In this document: positions 1-64,000 of the stretch, piece by piece
How the letters are laid out: each line of letters begins with the position of its first letter
How positions within the stretch are numbered: the first letter of the stretch is position 1
Origin: Heptranchias perlo
Lineage: Eukaryota
Assembly (NCBI RefSeq): GCF_035084215.1
Contig: NC_090332.1
Span: 79,918,001-79,982,000, forward strand
Direction of reading: 5' to 3'
Length of the DNA: 64,000 nt
Translations under genes and position numbers: made by a program
The notes under the pieces: model-generated
Database searches by the model: none
What the model saw: only the letters and a program-made list of their open reading frames with translations
What the model was told of the DNA's origin: nothing

Positions 1-782
1 CTAAAATTTTTCAAAAGGTTTCCTGTCCGAAAGCCAATTTGATGGACAGGCTGGTTGCCTGTAAGACGGGAAAGCAGCCGGGGAGTGGATGGAAGGTAAG
101 TCGGAGTTTGGGTGGTGGGATCAGGGAGAGATCGGGGTCTTCAGGGTTTGGGTGGGGGTGCTGTTCGCAGGAGGGCAGAGGAAGTTGGAGATCGGGGGGT
201 GGTGGTGAGCAGTCGGATCATTGAGGGGTGAGAAGTCTGAGATCGCTGTGGGGCAGAGGGAGTTGGAGATCGCAGGGGGCGGGGAGAGTTGGAGATTGTG
301 GGAGGGTGGGGGGAGTCAAAAATCACGGGGACGTGAGGGAGTTGGAGATCGCGGGGTGTTGAGGGATTCGGAGATCGCAGGGTCGTTGAGGGATTCGGAG
401 ATCGCAGGGTCTGATCGCGGGTGTGTAAAGAGGTTTGCTTGGGGAGGCTGGGGAAAGCACTCCTGCTCCTCCTGGCCCACAAGCAGTGATGTAAATGCAC
501 TTACCTCATGGATAAGGCCCTTCTCGCCTCCTTTTACCTGTCAGGAATCCCGTGACCCAGGAAAACCATGAGAGAGGGTTGGTCGCCTGCCCCCTGACCT
601 GCCTCCAATTAATTTCCAACCCTCCTCCGACCCGCCCTCTGTCCCGGAGGATAGTTGGATAGTTGGCACCTCGTTAAACCCTGGAAGTGGGTGCTTTGGA
701 GCCGGGTTGCGGTTGTGCTGCAAATTTCTATTATTTTAACACCTGCCCCCAACCCACCCATTCTCGGGGTTAAAATCCTCCC
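1..782. mobile_element. Non-autonomous Harbinger-type MITE (family A), left end outside window, internal minisatellite
   Basis: Blocks colinear with 57171-58275 (GACAGGCTGG, GAAGGTAAGTC, GGAGATCGC repeats, GCACTCCTGCTCCTC..GGCCCAC, GCACTTACCT, CCTTCTCGCCTCCT); ends in TIR-like GGGGTTAAAATCCTCCC. Confidence 0.65.
237..420. repeat. Degenerate G-rich minisatellite (GGAGATCGC core)
   Basis: Repeated GAGATCGC units, including a near-exact GTTGAGGGATTCGGAGATCGCAGGGTC duplication. Confidence 0.75.
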
Positions 783-874
783 TCCCCCCCAATATATTCA
801 GAAATCTTAAAAGGGACTTTCACTGGCTGCAGGGTACAATGTACTCACCTTATCTTCACACTTGCATAATTCTG

Positions 875-1326
875 TTTTTTTTTTATTCGTTCACAGGATG
901 TGGGTGTCACTGGCAAGGCCGGCATTTATTGCCCATCCCGAATTGCCCTTGAGAAGGTGGTGGTGAGCTGCCTTCTTGAGCAAGATTTTACAACTGAGTG
1001 GCTTGCTAGGCCATTTCAGAGGGCAATTAAGAATCAACCACATTGCTGTGGGTCTGGAGTCACATATAGGCCAGACCAGGTAAGGGCGGTAGGCTTCCTT
1101 CCCTAAAGGACATTAGTGAACCAGATGGGTTTTTACGACAACCCGGTAGTTTCATGGCCATCATTACTGATACTAGTATTTTTAATTCCAGATTACTTTT
1201 TTTTATTTAATTAATTGAATTTAAATTTGCCAGCTGCCGTGGCAAGATTTGAACTCATGATTCTGGATTTTAGTCCAGGCCTCTGGATTACTAGCCCAGT
1301 AACATAACCACTATGCTACCGTACCC
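875..1326 (-). mobile_element. tRNA-derived SINE (family B), full length, 3' tail shared with the LINE at 39298-41975
   Basis: Minus strand: A box TAGCATAGTGG, B box GAGTTCAAATC; 3' end CACCACCTTCTCAAGGGCAATT.GGGATGGGCAATAAATGCCGGCCTTGCCAG..GAACGAATAAAAA matches ~41870-41975. Confidence 0.85.
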
Positions 1327-1599
1327 GGGTTGGAGATAGAACTATAAATTCTAAACTAAGACGTCAAATTTTTAAACTGCATTAGGGTTAGGGTTAGACT
1401 ACTTTTTTGAATTATTTTATTCGTCATTTTGTATTTTATCCTCTTTCTTTTTTATGAGGTCTTTCCACACACACAGTATTTCCCAATAGTGATGATTTAC
1501 ACCAGGAACACCTTGAGGACAAGAACAACTCGTAACTCCTTTTTGTTTCCATGCCAAACCATCTCCTCAAATCTCTTTCTCTTGTCCTTGCACGCTGAC

Positions 1600-2920
1600 C
1601 TCCAACACCAACTGTGAAGAGTTTATAGATTTCTTTAACTGAATGATTCAAGAAATTTGTTCAGGTGCCTGAGGTGCCAACTATCCAACTATTTTCCTTC
1701 CCTTACCTCTCAATCACTAATCCATTTCAAGCCCAACACCCCTGTCACTTTGAAACTGTTCACCCATCAGCCCCCTCCTCCCCCCCTACCCTATTCCCCC
1801 ATGCCTCTCTCCAAGCTTATCTCCTTAAAGAAATGGACTTCCTGCCCCTTTGATCTGCTCCCCACCCAACTCCTGATCATTCAACTACCACTCCTGATAC
1901 CAGGGTTCACCAATATTATTAATGGCCTCCTCGGTTCAGATATTAATCCTCTTCCTTTCAAAACTGCCTCATCACCATCCCCCCACTTCAAAAAGCTCAT
2001 CCTTTACCTGCCCGTCCCCTCTAACTACACCCAACCTTTAAACCTCCTCTTCTTATCCAAGTTCCTTTAGTGTGCCATCAACCCCCCCCACCCCCCGCCT
2101 CCACCACCGCTACATCCTGGCCTTTCCCAAAACTTCCTGTTCGAATTCGTTCAGTCCAGTTTCCACCCTGCTCACAGGACTGAGACAGCACTGGTCAAAG
2201 TCACTAACAACATCATCTGTGACTGCGACTGTGGCACTTTATGCTTCCTTAACCTGTCGGGAGACTTCTAGATTGTCGGTAGCACCATTTTCCTCTCCTG
2301 CCTTACCTCAGTGATTCACCTTAGTGGGACTGCCTCAATGTAGTTGTACTCCTACCTGTCCCCATGCACCCAGTTTATCTCTAGCAATGACTTCTCCTCC
2401 AGCTCCCACACGGTCACCTCTAGCGTTCCCCTAGGGTCTATCCTTCGGCCCTTCCTCTTCCTCAACTACACATTACTCCTTGGTAACTTCATCCATGGAT
2501 GGGGTCAGCTTCCACATGTATGCTGATGGCACTCGGCTCAACTTCTCCACCATGTCCCTCAACCCCAAGACCATTTCTATGCTCTCAAACTGGTTGCCTG
2601 ACATTAAATTCACAGATGAGTTATGTCTCCTACAATTGAACATGAAAAAGACCAAAACCATTATTTTTGGTCGCCGCCAACAACCTAGCACCTGCCATTG
2701 ACATCATCTCCCTCTCTGGCATTCTGCTCAGGCTAAACCAGACTACAAGAATCTTCATCGTACTGTTCAAACCCTATATCCTATCCATTAGCAATGCTAC
2801 TTATTTCTACCTCTGCAACATGACTCGCCTCTGACCCCACCTTGTGCCCCACTCATGCCGAACAATTATCTATATCTCTGTCACCTTTAGACTTGACTTT
2901 ATCAACACCCTCTTTGCTGG
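1600..2920 (+). mobile_element. Decayed L2 LINE ORF2 (RT) fragment
   Basis: Frameshifted remnants FQSSFHPAHRTETALVKVTNN, VPLGSIL, HMYADGT; C-rich sense strand typical of L2. Confidence 0.75.
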
Positions 2921-2921
2921 C

Positions 2922-3166
2922 TGGAGGAGGTTACTGAGATAGGGAGGGGCGAGTCCATTAAAATTTAACATCGAGGTGTTGCTGGACTGGGAGCCCATGT
3001 AGGTCAACGAGCACGGGGGTGATGGGTGAATGGGACTTGGTGCGAGTTAGCACACGGGCAGCAGGGTTTTGGATGAGTTCAAGTTTATGGAGGGTGGAAG
3101 ACGTGAGGCCGGCCAGGAGAACATTGGAAAAGTCCAGTCTGGAGACAACAAAAGCATGGATGAGGA
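2922..3166 (-). mobile_element. L2 fragment, inverted relative to its neighbour
   Basis: Reverse complement reads LIHAFVVSRLDFSNVLLAG..LELIQN..HITPVL, the L2 C-terminal region. Confidence 0.75.
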
Positions 3167-4432
3167 GAGTTCACCATAATTCTGTGTGATAGTTACTACT
3201 ATTTGGTGATCCTACATTAACTCCAGGTTTTACATGTTCCTGCTTAGGAAAATACTGTAAAGTTAAGTTTACATGTCACGTATCAATTCCATGTATCTGA
3301 ACTATGACTGTCATCATACCTTTCTCTTCTGCATTGACCCATATAGTGACAAAAATGTATCTGCGCAACTACTTCCAACATAAACTCATGTACCTTTGTG
3401 ACGCACAATGATTCAAAGACTTTGCATGCTCAGCAGAAAGTTACTGAACTTGATAACAATCACAATTTGAAATTATGATAAAGTACAAGTAAAGATTTCT
3501 TTTTTACCACAGGTTATCCAGTCAAACTTCTCAATTAGCTGGAAGAAATATTAAACTAAGCCTTCAATTGACATATGCTCTCAAATGATTATAATAAACA
3601 ACTGTGGATTGCAGCTGAGGGAAGTCTGAAAACAAATAGGAGGGGATACTAATGGCAAGTCATCCTGTTTAGGAAGCAGTCATTCAAATGTACCCATTTG
3701 AACTCATATTCCAAAAGGTTGCACATTTGTGACATTGTCTTTTTCCTCTTGGGTTTTTGACATGACTCAGAAATATTTTACAAACATGAGGAGTTGATCA
3801 GCTAATTGTTGTGATGTTAGTGAGGTTCTTGCGTCATTCCATCTTAGGTGTGTTGAGCTGCCTCTTTTGTGAATGAAAGATGACATTTTTAAGTCAATCA
3901 GAAATGCAGGCAGTTGGAAACAAGGGATGGGAATGGAAACATCTCTTTTTGAAAAGAAACATCAAGGTCATTGCTCCTTAGATTTTTCTTTTAATGGGGT
4001 GTTCCTTACCAACTCCAGATAACAATCATTTTGCCTACTACATACAGATTTTACTGTATATTCAAATGGTTTTCAGCTGTTAAGTACATTAAGGAAAGTA
4101 CATATAGAGGTATATACAAGATACTCTGCAACTTTAAATGTTCTTAAACAGTGATGATTGTAAATATGTTTATGCACTATTAATATTTCCACCACATTTT
4201 AGTGAGTGAAGTGTATGATACTCTACAACATCCATTTAATCTCCTAAGCATAAATCCTAAAAGTTTTAAAGGAAAACTCCAGAATATTCGACCATCTCCG
4301 CATTTCCTTTGGTTAGCCCTGGCCTGCTCCTTTCCACAGATAACACCTTCCCCTTGCAGAAGCATGGGAAGCATTGGGTCACTATGTCACCTATCATTCC
4401 CCAGATGAGACAATAGGAAGTTGCTGTGATCC

Positions 4433-5068
4433 TGTGGAAGTGCACGAAGGGATACTTGACCATATTAATGTGGAAGTGCATGAATGGATACTTGACCATA
4501 TTAACTCTTTATTAACTCACTTAGCTCACATAATAGGTTTAGCTACAGCACACATAGAAGCACAATTGTGTAATTACATTTAAGCCTTGGTATGTTGATA
4601 ATTAAGTTAGGTGAACAGGTGCTTAGTACAGCCTGGCATCTCTTAAGATAAGGGTGTAGCTGACTACAGAATATAATAAGAATACAGTTTCTTGAACGGC
4701 CATGTGGCCTTGAGACTAGCTTCAGCCCTACTGATAACAAGAGACAGGAATGTAGGGAGGAAGGGACTGCTCAGGCCTACGTGCAAAAGTAATAAGATGG
4801 CTATGGATGTTCGGGGGGCAGGCACACTACTTGATTGACCAACTACCTGAGCCAATAAGGAATGTATGTGTACGCCCATATTCTGTAACAGATGGGCCTT
4901 CTTTACTGAATTGTATAAACATGAGCTGTTTCACTGACTCGAGGAAGTTGTACCTTCAACCATTGTTTTGAGGTGCTCTTCCACTTGTATACAAGTTGGG
5001 CTCAATAAAGTTTCTCTTTGTACTACTGGTTTGGGTGTTAATGCATTGGTATAGTGTAAGTTTCGACA
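4433..5068 (+). mobile_element. Solo LTR, 636 bp (4-bp TSD, so Ty3/Gypsy or ERV type)
   Basis: TGTGGAA...TTCGACA termini; ATCC duplicated at 4429-4432 and 5069-5072; TATAAA ~4914; AATAAA ~5004; 36-bp tandem duplication at the 5' end. Confidence 0.8.
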
Positions 5069-5366
5069 ATCCCTCGACTCGCTGCTCTGGGATGTACCCC
5101 TCTGGAGGTGTTTGAGAGCAACTGCGATGATTTACTCATTGATTCTCATTTACATTTTGATGGCTGAGCCATGACTCGTTGCCTCCTCCTGACAGGGTGG
5201 ATGAGATAAGGAACAGACTGTGTGAAGAATCACTGGGAGAAACCCACATCAACAATTCCTTGGAACAGTATACTTGAGTGCCAACAGGCTTTGTCACTAT
5301 ACTGCCCACTCAGCATGCCCTGTTAATAATAAACACCTTTTTTTAACTATTAGCTAGTATAATGTG

Positions 5367-6402
5367 TTTTTTAAATTCATTCTCTGGGTATGGACATCAT
5401 TAGCAAGGACAGTATTTATTGTCCATCCCTAGTTGCCCTGGAGAAGGTGGTGGTTGGCATTCTTCTTGAACCGCTGCAGTCCATGTGGTGAAGGTACTCC
5501 CACAGTGCTGTTAGATAGGGAGTTCCAGGATTTTGACCCAGTGATGATGAAGGAATGGCGATTGTATGTCTAAGTCAGGATGGTGTGTGACATGGAGGGG
5601 AACCTAGAGGTGATGGTGTTCCCATGCACCTGTTGTTCTTGTCCTTGTAGGTGGTGGAGATCATGGGTTTGGGAGGTGCTGTCGAAGAACCCTTGGCGAG
5701 TTGCTGCAGTGCATCCTGTAGATAGTACACATTGCAGCCACGGCACGCCAGTGATGGAGGGAGTGAATGTTTAAGGTGTTGGATGGGCTGCCAATCAAGT
5801 GGACTGCTTTGTCCTGGATGGCGTTGAGCTTCTTGAGTGTTGTTTCAGCTGCACCCATCCTGGCAAATGTAAAGTATTCCATCACACTCCTGACTTGTGC
5901 CCTGTAGGTGGTAGAGAGGCTCTGGGGAGTTAGGAAGTGAGTCACTTGTCACAGAATACCCAGCCTCTGACCTGCTCTTGTAGCCACAATATTTATGTGG
6001 CTGGTCCAGTTGAGTTTCTGATTAATGGCAACCCACAGGATGTTGATAGTGGGGAATTCAGCGATGGTAATGTCATTTACTTTCAAGGGGAGGTTGTTAG
6101 ACTCTCTCTTGTTGGAGATGGTCGTTGCCTGGCACTTGTGCGGCGTGAATGTTACTTGCCACTTATCAGCCCAAACCTGGATGTTGTCCAGATCTTGCTG
6201 CATGTGACCATGGACTGCTTCATCATCTGAGGAATTGCGAATGGAGCTGAACACTGTGCAATCATCAGTGAACAATACCAATTCTGACCTTATAATGTAG
6301 GGAAGGTTATTGATGAAGCAGCTGGGCCTTGGATACTGTCCTAAGGAACACCTACAGCAATGTCCTGGGGCTGAGATGATTGACCTCCAACAATCACAAC
6401 AA
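5367..6402 (-). mobile_element. 5'-truncated older copy of the LINE family at 39298-41975
   Basis: ORFs FTDDCTVFSSIRN..MQQDLDNIQVWADKWQV and QVRSVMEY..LHHWRAVAA; same 3' UTR. Confidence 0.9.
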
Positions 6403-7200
6403 TGTTACTAATTGGAGAGGGTAGAGAAAACATAAGCACAGGAGATGTTCAGACCAGGTTGGTGCACACAGACAGACTAACACACTCTATATATTCAGAG
6501 CAGGCGGAGAACACAGACAGGCTGGGAAACTAAATGATCGGGGAACAAACTGAGCAGCACTCTATAAATTATCAGAGAATGTTCACAACACATAGACTAG
6601 CGCATTGGGTATAACGAGAGCAGTGGGAAAGATATTAAGAGACTAACGCACCGTAAATGATCACACATAGCAGAAAGGATTGAAGTCAGTGGGTTTCCAT
6701 CATGGTTTCACATAACTTTCCTTGAACAAAAACAATTGTATAATTGGAACTGGAATGTTCTCACTTCTACATAACCAACATCCTACTGACCAATTTTTGT
6801 CGGTCAAAAAAGTCTTATTCAGTTGTACTTTGTTCCTAAAGTAACAATTTTTTCAAAATCTAAACTTAACTTACATCCCTGTTTCATTATCTGAAAGAAA
6901 AGCTACCCGTGTTCTGTATTTGTTTCATTTTTAGCATCAGGAAAAGGACCTTTTTTCCATATTAACACTGAATAACCCAAAGTACCCTAGTTTGCATATG
7001 TTTGATTTTCAAAGAGACACGTTTTTTTGGCAAACAAAAACCATGCTGTCACTATATAACATACAAATATAATTATATTAATAAATCATTACTGCATATT
7101 ATATTTTTAATCAAAAATATTTGATTGCTTAATAAAGGAGAGGTATATGATGTAAACGTTTTAAAACAACATTTTAGATTAGTTTAGGCTAGTAACTAAA

Positions 7201-7582
7201 GCCTCAATTTTAACTCGGGGTGTGAGTGAGATGTGCAGGGGACGGGCAAGCTCGCTTGGTCACACTGGCGTGAGGTCTGGTCGCTGGAAACCCGAGGGAA
7301 CGGTCCCTAGCAGCTAGGTAATTGAATTGGGGGAGGAGGGGAATGTCTGGGTCTGGGAAGGCCCTAAAATTTCCTTATAGGGCCCGGAACAGTTCTCCTG
7401 CTCCTCCTGGCCCATAAGAAACCATAGAAAAAAAAATTAAATTATCTTCCTGGGCCACTCTTAGTCCCGATCCTGCTTGCTGCCAGCTTGTATCTGGCAT
7501 GGACGCGAATATGAGGGACGCTGCCCACTTTTACCACCCTGCACGCCACGTTCTCATCGGGCACCGGGGGTTAAAATCAGGA
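7201..7582. mobile_element. Harbinger-type MITE related to family A
   Basis: Imperfect TIRs GCCTCAATTTTAAC / GTTAAAATCAGGAC; shared TCCTGCTCCTCCTGGCCCA block. Confidence 0.6.
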
Positions 7583-8641
7583 CATATATATTTGGATAGA
7601 TTACGCAAACAAAACTGTGGAGTTGCTAACAGCCTAATCTCAGTCAATGCTAGTCATCAAGTGCATTTTTAAATAAATGTTGTAGAACAAAAATGATGAA
7701 ATGTGATAATGTTTTGTGATTCTAGTCAAGCTTTGTAAAACATGGATAAAATATTGCTCACCATGAACTTGATGCATTGTTGTCCCTTTTTTTGATGATC
7801 TTTCAATTTTAGTGAGATTTCTCTCATACATTTTTCTGTTTATCTCTTCATGAATGTCTGTTCTCTATATATTTATATTTTGTCATTATTTGTAGTGAGT
7901 TCTGTCTTTATTCCTAGCACTCATCTGCTTTTCAACTTTGAATATTTATGTCTGTCACATCAATTGAAATGTGTACCTGACTTTGTTTATTTGTAAACAA
8001 TTTTACAACACCAAGTTATAGTCCAGCAATTTTATTTTAAATTCACAAGCTTTCGGAGATTTCCTCCTTCCTCAGGCAAATGTTTCAAGAGCTCCTTGAA
8101 GCCTACGCATTTATACATATAGAACAATACATGGTGTTTACAGACTGCCCCTGCAACTGCCCGTTGCCAAGGCAATCACCGTGTTCAGACAGAGAGGTGT
8201 CACCTGCAGAACCCCCGAATACACATTCAACAAAAAAACAAACAGGGAAAAAAAACAGAGAAAAAAAACAGAGAGAGGCAGAAACATCCGGAAGGCAGAG
8301 AGAGCCAGCAAATGACCCATTATATTAAAAACAGATAACATTTGTTCGCTGGTGGGGTAACGTGTAGCGTGACATGAACCCAAGATCCCGGTTGAGGCCG
8401 TCCTCATGGGTGCGGAACTTGGCTATCAATTTCTGCTCGACGATTTTGCGTTGTCGTGTGTCTCGAAGGCCGCCTTGGAGTACGCTTACCCGAAGGTCGG
8501 TGGATGAATGTCCATGACTGCTGAAGTGTTCCCCGACTGGGAGGGAACCCTCCTGTTTGGCGATTGTTGCGCGGTGTCCGTTCATCCGTTGTCGCAGCGT
8601 CTGCATGGTCTCGCCAATGTACCATGGTCTGGGGCATCCTT

Positions 8642-8965
8642 TGCAGGAAAGGATGCCCCAGAGCATGGTACATTGGCGAGACCATGCAGACGCTGCGACA
8701 ACGGATGAACGGACACCGCGCAACAATCGCCAAACAGGAGGGTTCCCTCCCAGTCGGGGAACACTTCAGCAGTCATGGACATTCATCCACCGACCTTCGG
8801 GTAAGCGTACTCCAAGGCGGCCTTCGAGACACACGACAACGCAAAATCGTCGAGCAGAAATTGATAGCCAAGTTCCGCACCCATGAGGACGGCCTCAACC
8901 GGGATCTTGGGTTCATGTCACGCTACACGTTACCCCACCAGCGAACAAATGTTATCTGTTTTTAA
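8642..8965 (+). pseudogene. C-terminal GIY-YIG endonuclease fragment of a Penelope-like ORF (mirror copy at 8325-8648, -)
   Basis: CRKGCPRAWYIGETMQTLRQRMNGHR..VGEHF..EQKLI..GLNRD motifs of PLE GIY-YIG. Confidence 0.9.
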
Positions 8966-9208
8966 TATAATGGGTCATTTGCTGGCTCTCTCTGCCTTCC
9001 GGATGTTTCTGCCTCTCTCTGTTTTTTTTCTCTGTTTTTTTTCCCTGTTTGTTTTTTTGTTGAATGTGTATTCGGGGGTTCTGCAGGTGACACCTCTCTG
9101 TCTGAACACGGTGATTGCCTTGGCAACGGGCAGTTGCAGGGGCAGTCTGTAAACACCATGTATTGTTCTATATGTATAAATGCATAGGCTTCAAGGAACT
9201 CTTGAAAC

Positions 9209-9249
9209 ATTTGCCTGAGGAAGGAGGAAATCTCCGAAAGCTTGTGAAT
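9209..9249 (+). ncRNA. Minimal type I hammerhead ribozyme motif (PLE pLTR type); mirror copy at 8041-8081 (-)
   Basis: CTGAGGA core 9215-9221, stem II GGAG/CTCC, GAAA 9236-9239, palindromic AAGCTT stem III, stem I ATTTGC/GTGAAT. Confidence 0.7.
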
Positions 9250-11516
9250 TTAAAATAAAATTGCTGGACTATAACTTGGTGTTGTAAAATTGTTTACAAT
9301 TGTCAACCCCAGTCCATCACCGGCATCTCCACATCTTGTTTATTTGTGGCCTTTTCTGATATCTCTCCCTATCTATCCCTTTGTGTCATCCTATTTACCA
9401 TTCTTTGTTTGCTTTGTTTGCTTTGCCCTTTTTGACTCCTTGCTATCTTCAGTATTATTCCAATCCATTCCTTATCTCTTTCCTCTTAGTTGTCTTTTCC
9501 TCTTTTCTTGAAGTTGACTCTTCAATTTCTTTCATCTTCTTCCAATACTGTACTTTGAATAGAAGTTAACTGAGAGTTTCAACACTTCAACATTTCCATC
9601 TGCACACAATAGTCGGGGAAATTGAACCTGAATCTGAATGCATGTTTAGCAGCCACATTGTGTATGACACAAAACTTCCTCCAGGTCCTCTAACTTCCTG
9701 CGTTCGCACCAGAGTGAGGTTCCCAACTGCTACTGATTTTGGGGACTTGTTTGTATTTAACTTGCAACAGGTAGAGTGAACCATGGTGCTGAGTGATGTC
9801 TGCTTTCATGGTTTCAACACGACTAGAATAAATATTTAAACCACAGAAACTCCAAGAAAATGCTGTCCTCTCTCTTTCTTCTTCCTTCACATAGAATCAT
9901 CACAATTTACAGCACAGATGGAGGCCATTCAGTCCATTGTATGCCTGTGCTGGCTCTCTGAAAGAGCTACACATTTCATACCATCTACTCATTTCATCCT
10001 ATTCCCTGCCATTTATTTAAAAAAAATTCCAAGTGTTTAGCCATTTTCTTACTGCACAAAGTATGGTAATAGTATAGAACCAGGGCAATTAACAAAGAAA
10101 TAATTTAGGATACCTGTTCCTTTAAGAAAATATATAAGAACATCAGAAAGCATAGAATGAAGAAAGGACATTCGTCCATTAAGCTCACTCATTCCACAGA
10201 TCAGGTGCTATCTGCTCTATTAAGGTCAAGTACTGCAAAAATTCAGTCTCCTGAGGGAAAGTTTGCTTAATTCTTCCTGATCCCCAAAGGAAACCAAACA
10301 AAACCCAGGAACATTCATCCATCCTTGGATTTCCACTAGTTAGCCTCTTGATTGCTGCCTTCCATAGATAACACTAACCCTGCACCAACATTACTGGTAC
10401 CATTGTGTCCTGTGGAATATTTGATTATGCAGTCTGTAACTATCCCTATAACCACCAATCCCACTCCCAAACAGATACTTCCCTCACTTTCTTTCAAAGA
10501 CTGGAACTTGACTGCTTTTGTTCCCAATGTGTGGACTTCCCTATTCTCAAGATGCTATATGAAACCCCATGCCATATACTTCTGACTTCCTTTCCTGCTG
10601 TAATCAGGATCAGTTAAATTGCACTACACTCATGAGCAGGAGAGACCCACAATATGAAACCCATTTTTAGAAATAAATGATTTCTCAGTTTAGTTCCAAT
10701 AGCTTTGACTATGCATCTATCTATAATATATTAAACATTGTTACATCTGCGCACACTTTCTGTCAGTACTACTTGACATCCTGCTGTCACATTTATCCCA
10801 ACTTTTTCTCATTTTAAATTCCTATCTTCACATTTATTGGTTTTGGCTATGTAAACTTATTACTCTGATTATGTAATTCAGCACTGAGTTCCCACAAATA
10901 GCTTAAAATGCTTTGTGAAACTTGTTTTAATTTTGCCATTTTTTCCAGTAGCTGAAATTTCTTATGTTCAAAATAAGGGGAGAGGGAAACTAGTGAAGTG
11001 GGTCCAAAATATATTTTGAAAATTCTTTCAGCTGCCATCTTGGACTCTCCCTAAGGTAAGACGCTTACTGCTGGTAGTAAGTTTTGTAAAATAAAAAGGC
11101 CATTAAAAATAAAAAACGAGACAAAATGATTAAACTTATTTACACAGAAGCGTTTTATGCATTTGAAATGTGTCTAAGAATAATTCAGTCAGAGGCCTGT
11201 GCCTCTCTGACAAGACTAGGGCTTGAGCTCATGGGTTTTCCAGAGCTATCACTGCCAGCTGAAAAGGCTAAACAAAGTAAGGAGCTACAATTATGGGCAT
11301 GTATACGTTAATTTCTGTGGCTGCAACTCCTAGAATTTTTTTGATTGACAGCAAGATTGCTCATTCGCAGTGCCAGGTATTTATAAGCCCAATTCCTTCC
11401 CCATCCCCGTCCAACAATGGAGAAGCACTAATAGGACTATTATCCCAGGAACCTATTTTTAAGAGCAGAACCTGTTTTGCATAAAAATGTCAAAAGAAGG
11501 TAAAGCATAAAAGCAT

Positions 11517-11551
11517 GTTGTTGTTGTTGTTGTTGTTGATGATGATGATGA
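11517..11551. repeat. Compound microsatellite (TTG)n(ATG)n
   Basis: Read directly from the sequence. Confidence 0.9.
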
Positions 11552-12351
11552 ACAGGCAGGCCAAGAAGCATGTGACTTGGTTGATTGAATGAGCAAACAG
11601 GTAGATAGACCGAAATGCACTTGGGGCAAATGGATGGGAGATCTTCACAAGGCAGCTTACCCTTAACTTCATTGTTCCCAATACTCCCTGTATTACCCAG
11701 AAACTATCTCAACCTGGTCCATCCCAATGAACCCAGATTTGTTCTCAATCCCCCCGTCCAACCTGCCTAGAGTTCTTTGCAGTCTGGCTTGCCCTGCACT
11801 GCCCAGATTCATTCCATCACCTACTCTCCTCCATTCCCCCTCCCTTTGGCCCCGTCCTGGTTTTCTCATTAGCTGTATCTGCATTTGATTTTCCCACTGT
11901 ACTTGTCATTACTATCGGCAAATACAGTGGGAGTGCTGAATGCAGATGCAACTGATGAATAACCCGATGGAAGGGAAAGTAGTCAGGTAGGAATAACTTG
12001 AGGCAGGGTCAGGAAGGGAGGGGAACTGCCAAAGGAAGGTTGGAATGGGCTGCACTGTGAAATAATCTGCGTTTGACTCCAGAGGATTGTTGGGGAGGAA
12101 GTGTGGGGGGGTTTGAGAACAAAGCTGGGCAGATCAGGGAAGGCAGGACTGCAAAGGACGATGGGTGTGTCAAGTATTGAGTGGAGTGTAGAGAGTGAGC
12201 CAAGTCAGGCTGCTAATGATACCATAGAGAGTGGGCGAACTCGGATCACTAACAAGACACAGGGAATGGGGTGGGTCAGATCACTGGAGGGTGCATGGAA
12301 GAGCAGTCCAGGCTGTGGAAGAAGGGAGTATAGGAAGTAGGTTGTTGAATT

Positions 12352-13985
12352 GACAACTTGCATTTATGTAGTGCCTTTAACGTAGTAAAATGTCCCAAGG
12401 CGCTTCAGATGAGCGTTATCTTAGAATAGAATTATAGAATCATAGGAAGTTATAGCACAGAAGGAGGCTATTCGGCCCATCATGTCCAAGCCAGTCGAAA
12501 AAGAGTTATCCAGCTTAATCCCACTTTCCAGCACTTGGTCCATAGCCCTGTAGGTTACGGCACTTCAAATGCACCTCCATGTACTTTTTAAATGAATTGA
12601 GGGTTTCTGTTTCTACCACCCTTTCAGGCAATGAGTTCCAGACCCCCACCACCCTCTGGGTGAAAAAAATTCTCCTCAGCTCCCCTCTAAACCTTCTACC
12701 AATTACTTTAAATCTATGCCCCCTGGTCACTGATCCCTCTGCTAAGGGAAATAGGTCCTTCCTATCCATTCTATCTAGTCCCGTCATAATTTTATACATC
12801 TCAATTAAATCTCCCCTCAGTCTCCTTTGTTCCAAAGAAAACAACCTCAGCCTCTCCAACCTTTTCTCATAGCTAAAATTCTCCAGCCCTGGCAACATCC
12901 TCGTAAATCTCCTTTGTACTCTCTCTAGTGCAATCACATCTTTCCTGTAATGTGGTGACCAGAACTGTATGCAGTACTCAAGCTGTGGCATGTGGTATAT
13001 TCTATGCCTCGGCTAAAAAAGGAAACTATTCCGTATGCCCTCTTAACCACCTATCTACCTGTCCTGCTACCTTCAGGGATCTGTGGACATGCACTCCAAG
13101 GTCCTTCTGTTTCTCTACACCTCTCAGTATTCTCCCATTTATTGTATATTCCTTTGCCTTGTTTGCCCTCCCCAAATGTGTCACCTCACATTTCTTCGGA
13201 TTGAATTCCATTTGCCACTTTTTTGCCCACCTGACCAGTCCATTGATATCTTCCTGCAGTCTACAGCTTTCCTCCTCACTATCAACCACACGGCCAATTT
13301 TTGTATCATCTACAAACTTCTTGATCATGCCCCCTTCATTCAAGTCCAAATCATTAACATATACCACGAAAAGCAAGGGACCTATTACTGAACCCCACTG
13401 GAAACAGACTTCCAGTCACAAAAACACCCATCACCATTACCCTTTGCTTCCTGCCACTGAGCCAATTTTGGATCCAACTTGCCACTTTCCCTTGGATCCC
13501 ATGGGCGTTTACTTTTTTGACCAGTCTGCCATGTGGGACCTTGTCAAAAACCTTGCTAAAATCCATGTAGACATCATCAAATGCGTTACCCTCATCTACC
13601 CTCCTTGTTACCTTCTCAAAAAATTCAATCAAGTTAGTCAGTCACGACCATCCCTTAACAAATCCATGCTGACTGTCTTTGATTAACCCGTGCCTTTCTA
13701 AATGACAATTTTCCCTCAGAATTGCTTCCAATAATTTGCCCACCACCGAGGTTATTAGGCAAAATTTGACACCGAGCCCCATAGGGAGATGTTAGGACAG
13801 GTGACCAAAAGCTCGGTCAAAGAGGTAGGTTTTAAGGAGGAGAGAGAGGTAACAAGGCGGAGAGGTTTAGGAAGGGAATTCCAGAGCTTATGGCCTAGAG
13901 AGCTGAAAACATGGCCGCCAATGGCAAGGAGAAGGAAATCAAGGATGCACAAGAGGCCAGAATTGGAGGAATGCAGAAATATCAG
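12352..13985 (-). mobile_element. L2 3' end interrupted by a CR1 (pieces ~12352-12424 and ~13753-13985)
   Basis: ACAACTTGCATTTATGTAGTGCCTTTAACG..GAGCGTTATC resumes as TAGGCAAAATTTGACACCGAGCC after the CR1; compare the uninterrupted copy at 31167-31300. Confidence 0.8.
12425..13752 (-). mobile_element. 5'-truncated CR1 LINE (RT C-terminus and 3' UTR), frameshifted
   Basis: YMDFSKVFDKVPH, KFVDDTK, LEYCIQFWSPHY..WNSLP; TTCTATGA tail. Confidence 0.93.
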
Positions 13986-14348
13986 CAAATGGTGGGCAGA
14001 ACCAAATGAAGAAGGGAGGGGCTTGTTAATCTGCAGCCAAACAGGAGGAATCAAGTCATTCACGGAAAAATCAGGCAACAATGCCTAACTCAATAATTTA
14101 TGCTCCAGCCAAACTCTCCAAACTGAGCTCCAGGCTCCTGACTCAGGAGTAGGCAACTCCGAGAAAATACCTTCCAGGGTCTTGTTACACTGCAACATTA
14201 TACGGTAATACTTTGAGTAAGAATAATCTTTAAGTCTGAATTGTTTAAGTTCTAATGGGTTTCCATTTGTTATAATTGTTACTTTCAGTGGTACCTTCAG
14301 GTCGTTAAAAAATTCAAAAATAGTGGTGTGGACCAAATAGCAATGTTT

Positions 14349-14647
14349 GATTGGTCAGCTTCTGCTCCTTGCCAACTCAGGATTGGTAGCTCAAATGATT
14401 GCTCAGTTCCTGATTACTCATTCAACTGAACTGAATTGTTTTTGATTTGTTCACGTTTATTCAATCAGATATTTGATTGGTGATTTTAAGAGACAAGCCC
14501 TAATTTCAGCCAATCACTAATTTTGCCTTATAAAATGTGCTGCCCTGCCTTAGAGGAGTGGTGTCTTGATATGTGACACTTTCAGGTGTGACGCTTTCAA
14601 GTGTGACACCCTGAAGTGTGACGCTTTCAAGTATGACATGTTTAAAG
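14349..14647 (+). promoter_or_regulatory. Promoter-like cluster: CCAAT boxes, TATA box and a 15-bp tandem array
   Basis: GATTGG at 14349, 14381 and 14475; CCAAT 14510; TATAAAA 14529; TGTGACRCTTTCARG x4-5 from 14572. Confidence 0.35.
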
Positions 14648-16478
14648 AGCGTGAAGCATCACTGTGCCAGATACAGGTTTTAATTATGTAGACATGTATT
14701 TGACAATATTTTGTTTTTATAGAAATACTATTATCTACGCTTAATATTACAATCTTTGGTTTAATATGTTTACGTCCTTAATCAAACTCCGGAATAGGGT
14801 CTGAATGGAGGAAGTTATGATATAAATTCATCCTTTATGTTCTGTGTCCTTGCTAAGAAATAATAATAAGGATAAGAAGCACCAAGCTTAGGTGTTAACT
14901 GATATAAATCGTGACAGGAGATGAACTTCGACTGGGGTTTTGAAGATATTCAGAGAGTCGTGATAGCAATGCAGTGTAACCACAAAAAGATAATACAACA
15001 TGTGGGTTGAGAATGTAGTTAACTAAATAAAATAAGGGGTGAGAAAACATACTACCAGCATAAAACATTCGCAAGGGGAATTACTGACAGATAGCCCTCA
15101 GCTGTAGTATCTAGGCTACCATAAATTACTTGTTGATCATGCAGATAAAACACTGTCAAAACAGCAGAATAAAAAAAAGGCAAAGGTGGTCTCCTACCCT
15201 TTCTTGTCACGTACAATTAGATAAGCATCTGGATTTGGTTGAACTCAAGGTAAAAAAAAATTGAAATGTATTGAATATTACTGTGTACAAACGAGGCGTT
15301 GCCATTGTGTATCTCGATATTTATTTCCACCATAAGGTGTTAGAGGGAAGGCAGATGGTCTGACATGTTTTGGAGGAGTGGCTGGCGAGAGTAGTTTTGT
15401 TCACTGAGATGGAATGATATATAATATAAATGCTGAGGGTGTAGCAGCACAGATATACACGGACAACAATCTACCCTTTAATTTCAAAGGTAATCAGGTG
15501 CTCTTTTCCTGTTCCCAAAATGTCCTATGTAAACCATTATTTATTGCAAGAGTGAGGTCCAACATCTTATCTTAAAAGCATCTATTAAAAGAGTTTTTTG
15601 GGGTGGCAAGTATTACCTATTTGGGCTAAGTGATAGCATGTTCCTGTCGTGTTATATGATGTCAGACCTGTTTCTGATGAGCAATGCAATCCTCTGGTTA
15701 AGCAAGAAATAGGATCAGAGGTTTTAATCAAGACCAGTATTGTCTATGCTCAGTCTGTTTTAAGTATCAAATAGTGCTTGTACTGGATATTGATGCTTTG
15801 ATAATGTTACTTTGGCTAATGAGGCCACTCTGTTGATATGGATAAATATTGAAAGAAATTTAGGGTTTAAACTATGTACCATCAAGAAACAATAAACTGT
15901 TAGTCCTCTGATTAAGAAATGTAAGGAAAAACAAATTAAGCACATTCCATGCTAAAACATCCATAATTTGGATTTGGGATAAGGTAAACCAGAACAATAC
16001 ATTTAACTCATTAGAAGCACATCGATAATAGTACAAAAATGACAATGTTGGATTATTTGAAAATCTACGGCACTGTAAAATAAAGTGCCTCTGATTTTGA
16101 GGACCTCTGCAGGTTGGGAGGTGTGGATCAATTCATGGCATCATCAGGGGTAATGTCCACCTTCAATGCTCGGGTGGTAAACCGATGGAGCGGATCGCCC
16201 GCCTGCTATAGAACCCGCCTACTTTTCATTTCCATTCCACTAGTTCACCGCCCAAGCAGTGAATGTGAAGACTATTCCCATCCTGTGTGCAGGCATTAAG
16301 GTTATGCGAAGACTAATTAGTGCCAATTTTAAATTTCAGCAGTGGCAGAAAAATGGTGGCAATGGATTGGCCGCCCGTTATACACCCCACCCAATTTTTC
16401 AGCAGAAGAAATTTTTTCCATGGAGCCTTTGGAGGGAGGTTGTGAGGGTAAGATTGGGAGAGCACCAGTAAAAAGATA

Positions 16479-16888
16479 TGTACGATAGTGTAGTGGACTT
16501 GTAGTCCTGAGGCCTGGACTAATAATCCAGTAGAACGTGAGTTCAAATCCCACCTTGGCAGTTTGAGAATTTGAATTCAGTTTAAAAAAAAATCTGGAAA
16601 TAAAAAGCTGGTGACCATGAAGCTGTCGCATTGTCATAAAAACCTCACTGGTTCACTAATGCCCTTTAGGAAAGGAAACCGGCCGTCCTTACTCAGTTTG
16701 GTCTATATGTGACTCCAGTGCCACACCAACATGTTTGACTCATAATTGCCCTCAGAAGTGGCCTCACAAGCAACTCAGTTGTATCAAACCATGACAGCAG
16801 TTGAAGAAGAAGGCTCACCACCACCTTCTCATAATTAGGGATGGGCAATAAATGCTGGCCTTGCCAGCGATGTACACATCCCAAGAAA
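16479..16888 (+). mobile_element. tRNA-SINE family B, second copy
   Basis: Colinear with the reverse complement of 875-1326; B box GAGTTCAAATC. Confidence 0.85.
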
Positions 16889-17789
16889 ATTAACTGAATT
16901 AAGTTATTTTTTAAAAAGATTATGCATCATATTGTATCACTCATTGCTTGAAAGACTCAACCATGTAAATTTAGCCTAATATAATTTGGATGCCAATAAC
17001 ACATTTCACATTATATAACACATGTATAAAATTCAATTTCAGCTCTTACCTGTGTGCCTTAAGGTTTGTGAAGCAAATATACAGGTCAGGGTCTTACACA
17101 GCAGTTTTAAATGAAATCTGCCTCTAAATTGATGGAGTCTCCACGGTCACTGAACCTAATTCATACAGTTAGAATTGTACAGATCCATCGATGCCCATCC
17201 ATAGTTGATTCCTCAGAAGAAAATGCGAGTATCTTGCGTGAGGAGCAGGAAATGAAGAGAAGAAGTAGCAGGGGATTAGGAATGAGTGCACAGTACTGGT
17301 AGCATGCAATGTTACCCATGTCCCAGGGGCATCACGTCACCAATAGAAGTGAGTGCCTGAGGGAACTATCTCCTTCAGGCTCCTTCACAGGCTGCCTCAT
17401 AAACAGGAAAGGACACTAAAAGTACAGAGGGCAGGAGTTTTCATTTACTATGTTAAAAATCGTAATATTTTTATTCACCTTTTTATTGAAAACACATTTT
17501 AGAAAGTCACTTTTTATCCCTTTGCATTTGTATCCTTTTTTTGAGCAGTGTGGGAAAAGTTATCATTTCAATATCATTATTTGAAAATAACGCAGGGTGG
17601 AGACAGCACCAGTGGCATTTTCAGTTTCCAGAGTGCACCAGCAAATTTGGTGTTGCTTTACTCCCTGTGACTTCATTTTCTAATCAATGCGTGTAGAAGA
17701 TGAGTTTGTGTTAGGTAATTTATTGGAATAGCTAGATAAAGTGCAGGCTCCATTTCTGTCATAATTTTAAATTCCCTTTGAGCTACATC

Positions 17790-18803
17790 TATAATATGAT
17801 ATAACAATTATGGCTAGAGCATAGGGATGTCCTAGGGAGTTGTGTTAAGACAGAATCCATATGAATTGCCGTAAGGAAATAAGAAGGAAAATGGTCCAAT
17901 TCTTGGTGTGTATTTCAGGCCATCAAACCATGGAGATGAGATAGGGGTGGAGAGAGATCCAGGAACAACAGGGCAATATTATTGGGTGATTTTAACAATC
18001 CTAAGATAGATGGCAATAAAGGTAATGCATGTGGTCAAAGTGGGGAATGCCTCTTAGAATTCATCCAGGACTGCTTTCTATATCAGTATGTTTCTAATCC
18101 ATCAAGGAAAGGTGTATTTGCTTGATTTAGTTCTAGGAAATGAAGTGGGGCAAATACTCATGTGAGAGTATGAGAGGAATTGGAAAATGGTGACCACAAC
18201 ATAGCTAGGTTCATTGTCAAAAAAGGAAAGGATAATTAAGAGTCAAAGATGAGAGTGCTAGACTGGAAATAGGAAACGTTCAGTGAGGTAGACGATCAGG
18301 GATCTGGCCCAAATTAACTGGGCAGAAAAGTTGACAGGCCAGCAGTGGGAAATCTTCAAATATGAGTTGGATAAAGTACAAAATAAATATATATTCCCAT
18401 AACAAAAAGAGGGTGCATCAAAATATTGAGTTCTGTGTATAAACAGAGAGGTTAGAAATAAACTCAAACTGAAAGTGAGGCATATATTTCCCATAGCAGT
18501 GAGGTCAGTAACCAGGGGCATAGATTTAAAGTAATTAGTAGAAGGATTAGACGGGAGCTGAGGAGAATTTTTTTCACCCAGAGGGTGGTGGGGGTCTGGA
18601 ACTCACTGTCTGAAGGGGTGGTAGAGGCAGAATGCCTCATCGCATTTAAAAAGTACTTGGATATGCACTTGAAGTGCCGTAACCTACAAGGCTACGGACC
18701 AAGAGCTGGTAAGTGGGATTAGGCTTGATAGCTCTTTTGCGGCCAGCACAGACACCATAGGCTGAATGGCCTCCTTCTGTGCCATAAATTTCTATGATTC
18801 TAT
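17790..18803 (+). mobile_element. CR1 fragments: old endonuclease-region remnant (~17790-18480) joined to a younger 3' end (~18485-18803)
   Basis: IGDFN, DLVLGN and GDHN-like remnants; FTQRVVGVWNSL; TTCTATGATTCT tail. Confidence 0.8.
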
Positions 18804-19598
18804 ATAATAAAGTCAGGGCTAACCATACTAAAGGTAATCATGAGTATATAAATTGTAGTAGGGAGGTTAAAAGGGAGATTAGAAAGGCTAACAGTCCAAC
18901 CTATATTTGCAAACTGTGCTGTGGGACAGATTGTGGAATTTACCCTACAATGTAAATGGGGCAGATCCCACAGTGCTGGGAGCTCCAGCATTTTGCAGAA
19001 CCACATGCGCTTGAAAGAGTTTCATAATACAAAGGTGGTATTGCTGCATTTTCATGAGAACTTTACTATTGTGTCTTTCAGTTTTACATTAGGGGCAGGA
19101 TCCAAAAGCAGTACTCTCTAATCAGAATTTCCACTTAGATTTTTCCAAACTTAACTACCAGCAATTACATCATTTAAACCAAACTTAAGTACTTCCTTTG
19201 AAATGTTGAAGATCTCTCTGAAAAGTTAAGTAGTGCAGTAATTGTCAGGCCAGAAAATTATTTTATCACCCCGTGTTTCCTCTTGATCTGATGTAATTAT
19301 AGTTTTAAAGAATTTACCATGAAATAGAAAGAATCATTTTGTGAAAAATATGCCACATCATTTTCAATGACAAGAGTTCTAGGTTACGATTTATACTGTA
19401 TGACCTATTTATTTATCTCTTTAGAGAGTGGACAAGTTTCTGCCATGCTTCTTTGTCTGTTACTGGCCATTAAGTGGAACGCAAGAGTGGCCTGGGGCAA
19501 AACACCTTCTGATTTTCTCTCCGTTCCAATATGGAGGGGTTTAACCTCTGCTTGGCATCAACTCCTGAGGGGACTGACAGCAAACTAGGAACTCACTG

Positions 19599-19760
19599 GG
19601 GGCACTTTTGACTTTGGCCAATGGTGTAAAATGGGCAATATCAGATCAGCTGCCCGTTATTCACCTCCCCCGATGTTCTGAAAATCGAGACAGATATATA
19701 ATGGGGGGGCTGATCCGATATCATCTATTTTACACTATTGCCCAAAGTCAAAATTACCCC
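19599..19760. mobile_element. Palindromic MITE (Harbinger-like)
   Basis: GGGGCACTTTTGACTTTGGCCAATGGTGTAAAAT ... ATTTTACACTATTGCCCAAAGTCAAAATTACCCC. Confidence 0.8.
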
Positions 19761-20039
19761 TGTTGTGTGAGAAATTGCATATGTTCTGCCAGGGTCACTG
19801 TCACATTTTGGGATTTTTTGACCATTTATCCACAGAAAGGATTTAGAAAAAAAGTTACTTTTGACGTTGGGTTTTTAAAGTAAAGTGAATTCTCATCAGT
19901 AATAAAAGGGCACATAGATGAAAGTTGGTTAATATGCTGATGGGAGTTGTTTTCCTCAAACACAGTAAACAATAAGGAACTCATTAACATGCCTCGGTAA
20001 TTGATAAACATTGTGTGGAAATTCTTTGATCCCTTGCTA

Positions 20040-20152
20040 GGAACAGGAGTAGACCATTCAGCCTCTCAAGCCTGCTCCACCATTCAATTAGATCATGGCT
20101 GATTTACACCTCAATTATATTTACCCGCCTTTGTTCCATATCCCTTAATAAC
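20040..20152 (-). mobile_element. CR1 3' tail of a second family; other copies at ~30362-30611, 31705-31785, 45815-46013 and 56210-56285 (all +)
   Basis: AGATCAGCCATGATCTAATTGAATGGYGGAGCAGGCTYGAGGGG..CCTACTCCTG motif. Confidence 0.75.
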
Positions 20153-20929
20153 CTCACAGAGACTTAAGGGCCGAATTTAATCCAACATGGCGGGAGTGGT
20201 GGAGGTGGGGGGGTGGGAGGGAAGAGGTAAGATGGCGGAGTGGTTCGTTATAATCATTATAATATTTCAGAAAATCAATAAATGCAGCCACCCAAGCCAA
20301 AGCTTTGTTCAGTTTCTCGGTGTCATTAGGATAATTATTTATAGGGAAAGTGATCACTAGTGCTGTAGCATTGTTATAATCATCATTATTGCATTTCCGA
20401 CGTATTCCCTCCACCCACCATTTTTACTTTCCTGACTTCAGGCACAGGAAGGCCACCCGCCCCAGAGGAGCGGGGACCTAACTTAAATGGCAGTGTCGTA
20501 TCCCATTTTAATGCAATCCCGACTACAACCCACGTGATCTCAGGCCCACTAACTAACACTGGTGGCAGCAAACATCCAAGTCCAGATAAGTCCTTTTAAA
20601 TAAATGTTTAAAAGTTCTTTGTGGTCCAAGAGGAGCAGGAGTTTCGATGGAAATAGACAGTGAGAATTATGTATATATTCTAATATGGTTTTTACTGTGC
20701 TTTTGGCATTCATATTATATTATATTAAAATAAAGTGTATGTGGTTGATATTTTCAAAATGTGAACGACACGATATAACGTACAATGCAAAAAATATCTT
20801 ACCAAACCCAGAGGAGGGAGTCAACAGGCTGCCCTCACCATGAGATAGAACTGAATTATTTCAGTTATTGCAGTTCAATATTTCTAGCTGCCTTTCACCT
20901 TTAGAGATGAAAATAAAATTTCCAATTGC

Positions 20930-21230
20930 TGAAACTGGAAACATGAACAGAAACGCAACAGCCCATCAGGGACTGAAAGACGCTAATGTTTCAGCTGGAG
21001 CCCTTTCATCAGAACTGGTGGAATTATAATGAAGAATCTTTGAAATGTTAAAGTAAAAACAAAAATTGCTGGAAATACATGACAGATCAGTCAGTATCTG
21101 TCAACAGAAAAGACAGGCTATGACATTTTGGGTGTGTACCCCTTCATTAGACATTGAACTGCTAATCAATATTTAATCATTTCATTTGCTGATGGATCTG
21201 CTGTGTATTTCCACTGTATTTGATGTTTAT
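20930..21230. mobile_element. Old Penelope-like pLTR remnants with a degenerate hammerhead core
   Basis: Minus strand TTCTGATGAAAGGG..GAAAC at ~20988-21016; inverted arms TGCTGGAAATACA / TGTATTTCCA; similar remnant at ~31845-31942. Confidence 0.45.
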
Positions 21231-21455
21231 TTTGGGCCATTTTCACCTTGCCCAAACTTCTCAGGTCCTTAGTCCATTTGCTACGGTCATCTGCACACTC
21301 TTCATTTTGAGGATTTTTTAAAGCAAATTATTTTCCTCCATTTGTTTCTTGAGCCAACAATTACCTCATTTTGACCCTTGCCTTGTTGATAGGTCCAAAG
21401 AATTGACTGTCACCCTGGGCCAGATAACTTAAGCTCACATAGCAAGATGCTGAAA

Positions 21456-21960
21456 TCATAGAATCATAGAAAGTTTACAGCACGGAAGGAGGCCATTCGG
21501 CCCGTTGAGTCCACGCCGGCTCTATGCACGAGCAATCCAGCTAGTCCTACTCCCCCACCCCATCCCCGTAGCCCTGCAATTTTTTTCCTTTCAAATACTT
21601 ATCCAGTTCCCTTTTGAAGGGCATGATTGAATCTGCCTCCACCACCCCTTCGGGCAGTGCATTCCAGATCCTAACCAATCGACATGTAAAAAAGTTTTTC
21701 CTCATGTCACCTTTGGTTCTTTTGCCAATCATCTTAAATCTATGTCCTCTGGTTCTTGACCCTTCCGCCAATGGGAACAATTTCTCTCTATCTATGTTGT
21801 CTAGACCCGTCATGATTTTGACTACCTCTATCAAATCTCCTCTCAACCGTCTCTGTTCCAAGGAGAAAACCCCAGCTTCTCCAGTCCATTCACGTAACTA
21901 AAGTTCCTCATCCCTGAAATCATTCTATTAAATCTCTTCTGCACCGTCTCTAAGGCCTTT
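21456..21960 (-). mobile_element. CR1 3' fragment
   Basis: EQRRLRGDLIEV..TRGHRFK..WNALP; (TTCTATGA)2 tail. Confidence 0.92.
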
Positions 21961-23036
21961 ACATTAAATAAGCACCAATACTACAGTACTAAAGCTAGTT
22001 CAATATCTGGACTTTTTCTAGCATAGTAATATGAACGCTATAAAACTAAAACAAACATGTAAATGCAATGGCCCAGATTTTGCTGTAGCAGGGCATCTAG
22101 CAGCATCTGCTGTCAGTTAGATTTGCCCTTGTATGTTTAGGTTTTTAAGTTTTTTGCATGGCAAGTTGCTGAAAGTGTGAGCTGATAACGTCGCAGCAAG
22201 GGAAATGGGGCATCTGGGACCTGAGTGTACAGGGCAAGCAACTGTGCACCTCCTTAAGCAATCAGATTGAAGGATTGTTAAATTAACAGCGCTAGGACTG
22301 AGAAGGAAGTGTAAATTAGAGTGGGTGAATTCAATGTCAAATCAGGTACAGAAAGAGAAATAAAGAGAGGGAAAGAAAGATAGGATTGTGAGAGAGAAAA
22401 AATAGACAGAAAGGAAAAATACATTTTTAAAATTTAAAACACTTGTAATAGTTAATTTTCAGTGCCAGAGAGGCTGGTTGACAGTAATTAACATTTATCA
22501 AGTCATTAAAAGGGTACCTAGACATGAGGGGCACTAAATTGTGCCGTGTAGCGCCCGTCGTTTTGGCGCTACGTGGCCTCTCGAACATCCAAGATGGCGT
22601 CTTGGCTGCGCATGTTTCCAGCGTGATGTGCACCGGACGCCATCTTGGTATAGGAGTTAGCACATGCGCAAATACCGAATGCCAGAAGCATGTAAAGTAG
22701 GGAGAAAATGCGTGCAATCAGTGTGCAACGCTGATTTAAAGCGATAGACACCATTTTGGACCTTAATGCTCAACTCAACGCACAGTCTTAACCACGCACA
22801 CCTGAACATGTCTTAGAGTGCCTGTAGGACCTCCCATCAGCGCTATTTATAGAGACCATGCAGGATTTACAGGTTAGTTGCTGGATTATTGATTCTGGTT
22901 GCTGGTGGAATAGGAATTTTTTTGAAGCTTCCTATACTTACTGAGAGTTCCTAGAGTACATTTGAGAGCGGTTTGGCAGGTACTGCCTTACAGTTCGGAA
23001 AGTTACAACCGTGGTTGAACAACATTCCTGGCAACC

Positions 23037-24220
23037 ATGGGTGGTCTGCTAGGGCTCCTTCTCGGCATTGAGCATGACTGGGAGCATTCAGAGAGGCCAC
23101 ACATAGCAGGTCGAGCTGCGAGGAGAGGGAGGACGAGGAGGCTCAGGGCACTGATCAGGAGGCCATATCCAATGAGGGCCTTCCGGGACCAACTCCCTTA
23201 CCTCAATATGAATGAGGAGTATTGCATCCAACATCTGAGGTTCACCAAGGAAGCTATGACCGAGATCTGTCAACTGGTGTGGCCACAACTGCAGCCTCAG
23301 AGCAAGGCAAGGACAGCATTGCCTATGGCTGTGAAGGTCACTGTGGCGCTGTATTTCTACGGTTCAGGATCATTTCAGGCCTCTGCTGGTGACATGTGCA
23401 ACATCTCGCAGTATGCAGTGCACTGCTGTAGAAGGGAGGTCACAGACGCACAGTACGAGATGAGGAACAGGTTTATCACCTTCCCTCTTGAAAGAGACAA
23501 GCAGAATGAGCGAGTACGGCGGTTCACTCGCATTGCTGGCTTCCCCATGGTCCAGGGTGCCACTGACTCCACGCACATTGCCTTGCATGGCCCACACATC
23601 AACTCGGCCGTCTTCGTCAACTGAAAGGGCTTCCACTCCCTGAATGTGCAGCTGGTGTGCAACCACATGCATTGAATCATAGAGGTCAATGCCCGCTATC
23701 CTGGGAGCAGTCAAGAAGCCTTCGTCATGTGGCAGTCCAACGTGCCAGCTATCTTTCACCTGCCTCGGCAAGTCAAAGGCTGGTTACTAGGCGACAAGGG
23801 CTAGCCCCTCTTGCCATGGCTCATGACTCCGGTCAGGAACCCACGCAGACATGCACAGCAGACCTATAATGAGAGTCATACTGCCACAAGCAACATCGTG
23901 GAGCATACCATAGGCCTCCTCAAACAATGCTTCCGCTGCCTAGACCGGTCTGAAGAAGCCCTGCAGTACGCCCCTGAGTGGGTGGGCAGATCCGTGGTGG
24001 TATGCTGTATGCTGCACAACCTTGCCATCATGAGAGACCAGCCTTTGCCACTAATGATCGGAGAAGACCCTGAGCAGAGGTGGAGGAGGAAGAAGCTGAG
24101 GAGGAGGAGGGGGAGGAGCCGGAAGAGGAAATGGAGGAAGATGCAAGAGTGGAACAGGAACCACTCGCCTTGTCTGCATGGGCTCTGCATGCTCGCCTGA
24201 TCCTTGCCCGCTATCAATAA
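23037..24220 (+). pseudogene. Harbinger DDE transposase (HARBI1-like) with in-frame stops
   Basis: ALPMAVKVTVALYFYGSGSFQ, GFPMVQGATDSTH, KGFHSLNVQLVC, LLGDKG, VEHTIGLLKQCFRCL, CCMLHN; stops at 23622, 23673 and 23802. Confidence 0.92.
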
Positions 24221-24416
24221 TTTGAACTAAATCCCCCAACTCACCAACGGTCCTACACTCCCCATCTTACCACTCCCACAAGACAATCAAATCGTCCTCC
24301 ATCTGATTGCGCATTGGTTTCCCCCTCAGCTCATTGCATGAATAAAAACCACCACCAAATGCAAATTCAAAGTCACATTTATCAATGACTAGATGAAATT
24401 ATGGAAACAGAACAGA

Positions 24417-26252
24417 ACTGTTCACCCTTTTGCATTCCCTTAGTGCCTGTTGTTCGTGTGCCTTTACCTTTCCTAGAGCTCCTATGAGCTGCTTCCCCAG
24501 TGGCTGGAGCACGGGTGGTGGGAGGCTGCTGGCCTTCAATGGAGGAACATGCAGATGGCCTTGGAGGAGACCTCGAGCAGCTCTGGGCTGGGAGGGCCCG
24601 GTTTCAGACTGCATCATCTCGGCATGGGCTGCAGCAGTCTGGCCTGACTGGCCAATAGGCAAAAACAAGGGCACTGGCGGGGTGGTAGGGGTGGGAGCAG
24701 GAATGCCGTCGTCCTGAGAGAGGACAGCAGGTCCGATTGCCATGGCACCACTGCCACTCTCCCGGTGCGGCGCCTCAGCAATCCTGGTGATCAGCTGGAG
24801 AATGGATTGCTGGAGTGCTGTGACACCCTCGAAGCTCCGATCAACAGTGGTCCCCAGAGCCACGATAGAAGCAGTCTGAGCTTCCATTGCCGCAGTCTGA
24901 GCTTACATTGCACTTTCTGAACAGCAACTCTAGCTTGCAGACCTTTGACGACATCGGTTTTTACTGCAATGGAAACCACGTCATCGGCCATCAGACGCTG
25001 CATCATGGTGGGTTCCACAGGTATGCTGACCGAGGTGACCACCTGTTCCATGTGGGAAAGGATGGGCTCCAAGCTCTGTACCAAGCCCTGTGCCAAATTG
25101 GAGCTGGACTCCTCCATGCCCCTTGTCAGTGTGCAAGCTTTCTGGCAGGCTTTCCAGTGCCCCAAGCATTTGTTGGTGTACGCCCATCAGCCGTCTTCGG
25201 TAGCCTGGCCCATCGAAGTCCTCATCTGACTCCTCTGCAGCAGAACTAGTGAGCGACCTCACCCTCCGGCGAGCTGGCACCTGTGGTATCCATTCCCCCT
25301 GCCCCGGCTCCTGCGCACTTGTGCCCGGTATCTCACCACGTGCAGATCCCTCCTCTAAACTGGCCTCCAAATGACGTGCAGTGTCAGTCTCTGAGCTGGT
25401 GGAAGCGAGTGTCAGATCGAGTGACGGTGTGGCTTCAGTGTCCTCCTCCTCCTCCTCCTCCTCCCCCTCAGACGGTGCCTGCTCCAGTTCTTGGGTATCT
25501 GCAATGACAAAGGGAAACAGGTTGAGTTGTGGAGCGGGGAGAAGAGCAAGTAAGATGTGCGTGCCGACAGCACGTGAGTCAGAAAAGATTATGGGAGGAG
25601 AGGGCATGTTGTCATGGCTGCAGCGACGACCCGATGATCCGAAGCACTGTCTCCTCTAGGCGGGTAAGGACATGTAGGCGTCCCTGTCCACCCTCAGGTC
25701 TCTCCTGATGCCAGCTGTTATGCACCACCTTCTCCTGCAAGACAGAGGACAGTGCGTCAGTGAGTATCCTGCAAGGTGTGTGCGTGATGTGCCTGTCATG
25801 GTCGAATAGCTGCCAGTGTGTGTGACCTGTGAGTGTAGTTGTGTGGCAGACAAGTGTGATACTATGTGTGGGTGAGATGCAGCATGCCAAGTGTAGCATT
25901 GCAAAGTGTCTGTTGGTGGGTGGGTGACGGAGAGTGTGATGCGTGGAGCAGTGGTGCAGTTGGTAGGATGCGCCACTTGACACTTGCAGTCGCTCACCTT
26001 AACCACTCGTGTCAAATCATTGAACTTCTTTCGGCACTGCACCCACATGCGTGGTGCCATTCTCCTGGCGTTCACTTCCTGGGCCACAGCCCGCCAATGC
26101 CTGTGGAGCTGCTGTCTGGAGGGTCTCCTGCCACCCTGTGGGTACATATTGGCCCTCCTTTCGTCCACTCCTTCCACCAGGGCCTCCAGTGCATAATCCG
26201 AGAAACGTGGGGCCCTCTCTTGCGCCAGACCTGCCACCCTTGTGTCCATCAT
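24417..26252 (-). pseudogene. Harbinger Myb/SANT-like DNA-binding gene, three exons (26252-25998; 25734-~25610; 25498-~24417), frameshifted
   Basis: RAPRFSDYALEALV..W..VA..VN..R.W.QCRKKFNDL; donor AAG|GTGAG; acceptors TTGCAG at 25735 and 25499; acidic tract. Confidence 0.85.
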
Positions 26253-27764
26253 TCCCTCCTCCTAGTGAACTGTGCATGTCTCTTTTAAAATGTACACCTG
26301 CACCATTAAGAGGTGCAGGCTGCCAGTGACATGCGCTGAGCACGCCCCTTTTCCGGCTTCCTCATTCTCCATGAAACCTCTCAGCAGCGCGGGTAGCGCA
26401 AGCTGCACGGAGATATGGTAAGTAGCAAGCAGCTTGAAATTCGCGCACTGCCTGCATGGGGGCCATCGAGCATGGGGTAATAGCGGATCATGCTACCCGC
26501 TCCCGAAAATGGGCCCCATCGAATTTTTTTTCTCCCGAAATGACAAGAATTAACTTTCTGTGGTGTGTTTCGTTTGTATCTACCACACAAATACAGCAAC
26601 TTCACGGCATTCAATGCATTTCAATGGTGAGGCAGACGGCGAGATGCTGTTTCCGCAAAGCGAATGGCGGAGCAGCACAACTCGGACAGCAACTTTTCTA
26701 TATCCGCGTTTAACCGTCTGCCTCTTTCCTGAAGTTGCTGTACCATTTGTGCAAAAATAACGGCAAACGCCATCCCTATTTGTCACCTGTTGTCCCTATT
26801 TTCCACCCATTCTCATTTCTTAATCCATTTTTCTCCGGCCTCTTTGATTTTACTTCATTTTGCTTAACCTAACCTATTCTATCTTTTATAAGCACTTTAT
26901 CTCCAAACAATAACTTTTAAATCTTTGACGTAACTTTTTTTTTCTCTCTTCCTCCTGGCTTCAAATATCCATTTTGGAGACCGAAGTAACTTTTTAAGAA
27001 AGTGTTTTCATTGGCTGAAAACTGGCGGAAAAGGCCTAGATTTTTTAGAGCCAAAGTGAAACTGTTGAAGAGTAAGGCTGGATTAATATGGCACTCTATG
27101 GGGCCTAAAATGGATGAGACAAACTCCTAGAGAGGTTCACATACCTCAGGACTTTGATGCACAGTGTTGTCTTCTGAGTTTTAATGCCACTATTTCCTTG
27201 ACATGCACCCAAAGCCACTTTACATCAACACAAAGTGGCAGCATTAATGCAGCCTTGCATGGTCACACTATTACTGTGATGAGATAATGCTTTATTATAT
27301 TTTTGATTCATAAAAACATGGAAGAGGCTGCTGAATGGGGTTATAATGGATGGTAGCCCCCAGAACCTGACAGTGCCCGGATGAGTAAACTTGCCCTTGG
27401 TGCCGGAAGGGTTAACAAATTAAATTAGGAAGTTGGACCCCCTGAAGTTTGGCTTACACCTCAGTATAGTTTTCCTTGCCATCCTGTATTTAGTAGAAAT
27501 TAAGTGTGGCTAATATTCCACCTGATACCCTAATGTACTAGTGAGAAAAAATTAAGATGTGAAAAAATGGTGATTCACATGTTAACACATGAGTGGAAAA
27601 TTTAAGAAAATACCTAAGTGTCTCAGAAAAGACAATTCCTCCCTTTAACGTTTATTAGTGGTGCTTTGTCCCTTGTTAAAAACTGGTTGAAAATCAGTAG
27701 GGAATCCAGCAGTCTTAAAGAGGGACTTTTGACATGAAAAACTGGTTTACACACTCTTTTTGCA

Positions 27765-28165
27765 AACACGTTATTCAATTTTTAAATTTTTAGTTCTCAT
27801 CCTTGTTTTCAAATCCCTCCATGGCCTCTCCCCTCCCTATCTCTGTAACCTCCTCCAGCCCTACAATGCTCTGAGGTCTCTACTCTCCTCTAATTCTGGC
27901 CTCTTGCACATCCCCGATTTAATCGCTCCAACATTGGCAGCCGTCCCTTCAATTTCCTAGGCCTTAAGCTTTGGAATTCCCTCTCTCCCTCTCTACCTCT
28001 CTCTCCTCCTTAACGATGATCCTTAAAACCTACCTCTTTGACCAAACCTGTCCTAATTCCTCCTTACGTGGCTCGGTGTCAAATTTTGTTTGATAACGCT
28101 CCTATGAAGCACCTTGGAATGTTTTTACTATGTGAAAGGCGCTATATAAATGCAAGTTGTTGTTA
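27765..28165 (+). mobile_element. L2 3' end
   Basis: FKFLVLILVFKSLHGLSPPYL; tail GAAAGGCGCTATATAAATGCAAGTTGTTG. Confidence 0.85.
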
Positions 28166-29196
28166 TGTAAATTGTAATCATCTGTGCACGTGATCAGGCT
28201 TCTTTGGTTCGTGTGTTTCTTGCAGAGAATGGGGTTCGGCAAATGAAGAGTGTGTTTTAATTTGAAATCTTTCGTCCGCTGCATTTAATCAGTTCTAACT
28301 GTATTTTAGTCATTTACATCTGTCAAAATTATGTTTCAGTATCACTAACTGTGTATCTCAAATTTTTTGGTCTCCATTTCATTTTTCTTGCCATTTTTTT
28401 CTCAATTTCCTATTGCTTTCCTTAGCTCTGTCTTTGATCATTTATTCAGTTTTTTTTGTTTGTGTTCACAATCGGTCTCACCGCCCTTGGGTTAGTCTGC
28501 AGAATAATCAGTCACCTCTGATTACTATCCAGTGACCCCTACTAGAATGTGTATGTGTGTGGACAAACGGACATACGAAAATCACGGACAGGAAAAGCTG
28601 GATTGTTCTTGCATAGAGCCGGCGCTGACTCGATGGGCCGGATGGCCTCCTTCCATGCTGTAAACTTTAAAAAAAACGAATGAAGAAAAATTCTATGTAT
28701 TCAGGTAGTATTTTCTGGTGCATTTTGCTTTGCTTCTCCATTATTGTGTCATATGTCCATATTATCATTTGTTTCCCAGCTGATCCACTATTCTCTTAAT
28801 AAATCACCATTTTATGATCTCACCATATTCAATTCTCTCCTCAAATATTTTAAACTCCCTGAATTTCTTTTCCTCATTTGTAGAAACCTCTTGATGGAAA
28901 ATCATTCATTCTCGGTATCCTATGCTGGATTTTCACTCAGGATGGAAATAGAGTTTCATCCAAAGCCCCATAATGGTTGGTTTATCATTTTCCTGGGCCC
29001 CAGTAATTCCACACAATTATTGTTTAAGACCATGCAATCATAGAATCTTTTCAGTTTTTAATGTGACTTATATTGATGCCATAAAAATGCATTCAAAGAA
29101 ACAGAAAATGCAGTGCAGGACTCAGTGAGGATAAATTAAAGAATTGCAATAAAATGCCAGAAAAAGGGTTTTGTTTCCTGCTGTGCCTAAAATCCT

Positions 29197-29706
29197 GGGC
29201 TTAATTTTACACCCGTTTTGAACCGTAGTAATTGCAGGAAATTTGTGTGCACAGCTCTGGGGGCGGAGTCATTATAACGACCCGAGATGCGATCAGGTGC
29301 ATGGATTGATAGACAGGCGTAAAAGATTGAGGAAATTTGAGCATGGCGTAATTACATGCATAACACATTTACACCCGAGTTTCCACGATATTTTACACTG
29401 TGTATTTGCTTCACACCTCGATTACGCATGTCTCCGGGTGCAAAAACACAGGAAATTCCACCCCACTGTGCCTAATGTGCATGAATGATGATTAGATGGC
29501 TTAAAACTTTAATTTTCATACTTAAAGAAGGAATATATAGTGTTAGTTCTGCACTTTCCTTGGGCCCCGCTTGTCTACACTGATCCTGCCTAATGTTTAG
29601 GTTCCGACGTATGTTAATGAGATTGCCAGGAAATTTATGCATAAATTGACACGGGCAAAGTGGATGCACGGACGGGCATAATTTCGGGCATAGGAAATTC
29701 CACCCC
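29197..29706. mobile_element. Two adjacent MITE-like pieces ending in GGAAATTCCACCCC (at 29464 and 29706)
   Basis: Repeated terminal motif; internal ACACCCG/CGGGTG inverted motifs; CpG-rich relative to flanks. Confidence 0.5.
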
Positions 29707-31166
29707 AAAATGTTTTATGTTTCACATTGATGCAGAATCTATGGTGTAACATGTGTGTGTGTGTGAAGTTGTTTAAATTCAATTTAAGTATTCTTAAACC
29801 ATTTGCAGTGCAAAGCAAATTTTAAAAAGATTTTAACCCATTTTAAACCTTTTAATGTTAGCAGAGAATCGACAGTCCAGTCAGCTCTTGGTGGTGAAAA
29901 GGGTACTGTGCATATGGATAAGCAAGTCTGAGCAGAGCTCTGCTTTCCCTGACTAAAAAATGAAGTGATGCTGCCAGTATAACTCCGGTCTACTAGCCCC
30001 ACATCACTCTAAGCAGGTGCTCATAGTTTAATTGTGCTCTAAAGAAAAATGAGTGCAAGATTAGTGTGTGTTTTTACCAGTATGGTAGCCGCACTGGGAC
30101 ATAAAGTACACAACACACAAGGTAATGGTTAAATTGCTTAAAGGGAATATTTGCTCGGGTATCAATTTATTCCCTATGTATTCAAATGGAGAGTTTATGC
30201 TGTAAACAAACAGTGTTGCATTTGGCTGCTAATTCCAATTCATTGCTGACACAGCACTGGTCCAATATTTAATTAGCCAACATCAATACAGTGCCAGTCT
30301 GTTCAAGGGTAAGATGGAAAAACTAATGTATAACTAAACTTGCATACAATATAATTCCTAGAAGTAAAGGGAATTAGGGGTTATGGGGAGCGGGCAGGAA
30401 ATTGGACATGAAACTGAGTTCGGATCGGTCAATGCCCTGTGGGTGGCGGAGAGGGCCCAGGGGCTATGTGGCCGGGTCCTGCTCCGACTTCTTGTGTTCT
30501 TTAGATTTGTGGTTGGGATCAGATCAGCCATGATCTTATTGAATGGCGGAGCAGGCTCGAGGGGCCGATTGGCCTACTCCTGCTCCAATTTCTTATGTTC
30601 TTATGTTCTTATAATTGACTGAATCATTCCTGCTATGGTCATCATTGCTTCTCTTAATTTTTCCTTCATATTCCTCTAAAGCTCAGAATAAGCCACTTTA
30701 AACACTCTCCTTCCTTCCTGCGTCCTTAGCATGTTATAATCAAGATTTACCACACCCTCTCCTACTCTAGTTCCTCCTATCCCAGAACCTCAAAATTGCA
30801 GAACCCCTTACCTCTGTCAATCTTCCTCCTTCTCTGACAGTGCACTAGCTTTTATAATTGAAGCTGGCCTAATCACTAGTTAATTGATTTTCATTTGATT
30901 TTGCTCCTATCCTTTTCAGCCTTGACTGTGTCTGCACGACAGAATGCAGCCCTTCAAATAGATTTTTCAAAATATAAAAAAATTAGAAGCATAACTGGAA
31001 CTTGGGATCAATTTGCACACATCAAGGGAATTGCTTGGAATGCACTTGCATAAAGTCTGCATAAGTGTAAATTTTGACTAAATGTTAAGAAAAAGCAGCA
31101 ATCAGAGCTTCATTTCCACATAGATAACACAGTACCACGACTCTGTGATGATTGCTGATCGTTTTT

Positions 31167-31300
31167 TCAACAACAACAACTTGCATTGATATAGCGCCTT
31201 TAACGTAAGAAAACGTCCCGAGACGCTTCACAGGAGCGTTATCAAACCAAAATTGACACCGAGTCAAAGGAGATATTAGGAAGGGTGACTCTTGATCAAA
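31167..31300 (-). mobile_element. L2 3' tail
   Basis: (CAA)n CTTGCATTGATATAGCGCCTTTAACG..AAAATTGACACCGAG. Confidence 0.8.
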
Positions 31301-33044
31301 GAGGATGAAATATTTCCAGCAGGCTGTCTGAGTAACCTCATAACCTCTTTATTATTACCCTAGTTTAAACCCAGTCTTGAAAATACTGTAGCACAATCAT
31401 TCACTTGTACCTTAATTATATGTATTATAGATTGTTTGAACACACAAAACAACAGCTCTAACTAACCACCTCCCTTGAATTACATAATTCTCACCTAATT
31501 CAAACCCATAGTTAGGCAAGTTTATGAAGCTTTTTCATGAGCACTTGCAGTATAATCTATTATTATTAGGATAAATGTTCTGCTTCAGCATTCCTGGCAC
31601 ATGCAGGGAGCGCATATCAGAAAATTGCATACCCCCAACCCCTCCATCCATTATGGATGGAAAATTACCAGGCTGAGTGGAGTGGAGGGTTGTGGGGGGG
31701 AGGGTGGTGGTTGAGGTGCAGATCAGCCATGATCTAATTGAATGGTGGAGCAGGCTCAAGGGGCAGAATGGTTTATTTCTGTTCCTAAGTGGAAACTCTT
31801 CCTTATTGTTGCTGTTTAAAAGCAATAAATAGACAGTGGAAAATTAAAAACAGAGAAAGTTGGAATTCTGATGAAAGGTCACACCAAAAATGAACCTCTC
31901 TTTCCCTTTCATATCTGCTGTTCACTTCCAGCATTTTCTGTACTTACATAGATAATGTAAACATTTTGTTCACTATGGGGGTGGTCTTATTAAGAGAATA
32001 GTATGTTTTATCTTAATTCAAATGGGTAGCTAAAAATGTCAATTACAGGAGCTAATTACTTATAGTTATCTATATCCTTTAATTCTCTCCATGAGGATTT
32101 GTGATTATTTCATATTTGTGAGCACAACTATAACCTTTTATTACAGTCTATGATATTGTTGGGTCTTAAAGTAAGGTGTGCTGTGTTTAACTACCAACAG
32201 ATAAATAATTGAGATAGGATACTAGAACTATTCAGAACTGCTATCGTGCTGTAATGTAATTGAAAATATGAAAAAATGGCTAATAATGGAACAAAACATT
32301 TATTTTTTAATGATTTTTTAAAAATCTTATCTTGTGTCTACCCATATAAAATGGTGCCATAGTTAAGATATAACAGTTTAATTACCTCTAAGCATGCATT
32401 GTTGATTTTCCATTTTTCTTTTATCGTACTGTGTGATCAGTTCTGTTGTTTGTAACAACTTGCGTTGCTCAACCTTGTTTTCATTTTAACACACGATATC
32501 TAAACATCATGATTATTATTATAGATGAAAGCAAAGTGCTCAAATGTCAAAGTATTTCAATTACAGCAATTACATACATTTCATTGGGTGATAATATCTT
32601 TTCTCAAATAAGCAAGAGACCATTCCAAAATACAATGCCATTATCAAACCAGATCACTAATTATATAAGCCCCGAGCCTGGCACAAAAGTTTATAATAAT
32701 ACAGTGTACAATAGGAAGGTGACCAATACAGCAGCTCTGAGCATCCCTGTTAATATTGAACTACAGATGGTTACAAGCTAGTTGAGATTGTAGTTTGTAT
32801 TATTGATGCTGTGTCATTTTTTTGAAATATGCAAACAAGAAATACCTTTTACAAAAGTACTTCTTGAGAACGAATTTTAAGAGATCACAGAAGACGTCAT
32901 TAAGGAGTCTTGTTAAATGTCTGCCAGAAATGACTGAACTTTACCACATAATGGCGTAAACTAAATTCATGGGAGTTATGTCTGGCTACATTAACAGCTC
33001 ATTCAAAATGATCTTGCAAGCTTGAAAGTAGGATGAGTGATGCC

Positions 33045-33325
33045 CCAATCTAATCCCTACATCTTTTCTAAGGTGTCAGATGAGGGCACCACCAAAGTGG
33101 CCTTTCTCCGCGTGTAGCCCTAGATTGTGAAAGGCTGCGGCCTATTTATTTGGGGCCATCACAGCCAAATTTGATCGTGCCCACAGCAACATCCAGACAC
33201 AGGAAGTCTGGCAGAATTTTCCCTTACCTATCCCAGAGATGTACAATTGAGAGTCAACTGTACCACCACAACTGCTAAGGATCAAACCCGGTGGCTTCCT
33301 CAATACTACACTGGGAAGCCATTTT
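33045..33325 (-). mobile_element. tRNA-like SINE family C, decayed; other pieces at ~28480-28560, 47180-48420, 50470-50850 and 55190-55600
   Basis: Shared blocks among copies: GACCAGGAAGG, GCTGATCTCAGCTGGGG, CTGGGYTAGGGA, GGCTGTGATG, AATGGCCACTTGGG. Confidence 0.55.
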
Positions 33326-33446
33326 TCTACTAAGCCATTCGAAGAACTAAATATACATTTAATATACACAGGATAAAATACAGACTGAGGTGCGTTACAA
33401 GGCAATAACACATTGAGTGGTTTGGGTAACATTATGAACATCTAAG

Positions 33447-33785
33447 AAAGAAAGAACTTGCATTTATATGGTGCCTTTCCCGACCTCAGGGCATGCGAAA
33501 GCGCTTTACAGCCAATGAAGTGCTTTTGAAGTGTAGTCACTGTTGTAATGTAGGAAGCGCAGTAGTCAAATTATGCACAGCAAGGTCCCACAAACAGCAA
33601 TGAGATAATGACCAGATAATCTGTTTTAAGTTCAAATATTTTTAGTGATGTTGGTTGATGGATAAATATTGGCCAGGACACTGGGGAGAACTCCCCTGAT
33701 CTTCTTCAAAATAGTGCCATGGGATCTTTTACGATCACCTGAGTGGGCAGACGGGGTCTTGGTTTAACGCTTCATCCGAAAGACG
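33447..33785 (-). mobile_element. SacSINE1-like Deu-SINE (3' part)
   Basis: Deu-domain block AAAAGATCCCATGGCACTATTTTGAAGAAGA..CCTGGCCAATATTTATCC plus L2-like tail. Confidence 0.8.
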
Positions 33786-34844
33786 TCTAGAGAGAAGCTG
33801 GCATATGCAATGGTTAGAATAGGGAAATTCAGAGCACAACTTCAAGGACCAGTAGGACAAGGAGGCACAAGTTCAAACTGGTGAAAGGTAAACTTAGGAT
33901 CAACATCAAGATGTTTTTCACACAAAGTGTGATTAACACTTGGAATGGACGTCGGGAAAGATAGTGGAGGCGATTTTGGAATCACTTAGGCAATAAATTC
34001 ATGCTGTTGATGAGGGGACTATGGACGGGAAATTCCTCAGATCTGCTCCCGCTCTGCTGGCGTTATTTCACCGGATGCATGGTGGAAGTCCCGTTTACGC
34101 AAAGTTAAGCACCTCCGAGGAATTTCCTGGCCTATATATGTTTAGATAAAAAGCTAACAAAGCTGTCTTCTTCACCTAGCCTTCTTCATCTGTATTTATA
34201 TTTTGGTCTTATAGATTAACCACATCATCTGAACCTCAAGATATGTTTCGTCCTTGAGCTGTTACTTACAATGTATGGCTGGGGTGGCTACACTCTGTTT
34301 CTGGTGAGAGTTCCTTTTGCAAGCGATGGGGTTGTGGTGAATAGCAACAAACAGATGGTTTCTCAAAACAAATCACACGATTTGGATCAGTATCACATTG
34401 AACCATCTGATTTGATCCACAGCGAGCTCAGGTTTTGTTTCACTGCGTTTTACAGAGCAATATGTCCCGAAAGATGGATAAGAGACTGGGAGGGGGGTGT
34501 CTAGGCATTCTTTCAGTCACAATAGATTTGGGTCTCCTATGGATCCTTTAAACTCATAAAAGAACCGTAGTAATTTAGTCCCAATGGTGAGCTATTCTCA
34601 ATTCATCTAACTTTCCTTTAGTTTTTATCCAAGTTTCAATTGCTGTCATGGACCGTATCTCTCTTTTATTTATTTTGCCATAATAAAGCATGCAATCATT
34701 GTAGCTCAGCAGAAAATGGGCTGAAATTCCCATTATGAAGCCTTTCAACTAGAACAAAGGAAAGTTGCATTTTCCATAAAATTTAAAAGATTCATAATGC
34801 TCCATAAAATCACCAATATGTCTTAACAGCAATCAACTAAACAA

Positions 34845-35215
34845 TGTCAGCTTGGCTCAGTTGGTAGCACTCTTGCCCCCAAGTCAGAAAGTTGTGGGCT
34901 CAAATCCCATTCCAGGACTTGAGCACTTAATCTGGGCTGACACTCCACTGCAGTACTGAGGGAGTGCTACACTGCGAGAGGCCCTGTCTACTGAAATGAA
35001 TGTTAAAAATCCCATGGCAGCATTTGAAGAAGAACATGAGCAAACATTCCTGTTGTGGCCAATAGATTAACTGATTATTCATTTCATTGCTGATTGTGGG
35101 ATCTTGCTGTGGGCAAACTGGTAACTGCATTTGCTTCTGCCAACACTTTCAAAGTAATTCATTACATTTTTGCACAATGTGATAAGATGCTGTATAAAGG
35201 CCAGTCTGTCTTTCT
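34845..35215 (+). mobile_element. SacSINE1-like Deu-SINE, decayed
   Basis: tRNA head TGGCTCAGTTGGTAGCACTC, Deu block, tail. Confidence 0.75.
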
Positions 35216-35399
35216 TTACTTTTCTTAAAGCAGATGTCCGTTAAAAGTAAAGCATAAATGCAAAATTTAGCCCTAACCTGCAGTTCTTCCAGTAAATGCC
35301 TGCAAGATCGCGTGGCATTTTTCTGTTTAAATATTCTTTTTAAAGCCAATAAAATAGGCCTACACACCCGCTAATAGCAAGCATGTCCTTGGTCGCCAT

Positions 35400-35680
35400 T
35401 GAATACAGGGACATGCTCAGAATGACTCCATCACATCTTTTCTTGTCCACATGCTATGACACCAGAGCCAACTGACCATGTCTGCCATTACACTGCCATC
35501 CATATCTATGTACCCTGGCACGGACTGAGGGAGCTGCCTGTCTAGGCTATACAGGTCAATATGAAAGCCATTGCAAAGCTGTGCTAACTGCTGTAAGGAC
35601 ACTTGAAGCCAACCTTCAACCTAAAGTCTGCACTCCCAGTGGCAATTAAGATTACGTCCTCCTTCAACTGTTATAACTCG
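35400..35680 (+). pseudogene. Decayed Harbinger transposase N-terminal remnant
   Basis: AIAKLC*LL*GHLKP..SALPVAIKITSSFNCYNS resembles EICQLV..TALPMAVKVTVALYFYGS at ~23260-23360. Confidence 0.55.
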
Positions 35681-35898
35681 AGTTGTTACGATCTGGAATG
35701 CACTACCTGAAAGGGTCACGGAAGCAGATTCATTAGTAACTTTCAAAAGGGAATTGGATAAATACTTGAAAAGGACAAATTTGCAGGGCTATGGGGAAAG
35801 AGGGGGGAGTGGGACTAATTGGATAGCTCATTTAAAGAGCTGGCACAGACATGATAGGCCGAATGGCCTCCTTTTGTTCTGTATGTTTCTATGATTCT
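35681..35898 (+). mobile_element. CR1 3' fragment
   Basis: IWNALPERV..FKRELDKYL; TTCTATGATTCT tail. Confidence 0.85.
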
Positions 35899-36254
35899 AA
35901 CTTTAGCTCCTTGAAAGCCAACTTGGGGATTATTTTCAGTATCAGCCAATTTGCTGCCCACAGATGTATCACACAAATGACCGATGCAGGGTCATCTTCT
36001 TTTCCACTGAATAGCAACAACAGTTTAACACAACTGCACAGAATGCTGCATTTCACAAAATGCGAGGGGCTACTATGGCCATTCTGCAGCCCACCTTATA
36101 TGTCAATAACTGAACAAGCAGTTGGAAGGATTTGCAACTCATTAAGGTTTCACTGAAGCAACAGTTCTGTATGTAATTTCCATCCTGTATGAGTGCCATG
36201 CTGCTGTATGGCTGTACGTGGCAAACATTCAAAGGGCTCTGAAGATTCATGTTA

Positions 36255-39094
36255 TCATAGAATCATAGAATCATAGAAGTTACAACATGGAAACAGGCCC
36301 TTCGGCCCAACATGTCCATGTCGCCCAGTTTATACCACTAAGCTAGTCCCAATTGCCTGCACTTGGCCCATATCCCTCGATACCCATCTTACCCATGTAA
36401 CTGTCCAAATGCTTTTTAAAAGACAAAATTGTACCCGCCTCTACTACTGCCTCTGGCAGCTCGTTCCAGACACTCACCACCCTTTGAGTGAAAAAATTGC
36501 CCCTCTGGACCCTTTTGTATCTCTCCCCTCTCACCTTAAATCTGTGCCCCCTCGTTATAGACTCCCCTACCTTTGGGAAAAGATTTTGACTATCTACCTT
36601 ATCTATGCCCCTCATTATTTTATAGACTTCTATAAGATCACCCCTTAACCTCCTACTCTCCAGGGAACAAAGTCCCAGTCTGTCTAACCTCTCCCTGTAA
36701 GTCAAACCATCAAGTCCCGGTAGCATCCTAGTAAATCTTTTCTGCACTCTTTCTAGTTTAATAATATCCTTTCTATAATAGGGTGACCAGAACTGTACAC
36801 AGTACTCCAAGTGTGGCCTCACCAATGCCCTGTACAACTTCAACAAGACATCCCAACTCCTGCATTCAATGTTCTGACCAATGAAACCAAGCATGCTGAA
36901 TGCCTTCTTCACCACCCTATCCACCTGTGACTCCACTTTCAAGGAGCTATGAATCTGTACTCCCAGATCTCTTTGTTCTATAACTCTCCCCAACGCCCTA
37001 CCATTAACGGAGTAGGTCCTGGCCCAATTCGATCTACCAAAATGCATCACCTCACATTTATCTAAATTAAACTCCATCTGCCATTCATCGGCCCACTGGC
37101 CCAATTGATCAAGATCCCGTTGCAATCCTAGATAACCTTCTTCACTGTCCACAATGCCACCAATCTTGGTGTCATCTGCAAACTTACTAACCATGCCTCC
37201 TAAATTCTCATCCAAATCATTAATATAAATAACAAATAACAGCGGACCCAGCACCGATCCCTGAGGCACACCGCTGGACACAGGCATCCAGTTTGAAAAA
37301 CAACCCTCTACAACCACCCTCTGTCTTCTGTCGTCAAGCCAATTTTGTATCCAATTGGCTACCTCACCTTGGATCCCATGAGATTTAACCTTATGTAACA
37401 ACCTACCATGCGGTACCTTGTCAAATGCTTTGCTGAAGTCCATGTAGACCACGTCTACTGCACAGCCCTCATCTATCTTCTTGGTTACCCCTTCAAAAAA
37501 CTCAATCAAATTCGTGAGACATGATTTTCCTCTCACAAAACCATGCTGACTGTTCCTAATTAGTCCCTGCCTCTCCAAATGCCTGTAGATCCTGTCCCTC
37601 AGAATACCCTCTAACAACTTACCCACTACAGATGTCAGGCTCACTGGTCTGTAGTTCCCAGGCTTTTCCCTGCCGCCCTTCTTAAACAAAGGCACAACAT
37701 TTGCTACCCTCCAATCTTCAGGCACCTCACCTGTAGCGGTGGATGATTCAAATATCTCTGCTAGGGGACCCGCAATTTCCTCCCTAACCTCCCATAACGT
37801 CCTGGGATACATTTCATCAGGTCCCGGAGATTTATCTACCTTGATGTGCGTTAAGACTTCCAGCACCTCCCTCTCTGTAATATGTACACTCCTCAAGACA
37901 TCACTATTTATTTCCCCAAGTTCCCTAACATCCATGCCTTTCTCAACCGTAAATACCGATGTGAAATATTCATTCAGGATCTCACCCATCTCTTGTGGTT
38001 CCGCACATAGATGACCTTGTTGATCCTTAAGAGGCCCTACTCTCTCCCTAGTTACCCTTTTGCCCTTTATGTATTTGTAGAAGCTCTTTGGATTCACCTT
38101 TGCCTGATCTGCCAAAGCAATCTCATATCCCCTTTTTGCCCTCCTGATTTCTCTCTTAACTCTACTCCGGCAATCTCTATACTCTTCAAGGGATCCACTT
38201 GATCCCAGCTGCCTATGCATGTCATATGCCTCCTTCTTCTTTTTGACTAGTGCCTCAATCTCCCGAGTCATCCAAGGTTCCCTACTTCTACCAGCCTTGC
38301 CCTTCACTTTATAAGGAATGTGCTTACCCTGAACCCTGGTTAACACACTTTTGAAAGCCTCCCACTTACCAGACGTCCCTTTGCCTGCCAACAGACTCTC
38401 CCAATCAACTTCTGAAAGTTCCTGTCTAATACCATCAAAATTGGCCTTTCCCCAATTCAGAATTTTAACTTTTGGGCCAGACCTATCCTTCTCCATAGCT
38501 ATCTTAAAACTAATGGAATTATGATCACTGGTCCCAAAGTGATCCCTCACTAACACTTCTGTCACCTGCCCTTCCTTATTTCCCAAGAGGAGGTCAAGTT
38601 TTGCCCCCTCTCTAGTCGGGCCATCCACATACTGAATGAGAAATTCCTCCTGAATACACTCAACAAATTTCTCTCCATCCAAGCCCCTAATGCTATGGCT
38701 GTCCCAGTCAATGTTGGGAAAGTTAAAGTCCCCTACTATTACCACCCTATTTTTCTTGCAGCTGTCTGTAATCTCCTTACATATTTGCACCTCAATCTCC
38801 CGTTGACTATTTGGGGGTCTGTAGTACAATCCTATCAAAGTGATCTCTCCCTTCTTATTTTTCAGTTCTACCCATATAGACTCAGTGGGCGAACCCTCGG
38901 ATATATCCCCTCTCACTACTGCCGTGATGTTCTCCCTAATCAAGAACGCAACTCCCCCTCCTCTCTTACCTCCTGCTCTATCTTTCCTATAGCATCTGTA
39001 CCCTGGAACATTGAGCTGCCAGTCCTGCCCCTCCCTTAGCCATGTTTCAGTAATAGCGATAACATCCCAGTCCCATGTACCCATCCATGCCCTG
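36255..39094 (-). mobile_element. Young CR1 LINE, 5'-truncated just inside ORF2
   Basis: (TTCTATGA)3 tail at the left end; uninterrupted APE-RT ORF. Confidence 0.96.
36343..39093 (-). CDS. CR1 ORF2 (AP endonuclease plus reverse transcriptase), open frame, native start lost
   Basis: ITETWL, GDFN, SDHN, NYRPVSL, DFSKAFD, VPQGSVLGP, KFADD; the ~19 N-terminal residues in the ORF track come from flank DNA. Confidence 0.9.
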   Translation of the reverse strand, partial: RAWMGTWDWDVIAITETWLREGQDWQLNVPGYRCYRKDRAGGKRGGGVAFLIRENITAVVRGDISEGSPTESIWVELKNKKGEITLIGLYYRPPNSQREIEVQICKEITDSCKKNRVVIVGDFNFPNIDWDSHSIRGLDGEKFVECIQEEFLIQYVDGPTREGAKLDLLLGNKEGQVTEVLVRDHFGTSDHNSISFKIAMEKDRSGPKVKILNWGKANFDGIRQELSEVDWESLLAGKGTSGKWEAFKSVLTRVQGKHIPYKVKGKAGRSREPWMTREIEALVKKKKEAYDMHRQLGSSGSLEEYRDCRSRVKREIRRAKRGYEIALADQAKVNPKSFYKYIKGKRVTRERVGPLKDQQGHLCAEPQEMGEILNEYFTSVFTVEKGMDVRELGEINSDVLRSVHITEREVLEVLTHIKVDKSPGPDEMYPRTLWEVREEIAGPLAEIFESSTATGEVPEDWRVANVVPLFKKGGREKPGNYRPVSLTSVVGKLLEGILRDRIYRHLERQGLIRNSQHGFVRGKSCLTNLIEFFEGVTKKIDEGCAVDVVYMDFSKAFDKVPHGRLLHKVKSHGIQGEVANWIQNWLDDRRQRVVVEGCFSNWMPVSSGVPQGSVLGPLLFVIYINDLDENLGGMVSKFADDTKIGGIVDSEEGYLGLQRDLDQLGQWADEWQMEFNLDKCEVMHFGRSNWARTYSVNGRALGRVIEQRDLGVQIHSSLKVESQVDRVVKKAFSMLGFIGQNIECRSWDVLLKLYRALVRPHLEYCVQFWSPYYRKDIIKLERVQKRFTRMLPGLDGLTYRERLDRLGLCSLESRRLRGDLIEVYKIMRGIDKVDSQNLFPKVGESITRGHRFKVRGERYKRVQRGNFFTQRVVSVWNELPEAVVEAGTILSFKKHLDSYMGKMGIEGYGPSAGNWD

Positions 39095-39297
39095 CTTTGG
39101 AAGGCTGAGCTGTACAACAGTAACAGGTCATGAGGACACACTTTGCACAATACATACTTGTGACAGATACTTGCTGTAGGAATCTACCAGCATCACCATG
39201 GCACCTTCCCTCAAGTACGCCATCTTCTTTCACATTTGCAGCTAGGTGTAGAAAAGAACAATCACCTTTCAGCTATCTCCTGCCAGGTGTTTTGGAT

Positions 39298-41975
39298 GAT
39301 ATACAGTCAGGAGGGAGTGGCCCTGGGAGTCCTCAACATTGACTCTGGACCCCATGAAATCTCATGGCATCAGGTCAAACATGGGCAAGGAAACCTCCTG
39401 CTGATTACCACCTACCGTTCTCCCTCAGCTGATGAATCAGTCCTCCTCCATGTTGAACACCACTTGGAGGAAGCACTGAGGGTAGCAAGGGCACAAAATG
39501 TACTCTGGGTGGGGGACTTCAATGTCCATCACCAAGAGTGGCTCGGTAGCACCACTACTGACCGAGCTGGCCGAGTCCTGAAGGACATAGCTGCTAGACT
39601 GGGCCTGTGGCAGGTGGTGAGCGAACCAACACGAGGGAAAAACTTACTTGACCTCGTCCTCACCAATCTACCTGTCGCAAATGCATCTGTCCATGACAGT
39701 ATTGGTAGGAGTGACCACCGCACAGTCCTCGTGTAGATGAAATCCCGTCTTCGCACTGAGGACACCATCCAACGTGTTGTGTGGCACTACCACCGTGCTA
39801 AATGGGATAGATTCAGAATGGATCTAGCAGCTCAAAACTGGGCATCCATGAGGCGCTGTGGGCCATCAGCAGCAGCAGAATCGTATTCCAGCACAATCTG
39901 TAACCTCATGGCCCGGCATATTCCTCACTCTACCATTACCAACAAGCCAGGGGATCAACTCTGGTTCAATGAGGAGTGTAGAAGAGCATGCCAGGAGCAG
40001 CACCAGGCGTACCGAAAAATGAGGTGCCAACCTGGTGAAGCTACAACTCAGGACTACATGCATGCTAAACAGCGGAAGCAACATGCTATAGACAGAGCGA
40101 AGCGATTCCACAACCAACGGATCAGATCAAAGCTCTGCAGTCCTGCCACATCCAGTCGTGAATGGTGGTGGACAATTAAACAACTAACGGGAGGAGGAGG
40201 CTCCGCAAACATCCCCATTCTCAATGATGGCGGAGTCCAGCACGGGAGTGCAAAAGACAAGGCTGAAGCGTTTGCAACCATCTTCAGCCAGAAGTGCCGA
40301 GTGGATAATCCATCTCAGCCTCCTCCCGATATCCCCACCATCACGGAAGCCAGTCTTCGGCCAATTCGATTCACTCCACGTGATATCAAGAAACGGCTGA
40401 GTGCACTGGATACAGCAAAGGCTATGGGCCCCGACAACATCCCAGCTGTAGTGCTGAAGACTTGTGCTCCAGAACTAGCTGCGCCTCTAGCCAAGCTGTT
40501 CCAGTACAGCTACAACACTGGCATCCACCCGACAATGTGGAAAATTGCCCAGGTATGTCCTGTCCACAAAAAGCAGGACAAATCCAATCCGGCCAATTAC
40601 CGCCCCATCAGTCTACTCTCAATCATCAGCAAAGTGATGGAAGGTGTCGTCGACAGTGCTATCAAGCGGTACTTACTCACCAATAACCTGCTCACCGATG
40701 CTCAGTTTGGGTTCCGCCAGGACCACTCGGCTCCAGACCTCATTACAGCCTTGGTCCAAACATGGACAAAAGAGCTGAATTCCAGAGGTGAGGTGAGAGT
40801 GACTGCCCTTGACATCAAGGCAGCATTTGACCGAGTGTGGCACCAAGGAGCCCTAGTAAAATTGAAGTCAATGGGAATCAGGGAGAAAACTCTCCAGTGG
40901 CTGGAGTCATACCTAGCACAAAGGAAGATGGTAGTGGTTGTTGGAGGCCAATCATCTCAGCCCCAGGACATTGCTGCAGGAGTTCCTCAGGGCAGTGTCC
41001 TAGGCCCAACCATCTTCAGCTGCTTCATCAATGACCTTCCCTCCATCATAAGGTCAGAAATGGGGATGTTCGCTGATGACTGCACAGTGTTCAGTTCCAT
41101 TCGCAACCCCTCAGATAATGAAGCAGTCCGAGCCTGCATGCAGCAAGACCTGGACAACATCCAGGCTTGGGCTCATAAGTGGCAAGTAACATTCGCGCCA
41201 GATAAGTGCCAGGCAATGACCATCTCCAACAAGAGAGAGTCTAACCACCTCCCCTTGACATTCAACGGCATTACCATTGCCGAATCCCCCACCATCAACA
41301 TCCTGGGAGTCACCATTGACCAGAAACTTAACTGGACCAGCCATATAAATACTGTGGCTACGAGAGCAGGTCAGAGGCTGGGTATTCTGCGGCGAGTGAC
41401 TCACCTCCTGACTCCCCAAAGCCTTTCCACCATCTACAAGGCACAAGTCAGGAGTGTGATGGAATACTCTCCACTTGCCTGGAAGAGTGCAGCTCCAACA
41501 ACACTCAAGAAGCTCGACACCATCCAAGATAAAGCAGCCCGCTTGATTGGCACCCCATCCACCACCCTAAACATTCACTCCCTTCACCACCGGCGCACTG
41601 TGGCTGCAGTGTGTACCATCCACAGGATGCACTGCAGCAACTCGCCAAGGCTTCTTCGACAGCACCTCCCAAACCCGCGACCTCTACCACCTAGAAGGAC
41701 AAGGGCAGCAGGCGCATGGGAACAACACCACCTGCACGTTCCCCTCCAAGTCACACACCATCCCGACTTGGAAATATATCGCCGTTCCTTCATTGTCGCT
41801 GGGTCAAAATCCTGGAACTCCCTTCCTAACAGCACTGTGGGAGAACCTTCACCACACGGACTGCAGCGGTTCAAGAAGGCGGCTCACCACCACCTTCTCG
41901 AGGGCAATTAGGGATGGGCAATAAATGCCGGCCTTGCCAGCGACACCCACATCCCGTGAACGAATAAAAAAAAAA
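39298..41975 (+). mobile_element. Young non-LTR retrotransposon of the CR1/L2 group (family distinct from the neighbouring CR1), 5'-truncated, A-tailed
   Basis: APE (VGDFN, LDLVL, SDH) plus RT (NYRPISL, LDIKAAFD, VPQGSVLGP, MFADD); AATAAA then A tail. Confidence 0.93.
39299..41911 (+). pseudogene. LINE ORF2 with a single nonsense codon (TAG 39734-39736)
   Basis: Track ORFs 39236-39736 and 39737-41911 are contiguous in the same frame. Confidence 0.9.
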
Positions 41976-42067
41976 GCTGGATTGCTCTTGCATAGAGCTG
42001 GCATGGACTCGATGGGCCAAATAGCCTCCTTCCGTGCTGTAACCTTTCTATGATTCTATGATTCTAT
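41976..42067 (+). mobile_element. Isolated CR1 3' tail
   Basis: GCTGGATTGCTCTTGCATAGAGC..CCTCCTTCCGTGCTGTAAC(TTCTATGA)n. Confidence 0.8.
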
Positions 42068-43480
42068 GTGGGGCCAGGGTGGCTGAAAGCTATGTCATCA
42101 GTGGCGATGTGAAGGGAGAGGAAAATGCGCAATAGTCCTGAGTTAGAGGACCGAACGTGCAGGTGGAGACATAAGGCTGAAGGACGTTGCAGATCTAGGG
42201 TCGGGAAACGCCATGGAATGATTTGAAGATGAAGAGTGGAGGACAGTGTAGGTAAAGTGAGGATGAGGGTGATGGGTGAGCAGGACTTTGTGTGGGACAT
42301 GTTGCAGGTGGTTGCATTTTGGACAAGTTGAAGTTTGCCGAAGGTGGAGAATGGGAGACCAGGAAGAAGGACTTTAAAGTAATGGAGTCTGGAGGAGCAT
42401 GGATAAGGTCCATGGGGCTGAGGTAGAGGTTGAAGCGGGCAACACTGTGCAGGAATAGATAGGCAATCTTGGAGATGGATAAGATGTGAGGCTTGAAGCT
42501 CAGCTCAGGGTTGAACAGGATGCCATACTTAAACATGATCTGATTCAGCCTGAGGAAATAACCTGGATGAGGACTAGAATCAGTGGTAAAAGAGTGGAGT
42601 GTATGGTGGGGGCCAAAAATGATGGCTTCAGTCTTCACTATATTAAATTGAAAGAAGTTGTGGGTTATCCATGATGGTGTCAGGCAGCCATTCCTGACAG
42701 CACGGAGATGATGGAGCTGTAGTGCTGGGTGACATCAGCATACATATGGAAGCTAACCCCATGCCTGTGGATGATGTCACCGAAGGACAAAGGTGAATGG
42801 GGCCAAAGTTAGAAACTTGGGGGCAAAAAGAGAAGCTATTGCTGGAGATGATCTGGCTGCATTCAGATAGATAGGGGTGGAACCATGCAAGGGCAGTCCC
42901 ACCGAACTGGATGGTGGAGGAGAGACAAAGAGGAGGATGGCATAATCAACCATATAAAACACTGCAAAAAGTTTGAATTGGGCAAAGCGGGATAACGCAT
43001 AACAGTCACAATCATCAGAGGATGTCATTTGCCATTTTGGCTAAGGGTGGTCTTGGTGCTGTGAAACCAATGGGATTAAAACAGGGAGTTATGGACTAGG
43101 AGGTGACAATGTTTTCGATAATGTTAGATAGGAAAAGGAAGTTAGAGATGAGGCGGTAGTTGGAGAGCACGGACGGGTCGAGAGTAGGTTTTTTTGAGGA
43201 GAGAGGTGACAACACTGATTTTTAAAGGGAGAGGGTTGCTGCCTGAGGAAAGGGAACCATTAATAATGTCAGTTAGCATTGGAGCCGGAGTGGGGGGGAG
43301 GTGGGGATGTTCAGTGGTCAGTAGCTCAGTGGGGGGAGGTTTGAGGTGGCAGGAGGTGGTTCTCATGAAGGAAATGAGTGAGGAGAGGACATGGAAAGAA
43401 ACTGCAAATTGACAAGGGATTAGGTCTAGAGTGGAGGGGATACTGAGGGAGGTCAGGAGCAGGGCAGGAGAGGAAGGGAG
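42068..43480 (-). mobile_element. Decayed L2 ORF2 fragment
   Basis: FHMYADVTQ, KTEAIIFGP, GILFNPELSFKPHI, LTDIINGSLSSG remnants. Confidence 0.8.
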
Positions 43481-43609
43481 TTCATATGCAATGGGAGTTT
43501 AATTCAGAGGATTTATTGACTTGAATTTCAATTTTTTTTTCATTTCTTTAATTGATGTATTTTATTTTTAGATTAGGAGGAGAAACCTTAAATGTGCCTA
43601 TACAGGTGC

Positions 43610-43868
43610 TGTTAATGATCCATGACATTATTCGAAGAAGAGCAGGGGAGTTTTCCCTGTGTCTTGACCAACATTTATCCCTCAACCAACGGTACTAAAA
43701 ACAGATTAACTGATAATTATCTCATTACTATTTGTGGGTCCCTGCTGTGTGCAAATTGGCTGCTAGGTTTGCCTACAAAACAGTGACTTCAAAGTAACCC
43801 ATTGGCTGTGAAGCGCTTTGGGACATCCTGCGGATGTGAAAAGGTGCTATCTAAATGCAAGTTCTTTA
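43610..43868 (+). mobile_element. SacSINE1-like 3' part
   Basis: GAAGAAGAGCAGGGGAGTT..GCTGTGTGCAAATTGGCTGC..AAATGCAAG. Confidence 0.78.
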
Positions 43869-45011
43869 TTTTACCTTTTGCTGCAGATTGTTCACCATTG
43901 CCATTGCAATGTAGAGAGGTTGCTTCTGAAAGACATCTCATTCGGCTTTCAAATTTCTCATCTAATGAGATTTTTCAGTGCAAAAAGCAAACAAGTGATT
44001 TAAAGTAATTGAATGGTGCTGAACACTCTGCATCATTACAGTGAAAAATGCCTTGCTAACTGAGTTCACAAGCTTGTGATTTGTTACTGTCAGACATGAG
44101 TGAAGCTGCAACACTGCTTTCCGTAAACAGGTAATACCAGTTACTTCTGTAGGTGGCATTGCGATAGGACTTTCAGACCCCAAAAATAAGGAGATACGCT
44201 CAACTAGTTGAAGTGTGGTGACCTCCGCTCCCTGACCCTGCCAGAGTATCCAGGGTCAAGGAGAGGTCTCTTCATTAGCGTGCAAATGGGGGGCACCCAT
44301 ACATTCTGGGTACTTGCCAGAAAAGGTGGCATGGAAGGTCTAGTGCTAGATGGCTGCTGGTAGCGCCCCCCCATCCAACCCCACACACAAGTGTTGGTAT
44401 AGTTAGGTTGGCCCCCACAACAAGCAGAGGAGCCCGATTTGCATATTTAAACTACCTCCTACCTGGTTTGGGCAGGAATACTGGGCACTCATTTTAAAGG
44501 CCTGCCTGAAAGTTAATTTAGGTGGGCATATGGGTGCACAAGGTACCCACCAGATTTTTAACCGCTGCTCACCCGTTTTGGAAGGGAGTGAAAAGAGAAT
44601 CCTTGCCCTCCCAAAAGAGTGCATTATCCTGGGACAACATACTTGCAATTCTCTGAGGAGCAGTGCATAAGGAGGCTTGGCTTCTCTAGAGAGACTGTTC
44701 CAGAGTTGTGTGAACTTCAGCAACCAACTGCCACAGCTAGCAAACCATTGTCTGTTGCAGTCAACATCATTTTTTTGCCTCTGACTCCTTCCTGACTGCC
44801 CTGGGGATATCAGCAAAATTAGTCATTCTGTGGCCAAGAGGGAAAAGTAGCAGGTTTTGAGGATTCGTGTGTAAGCAGAAAGGAGATGCAGTGAAGTATT
44901 CCTTGCTGACTTGAGGATAACCATGGGAAGCCCAGAAGGAAAGGATTGATAATGCTGAGGCTAAAGTAGGGTTGTGCAGAACTGTGCAAAGAGTATGAAG
45001 AGGAATCTTAC

Positions 45012-45230
45012 CTTGTCAAGCCTGGTGAGATCATTGAATTTTTTCCTGCACTGCAGCCTGGTCCAAGGGACAGTGCTTGTGACATTGATATGCTCTGCTA
45101 CCTCTCTCCATGCCTGTTGATTAATTGGTCTCGGCACCCATCACCTATTGACCATCGGAGGGGAAGAGGACTTCCTCCCTGCTGCTTACGGCTCATTGAG
45201 CACCTCCACCACTGCATCTGCGAATCTGGG
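45012..45230 (-). pseudogene. Harbinger Myb/SANT exon-1 remnant within a decayed element (~44190-45500)
   Basis: AWREVAEHINVTSTVPWTRLQCRKKFNDLTRLDK followed by GTAAG donor. Confidence 0.75.
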
Positions 45231-47375
45231 GGCCCTGCAGCTCCATAATACAGCTGTTTGCTATCTACCACCGGAAAAACCACCTCCCCTTTAAGCTGCT
45301 GCAGACTGCCTTTAAGTAGCGGCCACCCTGCCGAATTTCTGCCCTCCCAATTGATGAACTGTGTATAGGGAGCCTATTTTGTTTACTTTAAATTAGGCCT
45401 TGCCACGGAAATGGCATGTGGTCCACGCAGATTCCTTTGGGTGGGCACTGCACACGCCCTGTCCACCATGCCCAATTAAACCTGTACATGAAAATCACCT
45501 CCACAGTGTCGTTATGTTAGAGGTGCTGCCAGTCTCTGCTGGGACTGATGTGAAATTGGTAGTTCTGAGTTACACTGCTTGCTCTCACATTGCTCTCTGT
45601 TCAGAGAAAATGGAGCTTCATCCAAATACTGGTGGCATTTTAATGTTGGTCGATGACCCCGTCATCTCTCTGTTAATATTAAAAACGGAGGTTAAAAAAT
45701 TCCTAGATTGTCGAACTGTAACCAGTTTGAAGTTATACTGCTAGACATGTGAAGCTAGAATGCTTTGAGAGTACTTTCCAGAGGTGGTCTAACACTGCTT
45801 AAATTGGATTTGGGTGCCCCCAGAAAGCTGTGGAGGCTAGGTGAATTGAAAATTTCAAAACTGAGATTGATAGATTTTTGTTTGGTAAGGGTATTAAGGG
45901 TTATGGAACCAAGGCGGGTAGATGGAGTTAAGATACAGATCAGCCATGATCTAATTGAATGGCGGAACAGGCTCGAGGTGCTGAATGGCCTACTCCTGCT
46001 CCTTTGTTCCTATGAATTACACTGCAGTTTACAGTGATTTAAGCCAAAACTACTTTGCATCAACACAAACTGTGTAATTGAACTGACTTACTAGCAAATT
46101 TGGAGCATATCCTGTTATGAATTTAATGGTCACCTTTATGGAAGCCTTTCTCCACTGTGTAACAGCCTGTAGACTGTGTGTTTGTGTGTGTGTATGTGTG
46201 TGCTGAGGCTGAGAGCAGAGCGTGTGTTAAGGTTGCCTACCAGCCACATCCAGTATTGATTGATGTCAATGAGGCAATGCAATGATGAAACCCTTAATTT
46301 TATAGTCAACGGGCCGCATCGAGCAAAGATTTAGATTGTCCCATGTAGCGTTTTTTTGTTTCCTCAGGAACAGCAGAGAATGTGGTTGCTCAGACCAGAA
46401 GGCAGACAAACATGCCATTATCAAACAAGGTTAAATGCAAGCTAAAATGCCAAATAGGCTTTGAAACACTTTGAATTCTTTGATGCATGACAAATGGAAT
46501 ACACCCTGATTGCTCTGTGTAAGCATTGCTGATATTTCTTCAGTTGGTAGAAATTACAGAAGCAAATAAACAAGGCAATAATTTCCCAGTCTTGTATCAA
46601 CAATATACAGAGGTCAACCCATTTGGCAATTTCTTTTAATTCCAATTATCATTAACATTGGGGGCAGCTGCAGGAAATGATACTGCAGAATGACTGGTAC
46701 TAGTCTGATGTAGATATCCAAACTGTTTGATCCTGAAACAAAAGTAAATTATAATTTTACTGCCAACTATACTTATACTGAAGTGTTTTTTTTTCTCTAA
46801 ACTTGTTGCAGCATACTAAATACCACAAAAGGCTTTAATCCTCGCTGTTACTCTCGTTAAATCCGTTAACCCATTGAGGGTTTTTATAAAATGCACTGTT
46901 TGGTCCAGCAAAGTGTGACACCATGGGTTTCATTTCATCTGGCAGCAGACTAATTAATATTGTTGTATAAAATTGATTTCTGTACAATGCCATTGTTAAT
47001 AAATGGGTTAGCAACTGTGTTAAAATAGCGCACAAAGGAATTTTAGGTGAACACATTAACCAGCGGACTATCAAAGGATATTAAGCTTCTTTATCAGGGT
47101 GGAGGAAAGGCAATTAGATTTTAAAATAGTTTGAAACATTTTTTACTTACTTGCATTTGAAAATTTGAATGTGAACTTCCCTGATGACTCAGTTGCTAAG
47201 GGCCTGGTGTGGAAATGAACAGTACAGACCAGGAATGGCCCTATGTCTGAGCAGAGTTGGCTGATCTCAGCTGGGGCAGTAATTTGGATGGTAACAAATT
47301 GGCCTCAATGTCACTGGGCTCGGGAGAAGAAAAATCAGCCAGCATTCCCACTCCTGCCTCCTGACTTCTGCATGT

Positions 47376-48208
47376 GTCAGCCATGGCTCAGTGGTGGCAC
47401 TGTCGCCTCAGAGGGTTGTGGGTTTGAGTCCCACTCCAGGGACTTGATCACACAATCTAGGCTGACATTCCAGTGCAGTACTCATCCTTGTTTTCAAATC
47501 CCTTCGTGGCCTCACCCCTCCCTATCTCTGTTAGCTCCTCCAATCCTCTGAGATCTCTGCACTCCTCCAATTCTTGCCTCTTGCGCTTCCCCATTTTTAA
47601 TCATTGCATCATTGGTGGCCTTGCATTCAGCTAGGCCCTGGCTCTAGAATTTCCCCCCTAAACCTCTCCGCCTCTCGACCTCTCTCTCCTCCTTTAAGAT
47701 GCTCCTTTAAAACCTACCTCTTTGACCAAGCTTTTGGACACCTGTCCTAATCTCCTTACGTGGCTCGGTGTCAAATTTTGTTTGATAATCGCTTCTGTGA
47801 AGCGCCTTGGGACGTTTTACGAAGTTAAAGGGGCTAAATGATTTCAAGTTGTTGCTGTTGTTGTACAGAGGGAATGCTGCACTGTCGGATGTGTCATCTT
47901 TCGGATGAGGCATTAAACCGAAGCCCCGTCCACCCTCTCAGGTGGACATGGCACTATTTCAAAGAAGAGCAGGCGAGTTCTTCTTGGTGTCTTGGCCAAT
48001 GTTTATCCCTCTACCAACAGTTGAAAATACAAATTATCTGGTCATTATCACATTGCTGTTTGTGGGACCTTGCTGTGTGCAAATTGACTGCTGCATTTCC
48101 TACATTACAACAGTGACTATACTTTTAAAAAAAACTTAATTGGCTGTAAAGCACTTTGGAATGTCCTGAGGTCATGAAAGGCGCTACATAAACTCAAGTT
48201 CTTTCTTT
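47376..48208 (+). mobile_element. SacSINE1-like SINE inserted in a family C SINE and itself split by an L2 3' end (47482-47862)
   Basis: SINE reads CAGTGCAGTAC|..|AGAGGGAATGCTGCAC across the L2; GTAC duplicated. Confidence 0.85.
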
Positions 48209-50082
48209 GAAAGTGCATGTGTGTGTGCAGACATTAATTGAGGAAAGGTTTGGGTTTGGCTGTACAGCCCCCTGTAGAGGAATACCCCACTAACACTTGC
48301 TGTCTGGATTCACACCTGAGAAATGGCCATTTGGGCACGGAAGTAGAAGCTAGACGATGCCTGTGGCACTGTGCCCAGCAAGATTCAGTAGCGGCAAGCA
48401 AGGAGGAAAGAAAATTGGAGCGGGCAAAGTAATTACCTTTCAAATCTGATATTCTTTAGGGTAACGCACCGTTAATTGCTGCTGATATAGCTTCCAGTTT
48501 CTTTAATGCTCAGGTATACTTTTTATAAATAATACTTGGCCTACCTCGTAAACAGTACTTGTGATTGTTAGGGTAACAGGGAGCAAGGTGCAGAGTGGCA
48601 GGTCGTAGTGTCCAACACACATCCATGATGGCTCTCACAGATGTACTGATCACTGCTGCAGAAATGTCTGTTGTATTGCAAATGCGTTTCATGCCGGTTC
48701 CTTCATTTTGTGTAGGGTTACTGTCCAGATTGTCCAAGGTGTCTTGATGACATTGTTGTGCCTAGATCATCATTATGACTGCATGTTTTTCATGCCCTGT
48801 GCCGATTGCATGCAATTTTAGATGGGAAGCGGGCACAGTGTTACTTTTTCGTGGGACCAGCACCAGCAGAATTCCAACTTGTCTTTTGAACTGAAGCACA
48901 AATAACTAGAGTGGGTGGAATTTAAGTGGACACCGATGGCATTTCTGAATCCATAGGAACCCAAGAATGAATACATCAGATTTGCTTTATTTTATTTTTT
49001 ATTAAGTTCATTCATAACCTGTGAAACTTGTCTACTCTGACTGCAAAAAGTCAGAGTTTGACGAAAAGTCCTGTGAAAAACATAGGCCTCAGAATACAGT
49101 GAAACAATGTCCTGAATGACATTTTACGAAGATGATAAGATAGCATTGCTTTAAATACTTTGGGAATCACTTGTTGTCTGGGAAACTGCCCCCGGTGAAG
49201 GGATCCTCACTTTGACGATATCTGCCTGTTTTTTGAATTTATAAAAACCTGTATTTTTTTGTTCCCTCTGTGGCTTGATGGGTAATTGATTCATTTCAGA
49301 GGATGGAAAATCATGCAACCTACCAATCGGGCACACTGACCCCTGCGCTCCAGTTCCCAATATCTTCTCCCGTTGCCCGAAGCTCTGAGTTGGGAGCCCT
49401 AAATCATAAAATTTACCCCAATTTCTCAGTGTGTGGCCTGTGTGTTTTTAAAAAAAAAATAGTTGTTTCAAAGGTAAAAAAAAAGTTAACAACTTGCTAA
49501 AGTTTAAAATCAACACCCCCCACTCCTACCACCCACCCTGCCCAGGGCCATCTTATTTGCTGCTATCCTAGGTTATCGTGCTAAGGCATGAAAGCTGGGA
49601 TTTATGCTTGTGCGATTCCCAGCCTGTGGAAAACCACAAGCTTAGAAAGCACAGAAGCAGAAAATCCAGGCAGATCCGTCTTCACCCAAACTTGGCTCTC
49701 GGGAGCTCTTGCTGTTTCCCTGAATGCAATGAATAATGGGCGGTGGCTGGTCCAATGACACGGTCAATAGCTATAGATGTACCACGTTTCTTTATGTAGA
49801 CTTGGAATATAGTAGGATAGGGTTTTTCAGCCGAGAAGGCAATCTTCTCATAGTAAAATTGTAAGAAAATGATTCCCCCCCCCTTATTTTTTGTTTCTAA
49901 GTAATTTCCCGTTTTCAAAAAGGCTACTATCCTGAGTGTACATGGAGTGTACCCTTTAATATATAAAGACGAAAACACACTCAGCTTATAATCAGTGCCA
50001 ATAATTAAGTAATGTCGACATATTAGTAAAGTACTCATTGTGTATATTATAAGATTCTTTACCTTATACTTTCCAACATATT

Positions 50083-50276
50083 GGGGTAGATTTTCGTTTT
50101 CACCGCATGGCCAGTATCTGGTGGAGCAGATCGCCCGCTCTTTAGAGAACACACCCAATTTTCATTCCAATGCAATCAACAGAATGAAAATCAAATAGCT
50201 TCTACAATGGGCAGATAATGGGCATAATCCGCTCCACCAAAATACTGCCCATGTGGTGAAGCAGAAAATTGACCCC
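50083..50276. mobile_element. Palindromic Harbinger-type MITE; related decayed copy at ~16147-16400
   Basis: GGGGTAGATTTTC / GAAAATTGACCCC TIRs, 3-bp TSD ATT, internal inverted symmetry. Confidence 0.82.
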
Positions 50277-51388
50277 ATTGTCTTTTAGTTAAAAATACCA
50301 TAGGCTAAATCCATCAGTCCTGCGATCCCAGAGGGGAGGCGCACTTGAAAAGAATGTGAGCCATAGAAAGGACTACTTCACTGTAAACCCGTATTATCCA
50401 ACCCACACTCCCTTTGAGCTTGTCTCCTCACCGGGAGTGTTAGACTGGTGAGTTTACCCACATCATTCTGGGCTCCCCGGTGGCTCAGGCAGTCAGAATA
50501 GTGAGCAGCCGAGCCACATAAACCAGGAAGGTACCAGGTTTAATCCCTGATCTGTGGTGAATTGGGTGGTAGGGGGTGCCCCAGCACTCCTGGGTTAGGG
50601 AATGGAAAATCTGTTAGGGTATCTCCTGATCGCTGTTCAGTGGCAACTCTGCCAGAAAGTGCCACATATGTGGATATCAGGTGAGGACAGTCACCTGATG
50701 ACCTCCATGGGAATAAGTAGCCTGCTTGCTGCTCACTGTGCAGGCTTATATACAAAAATGGCTGCTTTAGTAAGGTACCAGAAAGCACATGGACCTGTAC
50801 CCCAGGAGGGAGCCAATGCCTTCAGGAGGGAAGAAAATCAGAGGAGAAAAAGCACTGTTTGAGACCATCATTTGCAGAATTAACATATGACGGAAATCTG
50901 CCCACTTTACCGTTAAACTACAAATAAAATGATTTTTTCTTGTATTAATCAAATCTAATTGTTGGCTTTAATGATATTATACGTGTTACAGTAAAGGGTC
51001 AGCAGGGAAAAATCTCTGTGCAATGTCAACCAGAGATCAAATAAATCAATCAGTGCTCATTGCACACAGCAGTGGAATTTTGCATGTTTACATGTTCTCT
51101 TCAGGGCTTACAGTTTATAATTTAGTTACTTTAAAAGGTTTGTTTATTTTTATTAAAATCCCATCAAATGCTTCAAGGGTGCCCATGATTGGATTTACAG
51201 ACCATTACATTTTTAAAGGATTAAATCCTAATTGCTCTGAAATCACACAGCATGTCTAAGATGTGGTTTCATAGATGCGACCATTACAATGTCATTTCAG
51301 ACAGTGTGATAATTAATATAGACACGTTAGGGCTGATTCCGCAATCCTGGGCAAACAGGCACTTCAGTGCCCTGACAATGGTGGAGTA

Positions 51389-51603
51389 TTGTAAACAATT
51401 TTACAACACCAAGTTATAGTCCAACTATTTTATTTGAAAATCACAAGCTTTCGGAGGCTTCCTCCTTCCTCAGGTGAATTCACCTGAGGAAGGAGGAAGC
51501 CTCCGAAAGCTTGTGATTTTCAAATAAAATAGTTGGACTATAACTTGGTGTTGTAAAATTGTTTACAATTGTCAACCCCAGTCCATCACCGGCATCTCCA
51601 CAT
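51389..51603 (+). mobile_element. Minimal Penelope-like insertion: perfect ~180-bp palindrome plus 34-nt tail
   Basis: Palindrome centred on GAATTC (51476-51481); 12-bp TSD AATGGTGGAGTA at 51377-51388 and 51604-51615; homologous to 9210-9334. Confidence 0.92.
51480..51516 (+). ncRNA. Minimal hammerhead ribozyme motif; mirror copy on - at 51441-51477
   Basis: TCAC-CTGAGGA-A-GGAGG-AAG-CCTCC-GAAA-GCTT-GTGA. Confidence 0.72.
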
Positions 51604-51799
51604 AATGGTGGAGTAGGAAGCTGACTGTGCCAGATTCGGCAAGCTCAGCTACTATACATCACTGTAATATTCTCCAGACGCACAAGGAGCGCTATGGCTA
51701 CTCGTGAGTGTAAAAGGGGAGTGCAGCAGCTCTTTAAGGGCTGCTGATCTTAAAGGTCTAGTGTTCTTTGCTTTTGCTGTTTTCTATTATGGCTGGTTG

Positions 51800-53200
51800 C
51801 AGGAAAAAAAAGATGACTAGGTTCCCAGGGCCAAGTGCCAGCACTACCCCCTTCAATGAGAAGCTAGATGTATTGGTGGAGGAGGTGCAACAGAGAGTCC
51901 ATTTTGAGGGCAGAGGGAAACCCTCCTCTCAAAGCCAACGTGCAGCAAACAAGGCAGGAGGTAACACACAGAGTCAATGCATTCGGTGCAGGTCATGGAC
52001 TAGATGGGGAAGAAGTTATCTGGCCTAAGGCAGAATGCCAAGGTACAGTTGACTGTAGTTTGCCAACTCCAGTGAAATAAGTCCCTGTACTATGCATGCG
52101 CCATGCACTGAGCTGCTAACATGATGCAGCATCGGCAATGCAGCAGAGAAAGCAGTGGGACAAACTCTTGTGTCTTGCACTCCAAACTACCATGTCTTTA
52201 AAACTTTAGCTGCAACTAGATGCAGCAAGTGCGAGACTGTAGAGTGCTTACGGATGGATGAATTAAGATGGGCTGAATGGCCTTCCTCAGCGGTAAGTAT
52301 CTTGTGATCTTGTGAAGAAGCCACCTTACAAATTGTCAGAGAGGAGGACATAGGTGATGTGGGCGAGTGAGAACTTGGAGGCTTTGTGCCATCTCAACCA
52401 GGTAAGTGTTTTCTTCAACTATTTCTTACTTTTTGTTCAAGCTCACTCACTCAGTGATATGCTTGCACTTTAACGTGGGGACTCCCAGCAGGACTCAACT
52501 CAGGTGGATTCCAAGCCTGGCATGAGAAAGGAATCACCAGATTCGGCCAGCTCCGCCAAAAAAGCCAGATTATGCCCTTCTGCTAGTTAGTTGACAAACC
52601 TAACCTCTTCCAGCCAACCTTGTTTGGAATTCTTGGAATTCTTTCTCCAGTCCTCAAAGGCCTCTTGAGGATGTACTCCCGCTTTGTGCACTATGCTCAC
52701 TTCCAATACTAAAGATGGGACAGAACACCTATGGTAAGCGTAGGAATGAGACCTAGGCCATCCGCTAAGGGAGGATGGGTAGCAAGAGATATAAAGTAAA
52801 GTCCTAAACACCACCACCTGCAGCAAAATAGATGACTGCTAACTCAAAATCATACATTGCGCATCCTGCACAAATTCCACATATTTCATCCCTCCAGCCA
52901 TTCTGGACAACAGTCTGGAAGATCACCAGGACCATGGCTGGTGTTACAATCTCAGAGAACCCAGTCCAATGCTTGTTGGGCCTGCCCACTACAGGGGAGG
53001 GCCTCCTGCAACAAGCAAACATTCATTATTAGTTGCAAGAAGACACATCTCCCCTCCTTGGTGAATTGCAGCCCTCCACACAGCAAACATGTAGGTGCAA
53101 TACATGTACCAACCAGACCATTCTATGGTTCTATGATAATGACTATGTTCAGCCTGCCATTGGAGTTGGGGAAACACCAAGCAGTCTGGGGCTTGCTCAT
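51800..53200. pseudogene. Heavily decayed Harbinger: Myb remnant (+, ~51810-52400) convergent with transposase remnant (-, ~52810-53200)
   Basis: PFNEKLDVLVEEVQQR and donor AAG|GT at 52042; minus-strand FQTVV..EICGI resembles GSFQ..GDMCNIS. Confidence 0.45.
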
Positions 53201-53510
53201 GGAGGCTTCTTCAGTACAAACCTGCTACCATTCTCCCAGCACAGCAACCCTTCCACTGGCCATGAGGGCAATAAAAAACATGACCACTAGTATGCAGGAC
53301 CTGCTTCACCTTGCTAATTAACTAATTAAACAAGCTGCCTCAACTCTCTGAGCCGCATTGCTCCTGATGCAAGCATAGTGATGCCAAGAAAGCTGGAGGT
53401 ATTAATGCACTTATCCCACATGTACAGTGCAATCAAAATGCACAATGGTTTCATAAAATATATATGTAAATCTACACTTAATTGTAATATGTGTGGATGT
53501 ATGTGTAATG

Positions 53511-54023
53511 GGGGTCGATTTTCACTCCCTTTGCCTGGTGGTATTGAGGGGGCGGTAATGGCCTTAAAATGGGGTTAGTAGCCTTATCGCCCCCTCAACA
53601 CCGGCCATGCATTTGAAAAGGGGCCTTCCGCCGGGTGTCCAGAGCACCCGCCTGTTTTAAAATGGAAATCGATATAAATATTGATGTAAATAGGACACTG
53701 GTTGCCATTTTAGGTTGGGACTGGTATGAGCCTGCGCAGTGCCCGCATAAATAATCAGGGCCACTGTCGCCCCGTGACCTCCCCCCTCCACGATCACGAC
53801 CCTCCCCCCATCTGCAATTTACCTTCCTGGTGGCAGCTCTGGCCGGTTTTCCTTTGCTGAATCTAGTGAGCTGTGTCGGAACGCCTGTTTGGCGCCCTAC
53901 AGCTCACCTGGCGAACGTAAATGAGGCCACAGCCTCAAAATCATGGCATCCGCTTCATCGCCAGAACGGGCAGTGGACTAACGCACTCCACCGGTCGGCC
54001 GGCCACAAGTCAAAATAGACCAC
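53511..54023. mobile_element. Harbinger-type MITE
   Basis: GGGGTCGATTTT / AAAATAGACCAC TIRs, 3-bp TSD ATG. Confidence 0.72.
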
Positions 54024-55616
54024 ATGACTTCATAAAATATATATTGGCATGTATCTTCTTGACAATCCAATCATGAGTTGCGATTTCAACACAATGAAGA
54101 TGTTGGAGGAGGAAGAGTGCATAGGTCAGAGCATTGCAACTGAAAAGGAAAAGAGAGGATAATTCAAAGGAGCAATAATTCTAGTAGTGTTGATAAAATA
54201 GAGAAAAGAAAGGCAGCGACACTGAGAAACAGCAATCGTTACTGCATGACATAAAGAGGAAGGAAATTCCACGGGGAGTTCTTTCAATGCAAAGTACCTC
54301 CTCATGACTATGGGAAAATAATAAAGTTAGAAAAATGTAGTGAGGCTGAAATTTCATAGGGTTTCAACCCGTTTCCTATCGTGACTCTAGCAGGAGACCA
54401 ATGGAGCCCCCCCACCCCGGGAAACAGCAGATGCAGCTGACTGGCTCCATTCAAACAATGCCCCAAACCCAAAAATGGTTTCGGCCTCCCCACGCCAGCT
54501 TCGGACGGGTGCCATGGATGTTCCACTCACTTACTGCATAGAGTTTGACATAACCGTACCTCCTAATAGCATTCTCTTACTAGAAAGAAAAGGAATTAAC
54601 ACTGAATCCCAGCTCAGTTAACAATCCACTTTGAACAGCAAGTCTGCTGAGGACCACAGATGAAGGGGACACAGGGTCCCTAGGCCATATTATAAGCATC
54701 ACTACTCCAATGGGTCAGAAATGATTGAACATAAACATTAACCTGCTGCCCTTATATGTTATATTGGGAAGAGGTCTCCATTTAGGGACTTATGAAAGAT
54801 CACCAGCACATAATCAATATTATATATATATGTGTGTATTTGATCTGCTCCAGTTTATCTTTCTCTAACCTTAGCATATTTTAATCAATCATTCAGCAAT
54901 TCTAAGCACAAACACTAACCAAAATATCTATTTTCTGTTAAAATGTTCTGCTATCTTCGGTAAGAACTAGCAGTAGATTGAAACTAAGTCAAGTTTTATT
55001 GTCCAGGAATGGGTCAGAAAGAGATTTCTGGTGGATTTTACATGGAAACAAAATCTGCTTAATATTTTCTACCAAATGGTCCACAAGAAAAATCTACCAG
55101 TGAAAAATAGAAGCACCTAATTTGCATTTACCACCTTGACTATTTGATGTAAAACATCTCACTTACACAAATTGTCTTTTTTCCCTATTGGTAAGGTTTG
55201 GGCTTGGCTGTAGTTAACCAACCTGCCTATTCTGACTGTCTAGACTCACAAATGGTAAACATGGTAACTGGGTGAGGTGCCAATGGACTTGCAGCACCCA
55301 GGGAACCATGACCGGCATTAGTAATGCACTGGAGGAAAACATTGAAAGAGGTAAAGGAACATAATAGATAAGGTCCAGTTGGCAGGCACTATAGGACGAA
55401 GATATTAAGGGTAATTAAGAGCCTTGCTCACCAGCAGGACGTCTTGCCCACTGGCATATTGGAAATTTGGATATGTGTGGCGCATGACTTTCTGAACATT
55501 AATATCAACGTCCCATCACAGAGAGGAAACTAAACCTTGGACCTTCCTGGTCTGTGAGTCTCGGCTAGTCACTGCATTAACTCATTAAGCCAAGGGGGAA
55601 CACTAAAACATTTGAA

Positions 55617-55778
55617 GGGAGAATTTCGTTGGAGGTTCTCCCATTCTCCTGGCATTACTTTGGTGGGAACCCTGGGAAAATGATATAAGTGGCCATTCAC
55701 GCCGTTTCTCCAGGATTTGCGCACATCTTCTGAAATTATTGCACGGGATCGGGAGAACCCTGCAGAAATTCTATCCCT
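55617..55778. mobile_element. Small palindromic MITE; related copy at ~34023-34131
   Basis: GGGAGAATTTC..GGTTCTCCC / GGGAGAACC..GAAATTCTATCCC. Confidence 0.6.
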
Positions 55779-56989
55779 TCACAATCACCAATTCCAGTCA
55801 GTAGTATGCCCCTAGGCTCCTATGAGTGCCATTCTAGAACCATTTGTCAGCACATGTTTGAAAATGATCAGGGGAGGACTTTCGATCTGATTTTGCCTCC
55901 CTCCCTGTGAAGAAATGTCTGATTTTGACTCCCCACCTCCCCAAGATAGCATGGCCAAGAACAGTAAGGTCACCACGTGGGGTTTTGTTGGCATGAACCA
56001 GCCCCATTGGCTGTCCTATAACCATTTGGTCCTTTTAATTGTAACTACAAATGTAATATTTTTGCATTGAGTTATTCATATTTGATTACATTTGTACTTG
56101 AAGTATATTGAAATTCTAGCATATTATGTTTAGTAGCCGAGAAATTAGTTCTCTATATCTTTGTATGTATTGGCTTGTGGTTCAATAGAACATTCTTCCT
56201 CTTATTATTACAGATAAGCCACAATCTAATTAAATAGTGGAACAGGCTTGAGGGCCTGAATGGCCTACCCCTGTTCCCATGTTCCCGTGCTGTTACACAA
56301 GTGACGGAGATGATACATAATAAATCACATTGCACATTTCAGCCAATCAATAGGCTACATCTGTTCATGCAAAGAGCATCCTTATTTGGAAAGGAAAGCT
56401 GGAAACAACTTGCATAAAAGGTCAGTGTATTTTGGTTTGTTGTTGCACAATGAACTGTAGGCACCAAAGTTAACTGTCGAAAATTGTCATGTTTACATAA
56501 ATCGTACTGAAACTCATTAAGGGCCATATTTGCCTCAGTTCAGAAAAGATGAGAGAATAACATTTCTCATTGTTATTTTCCGACCGTTAATGAAATAACA
56601 GGAATGTGTGGTTTTGAAATGCATACTTCCCAAGAAGTGTGATTTTCTTAAGACGATCAAGAGAAACAACCAATTCCAATGCATCTCCAAAATGAGCTTT
56701 GGAAAGATCTCAAGCAGCTAACAAGCCATTTAACTGGTAGAAATGTCAAAAAGTTTATCACTTCAGCAGAGCAGTACCCACTATTTCTCTCCTCACTCTT
56801 ACCTTGTTTCATTTCCCTTCCCCTGAACAAATTAAATGGTAAATGCTCACCCAGCTTCACAGCCTGAGTGCCACCTATTTCCCAACACATCTACACTGCC
56901 TGCAGGGGGCGTCCTGTGCACATGTGCAGAGCTAACAGTGAAGGGTTTGGAACTTCTCTGCAATCAAACATGGTGGCCATTTTGCACTA

Positions 56990-58330
56990 GCAACGTGCCA
57001 CAAATAGCAGTAAGATGAATGACCAGTTCAACTTTCCTTTTTGTGAAGGCGTTGTTTGAGGGGGAGGAATGTTGGCCATGATGTTAGATGAATTTCCTAC
57101 TCTTCTTTGAATAGTGCCATGGGACTTTTAATATCGACCCGAGCCACTGGAAGAGGCAAACAGAACCTTGGGCCTAAATTTTTTACGCCAAGCTGAGAAG
57201 ACGCCGGGGGGGGTGGGGGGGGGGGGAGGGGGTGTGGGGAGAGAGGGAATTTCTGACGGGAAACTCAGAAGTACGGGTTTCCTGGACGTCCTTACAATTT
57301 TAACGTAAGGATGTCTTTTATTTTTCTTTGTCGGTGTCCGGCCCGACAGGCCAACCAGATTGACAGGCTGGCCTCAGTTGGACGGGGGAAGAGGAAGGAG
57401 GCGGATGCGAGAAGGTAAGTCTTAGATGGGGGTGAGGGGGGAGGGTAGTTGGGGTCGGGAGTCATTGAGGGTCATGGAGGGGAGGGGCGAAAGTCATTGG
57501 GGGGTCAGGGTCAGGAGTTATCGTGGGTCATGGAGTCAGGAGTCATCGGGAGTTTCGGGGTCAGGAGTCATAGGGGGTCGGGGTCGGGAGTCATCGGGGT
57601 CAAGAGTGTTAATTGTATGATTTATATCAATTAGTGTTAATTGTATTCAGGTGGTGGGTATCAACTGGGGACTCTTGTATCCTTTTCATAGGAGAGCTTA
57701 GCTAGGATGTGATGTGTGTGTAAGGTGAGTAAAGGCATGGAAGCTACTAAATATTCTAGTATTCTATCCTTCACCACATGGGTATCCAATTTTAACAAGG
57801 ATTCATCAGGGGTCGGGGATCGTGAGTCATCGGGGGGGTCGTGAGTCATCGGGAGGGAATCGGAGATCGCAGGGGAGTCGGAGATCGCGGGGGGAGGGAG
57901 GGGGTTCTCTGCAGGTAAGCTTGTTAGACCTGGGGTGAGCACTCCTGCTCCTCTGGGCCCACATGCAGTGTGAAAAAGGCACTTACCTGATGTTTCGGGC
58001 CTTCTCGCCTCCTCTTACGTGGCGTGAAGGAGAAGGCCCAGAAATCCCGGCCCCCAGGAGTCAAAAACAAAAAAGCTATAGAAATGGAGGCCCGCAGCCT
58101 CCATGAAAGCTTTCAGTGACTGACCCACCTCCCAAGAGTGGGTTGGGTGCCCACCCCTCCTCCAGCCTCCGTTAAAGCTGGAAATGGATGGGTTGGAGGC
58201 GGGTTTTAGATTTTTAAAAGTTTTACTGCCCCCTTGCCCCCAATCCACCCGTTTTTCTGAGTTAAAATTTAGGCCTTGGTTTAATTTCTCATCGAAAATT
58301 GTCGCCCTCCCTCAGCACTGCTCTGGTGTG
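56990..58330 (-). mobile_element. SacSINE1-like remnant split by MITE family A
   Basis: AATAGTGCCATGGGACTTTTA..CAGAACCTTG resumes as GTTTAATTTCTCATCGAAA..CCCTCAGCACTGC. Confidence 0.65.
57171..58275. mobile_element. MITE family A, complete copy with internal minisatellite
   Basis: Perfect 12-bp TIR GGCCTAAATTTT / AAAATTTAGGCC, TSD TTG, GAGTCATCGGG and GGAGATCGC arrays. Confidence 0.85.
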
Positions 58331-59469
58331 TCCCAAAGGCCCTGCTCATTCCTTTTCTCCAGCCACCCTCTGCTGCATTTCATGTAGGTGGCTTATTTGA
58401 ACCATCTAAGCTCCCCCTCCCCAGGGTACTGGCTTGCACTATTCACTTCAGTCACTACTGTTGAGCGACTTTGAATCTTCCCATTCTTTAAAGTCAGCAA
58501 CGCCGGACTTGAGCAGGAGTAAAATATTTGACTTCAAAGCTATGAAATGTTTCACAAGTTCTTCATTAGTGACCTTAACGAAGATTTGACAAAGTTCAGT
58601 AATCCAATTTTGGTGGGATAAAAATCCCCAGATCAGCGCTAAACATGGGCCAATAGTCTGTTTGTATTTTCTGCCAGCACGCTCTTGACATGCCTATTTT
58701 TTTCACGAAAATTAGCAAATGGTGGAAATTGAGATCAACACCTCTTGTCTTATTCTCTAATTTGACCGTGTGATGTGAAGCATTTATCCCCCTTAATATT
58801 CTGGCTGGGCTACTGATGTTGAAAATAATCTCGTCTATGCTGCAGAGTGGATTCAGAGCACTGGCAGCAACAGTGGACCAACTGTTCTTGCACAAAATTT
58901 GCACATTTCAAGTTGTTCAATGGTCACAAATGCAGCTTTAAACTGACTCCATGGGCACGATTTTAACTTTAAAGTCCGGGTGTATTGGGGGTGGACGGGG
59001 GGGCAAACAAAATCGGGCATTTCTGGAGCGGGAAGGAACGCTGGCTCCAACTCGCTGGAAAACGCGCACGAATCTGACCCATCTGGGTGCGGCCCGGTTC
59101 ACGAGTCCGGAAGTCCCGCTGGCGGGACGATATTTAAAACAGGAATTGAACTACTTAGAGTACTTGAAATCTTCATTAATATGGTTAGTCATGCTGGGAA
59201 GCGATTTCAACGCTGCCTCAATGTCTTTCCCGTGCTGTATGAAGCACGTCATGGGAAACTAGGCGGGTTTCAGCCTTTGGCCATTTAAATCCCTGTTTGA
59301 CAGATGGGGATAAAAGGTGAATAATTGCGGCAGGGCATTCAGTTCTCTCAGACAAACTTTTCGCTGGGAGTTCTTTGTGTTTAGACTGAAAATTCTTGGT
59401 TCACATTCAGAATTGTTCTGTTTACACATATTTATCTACTTTTTGGATCCCCTCAACCTGACACCATCA

Positions 59470-60590
59470 GGAGTGGGAGAGGGGGGGGCGCAATGGCTGC
59501 ATTCACCAGTACATCTGAGGAGGAGACACATCACCACCCTCGCCAGGCACGGTGTGCACTTCTGCCACTTGCAGCTCCACAGCACAGAGGTGCGCCAGAG
59601 GGACCTGCACAAGAGCAGCGAGGGCAACAACAGAGGGAACAACGCCCCCGGAGGCACTACCCTCGTGAGAGGGTCTACAGACCGAGGCTGAGCTTCCTGG
59701 ACCTCTCTGAGGTGCAGTGCCTATGAAGGCTCAGAATGAGTCACCAGGTGGTTGCAGATATCTGCAGCCTCCTTCATGCCGAGCTGCTCCCGGCTGGGCC
59801 TGGTGGCATCGCATTGTCCGTGGCAGTTAAAGTGACCACTGCTCTTAACCTCTTCGCTTCCGGATCCTTCCAGGGCACCACCGGTGACATCACCGGGGTC
59901 TCTCAGTCATCTGCACACAAGTGCATAAAACAGATGGATTATTTTGCAGGGCGTCCCCATGGACAACCGAAGCCAGATGGAGAGGGCAGTGGGTTTCCAC
60001 TCTGTGTCTGGCTTCCCACGGGCACAGGGTGCAATTGATTGCACGCATATTGCAATCCGAGCACCTCCACATGAGCCAGGACTATCCATCAACAGAAAGG
60101 GATATCACACCATCAATGTGCAGCTCGTTTGCAACCAGATTAATATATTTCTTCATGTGTGTGCCAGATTCCCTGGCAGCTGCCATGATTCATTCATTCT
60201 GGATAGCTCCTCGGAGACAAGACTCATGACACCTGTGAGAATCTCTATCAGCGAGGAACAGTGTCGCTACAATGTCAGTCACATCGCCACCAGGTCTGTC
60301 ATTGAACATGCGATAGGACTGCTGAAGATGTGATTTCAGTGCCTGGATTGGTCTGGGGGAGCGCTTCAATACGCACCAGCGAGAGTGGGTCGAATTATGG
60401 TCATCTGTTGTGTCCTGCACAACATGCACAACAGAGAGAGTTACTGGTTGATGAGGCCTCGTGCCCTCATCCACCACCATCCACATCTGCCATCAACATT
60501 GAGGAGGCTGTGGAGGAGGACGAACCCATCAGCAGAGCAGCGGCTCACCTGGCTGATTGTGAGGCCAGCGAGTTACTAATATTTGAATGA
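59470..60590 (+). pseudogene. Harbinger transposase with stops, frameshifts and loss of the GDxGY region
   Basis: ALSVAVKVTTALNLFASGSFQ, GFPRAQGAIDCTH, NRKGYHTINVQLVC, ARFPGSCHD, IEHAIGLLK, CCVLHN. Confidence 0.9.
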
Positions 60591-60929
60591 TTCTCCTAAG
60601 GACATCAGCAAAATGAGGATCGTCCAGTCCTCAGACCACCTGGAAAGTACAACGCCAACACCAGTGCCCCCCCCCCCCACCCCCCCAAAAAAAACCAGTC
60701 CTACAACTATACATACAACCTCTGTAAACTCACCCACTAGGTGGCATCAAGTCTCGCCATTCACGATAAAGCACATGAAAGGGCGCTATCACAAAAGCCA
60801 GTCAAGAATGGGCAAGACGTGGAAGTAGTGGTGAGAATGCTAACATTTAATGTGAATTTAACAAAAAACAAATATAAATGAAAAACGGGACCATCTGTCA
60901 GACACCCTTGTGCATACCCTTTGTGATCA

Positions 60930-62150
60930 CAAAACTTTAGCCTTTCGCTTCCTACTACTTTTACGTGGTGCATCGCCTGTGGCTGTAGCAGAGGTAGCAG
61001 TAGGTTGCTCATGTTCATGCCCTGACTGTTGAGGTGCTTTTGACCTACGCTGTCTGGGCTTTGGAGCACGTGAGGGCCCCTCCAAAGACTGCTCCATCTG
61101 CACCTGTGCAGGGGCAGACTCGGCCACCTGGAGAGGAGGCAGCATTGTGGGTGCTGGTTCGCAGGGGGGGGGGCAACAGGTGAAATGCAGGAGCGCTTTG
61201 AGTGGCGTCCCCACTTCCATGTCTCCTTTCGCCATCATCCCTCTCCTGGGCCAGGGCCACATCCCTCCTACCACCCTGCTGGACAACAGTTTGGAGGACA
61301 TGTGTGATGCCTTGGAAGCCCAGTTGTAAAGTGTCTGTCTGCCTGTTTAAGGCGGCAGAATGTTGTTCACCCTGAGTCCGAATGGCCATTGTCAGGGCTT
61401 GAATGGACTCATTTGTGAGCCGTGCTTGAAGCTCTATGGAGGCTGGCCTTCTCTCCATCGCAGACATTCCCACACTTACCTGTGCCACCAGTCCACTAAT
61501 ACAGGAGGTGGACTCCTCCATCCTCTCCGCTATTGTGGAGAACGCGCATGGCACCTGTTCCAGTACCTCGCAAATGTGCTGCTGTCCCTTGATCATTCTC
61601 TTTTTAAAGGATGGCCCTCGGGGTTCAGCATCTGCGTCCAGCTGAGCAGAGCCTGGAGAGGAGTGCGCCCACCGACGTGGACTCTCCACAGCTGCCCTTG
61701 CCACCAGTGTCTGCTCGTGCTCACTTGTGTGTGGTGACTCACCAGGTGCCAAAGCAACTAACTGACTACTAGGACCCACCGAAGTGTGAGTATCTGCACT
61801 GGTGGATGGCTCACTAAGATGTGACGGTGCGCCCTCGAAGGACAGGAGCTCCTCTGAGGAATTGCCTTCTCCTGTCACTTCGGTCGCTGAAGGGCCTGGA
61901 ATAGAACAGAAAGCAATGTTAGGCATCATCATGGATGTGTAATGTTGCGATAAGCATACTGAGTGGTCAACATGCCAATCATTGTTAACATCACTTCATG
62001 TTGTTTGTGATGAATGTTAAAGTTGTGTCACCAGACGTTTATGGGGTGCCAGTCTCGGCATCCCTGATGGACAGGCACTCGAGGGTGTGGCCTCCTCCTC
62101 CCCACTCTGTGCGGACCACTATTTGTTGTGGCCCCTCTCCTGAGCATCCA
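60930..62150 (-). pseudogene. Harbinger accessory (Myb-type) gene, last exon (61895 down to ~60930) and exon-2 remnant; Myb exon missing
   Basis: Acceptor TTCTATTCCAG at 61896; STSADT, RMEESTS and basic C-terminus parallel the gene at 24417-26252. Confidence 0.7.
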
Positions 62151-62204
62151 ATTATGGGCTAGTGAATTCAAATGATGGGAAAGCAACATATCACATCATT
62201 TAGG

Positions 62205-62655
62205 TGCCATCCTTAGATCAGTAGCAGCACTCTTGGCTCTGCGTCAGAAAGTTGTGGGGACAAATCCCACTCCAGGCACTTGAGCACAAAATCTAGGCTG
62301 ACACTCCAGTGCAGTGCTGAGGGAGTGCTGCACTGTCGGAGGTGCCGTCTTTCGGATGAGGTGTTAAACCAAGACCCCATTTGGCCTCTCAGATGGATGT
62401 AAAAGATCTCATGGCACTAGAAGAGCAGGGAAGTTTTCCCAGTGTCCTGTCCAACATTTATCTCTCAACCAACACTAAAACAGATGATCTAGTCATTTAT
62501 CTCATTGCTGTTTGTGGGATCTTGCTGTGCGCAAATTGGCTGCCTCATTTCCTACACTGCAACGGTGACTACACTTCGAAAGTATTTAATTGGCTGTGAA
62601 GCACTTTGGGATGTCCTGAGGTTGTGAAAGACACTATAGAAATGCGAGTTCTTCC
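62205..62655 (+). mobile_element. SacSINE1-like Deu-SINE, near full length
   Basis: tRNA head, GCTGCACTGTCGGAGGTGCCGTCTTTCGGATGAG, Deu block, L2-like tail. Confidence 0.85.
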
Positions 62656-63219
62656 TTTATGATGTATTTCCCATTAATAATGCCATAGCAACATCAGTTC
62701 CTGCCGTTCAGCATTGTTGGGGTGGATGGAAAGGTATTCAAAAGTTAAATCCCCATTCGATTGTGAGATGCTTGATTAGATTCCTTCTGTCTGGGATTTT
62801 TGACATTTAAAAACCAAAACAAGCATTTACCTCATTGCCCAAGAGGCAGATGGCCACACGCTGCAGACACAGGCACCCAAATGCTAACCTGCATTTCCCA
62901 TCCTCCTCTAAGACAGGCACCCTGGCACAGGCAGGAAGCCTGCTGGGAACCGCTAAACTTATTTAAATTAGACTAAATCCGGCAAATCATTGGTGTAGAC
63001 CGAGGGCGGCCAGAAGTTGCCGAAGTTGCAGCAGAAGAAAATGCCACCCACTTACTTTTTAATTTAAATATAAACTGGCACGACAACCAATTTGTGTCAC
63101 CACGGTTGATTTTCAACTCTTCTGAGTCCCGTTATGACTTAAATAAGATTCATTCAGATCTTACCTCTGTACAGTTGCTGTTTACCTCAATAAATAAGTC
63201 TTAATAGGACCATTTACTG

Positions 63220-63570
63220 CATGGCCATGCAAAGGCTCTGTGGGGAAAGGCAACTGTTTAGAGCCTTCCTGCCATTGTATACCGAGGGGCTGCAATCAGG
63301 GAAAAACCCCTCGAGCAGAATGTGAAATTCAAATTGATGTAATGTACTGTAATGAATCTGTAATCAATAATCTGTTTTGAGTGTAATGCAATGAGACACC
63401 CTAGACTGTCATGAACTGTAATTATGTACAATGTGTTCATTGAACTGTACTTGATGTAACCTGCAAATTGTATAATCTGTATTGTGTACGTTTGGAATGT
63501 GATATGACAATTGTATTGTATGTATTGCTGCAAATTTTATGAATAAAGTATATTTTTTTGAAAAAAAAAA
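63220..63570 (+). mobile_element. Tx1/L1-like LINE 3' end
   Basis: AKALWGKATV* C-terminus, TGTA-rich UTR, AATAAAG then poly(A). Confidence 0.6.
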
Positions 63571-64000
63571 TCAGGAGCAAAGTCCATCAAAAAAACACCA
63601 GGTCTGACATCTCTTCTGCAAAACCGTAACTAGTTGTAGAAACAATTTACTCCAAAATGCTTTCACTCCTCTTGGTTACTGTGCTGATACTGGCTGACAT
63701 CTATGCTTTAATACATCTCATCATCCCAACTCTTGAGCATTAATTTGCTGGTCCCTGTTTAATCCTAACTGTTTAATTTCAAATGCACACACGTTAAGAA
63801 AAATCTAAAATTGTGCCTTTAACTTGCTTATCCCTCTATTTATTAATACAGCTTCAATTAGTATTTCTCTTAAGTTTCCATTGTCCTCTTAAACTCCAAA
63901 AATGCTAATTTGCATTTCCTCCTCCCTGCATCTTCACTGTTTTCAAATCAAGACACATTGCACTGATTCCTGCTTTAACTCACTTCTTCTCAAGATCTCA

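Follow-up and report, generated by a model that had tools for sequence, protein, structure and literature searches.

A 1.3-kb palindromic insertion of a Penelope-like retrotransposon in Heptranchias perlo and the possible origin of its inverted arm

The palindrome and a second family copy in the window

The window analyzed here is a 64,000-nucleotide stretch of the Heptranchias perlo genome (NC_090332.1, 79,918,001 to 79,982,000), and all positions below refer to it. Between 7983 and 9343 it holds an insertion that consists of the 3′ 695 nt of a Penelope-like family together with an inverted copy of the same sequence. Two 8-bp target-site duplications, both TTGTTTAT, bound the insertion at 7983–7990 and 9336–9343 (plus strand). 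The inverted arm (7991–8642, minus strand, 652 nt) is a copy of the element from a fixed internal site, 36 nt before its 3′ end, back to the fold point. It is followed by a 5-nt loop (8643–8647, plus strand), which is native element sequence in agreement with family contigs, and by the sense arm (8648–9299, plus strand, 652 nt), which contains the nuclease end, the 3′ UTR, and the pLTR. The family 3′ end forms an unpaired, one-sided tail of 35–36 nt (9300 to 9334/9335, plus strand). Over the 1309 bp of the palindrome, 649 of 652 arm pairs match, and the three mismatched pairs are 8092/9198, 8106/9184, and 8627/8663. A private coding change is located at 8627, in the inverted arm. Bases 8641–8642 are common to both arms, giving a 2-nt overlap. 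Three more bases beyond the duplication (7991–7993) are identical to the right flank, but they also form the start of the arm. A preliminary description had reported a loop of about 5 nt, a duplication of at least 8 bp, and a palindrome placed in GIY-YIG coding sequence, all of which agree with these coordinates, the fold point lying within the GIY-YIG coding part. Its near-perfect arms, few mismatches, and one-sided tail also held, but the arms measure 652 nt and not 654, the mismatched pairs number three and not about four, and the tail is 35–36 nt and not 34.

When the window was base-shuffled five times, exact arms separated by at most 10 nt reached a maximum of 8–10 nt per shuffle. The real window contained exact arms of at least 13 nt only at the 7991–9299 palindrome and at a second family copy at 51.4 kb. 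This second copy (51389–51603, plus strand) has perfect 90-nt arms (51389–51478 and 51479–51568) with no loop, a 35-nt tail, and a 12-bp duplication (51377–51388 and 51604–51615). Its left end is as in the first copy, 115 of 121 nt are identical between the two, and it belongs to a different subfamily. The fixed internal end at the −36 site was seen in both window copies, as was the combination of a 30–40-bp one-sided tail, an inverted 5′ copy, and a target duplication. Since the outer ends are the same in both copies, they are dictated by the element, whereas the position of the inner fold differs between copies.

Both outer junctions of the first copy were found with 0 mismatches in single-copy-depth contigs of DNA run X1 (depth 12.4 and 13.2). 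These contigs enter the element by just 25 and 20 nt, whereas the bridging standard is 31 nt, and X1 is possibly the source sample. In the runs compared, no contig or read spanned the full palindrome; its centre junction was absent among the contig pieces listed, and no empty-allele joint was present among the best 15 of 185 joint records. Family contigs agree with the window from 8641 onward (loose ends; X9 record 29) and go loose after 9335 in X1 (91 contigs) and also in X5 and X7. The palindrome at 7991–9299 is confirmed as real. It has persisted long enough for three arm differences, unless these were acquired at insertion. A fold at a natural 6-bp palindrome combined with a 3-nt deletion was also considered and was dropped because family contigs fit the window from 8641.

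Coding content of the family and anatomy of its pLTR

The sense arm encodes the 5′-truncated end of a GIY-YIG endonuclease (8642–8965, plus strand, 104 aa), with a Pfam GIY-YIG match (E = 0.013) that falls below the cut-off. Truncation has removed its first (VVY) motif as well as the initial Cys of CCHH. The 104 aa are 100% identical to the annotated H. perlo proteins P0042, P0053, and P0054, which lie on different contigs, and P0048 shows 100% identity over 93 aa. The RT domains of the relatives P0053 and P0048 score above the Pfam cut-off (RVT_1, E = 1e-9 and 4e-10), and these family copies, identical to the sense arm, combine, in one ORF, RT with a GIY-YIG nuclease at the C-terminus. Among 18 aligned proteins, C523, H558, and H574 of the CCHH motif are invariant and C534 is nearly so. 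A DKG motif precedes RT in P0048, P0002, and P0012, the three alignment rows reaching it, and the alignment places a Cys linker (C-x4-C-x2-C) between RT and nuclease in P0053, P0048, P0002, and P0042. A CX2-5CxxC linker between RT and nuclease is described as a defining motif common to Neptune and Nematis (PMC8557442). By the definitions presented in that source, the protein sequences identify the family as canonical EN+ Penelope-like, of the Neptune or Nematis type. The Penelope-like identity, inverted arm, tail, and duplication given in the preliminary description are supported.

Because the fold point separates the nuclease's two signature motifs, the window copy encodes neither RT nor a whole nuclease. 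It is a non-autonomous, 5′-truncated insertion of a Penelope-like retrotransposon and is itself most likely an inert passenger. The family is young and very abundant. A total of 21,734 X1 contigs aligned, with a summed depth of 0.25–2.06 million over the element vs 12–37 on the flanks, a measure distinct from copy number, and the arms of the copy at 7991–9335 diverge at 3 of 652 positions. The long ORFs scanned in the window are LINE and Harbinger-like remnants, with Pfam matches in 6 of 8.

Other identities were tried and rejected. The top protein match, P0001, is annotated as an isoform of XRCC5 (Ku80), and its last 104 aa are those encoded by the sense arm. The window yielded no XRCC5 exon, however, and P0001 is not assignable to the window copy because P0042, P0053, and P0054 on other contigs are equally identical. 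A MITE or Foldback DNA transposon, which would have symmetric inverted repeats at its two termini, was ruled out by the 35–36-nt unpaired tail at one end and by arms taken from a retroelement ORF. A microRNA precursor (mir-3130 and others) scored 52.1 bits in Rfam against a gathering threshold of 95, and any perfect hairpin matches in this manner; the miRNA and snoRNA matches from the Rfam search of the window copy were all below threshold. An exact DNA motif scan of metagenome contigs returned 0 matches.

Within the pLTR, a TATA-like box (9175–9181, plus strand; mirror copy 8109–8115, minus strand) stands 40 nt before the core of a candidate minimal type I hammerhead (9209–9249, plus strand; mirror copy 8041–8081) with a predicted cut after 9243. 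The motif comprises stem I (9209–9214/9244–9249), the core (9215–9221), an extra A, stem II (9223–9226/9232–9235), and a palindromic loop III. The structure was drawn on the window copy and compared with an alignment of five sequences, two of them close kin. Pairing holds in 67 of 68 cells and both sides have changed in 3 of 14 pairs, a result reached by 3 of 500 shuffles. Three of six relatives from metagenome contigs carry the same hammerhead, and the Rfam search gave no hammerhead match in the window copy. The TATA-to-hammerhead spacing is 39–40 nt in the window copy, L003, and L006 but not in L005 (two of three hammerhead-bearing relatives), and L006 has an initiator match at TATA+31. From the TATA position, a transcript start at about 9205–9206 is predicted. 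A conserved stem surrounds the internal −36 site (9266–9270/9311–9315, plus strand), with 25 of 25 cells pairing and one compensatory change. Compared with shuffled sequences, single-strand folds of the pLTR showed no excess stability (z −0.3 to −1.7). Loose ends past 9335 start with ATG in three runs, which suggests that in intact tandems the tail is followed immediately by the ORF start.

Family fold-back junctions and the origin of the inverted arm

On the palindromic reference, fold-backs of other family copies read as skips. The best-supported 15 of 185 joint records and 12 of 119 extra-letter records together provided 23 distinct joints. Nineteen came from DNA run X1 and were reduced to 18 by merging mirror images, the sign of the arm offset being meaningless on such a reference. 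The four junctions from RNA-labelled runs were left out, since hairpins may be skipped by RT in library preparation. As only best-supported records were used, the junction counts are biased toward recurrent short fold-backs and do not represent genome-wide proportions; subfamily differences shift the listed positions by a few bases. Given this preselection, shuffle and binomial P values for the junctions are given no weight here.

In 16 of the 18 listed distinct X1 junctions, the arm lengths were at most 12 nt apart; the other two differed by 26 and about 100 nt. The commonest listed fold-backs had arms of about 90 nt, and the longer arm ended at 9203–9207 (TATA+28 to +32) in 11 of the 18. The fold of the second window copy, whose junction has no pairable terminal bases and zero loop, sits at the edge of this cluster. 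The deepest listed family junction had 2 pairable terminal bases and a 3-nt loop. Pairable terminal bases were missing in 14/18 listed junctions, the loop was 0–2 nt in 7/18, one zero-loop junction lay at 9200/9200, and extra bases occurred at 7/18. In two invertebrate-like relatives, L001 and L005, the inverted junctions were widely spaced (about 224 and 873 nt), and the fixed left end was absent among the loose-end records listed. The rarity of a near-spacerless fold-back, implied in the preliminary description, was not supported, given how frequent such forms are among the listed family junctions and the second example in the same window. The hammerhead cut was rejected as a fold hot spot; the cluster lies about 38 nt upstream of the predicted cut, and 1/18 listed junctions falls at most 6 nt from that cut. 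Under either of the two models discussed below, the clustering at TATA+28 to +32 suggests that RT primed at a 5′-proximal tail and then ran off the 5′ end of the RNA.

The inverted arm probably arose during a truncated Penelope-like insertion, from new first-strand cDNA folding back and priming its own copy. The nuclease would make staggered nicks, in keeping with the observed duplication. RT would prime on the target at the tail end (9335), copy 695 nt, and stop at 8641 in the nuclease gene, where the insertion is truncated. The last two cDNA bases would then pair across the 5-nt loop, the geometry present at the junction, and synthesis would continue back along the cDNA. It would terminate 36 nt before the 3′ end, at the fixed internal site, and the snap-back product would be joined to the other target end, leaving the tail on one side. 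Repair or replication would open the hairpin into a palindrome. For the family fold-backs with ~90-nt arms, RT likely primed at the 5′-proximal tail and continued to the predicted transcript start, where the RNA template ends. Family contigs fit the window from 8641, so a cDNA that ends at this base can pair its final two nucleotides across the 5-nt loop, and we infer that the junction of the 7991–9299 palindrome, with its 2-nt pairing and 5-nt loop, fits snap-back. The preliminary description had already invoked snap-back, which would suit both the window junction and family junctions, but twin priming is a serious rival and the idea had been published before, self-priming having been proposed for such junction palindromes in rotifer elements (PMC3846280). 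Internal RT starts at tail ends were shown in vitro (PMC11167929). Loops of 0–2 nt are too tight for a plain hairpin and are better suited by end-joining of two cDNAs, and the long spacers of L001 and L005 count against snap-back.

Twin priming has a lower but appreciable probability. The target strands would each prime RT, one at the tail end and the other at the −36 site; both cDNAs would terminate where the RNA template has its 5′ end (a break or the transcript start), and short homology or end-joining would link the cDNA 3′ ends. An anole element cleaves and extends both strands, and its two start sites delimit the tail (PMC11167929). Twin priming would account for the fixed left end and the tail, for the zero-loop junctions (the second copy and 9200/9200), and for the extra bases at 7/18 listed junctions, and it is the better fit to the 7/18 listed loops of 0–2 nt and the 14/18 listed junctions without pairable bases. 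However, the 652-nt copy would need both cDNAs to stop at most 7 nt apart at an arbitrary ORF point, that is, a broken RNA copied twice, and both the window junction and the deepest listed family junction are hairpin-compatible.

For the family cluster, as opposed to the 652-nt copy, it is unlikely that the ~90-nt-arm class represents one non-autonomous palindromic unit, with the cluster reflecting a few amplified founders instead of repeated run-off. Identical junctions at a depth of 43–755, compared to about 13 for unique flanks, are what such amplification would produce, but at least 11 different junction forms have the same longer-arm end within 5 nt, and the second window copy is yet another form from a different subfamily. 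Library fold-back artefacts are still conceivable as a source of the cluster, against which stand the 11 different junction forms sharing an end and the assembled second copy at the cluster edge.

It is improbable that later central deletion shaped the 7991–9299 palindrome, with a once longer insertion (a large spacer or longer arms) being fragile and trimmed to a near-spacerless centre. Deletions at palindromes tend to widen asymmetry and not to remove it, which counts against this origin. The listed family junctions cluster at one site, a pattern that independent deletions would not readily give. On the other side, long-spacer forms exist in relatives, and long, close inverted repeats stall replication and break, with repeats separated by a 12-bp spacer stalling forks in model systems (PMC7999016). 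A fold-back read or assembly artefact is scarcely credible as the source of the 7991–9299 palindrome, for although no record covers the whole stretch, the centre junction is missing among the pieces listed, and X1 may be the source sample, the three arm differences, the one-sided tail, the target duplication, the X1 contigs joining different unique flanks to each end, and the second copy, which shares these ends but is flanked by a separate 12-bp duplication, all speak against it. Snap-back of first-strand cDNA is retained as the preferred origin.

Double-stranded RNA, significance, and known systems

It is doubtful that the palindrome serves as a functional dsRNA source silencing the family in trans. 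If transcribed, it would form a 652-bp stem (−1336 kcal/mol, computed fold). Only 2 of 37 listed variant records were more than 1.4-fold enriched in both RNA-labelled runs vs same-sample DNA, and both are A-to-G on the sense strand of the element, in a U-A-U context. At 8220, the change was present in 0 DNA contigs vs 13 and 14 RNA contigs, and at 9271 it reached 0.5% in DNA vs 5.2% and 2.6% in the RNA-labelled runs. This comparison is family-wide, drawn from contigs of one sample, with the RNA status of the runs guessed, and the enrichment gives a weak hint of editing. However, the A>G/T>C class makes up 7/37 listed records, so the chance of both top ranks is about 0.03. The two predicted promoters of the element lie about 120 nt from the outer ends and face outward, and a hairpin transcript would consequently need host read-through. 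ORF, protein, and Pfam comparisons found no host gene exon in the window, which also weighs against a dsRNA role. The flanks were essentially without cover in the two RNA-labelled runs, which says nothing on expression. The trans-silencing role assigned to this locus in the preliminary description was thus not shown, as the predicted promoters point outward and the editing hint is at the family level only.

As a single insertion, the palindrome is ordinary for its class, for which an inverted copy, a tail, and self-priming have already been published. The listed family fold-backs add a new observation, suggesting that they often end at the predicted transcript start. We tentatively propose, as a reading with somewhat less than even prospects, that in this family RT is routinely primed at the tail close to the transcript's 5′ end and runs off at the start, after which the strong-stop-like cDNA folds back and is inserted. 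Near-spacerless palindromes (about 200 bp, some above 1.3 kb) would then be very numerous in the genome. Their centres would mark the promoter and cDNA ends, they would persist despite their known fragility, and their transcripts would be A-to-I edited. The family is useful for tracing how PLE inverted copies and tails arise, since the later insertion steps of these elements are stated to await validation (PMC11167929). With a young, abundant family whose junctions record cDNA stops and end joining, counting could tell snap-back from twin priming. If transcription begins at the TATA+28 to +32 cluster, genomic DNA would show a strong-stop-like intermediate, and the family would also offer a natural set of long, tight palindromes whose stability could be measured in a vertebrate germline. 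In our literature search, no paper connected the ends of fold-backs with the transcript start or reported such palindromes from sharks; subscription papers and supplements, which lay beyond that search, may do so.

Retroviral minus-strand strong-stop DNA is likewise a short cDNA that stops where its RNA has its 5′ end, but it is transferred and not folded back and inserted. L1 twin priming produces an inversion during target-primed insertion, and the 3′ end is not duplicated. Both resemble the family here by analogy only.

Closer parallels exist among PLEs. An inverted truncated copy beside the 5′ end together with a 30–40-bp tail is a described PLE pattern (PMC8557442, PMC2377424). The insertion shares with the complex EN+ PLE insertions of these sources an inverted truncated copy at the 5′ end, a one-sided tail, a pLTR hammerhead, and, in relatives, RT with a C-terminal GIY-YIG. 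Unlike them, it has equal arms, the whole insertion is one palindrome, and there is no tandem copy and no RT. The candidate hammerhead resembles the metazoan PLE minimal hammerheads in its extra base between 9 and 10.1, its G10.1-C11.1 pair, and its palindromic 15.2–16.2 (PMC4209133); the word "shark" is absent from the main text of that article. Minimal hammerheads are also treated in PMC6155905. As in Poseidon PAc of Anolis carolinensis, two fixed sites bound the tail, and they lie at a stem-loop that follows the hammerhead downstream (PMC11167929). PAc belongs to a different clade, its ORF begins inside the hammerhead whereas here the ATG appears to follow the tail, and inverted copies are not treated in the available text of that study. 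Adineta vaga Pen2/Pen2a/Pen3a share with this family an inverted pLTR, a tail (31 bp), a duplication of 8–10 bp, a TATA-like box in the pLTR, and palindromes ascribed to self-priming at the inverted junction (PMC3846280). In those elements, the junction palindromes measure 18–38 bp compared to 1309 bp here, and their authors favoured self-priming on an antisense template (PMC3846280), whereas fold-back of first-strand cDNA would fit the present insertion.

Fold-back copies and their target sites

A second copy from the same family of Penelope-like elements as the main palindrome was located at 51377-51615. It carried perfect 90-nt arms, lacked a loop, and was flanked by a 12-bp duplication. 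Its fold point falls where the hammerhead begins on the 5' side. Inverted junctions with long spacers were present in two distant relatives from metagenome contigs. The junction of L001 (1-496) had a spacer of about 224 nt, and that of L005 (1-109 and 983-1091) had one of about 873 nt. The L005 junction also showed a 2-nt overlap, and this element terminated in ATG, 3' of a tail-like region.

At the main copy, matching to 28 other contigs (loose ends) of the DNA run X1 continued about 9 nt beyond the tail (9336-9344) before diverging. The target of this copy resembled the element's own 9290-9296. A T-rich target preference for family insertion is possible.

Family transcripts and host gene models

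Among 37 listed variant rows, only 8220 and 9271 were RNA-enriched, the RNA status of the runs being guessed. Each was an A-to-G change in a U-A-U context, making A-to-I editing of family transcripts possible.

Annotated shark gene models (P0001, P0010, and P0028; named XRCC5 isoform X2, PPP1R12A-like, and FAM174A-like) joined host exons to the family nuclease. In the XRCC5 model, the nuclease end replaced the C-terminal part of Ku80. These fusions may be annotation artefacts. The join fell at about the same nuclease residue across the fused models, at a site equivalent to 8645-8652 of the window. This agreement in position suggests that a cryptic splice acceptor is used recurrently.

Other mobile elements

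Two LINE ORFs were arranged back to back, one of 946 aa (36343-39183, minus strand) with endonuclease and RT domains and one of 724 aa (39164-41911, plus strand) with an RT domain. Both look young. Harbinger-like remnants with DDE_Tnp_4 matches occupied 23019-26261, with a Myb/SANT match on the opposite strand, and 59929-61995.

What the first reader, a model, noticed from the sequence alone, without database searches (positions are those of the whole stretch)
51377..51615. Second, minimal copy shows a fixed insertion grammar: TSD, zero-spacer palindrome, invariant 34-nt tail, TSD
Seen: an independent insertion with a different TSD (AATGGTGGAGTA) and a perfect palindrome at 51388-51569. The inverted arm ends at exactly the same point (TTGTAAACAATTTTACAA) as in the 7991 copy and the tail TGTCAACCCCAGTCCATCACCGGCATCTCCACAT is identical; only the fold-back point differs. 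That end point is itself a small hairpin (TTGTAAA..TTTACAA). Inference: the outer end is set by a sequence or structure signal 34 nt from the 3' end, while the centre marks where reverse transcription stopped and snapped back. Here the centre lies immediately 5' of the hammerhead, giving a non-coding ribozyme-only hairpin element. The two copies also argue against an assembly artefact.
Basis: partly seen in the sequence, partly recalled or inferred. Interest (0 to 1): 0.75.

Follow-up and report, generated by a model that had tools for sequence, protein, structure and literature searches.

The report
Stump insertion of shark Penelope retroelement
This 215-base hairpin-shaped insert is a real but ordinary short copy of a common shark retrotransposon (a Penelope-like element), laid down in the "mirror copy plus 34-base tail" pattern already described for this class.

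Summary
In detail: a perfect zero-spacer palindrome (51388-51569), a 34-nt tail identical to the 7991 copy, a 12-nt target duplication, and a minimal hammerhead 5-6 nt from the centre. The longer copy encodes the GIY-YIG end of a Neptune-type Penelope-like element (PLE) abundant in this shark. Inverted 5'-truncated copy plus a 30-40 nt tail on one end plus TSD is the published PLE layout, and the tail was shown in vitro to lie between two reverse-transcription start sites. The 'grammar' is therefore known. The two ribozymes lie on opposite strands, so this is not a retrozyme. Whether short copies form their own family, or stop at the RNA's natural 5' end, could not be tested: no genome was held and the contig tables were inconclusive.

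The parts
51377..51388 (+). Left target-site duplication, 12 nt; its last A also pairs with T51569
51389..51478 (-). Inverted arm: tail-less copy of the element's pLTR end, with a hammerhead on the minus strand (C3 at 51473)
51478..51479 (.). Centre: 2-nt AT dyad shared by both arms, no spacer
   Evidence: upstream letters in relatives differ
51480..51516 (+). Minimal type I hammerhead: 4-bp stem I, CUGAGGA plus extra A, 5-bp stem II, GAAA, palindromic GC helix III, CUU triplet, predicted cut after 51512
   Evidence: features as in PMC4209133; no Rfam match at gathering score; cleavage untested
51551..51576 (+). AT-rich region of overlapping symmetry around the second end (arm end 51568/51569); the end sits on the axis of a 7-of-8 near-palindrome
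   Evidence: best of 671 axes in copy 1's sense arm, noticed after the fact; unfavourable as a hairpin (+0.7 kcal/mol)
51570..51603 (+). 34-nt tail, on one end only
   Evidence: family 3' ends pile up one base further
51604..51615 (+). Right target-site duplication, 12 nt
7983..9347 (+). Comparison copy: TSD 7983-7994, inverted arm 7991-8642, 5-nt spacer, sense arm 8648-9299 (GIY-YIG C-terminus, 3' UTR, hammerhead C3 at 9215), tail 9300-9335, TSD 9336-9347; 3 mismatches in 652 arm pairs

Best explanation
This is a 5'-truncated insertion of a shark Penelope-like retrotransposon, reduced to the hammerhead-bearing end, and its mirror arm was likely built at insertion by two priming events on the element's RNA. 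Shown: TSD, inverted tail-less arm, sense arm, tail, TSD; same family as a GIY-YIG-coding copy. Inferred: the endonuclease nicks both target strands 12 nt apart; the bottom-strand end primes reverse transcription at the tail's end and the top-strand end primes at a second start about 34 nt upstream, helped by 1-4 nt of microhomology; both cDNAs run to the same RNA 5' end, here just upstream of an uncleaved hammerhead; the enzyme then jumps end-to-end onto the other cDNA across the 2-nt AT dyad and each cDNA is copied on the other, giving identical arms, no spacer and a tail on one side only.
For: Identity (about 0.95): copy 1's arm translates to a GIY-YIG C-terminus 99% and 91% identical to the two best shark hits, the second an RT-bearing protein with a C-x4-C-x2-C linker motif; copy 2 matches copy 1 at 118 of 126 nt; 20-21 thousand contigs per run lie on the element. 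Layout is published: inverted 5'-truncated copy and 30-40 bp tail on one end (PMC8557442); 31-bp tail with 9-10 bp TSDs and palindromic junctions (PMC3846280); 34-37 bp repeat at the ORF start and inverted repeats of variable size (PMC2377424); opposite-strand hammerhead pairs 100-700 bp apart (PMC4209133). Mechanism: a purified PLE protein nicks and extends both target strands, starts at two RNA sites that bound the tail, and uses uncleaved RNA (PMC11167929). Here each copy's arms are identical over the 91 nt where the copies differ at 8 sites, so the mirror postdates those differences. Both TSDs end in bases that pair with the RNA at the second start (4 nt and 1 nt). None of the three upstream contexts seen (copy 1, L002, the loose-end consensus) carries the six-base palindrome found at this centre, so a simple fold-back would need untemplated bases.
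Against: Only two copies were seen whole. The template jump between cDNAs is my inference: the in vitro paper leaves later steps unvalidated and studied a Poseidon, not a Neptune-type, element. Copy 1's centre (1-nt overlap, 5 templated spacer bases) fits snap-back equally well. The loose-end consensus has only 0.45 agreement, so a parent subfamily with a natural palindrome at the centre is not excluded. No pile of loose ends at 9299-9301 is among the 24 of 1701 rows shown; only single joints leave at 9294, 9301 and 9303. Arm identity could also come from later repair within the hairpin.
Confidence: 0.6

Rival explanations
1. Same element, but one cDNA folds back on itself (self-priming), copies itself until the protein-bound signal 34 nt from its start, and that end is joined to the target.
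For: Gives identical arms and equal lengths without a second priming. Copy 1's centre can be drawn as a 1-bp closure of a 5-nt loop. Self-priming was proposed for PLE palindromic junctions (PMC3846280).
Against: Predicted folds of both cDNA 3' ends show no terminal hairpin. A zero-loop centre needs two untemplated bases or an unseen parent variant. It leaves unused the two RNA start sites and two-strand extension seen in vitro.
Confidence: 0.3
2. The ~215-bp form is a self-perpetuating non-autonomous family: it is transcribed from the centre, carries both start sites, and is mobilised in trans.
For: The hammerhead-to-tail segment has 2-3 times the summed contig depth of the ORF end and about 7 times that of the bin just upstream; 81-101 contigs per run leave the reference at 9214; 4 distinct joints land on 9214/9215. 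The D. virilis promoter is internal. pLTR-derived non-autonomous elements are published.
Against: Copy 1 differs from the common letters at 9212-9213, which clips any alignment at 9214; the loose letters there are T-rich, not the mirror of the hammerhead, and fit subfamilies with other 3' UTRs. The tool warns that depth is no copy number, and the 4 runs are one sample. Two of copy 2's 8 differences are common family variants (27% and 62% of depth in run X1), with no private signature shown.
Confidence: 0.1
3. Sequencing or assembly fold-back artefact.
For: Perfect palindromes can arise in library preparation (general knowledge); the 4 runs that hold the stretch may be its source.
Against: Different unique flanks on both sides with an exact 12-nt TSD, a tail on one side only, a second copy with 3 arm mismatches, and the same layout in the literature. 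All 4 runs hold 1.00 of 398 sampled words of 49500-53500 (not independent).
Confidence: 0.02

Closest known systems
EN+ Penelope-like element insertions with inverted pLTR and tail (PMC8557442 Fig. 2 legend; PMC3846280; D. virilis Penelope 34-bp repeat, PMC2377424)
   Same: Inverted 5'-truncated copy head-to-head with a sense copy, 30-40 nt tail on one end, TSD, palindromic junction, hammerhead in the pLTR.
   Different: Only in size: this copy keeps 91 nt of arm and no coding sequence, and the junction has no spacer.
Poseidon PAc of Anolis carolinensis (PMC11167929)
   Same: Tail bounded by two ends near a stem-loop region downstream of a hammerhead; full hammerhead retained in inserts.
   Different: PAc is Poseidon-clade with the ORF starting inside the hammerhead; here the family has the Neptune/Nematis-type Cys linker and the ORF likely starts just after the tail (inferred).
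Non-LTR retrozymes (bioRxiv 10.64898/2026.07.22.740005; PMC7229834 seen as listing only)
   Same: Short, non-coding, type I hammerhead, pLTR-related.
   Different: Retrozymes are head-to-tail tandems with same-sense ribozymes; this is head-to-head with one ribozyme per strand.
L1 5' inversions by twin priming (recalled, not read here)
   Same: Both target strands prime; microhomology at the second priming site.
   Different: L1 inversions cover a different part of the RNA from the sense part; here both arms cover the same bases.

Membership tests
EN+ Penelope-like element | RT with C-terminal GIY-YIG endonuclease in one ORF | tested here: met
   Met for the family, not for this copy: copy 1 fragment 91% identical to P0003, which has RVT_1 E 5e-9. 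Pfam GIY-YIG on the fragment alone is weak, E 0.013, below cut-off.
EN+ Penelope-like element | 30-40 nt tail on one end | tested here: met
   34-36 nt in 2 of 2 copies
EN+ Penelope-like element | Inverted 5'-truncated copy adjacent at the 5' end | tested here: met
   2 of 2 copies in the window
EN+ Penelope-like element | Minimal hammerhead in the pLTR (extra base after position 9, G10.1-C11.1, palindromic helix III) | tested here: met
   descriptor; also in L002 with changed but paired stems; features
EN+ Penelope-like element | Target-site duplication | tested here: met
   12 nt in both copies; empty site not seen
Neptune clade | CX2-5CxxC linker between RT and EN | tested here: met
   Present in P0003, P0014, P0031, P0005 (definition). 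Shared with Nematis, and it lies upstream of what the window retains.
Neptune clade | RT phylogeny with reference Neptune sequences | not tested
   No labelled reference set was fetched
Non-LTR retrozyme | At least two tandem units with same-sense hammerheads | tested here: not met
   One hammerhead per strand; definition
Independent non-autonomous PLE family | Short copies form a clade with shared boundaries | not testable with these tools
   No genome held; contig tables inconclusive; 8 collection scans gave no shark copy
Active hammerhead ribozyme | Self-cleavage | not testable with these tools
   Catalytic fold is not the predicted minimum in the sense arm and is sequestered in read-through RNA

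The most novel reading that the evidence does not exclude
The centre is not a stall but the RNA's own 5' end: transcription starts just before the hammerhead, reverse transcription fires from the two start sites in the 5' pLTR and runs off after 91 and 125 nt, so every full-length transcript can shed a fixed-size hairpin copy, built by two cDNAs joined end to end. These copies would map the PLE start site genome-wide, record the unsolved second half of the PLE cycle, and might re-amplify on their own.
Probability: 0.2. Interest if true: 0.55.

Novelty: new member of a known kind. Interest (0 to 1): 0.2.

Why it matters
As a structure it adds little: it is a tidy example of the published PLE insertion pattern. 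Its use is as material. How PLEs make the inverted copy is still open, and a young, very abundant shark family with exact TSDs allows a purely computational test between two-primer template jumping and snap-back, and of whether short copies end at the transcription start. Such inserts would also give 91-bp perfect double-stranded RNA when read through.

Tried and rejected
No whole genome is held. Rfam: 0 matches at gathering score in 64 kb; the 30 sub-threshold matches at the locus are generic hairpin models and no hammerhead family. Collection scans: tail pattern 0 in viral and metagenome contigs; hammerhead pattern 0 in viral and genome contigs; protein scan 3 loci from 323 pattern matches in metagenomes, best 54% identity, and 0 from 22 in viral contigs; a 20-mer gave 2 bacterial loci against 2.2 expected by chance, rejected, and 0 viral. 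Laying contigs could not give the histogram of centres or outer ends: no strand-change joint among 15 of 20 joints shown, but word-graph contigs are expected to stop about 15 nt past a perfect palindrome centre (my reasoning), and only 24 of 1701 loose-end rows were shown. I first read the 9214 pile as a centre hotspot and dropped that, because copy 1's own variant letters clip alignments there and the loose letters are not mirror sequence. An initiator motif at the centre is weak: it fits one recalled consensus and fails two others; a TATA-like run lies 34 nt upstream of the matching base in copy 1; not used as evidence. Two rows (P1 and stem I probabilities) were mis-registered by me and are ignored. 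A 6-bp pairing between the tail end and the TSD is a single case and treated as chance. Supplement search of PMC11167929 found 0 hits in 3 text files; its figures S1-S2, which map genomic ends, were not visible and may bear on the mechanism.

Full report
Observation. The sequence is as described. Bases 51388-51569 form a perfect palindrome of 91+91 nt without spacer. A 12-nt direct repeat flanks the insert (51377-51388, 51604-51615). The 35 nt at 51569-51603 equal 9300-9334 in the other copy. A blastn of the long copy's sense arm finds only these two inserts in the window. Three refinements matter. A51388 is both the last TSD base and the first arm base. In the 7991 copy the 12-nt TSD (7983-7994, 9336-9347) overlaps the first four arm bases. 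If each TSD is given in full, the element-derived arm begins at the base matching 9295 in copy 1 and 9299 in copy 2, so the shared end is resolved to 1-4 nt, not exactly. Copy 1 also has a further C (9335) that family contigs share, so the 3' ends differ by one base.

What it is. The long copy's sense arm encodes the C-terminus of a GIY-YIG endonuclease (Pfam E 0.013, below cut-off). A search for longer relatives gave 43 hits among 88 candidates, led by shark proteins; the two best, named Heptranchias perlo, are 99% and 91% identical. P0003 carries an RT domain (E 5e-9) and a C-x4-C-x2-C motif before the endonuclease, the linker of Neptune and Nematis PLEs. I did not build a tree, so 'Neptune-type' rests on that motif. 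Four runs of one sample put 20-21 thousand contigs each on the element: it is a very abundant family. The finding is the last 126 nt of that element (118 of 126 identical to copy 1) plus a mirror of the first 91 of those bases.

Hammerhead. Rfam gives nothing at gathering score, but a descriptor for minimal type I hammerheads finds 4 sites in the window, one per arm of the two inserts, and none in 30 shuffles. They show the extra base after the first core box, the G-C pair opening stem II and the palindromic helix III reported for PLE ribozymes (PMC4209133, parts 1-2 of 4 read). A distant marine relative, L002 (53% protein identity), has the same motif with changed but still paired stems. The centre lies 5-6 nt upstream of the core. 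The two ribozymes are on opposite strands; in read-through RNA they sit inside one long hairpin (-174 and -178 kcal/mol). The paper found no cleavage for a single motif and low cleavage for dimers. So 'ribozyme element' is not supported functionally.

What is known. [quoted passage not shown] PMC3846280 (passages) describes inverted pLTRs with a 31-bp tail, 8-10 bp TSDs, palindromes at the junction and solo pLTRs, and proposes self-priming. PMC2377424 (Introduction and passages) gives a 34-37 bp repeat at the start of the ORF and inverted repeats whose size varies by copy. PMC4209133 notes opposite-strand hammerhead pairs 100-700 bp apart. PMC11167929 (parts 1-2 of 4) shows that a purified PLE protein nicks and extends both target strands, starts at two RNA sites whose interval is the tail, and uses uncleaved RNA; it leaves later steps unvalidated. 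PMC8969392 (passages) lists inverted pLTRs and short 3' extensions as routine curation features. The retrozyme preprint (parts 1-2 of 5) requires tandem same-sense ribozymes, which this lacks. Seven searches listed no paper devoted to this shark family or spelling out a two-cDNA join for PLEs; I judged most hits from listings, and the library holds open-licence papers only.

How it most likely forms. On both strands the insert reads antisense then sense. The top strand leaves the TSD into antisense sequence that begins at the second end; the bottom strand leaves the TSD into antisense sequence that begins at the tail's end. That is what two primed cDNAs would give. Each TSD ends in bases able to pair with the RNA at the second start (4 nt and 1 nt). 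Arms are identical within each copy over the 91 nt where the copies differ at 8 sites, which fits one RNA copied twice, or self-copying. The centre separates the models weakly. The upstream letters in copy 1, in L002 and in the loose-end consensus do not include the six-base palindrome seen at this centre, so only the AT dyad is plausibly shared; neither cDNA end is predicted to fold back. An end-to-end jump needs nothing more, whereas snap-back needs untemplated bases or an unseen parent. Copy 1's centre, with five templated spacer bases, fits either. I put two-primer joining at 0.6 and snap-back at 0.3. The end does fall on the best near-palindromic axis of 671 in the arm (7 of 8 pairs), noticed after the fact.

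It could not be completed. One search shows 118-132 contigs per run leaving at 9335 into long, diverse AT-rich flanks, which confirms a sharply defined 3' end. It shows 81-101 contigs leaving at 9214 and 4 distinct joints landing on 9214/9215, with summed depth rising from about 0.6 million (9175-9202) to about 4.4 million (9231-9258) against 1.3-2.3 million over the ORF. This hints that many copies lack the ORF end, but copy 1's own letters at 9212-9213 clip alignments there, subfamilies with other UTRs would give the same, depth is not copy number, and the runs are one sample. No pile at 9299-9301 is among the 24 of 1701 rows shown; single joints leave at 9294, 9301 and 9303. The share of copies with an inverted arm is therefore unknown. 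Two earlier AI notes on other shark genomes describe many such short palindromic copies; I did not check them and do not count them as support.

Verdict. Real, correctly seen, and explained at the level of family and layout by existing work. New member of a known kind; interest 0.2. The open remainder, worth a genome-wide count, is whether centres cluster at the RNA's 5' end and how the two arms are joined.

Noticed in passing
window 36343-39183 (-): Uninterrupted 946-aa frame that reads like the endonuclease-RT ORF of a CR1-type LINE (label from recall of motifs).
   Followed up: no
window 39164-41911 (+); 5565-6324: Second LINE-like element in two frames (190 and 724 aa), tail-to-tail neighbour of the first; an 87% identical 760-nt piece lies inverted at 5565-6324.
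   Followed up: no
window 23019-26261: Converging frames resembling a Harbinger-type transposase (+, 23019-23624) and a Myb/SANT-like partner (-, 25656-26261); labels from recall.
   Followed up: no
window 51533-51587 and L002 1386-1447: A stem pairing a TGGAC motif upstream with GTCC in the tail is predicted in both the shark element and the distant relative L002 and encloses the second end; candidate recognition structure, only three sequences, covariation untested.
   Followed up: partly
window 9335 onward (table 7): Loose-end consensus after the tail begins AT and has CT at places 5-6 in all four runs; a related ORF starts Met-Ala (P0083). The ORF may start right after the tail.
   Followed up: partly
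window 9175-9209: TATA-like run 34 nt upstream of the base that matches the centre of the short copy.
   Followed up: partly
proteins P0002, P0010, P0015, P0021, P0032, P0034: Shark gene models fused to this element's endonuclease end (for example XRCC5 and septin 5a isoforms): exonisation or annotation artefact.
   Followed up: no
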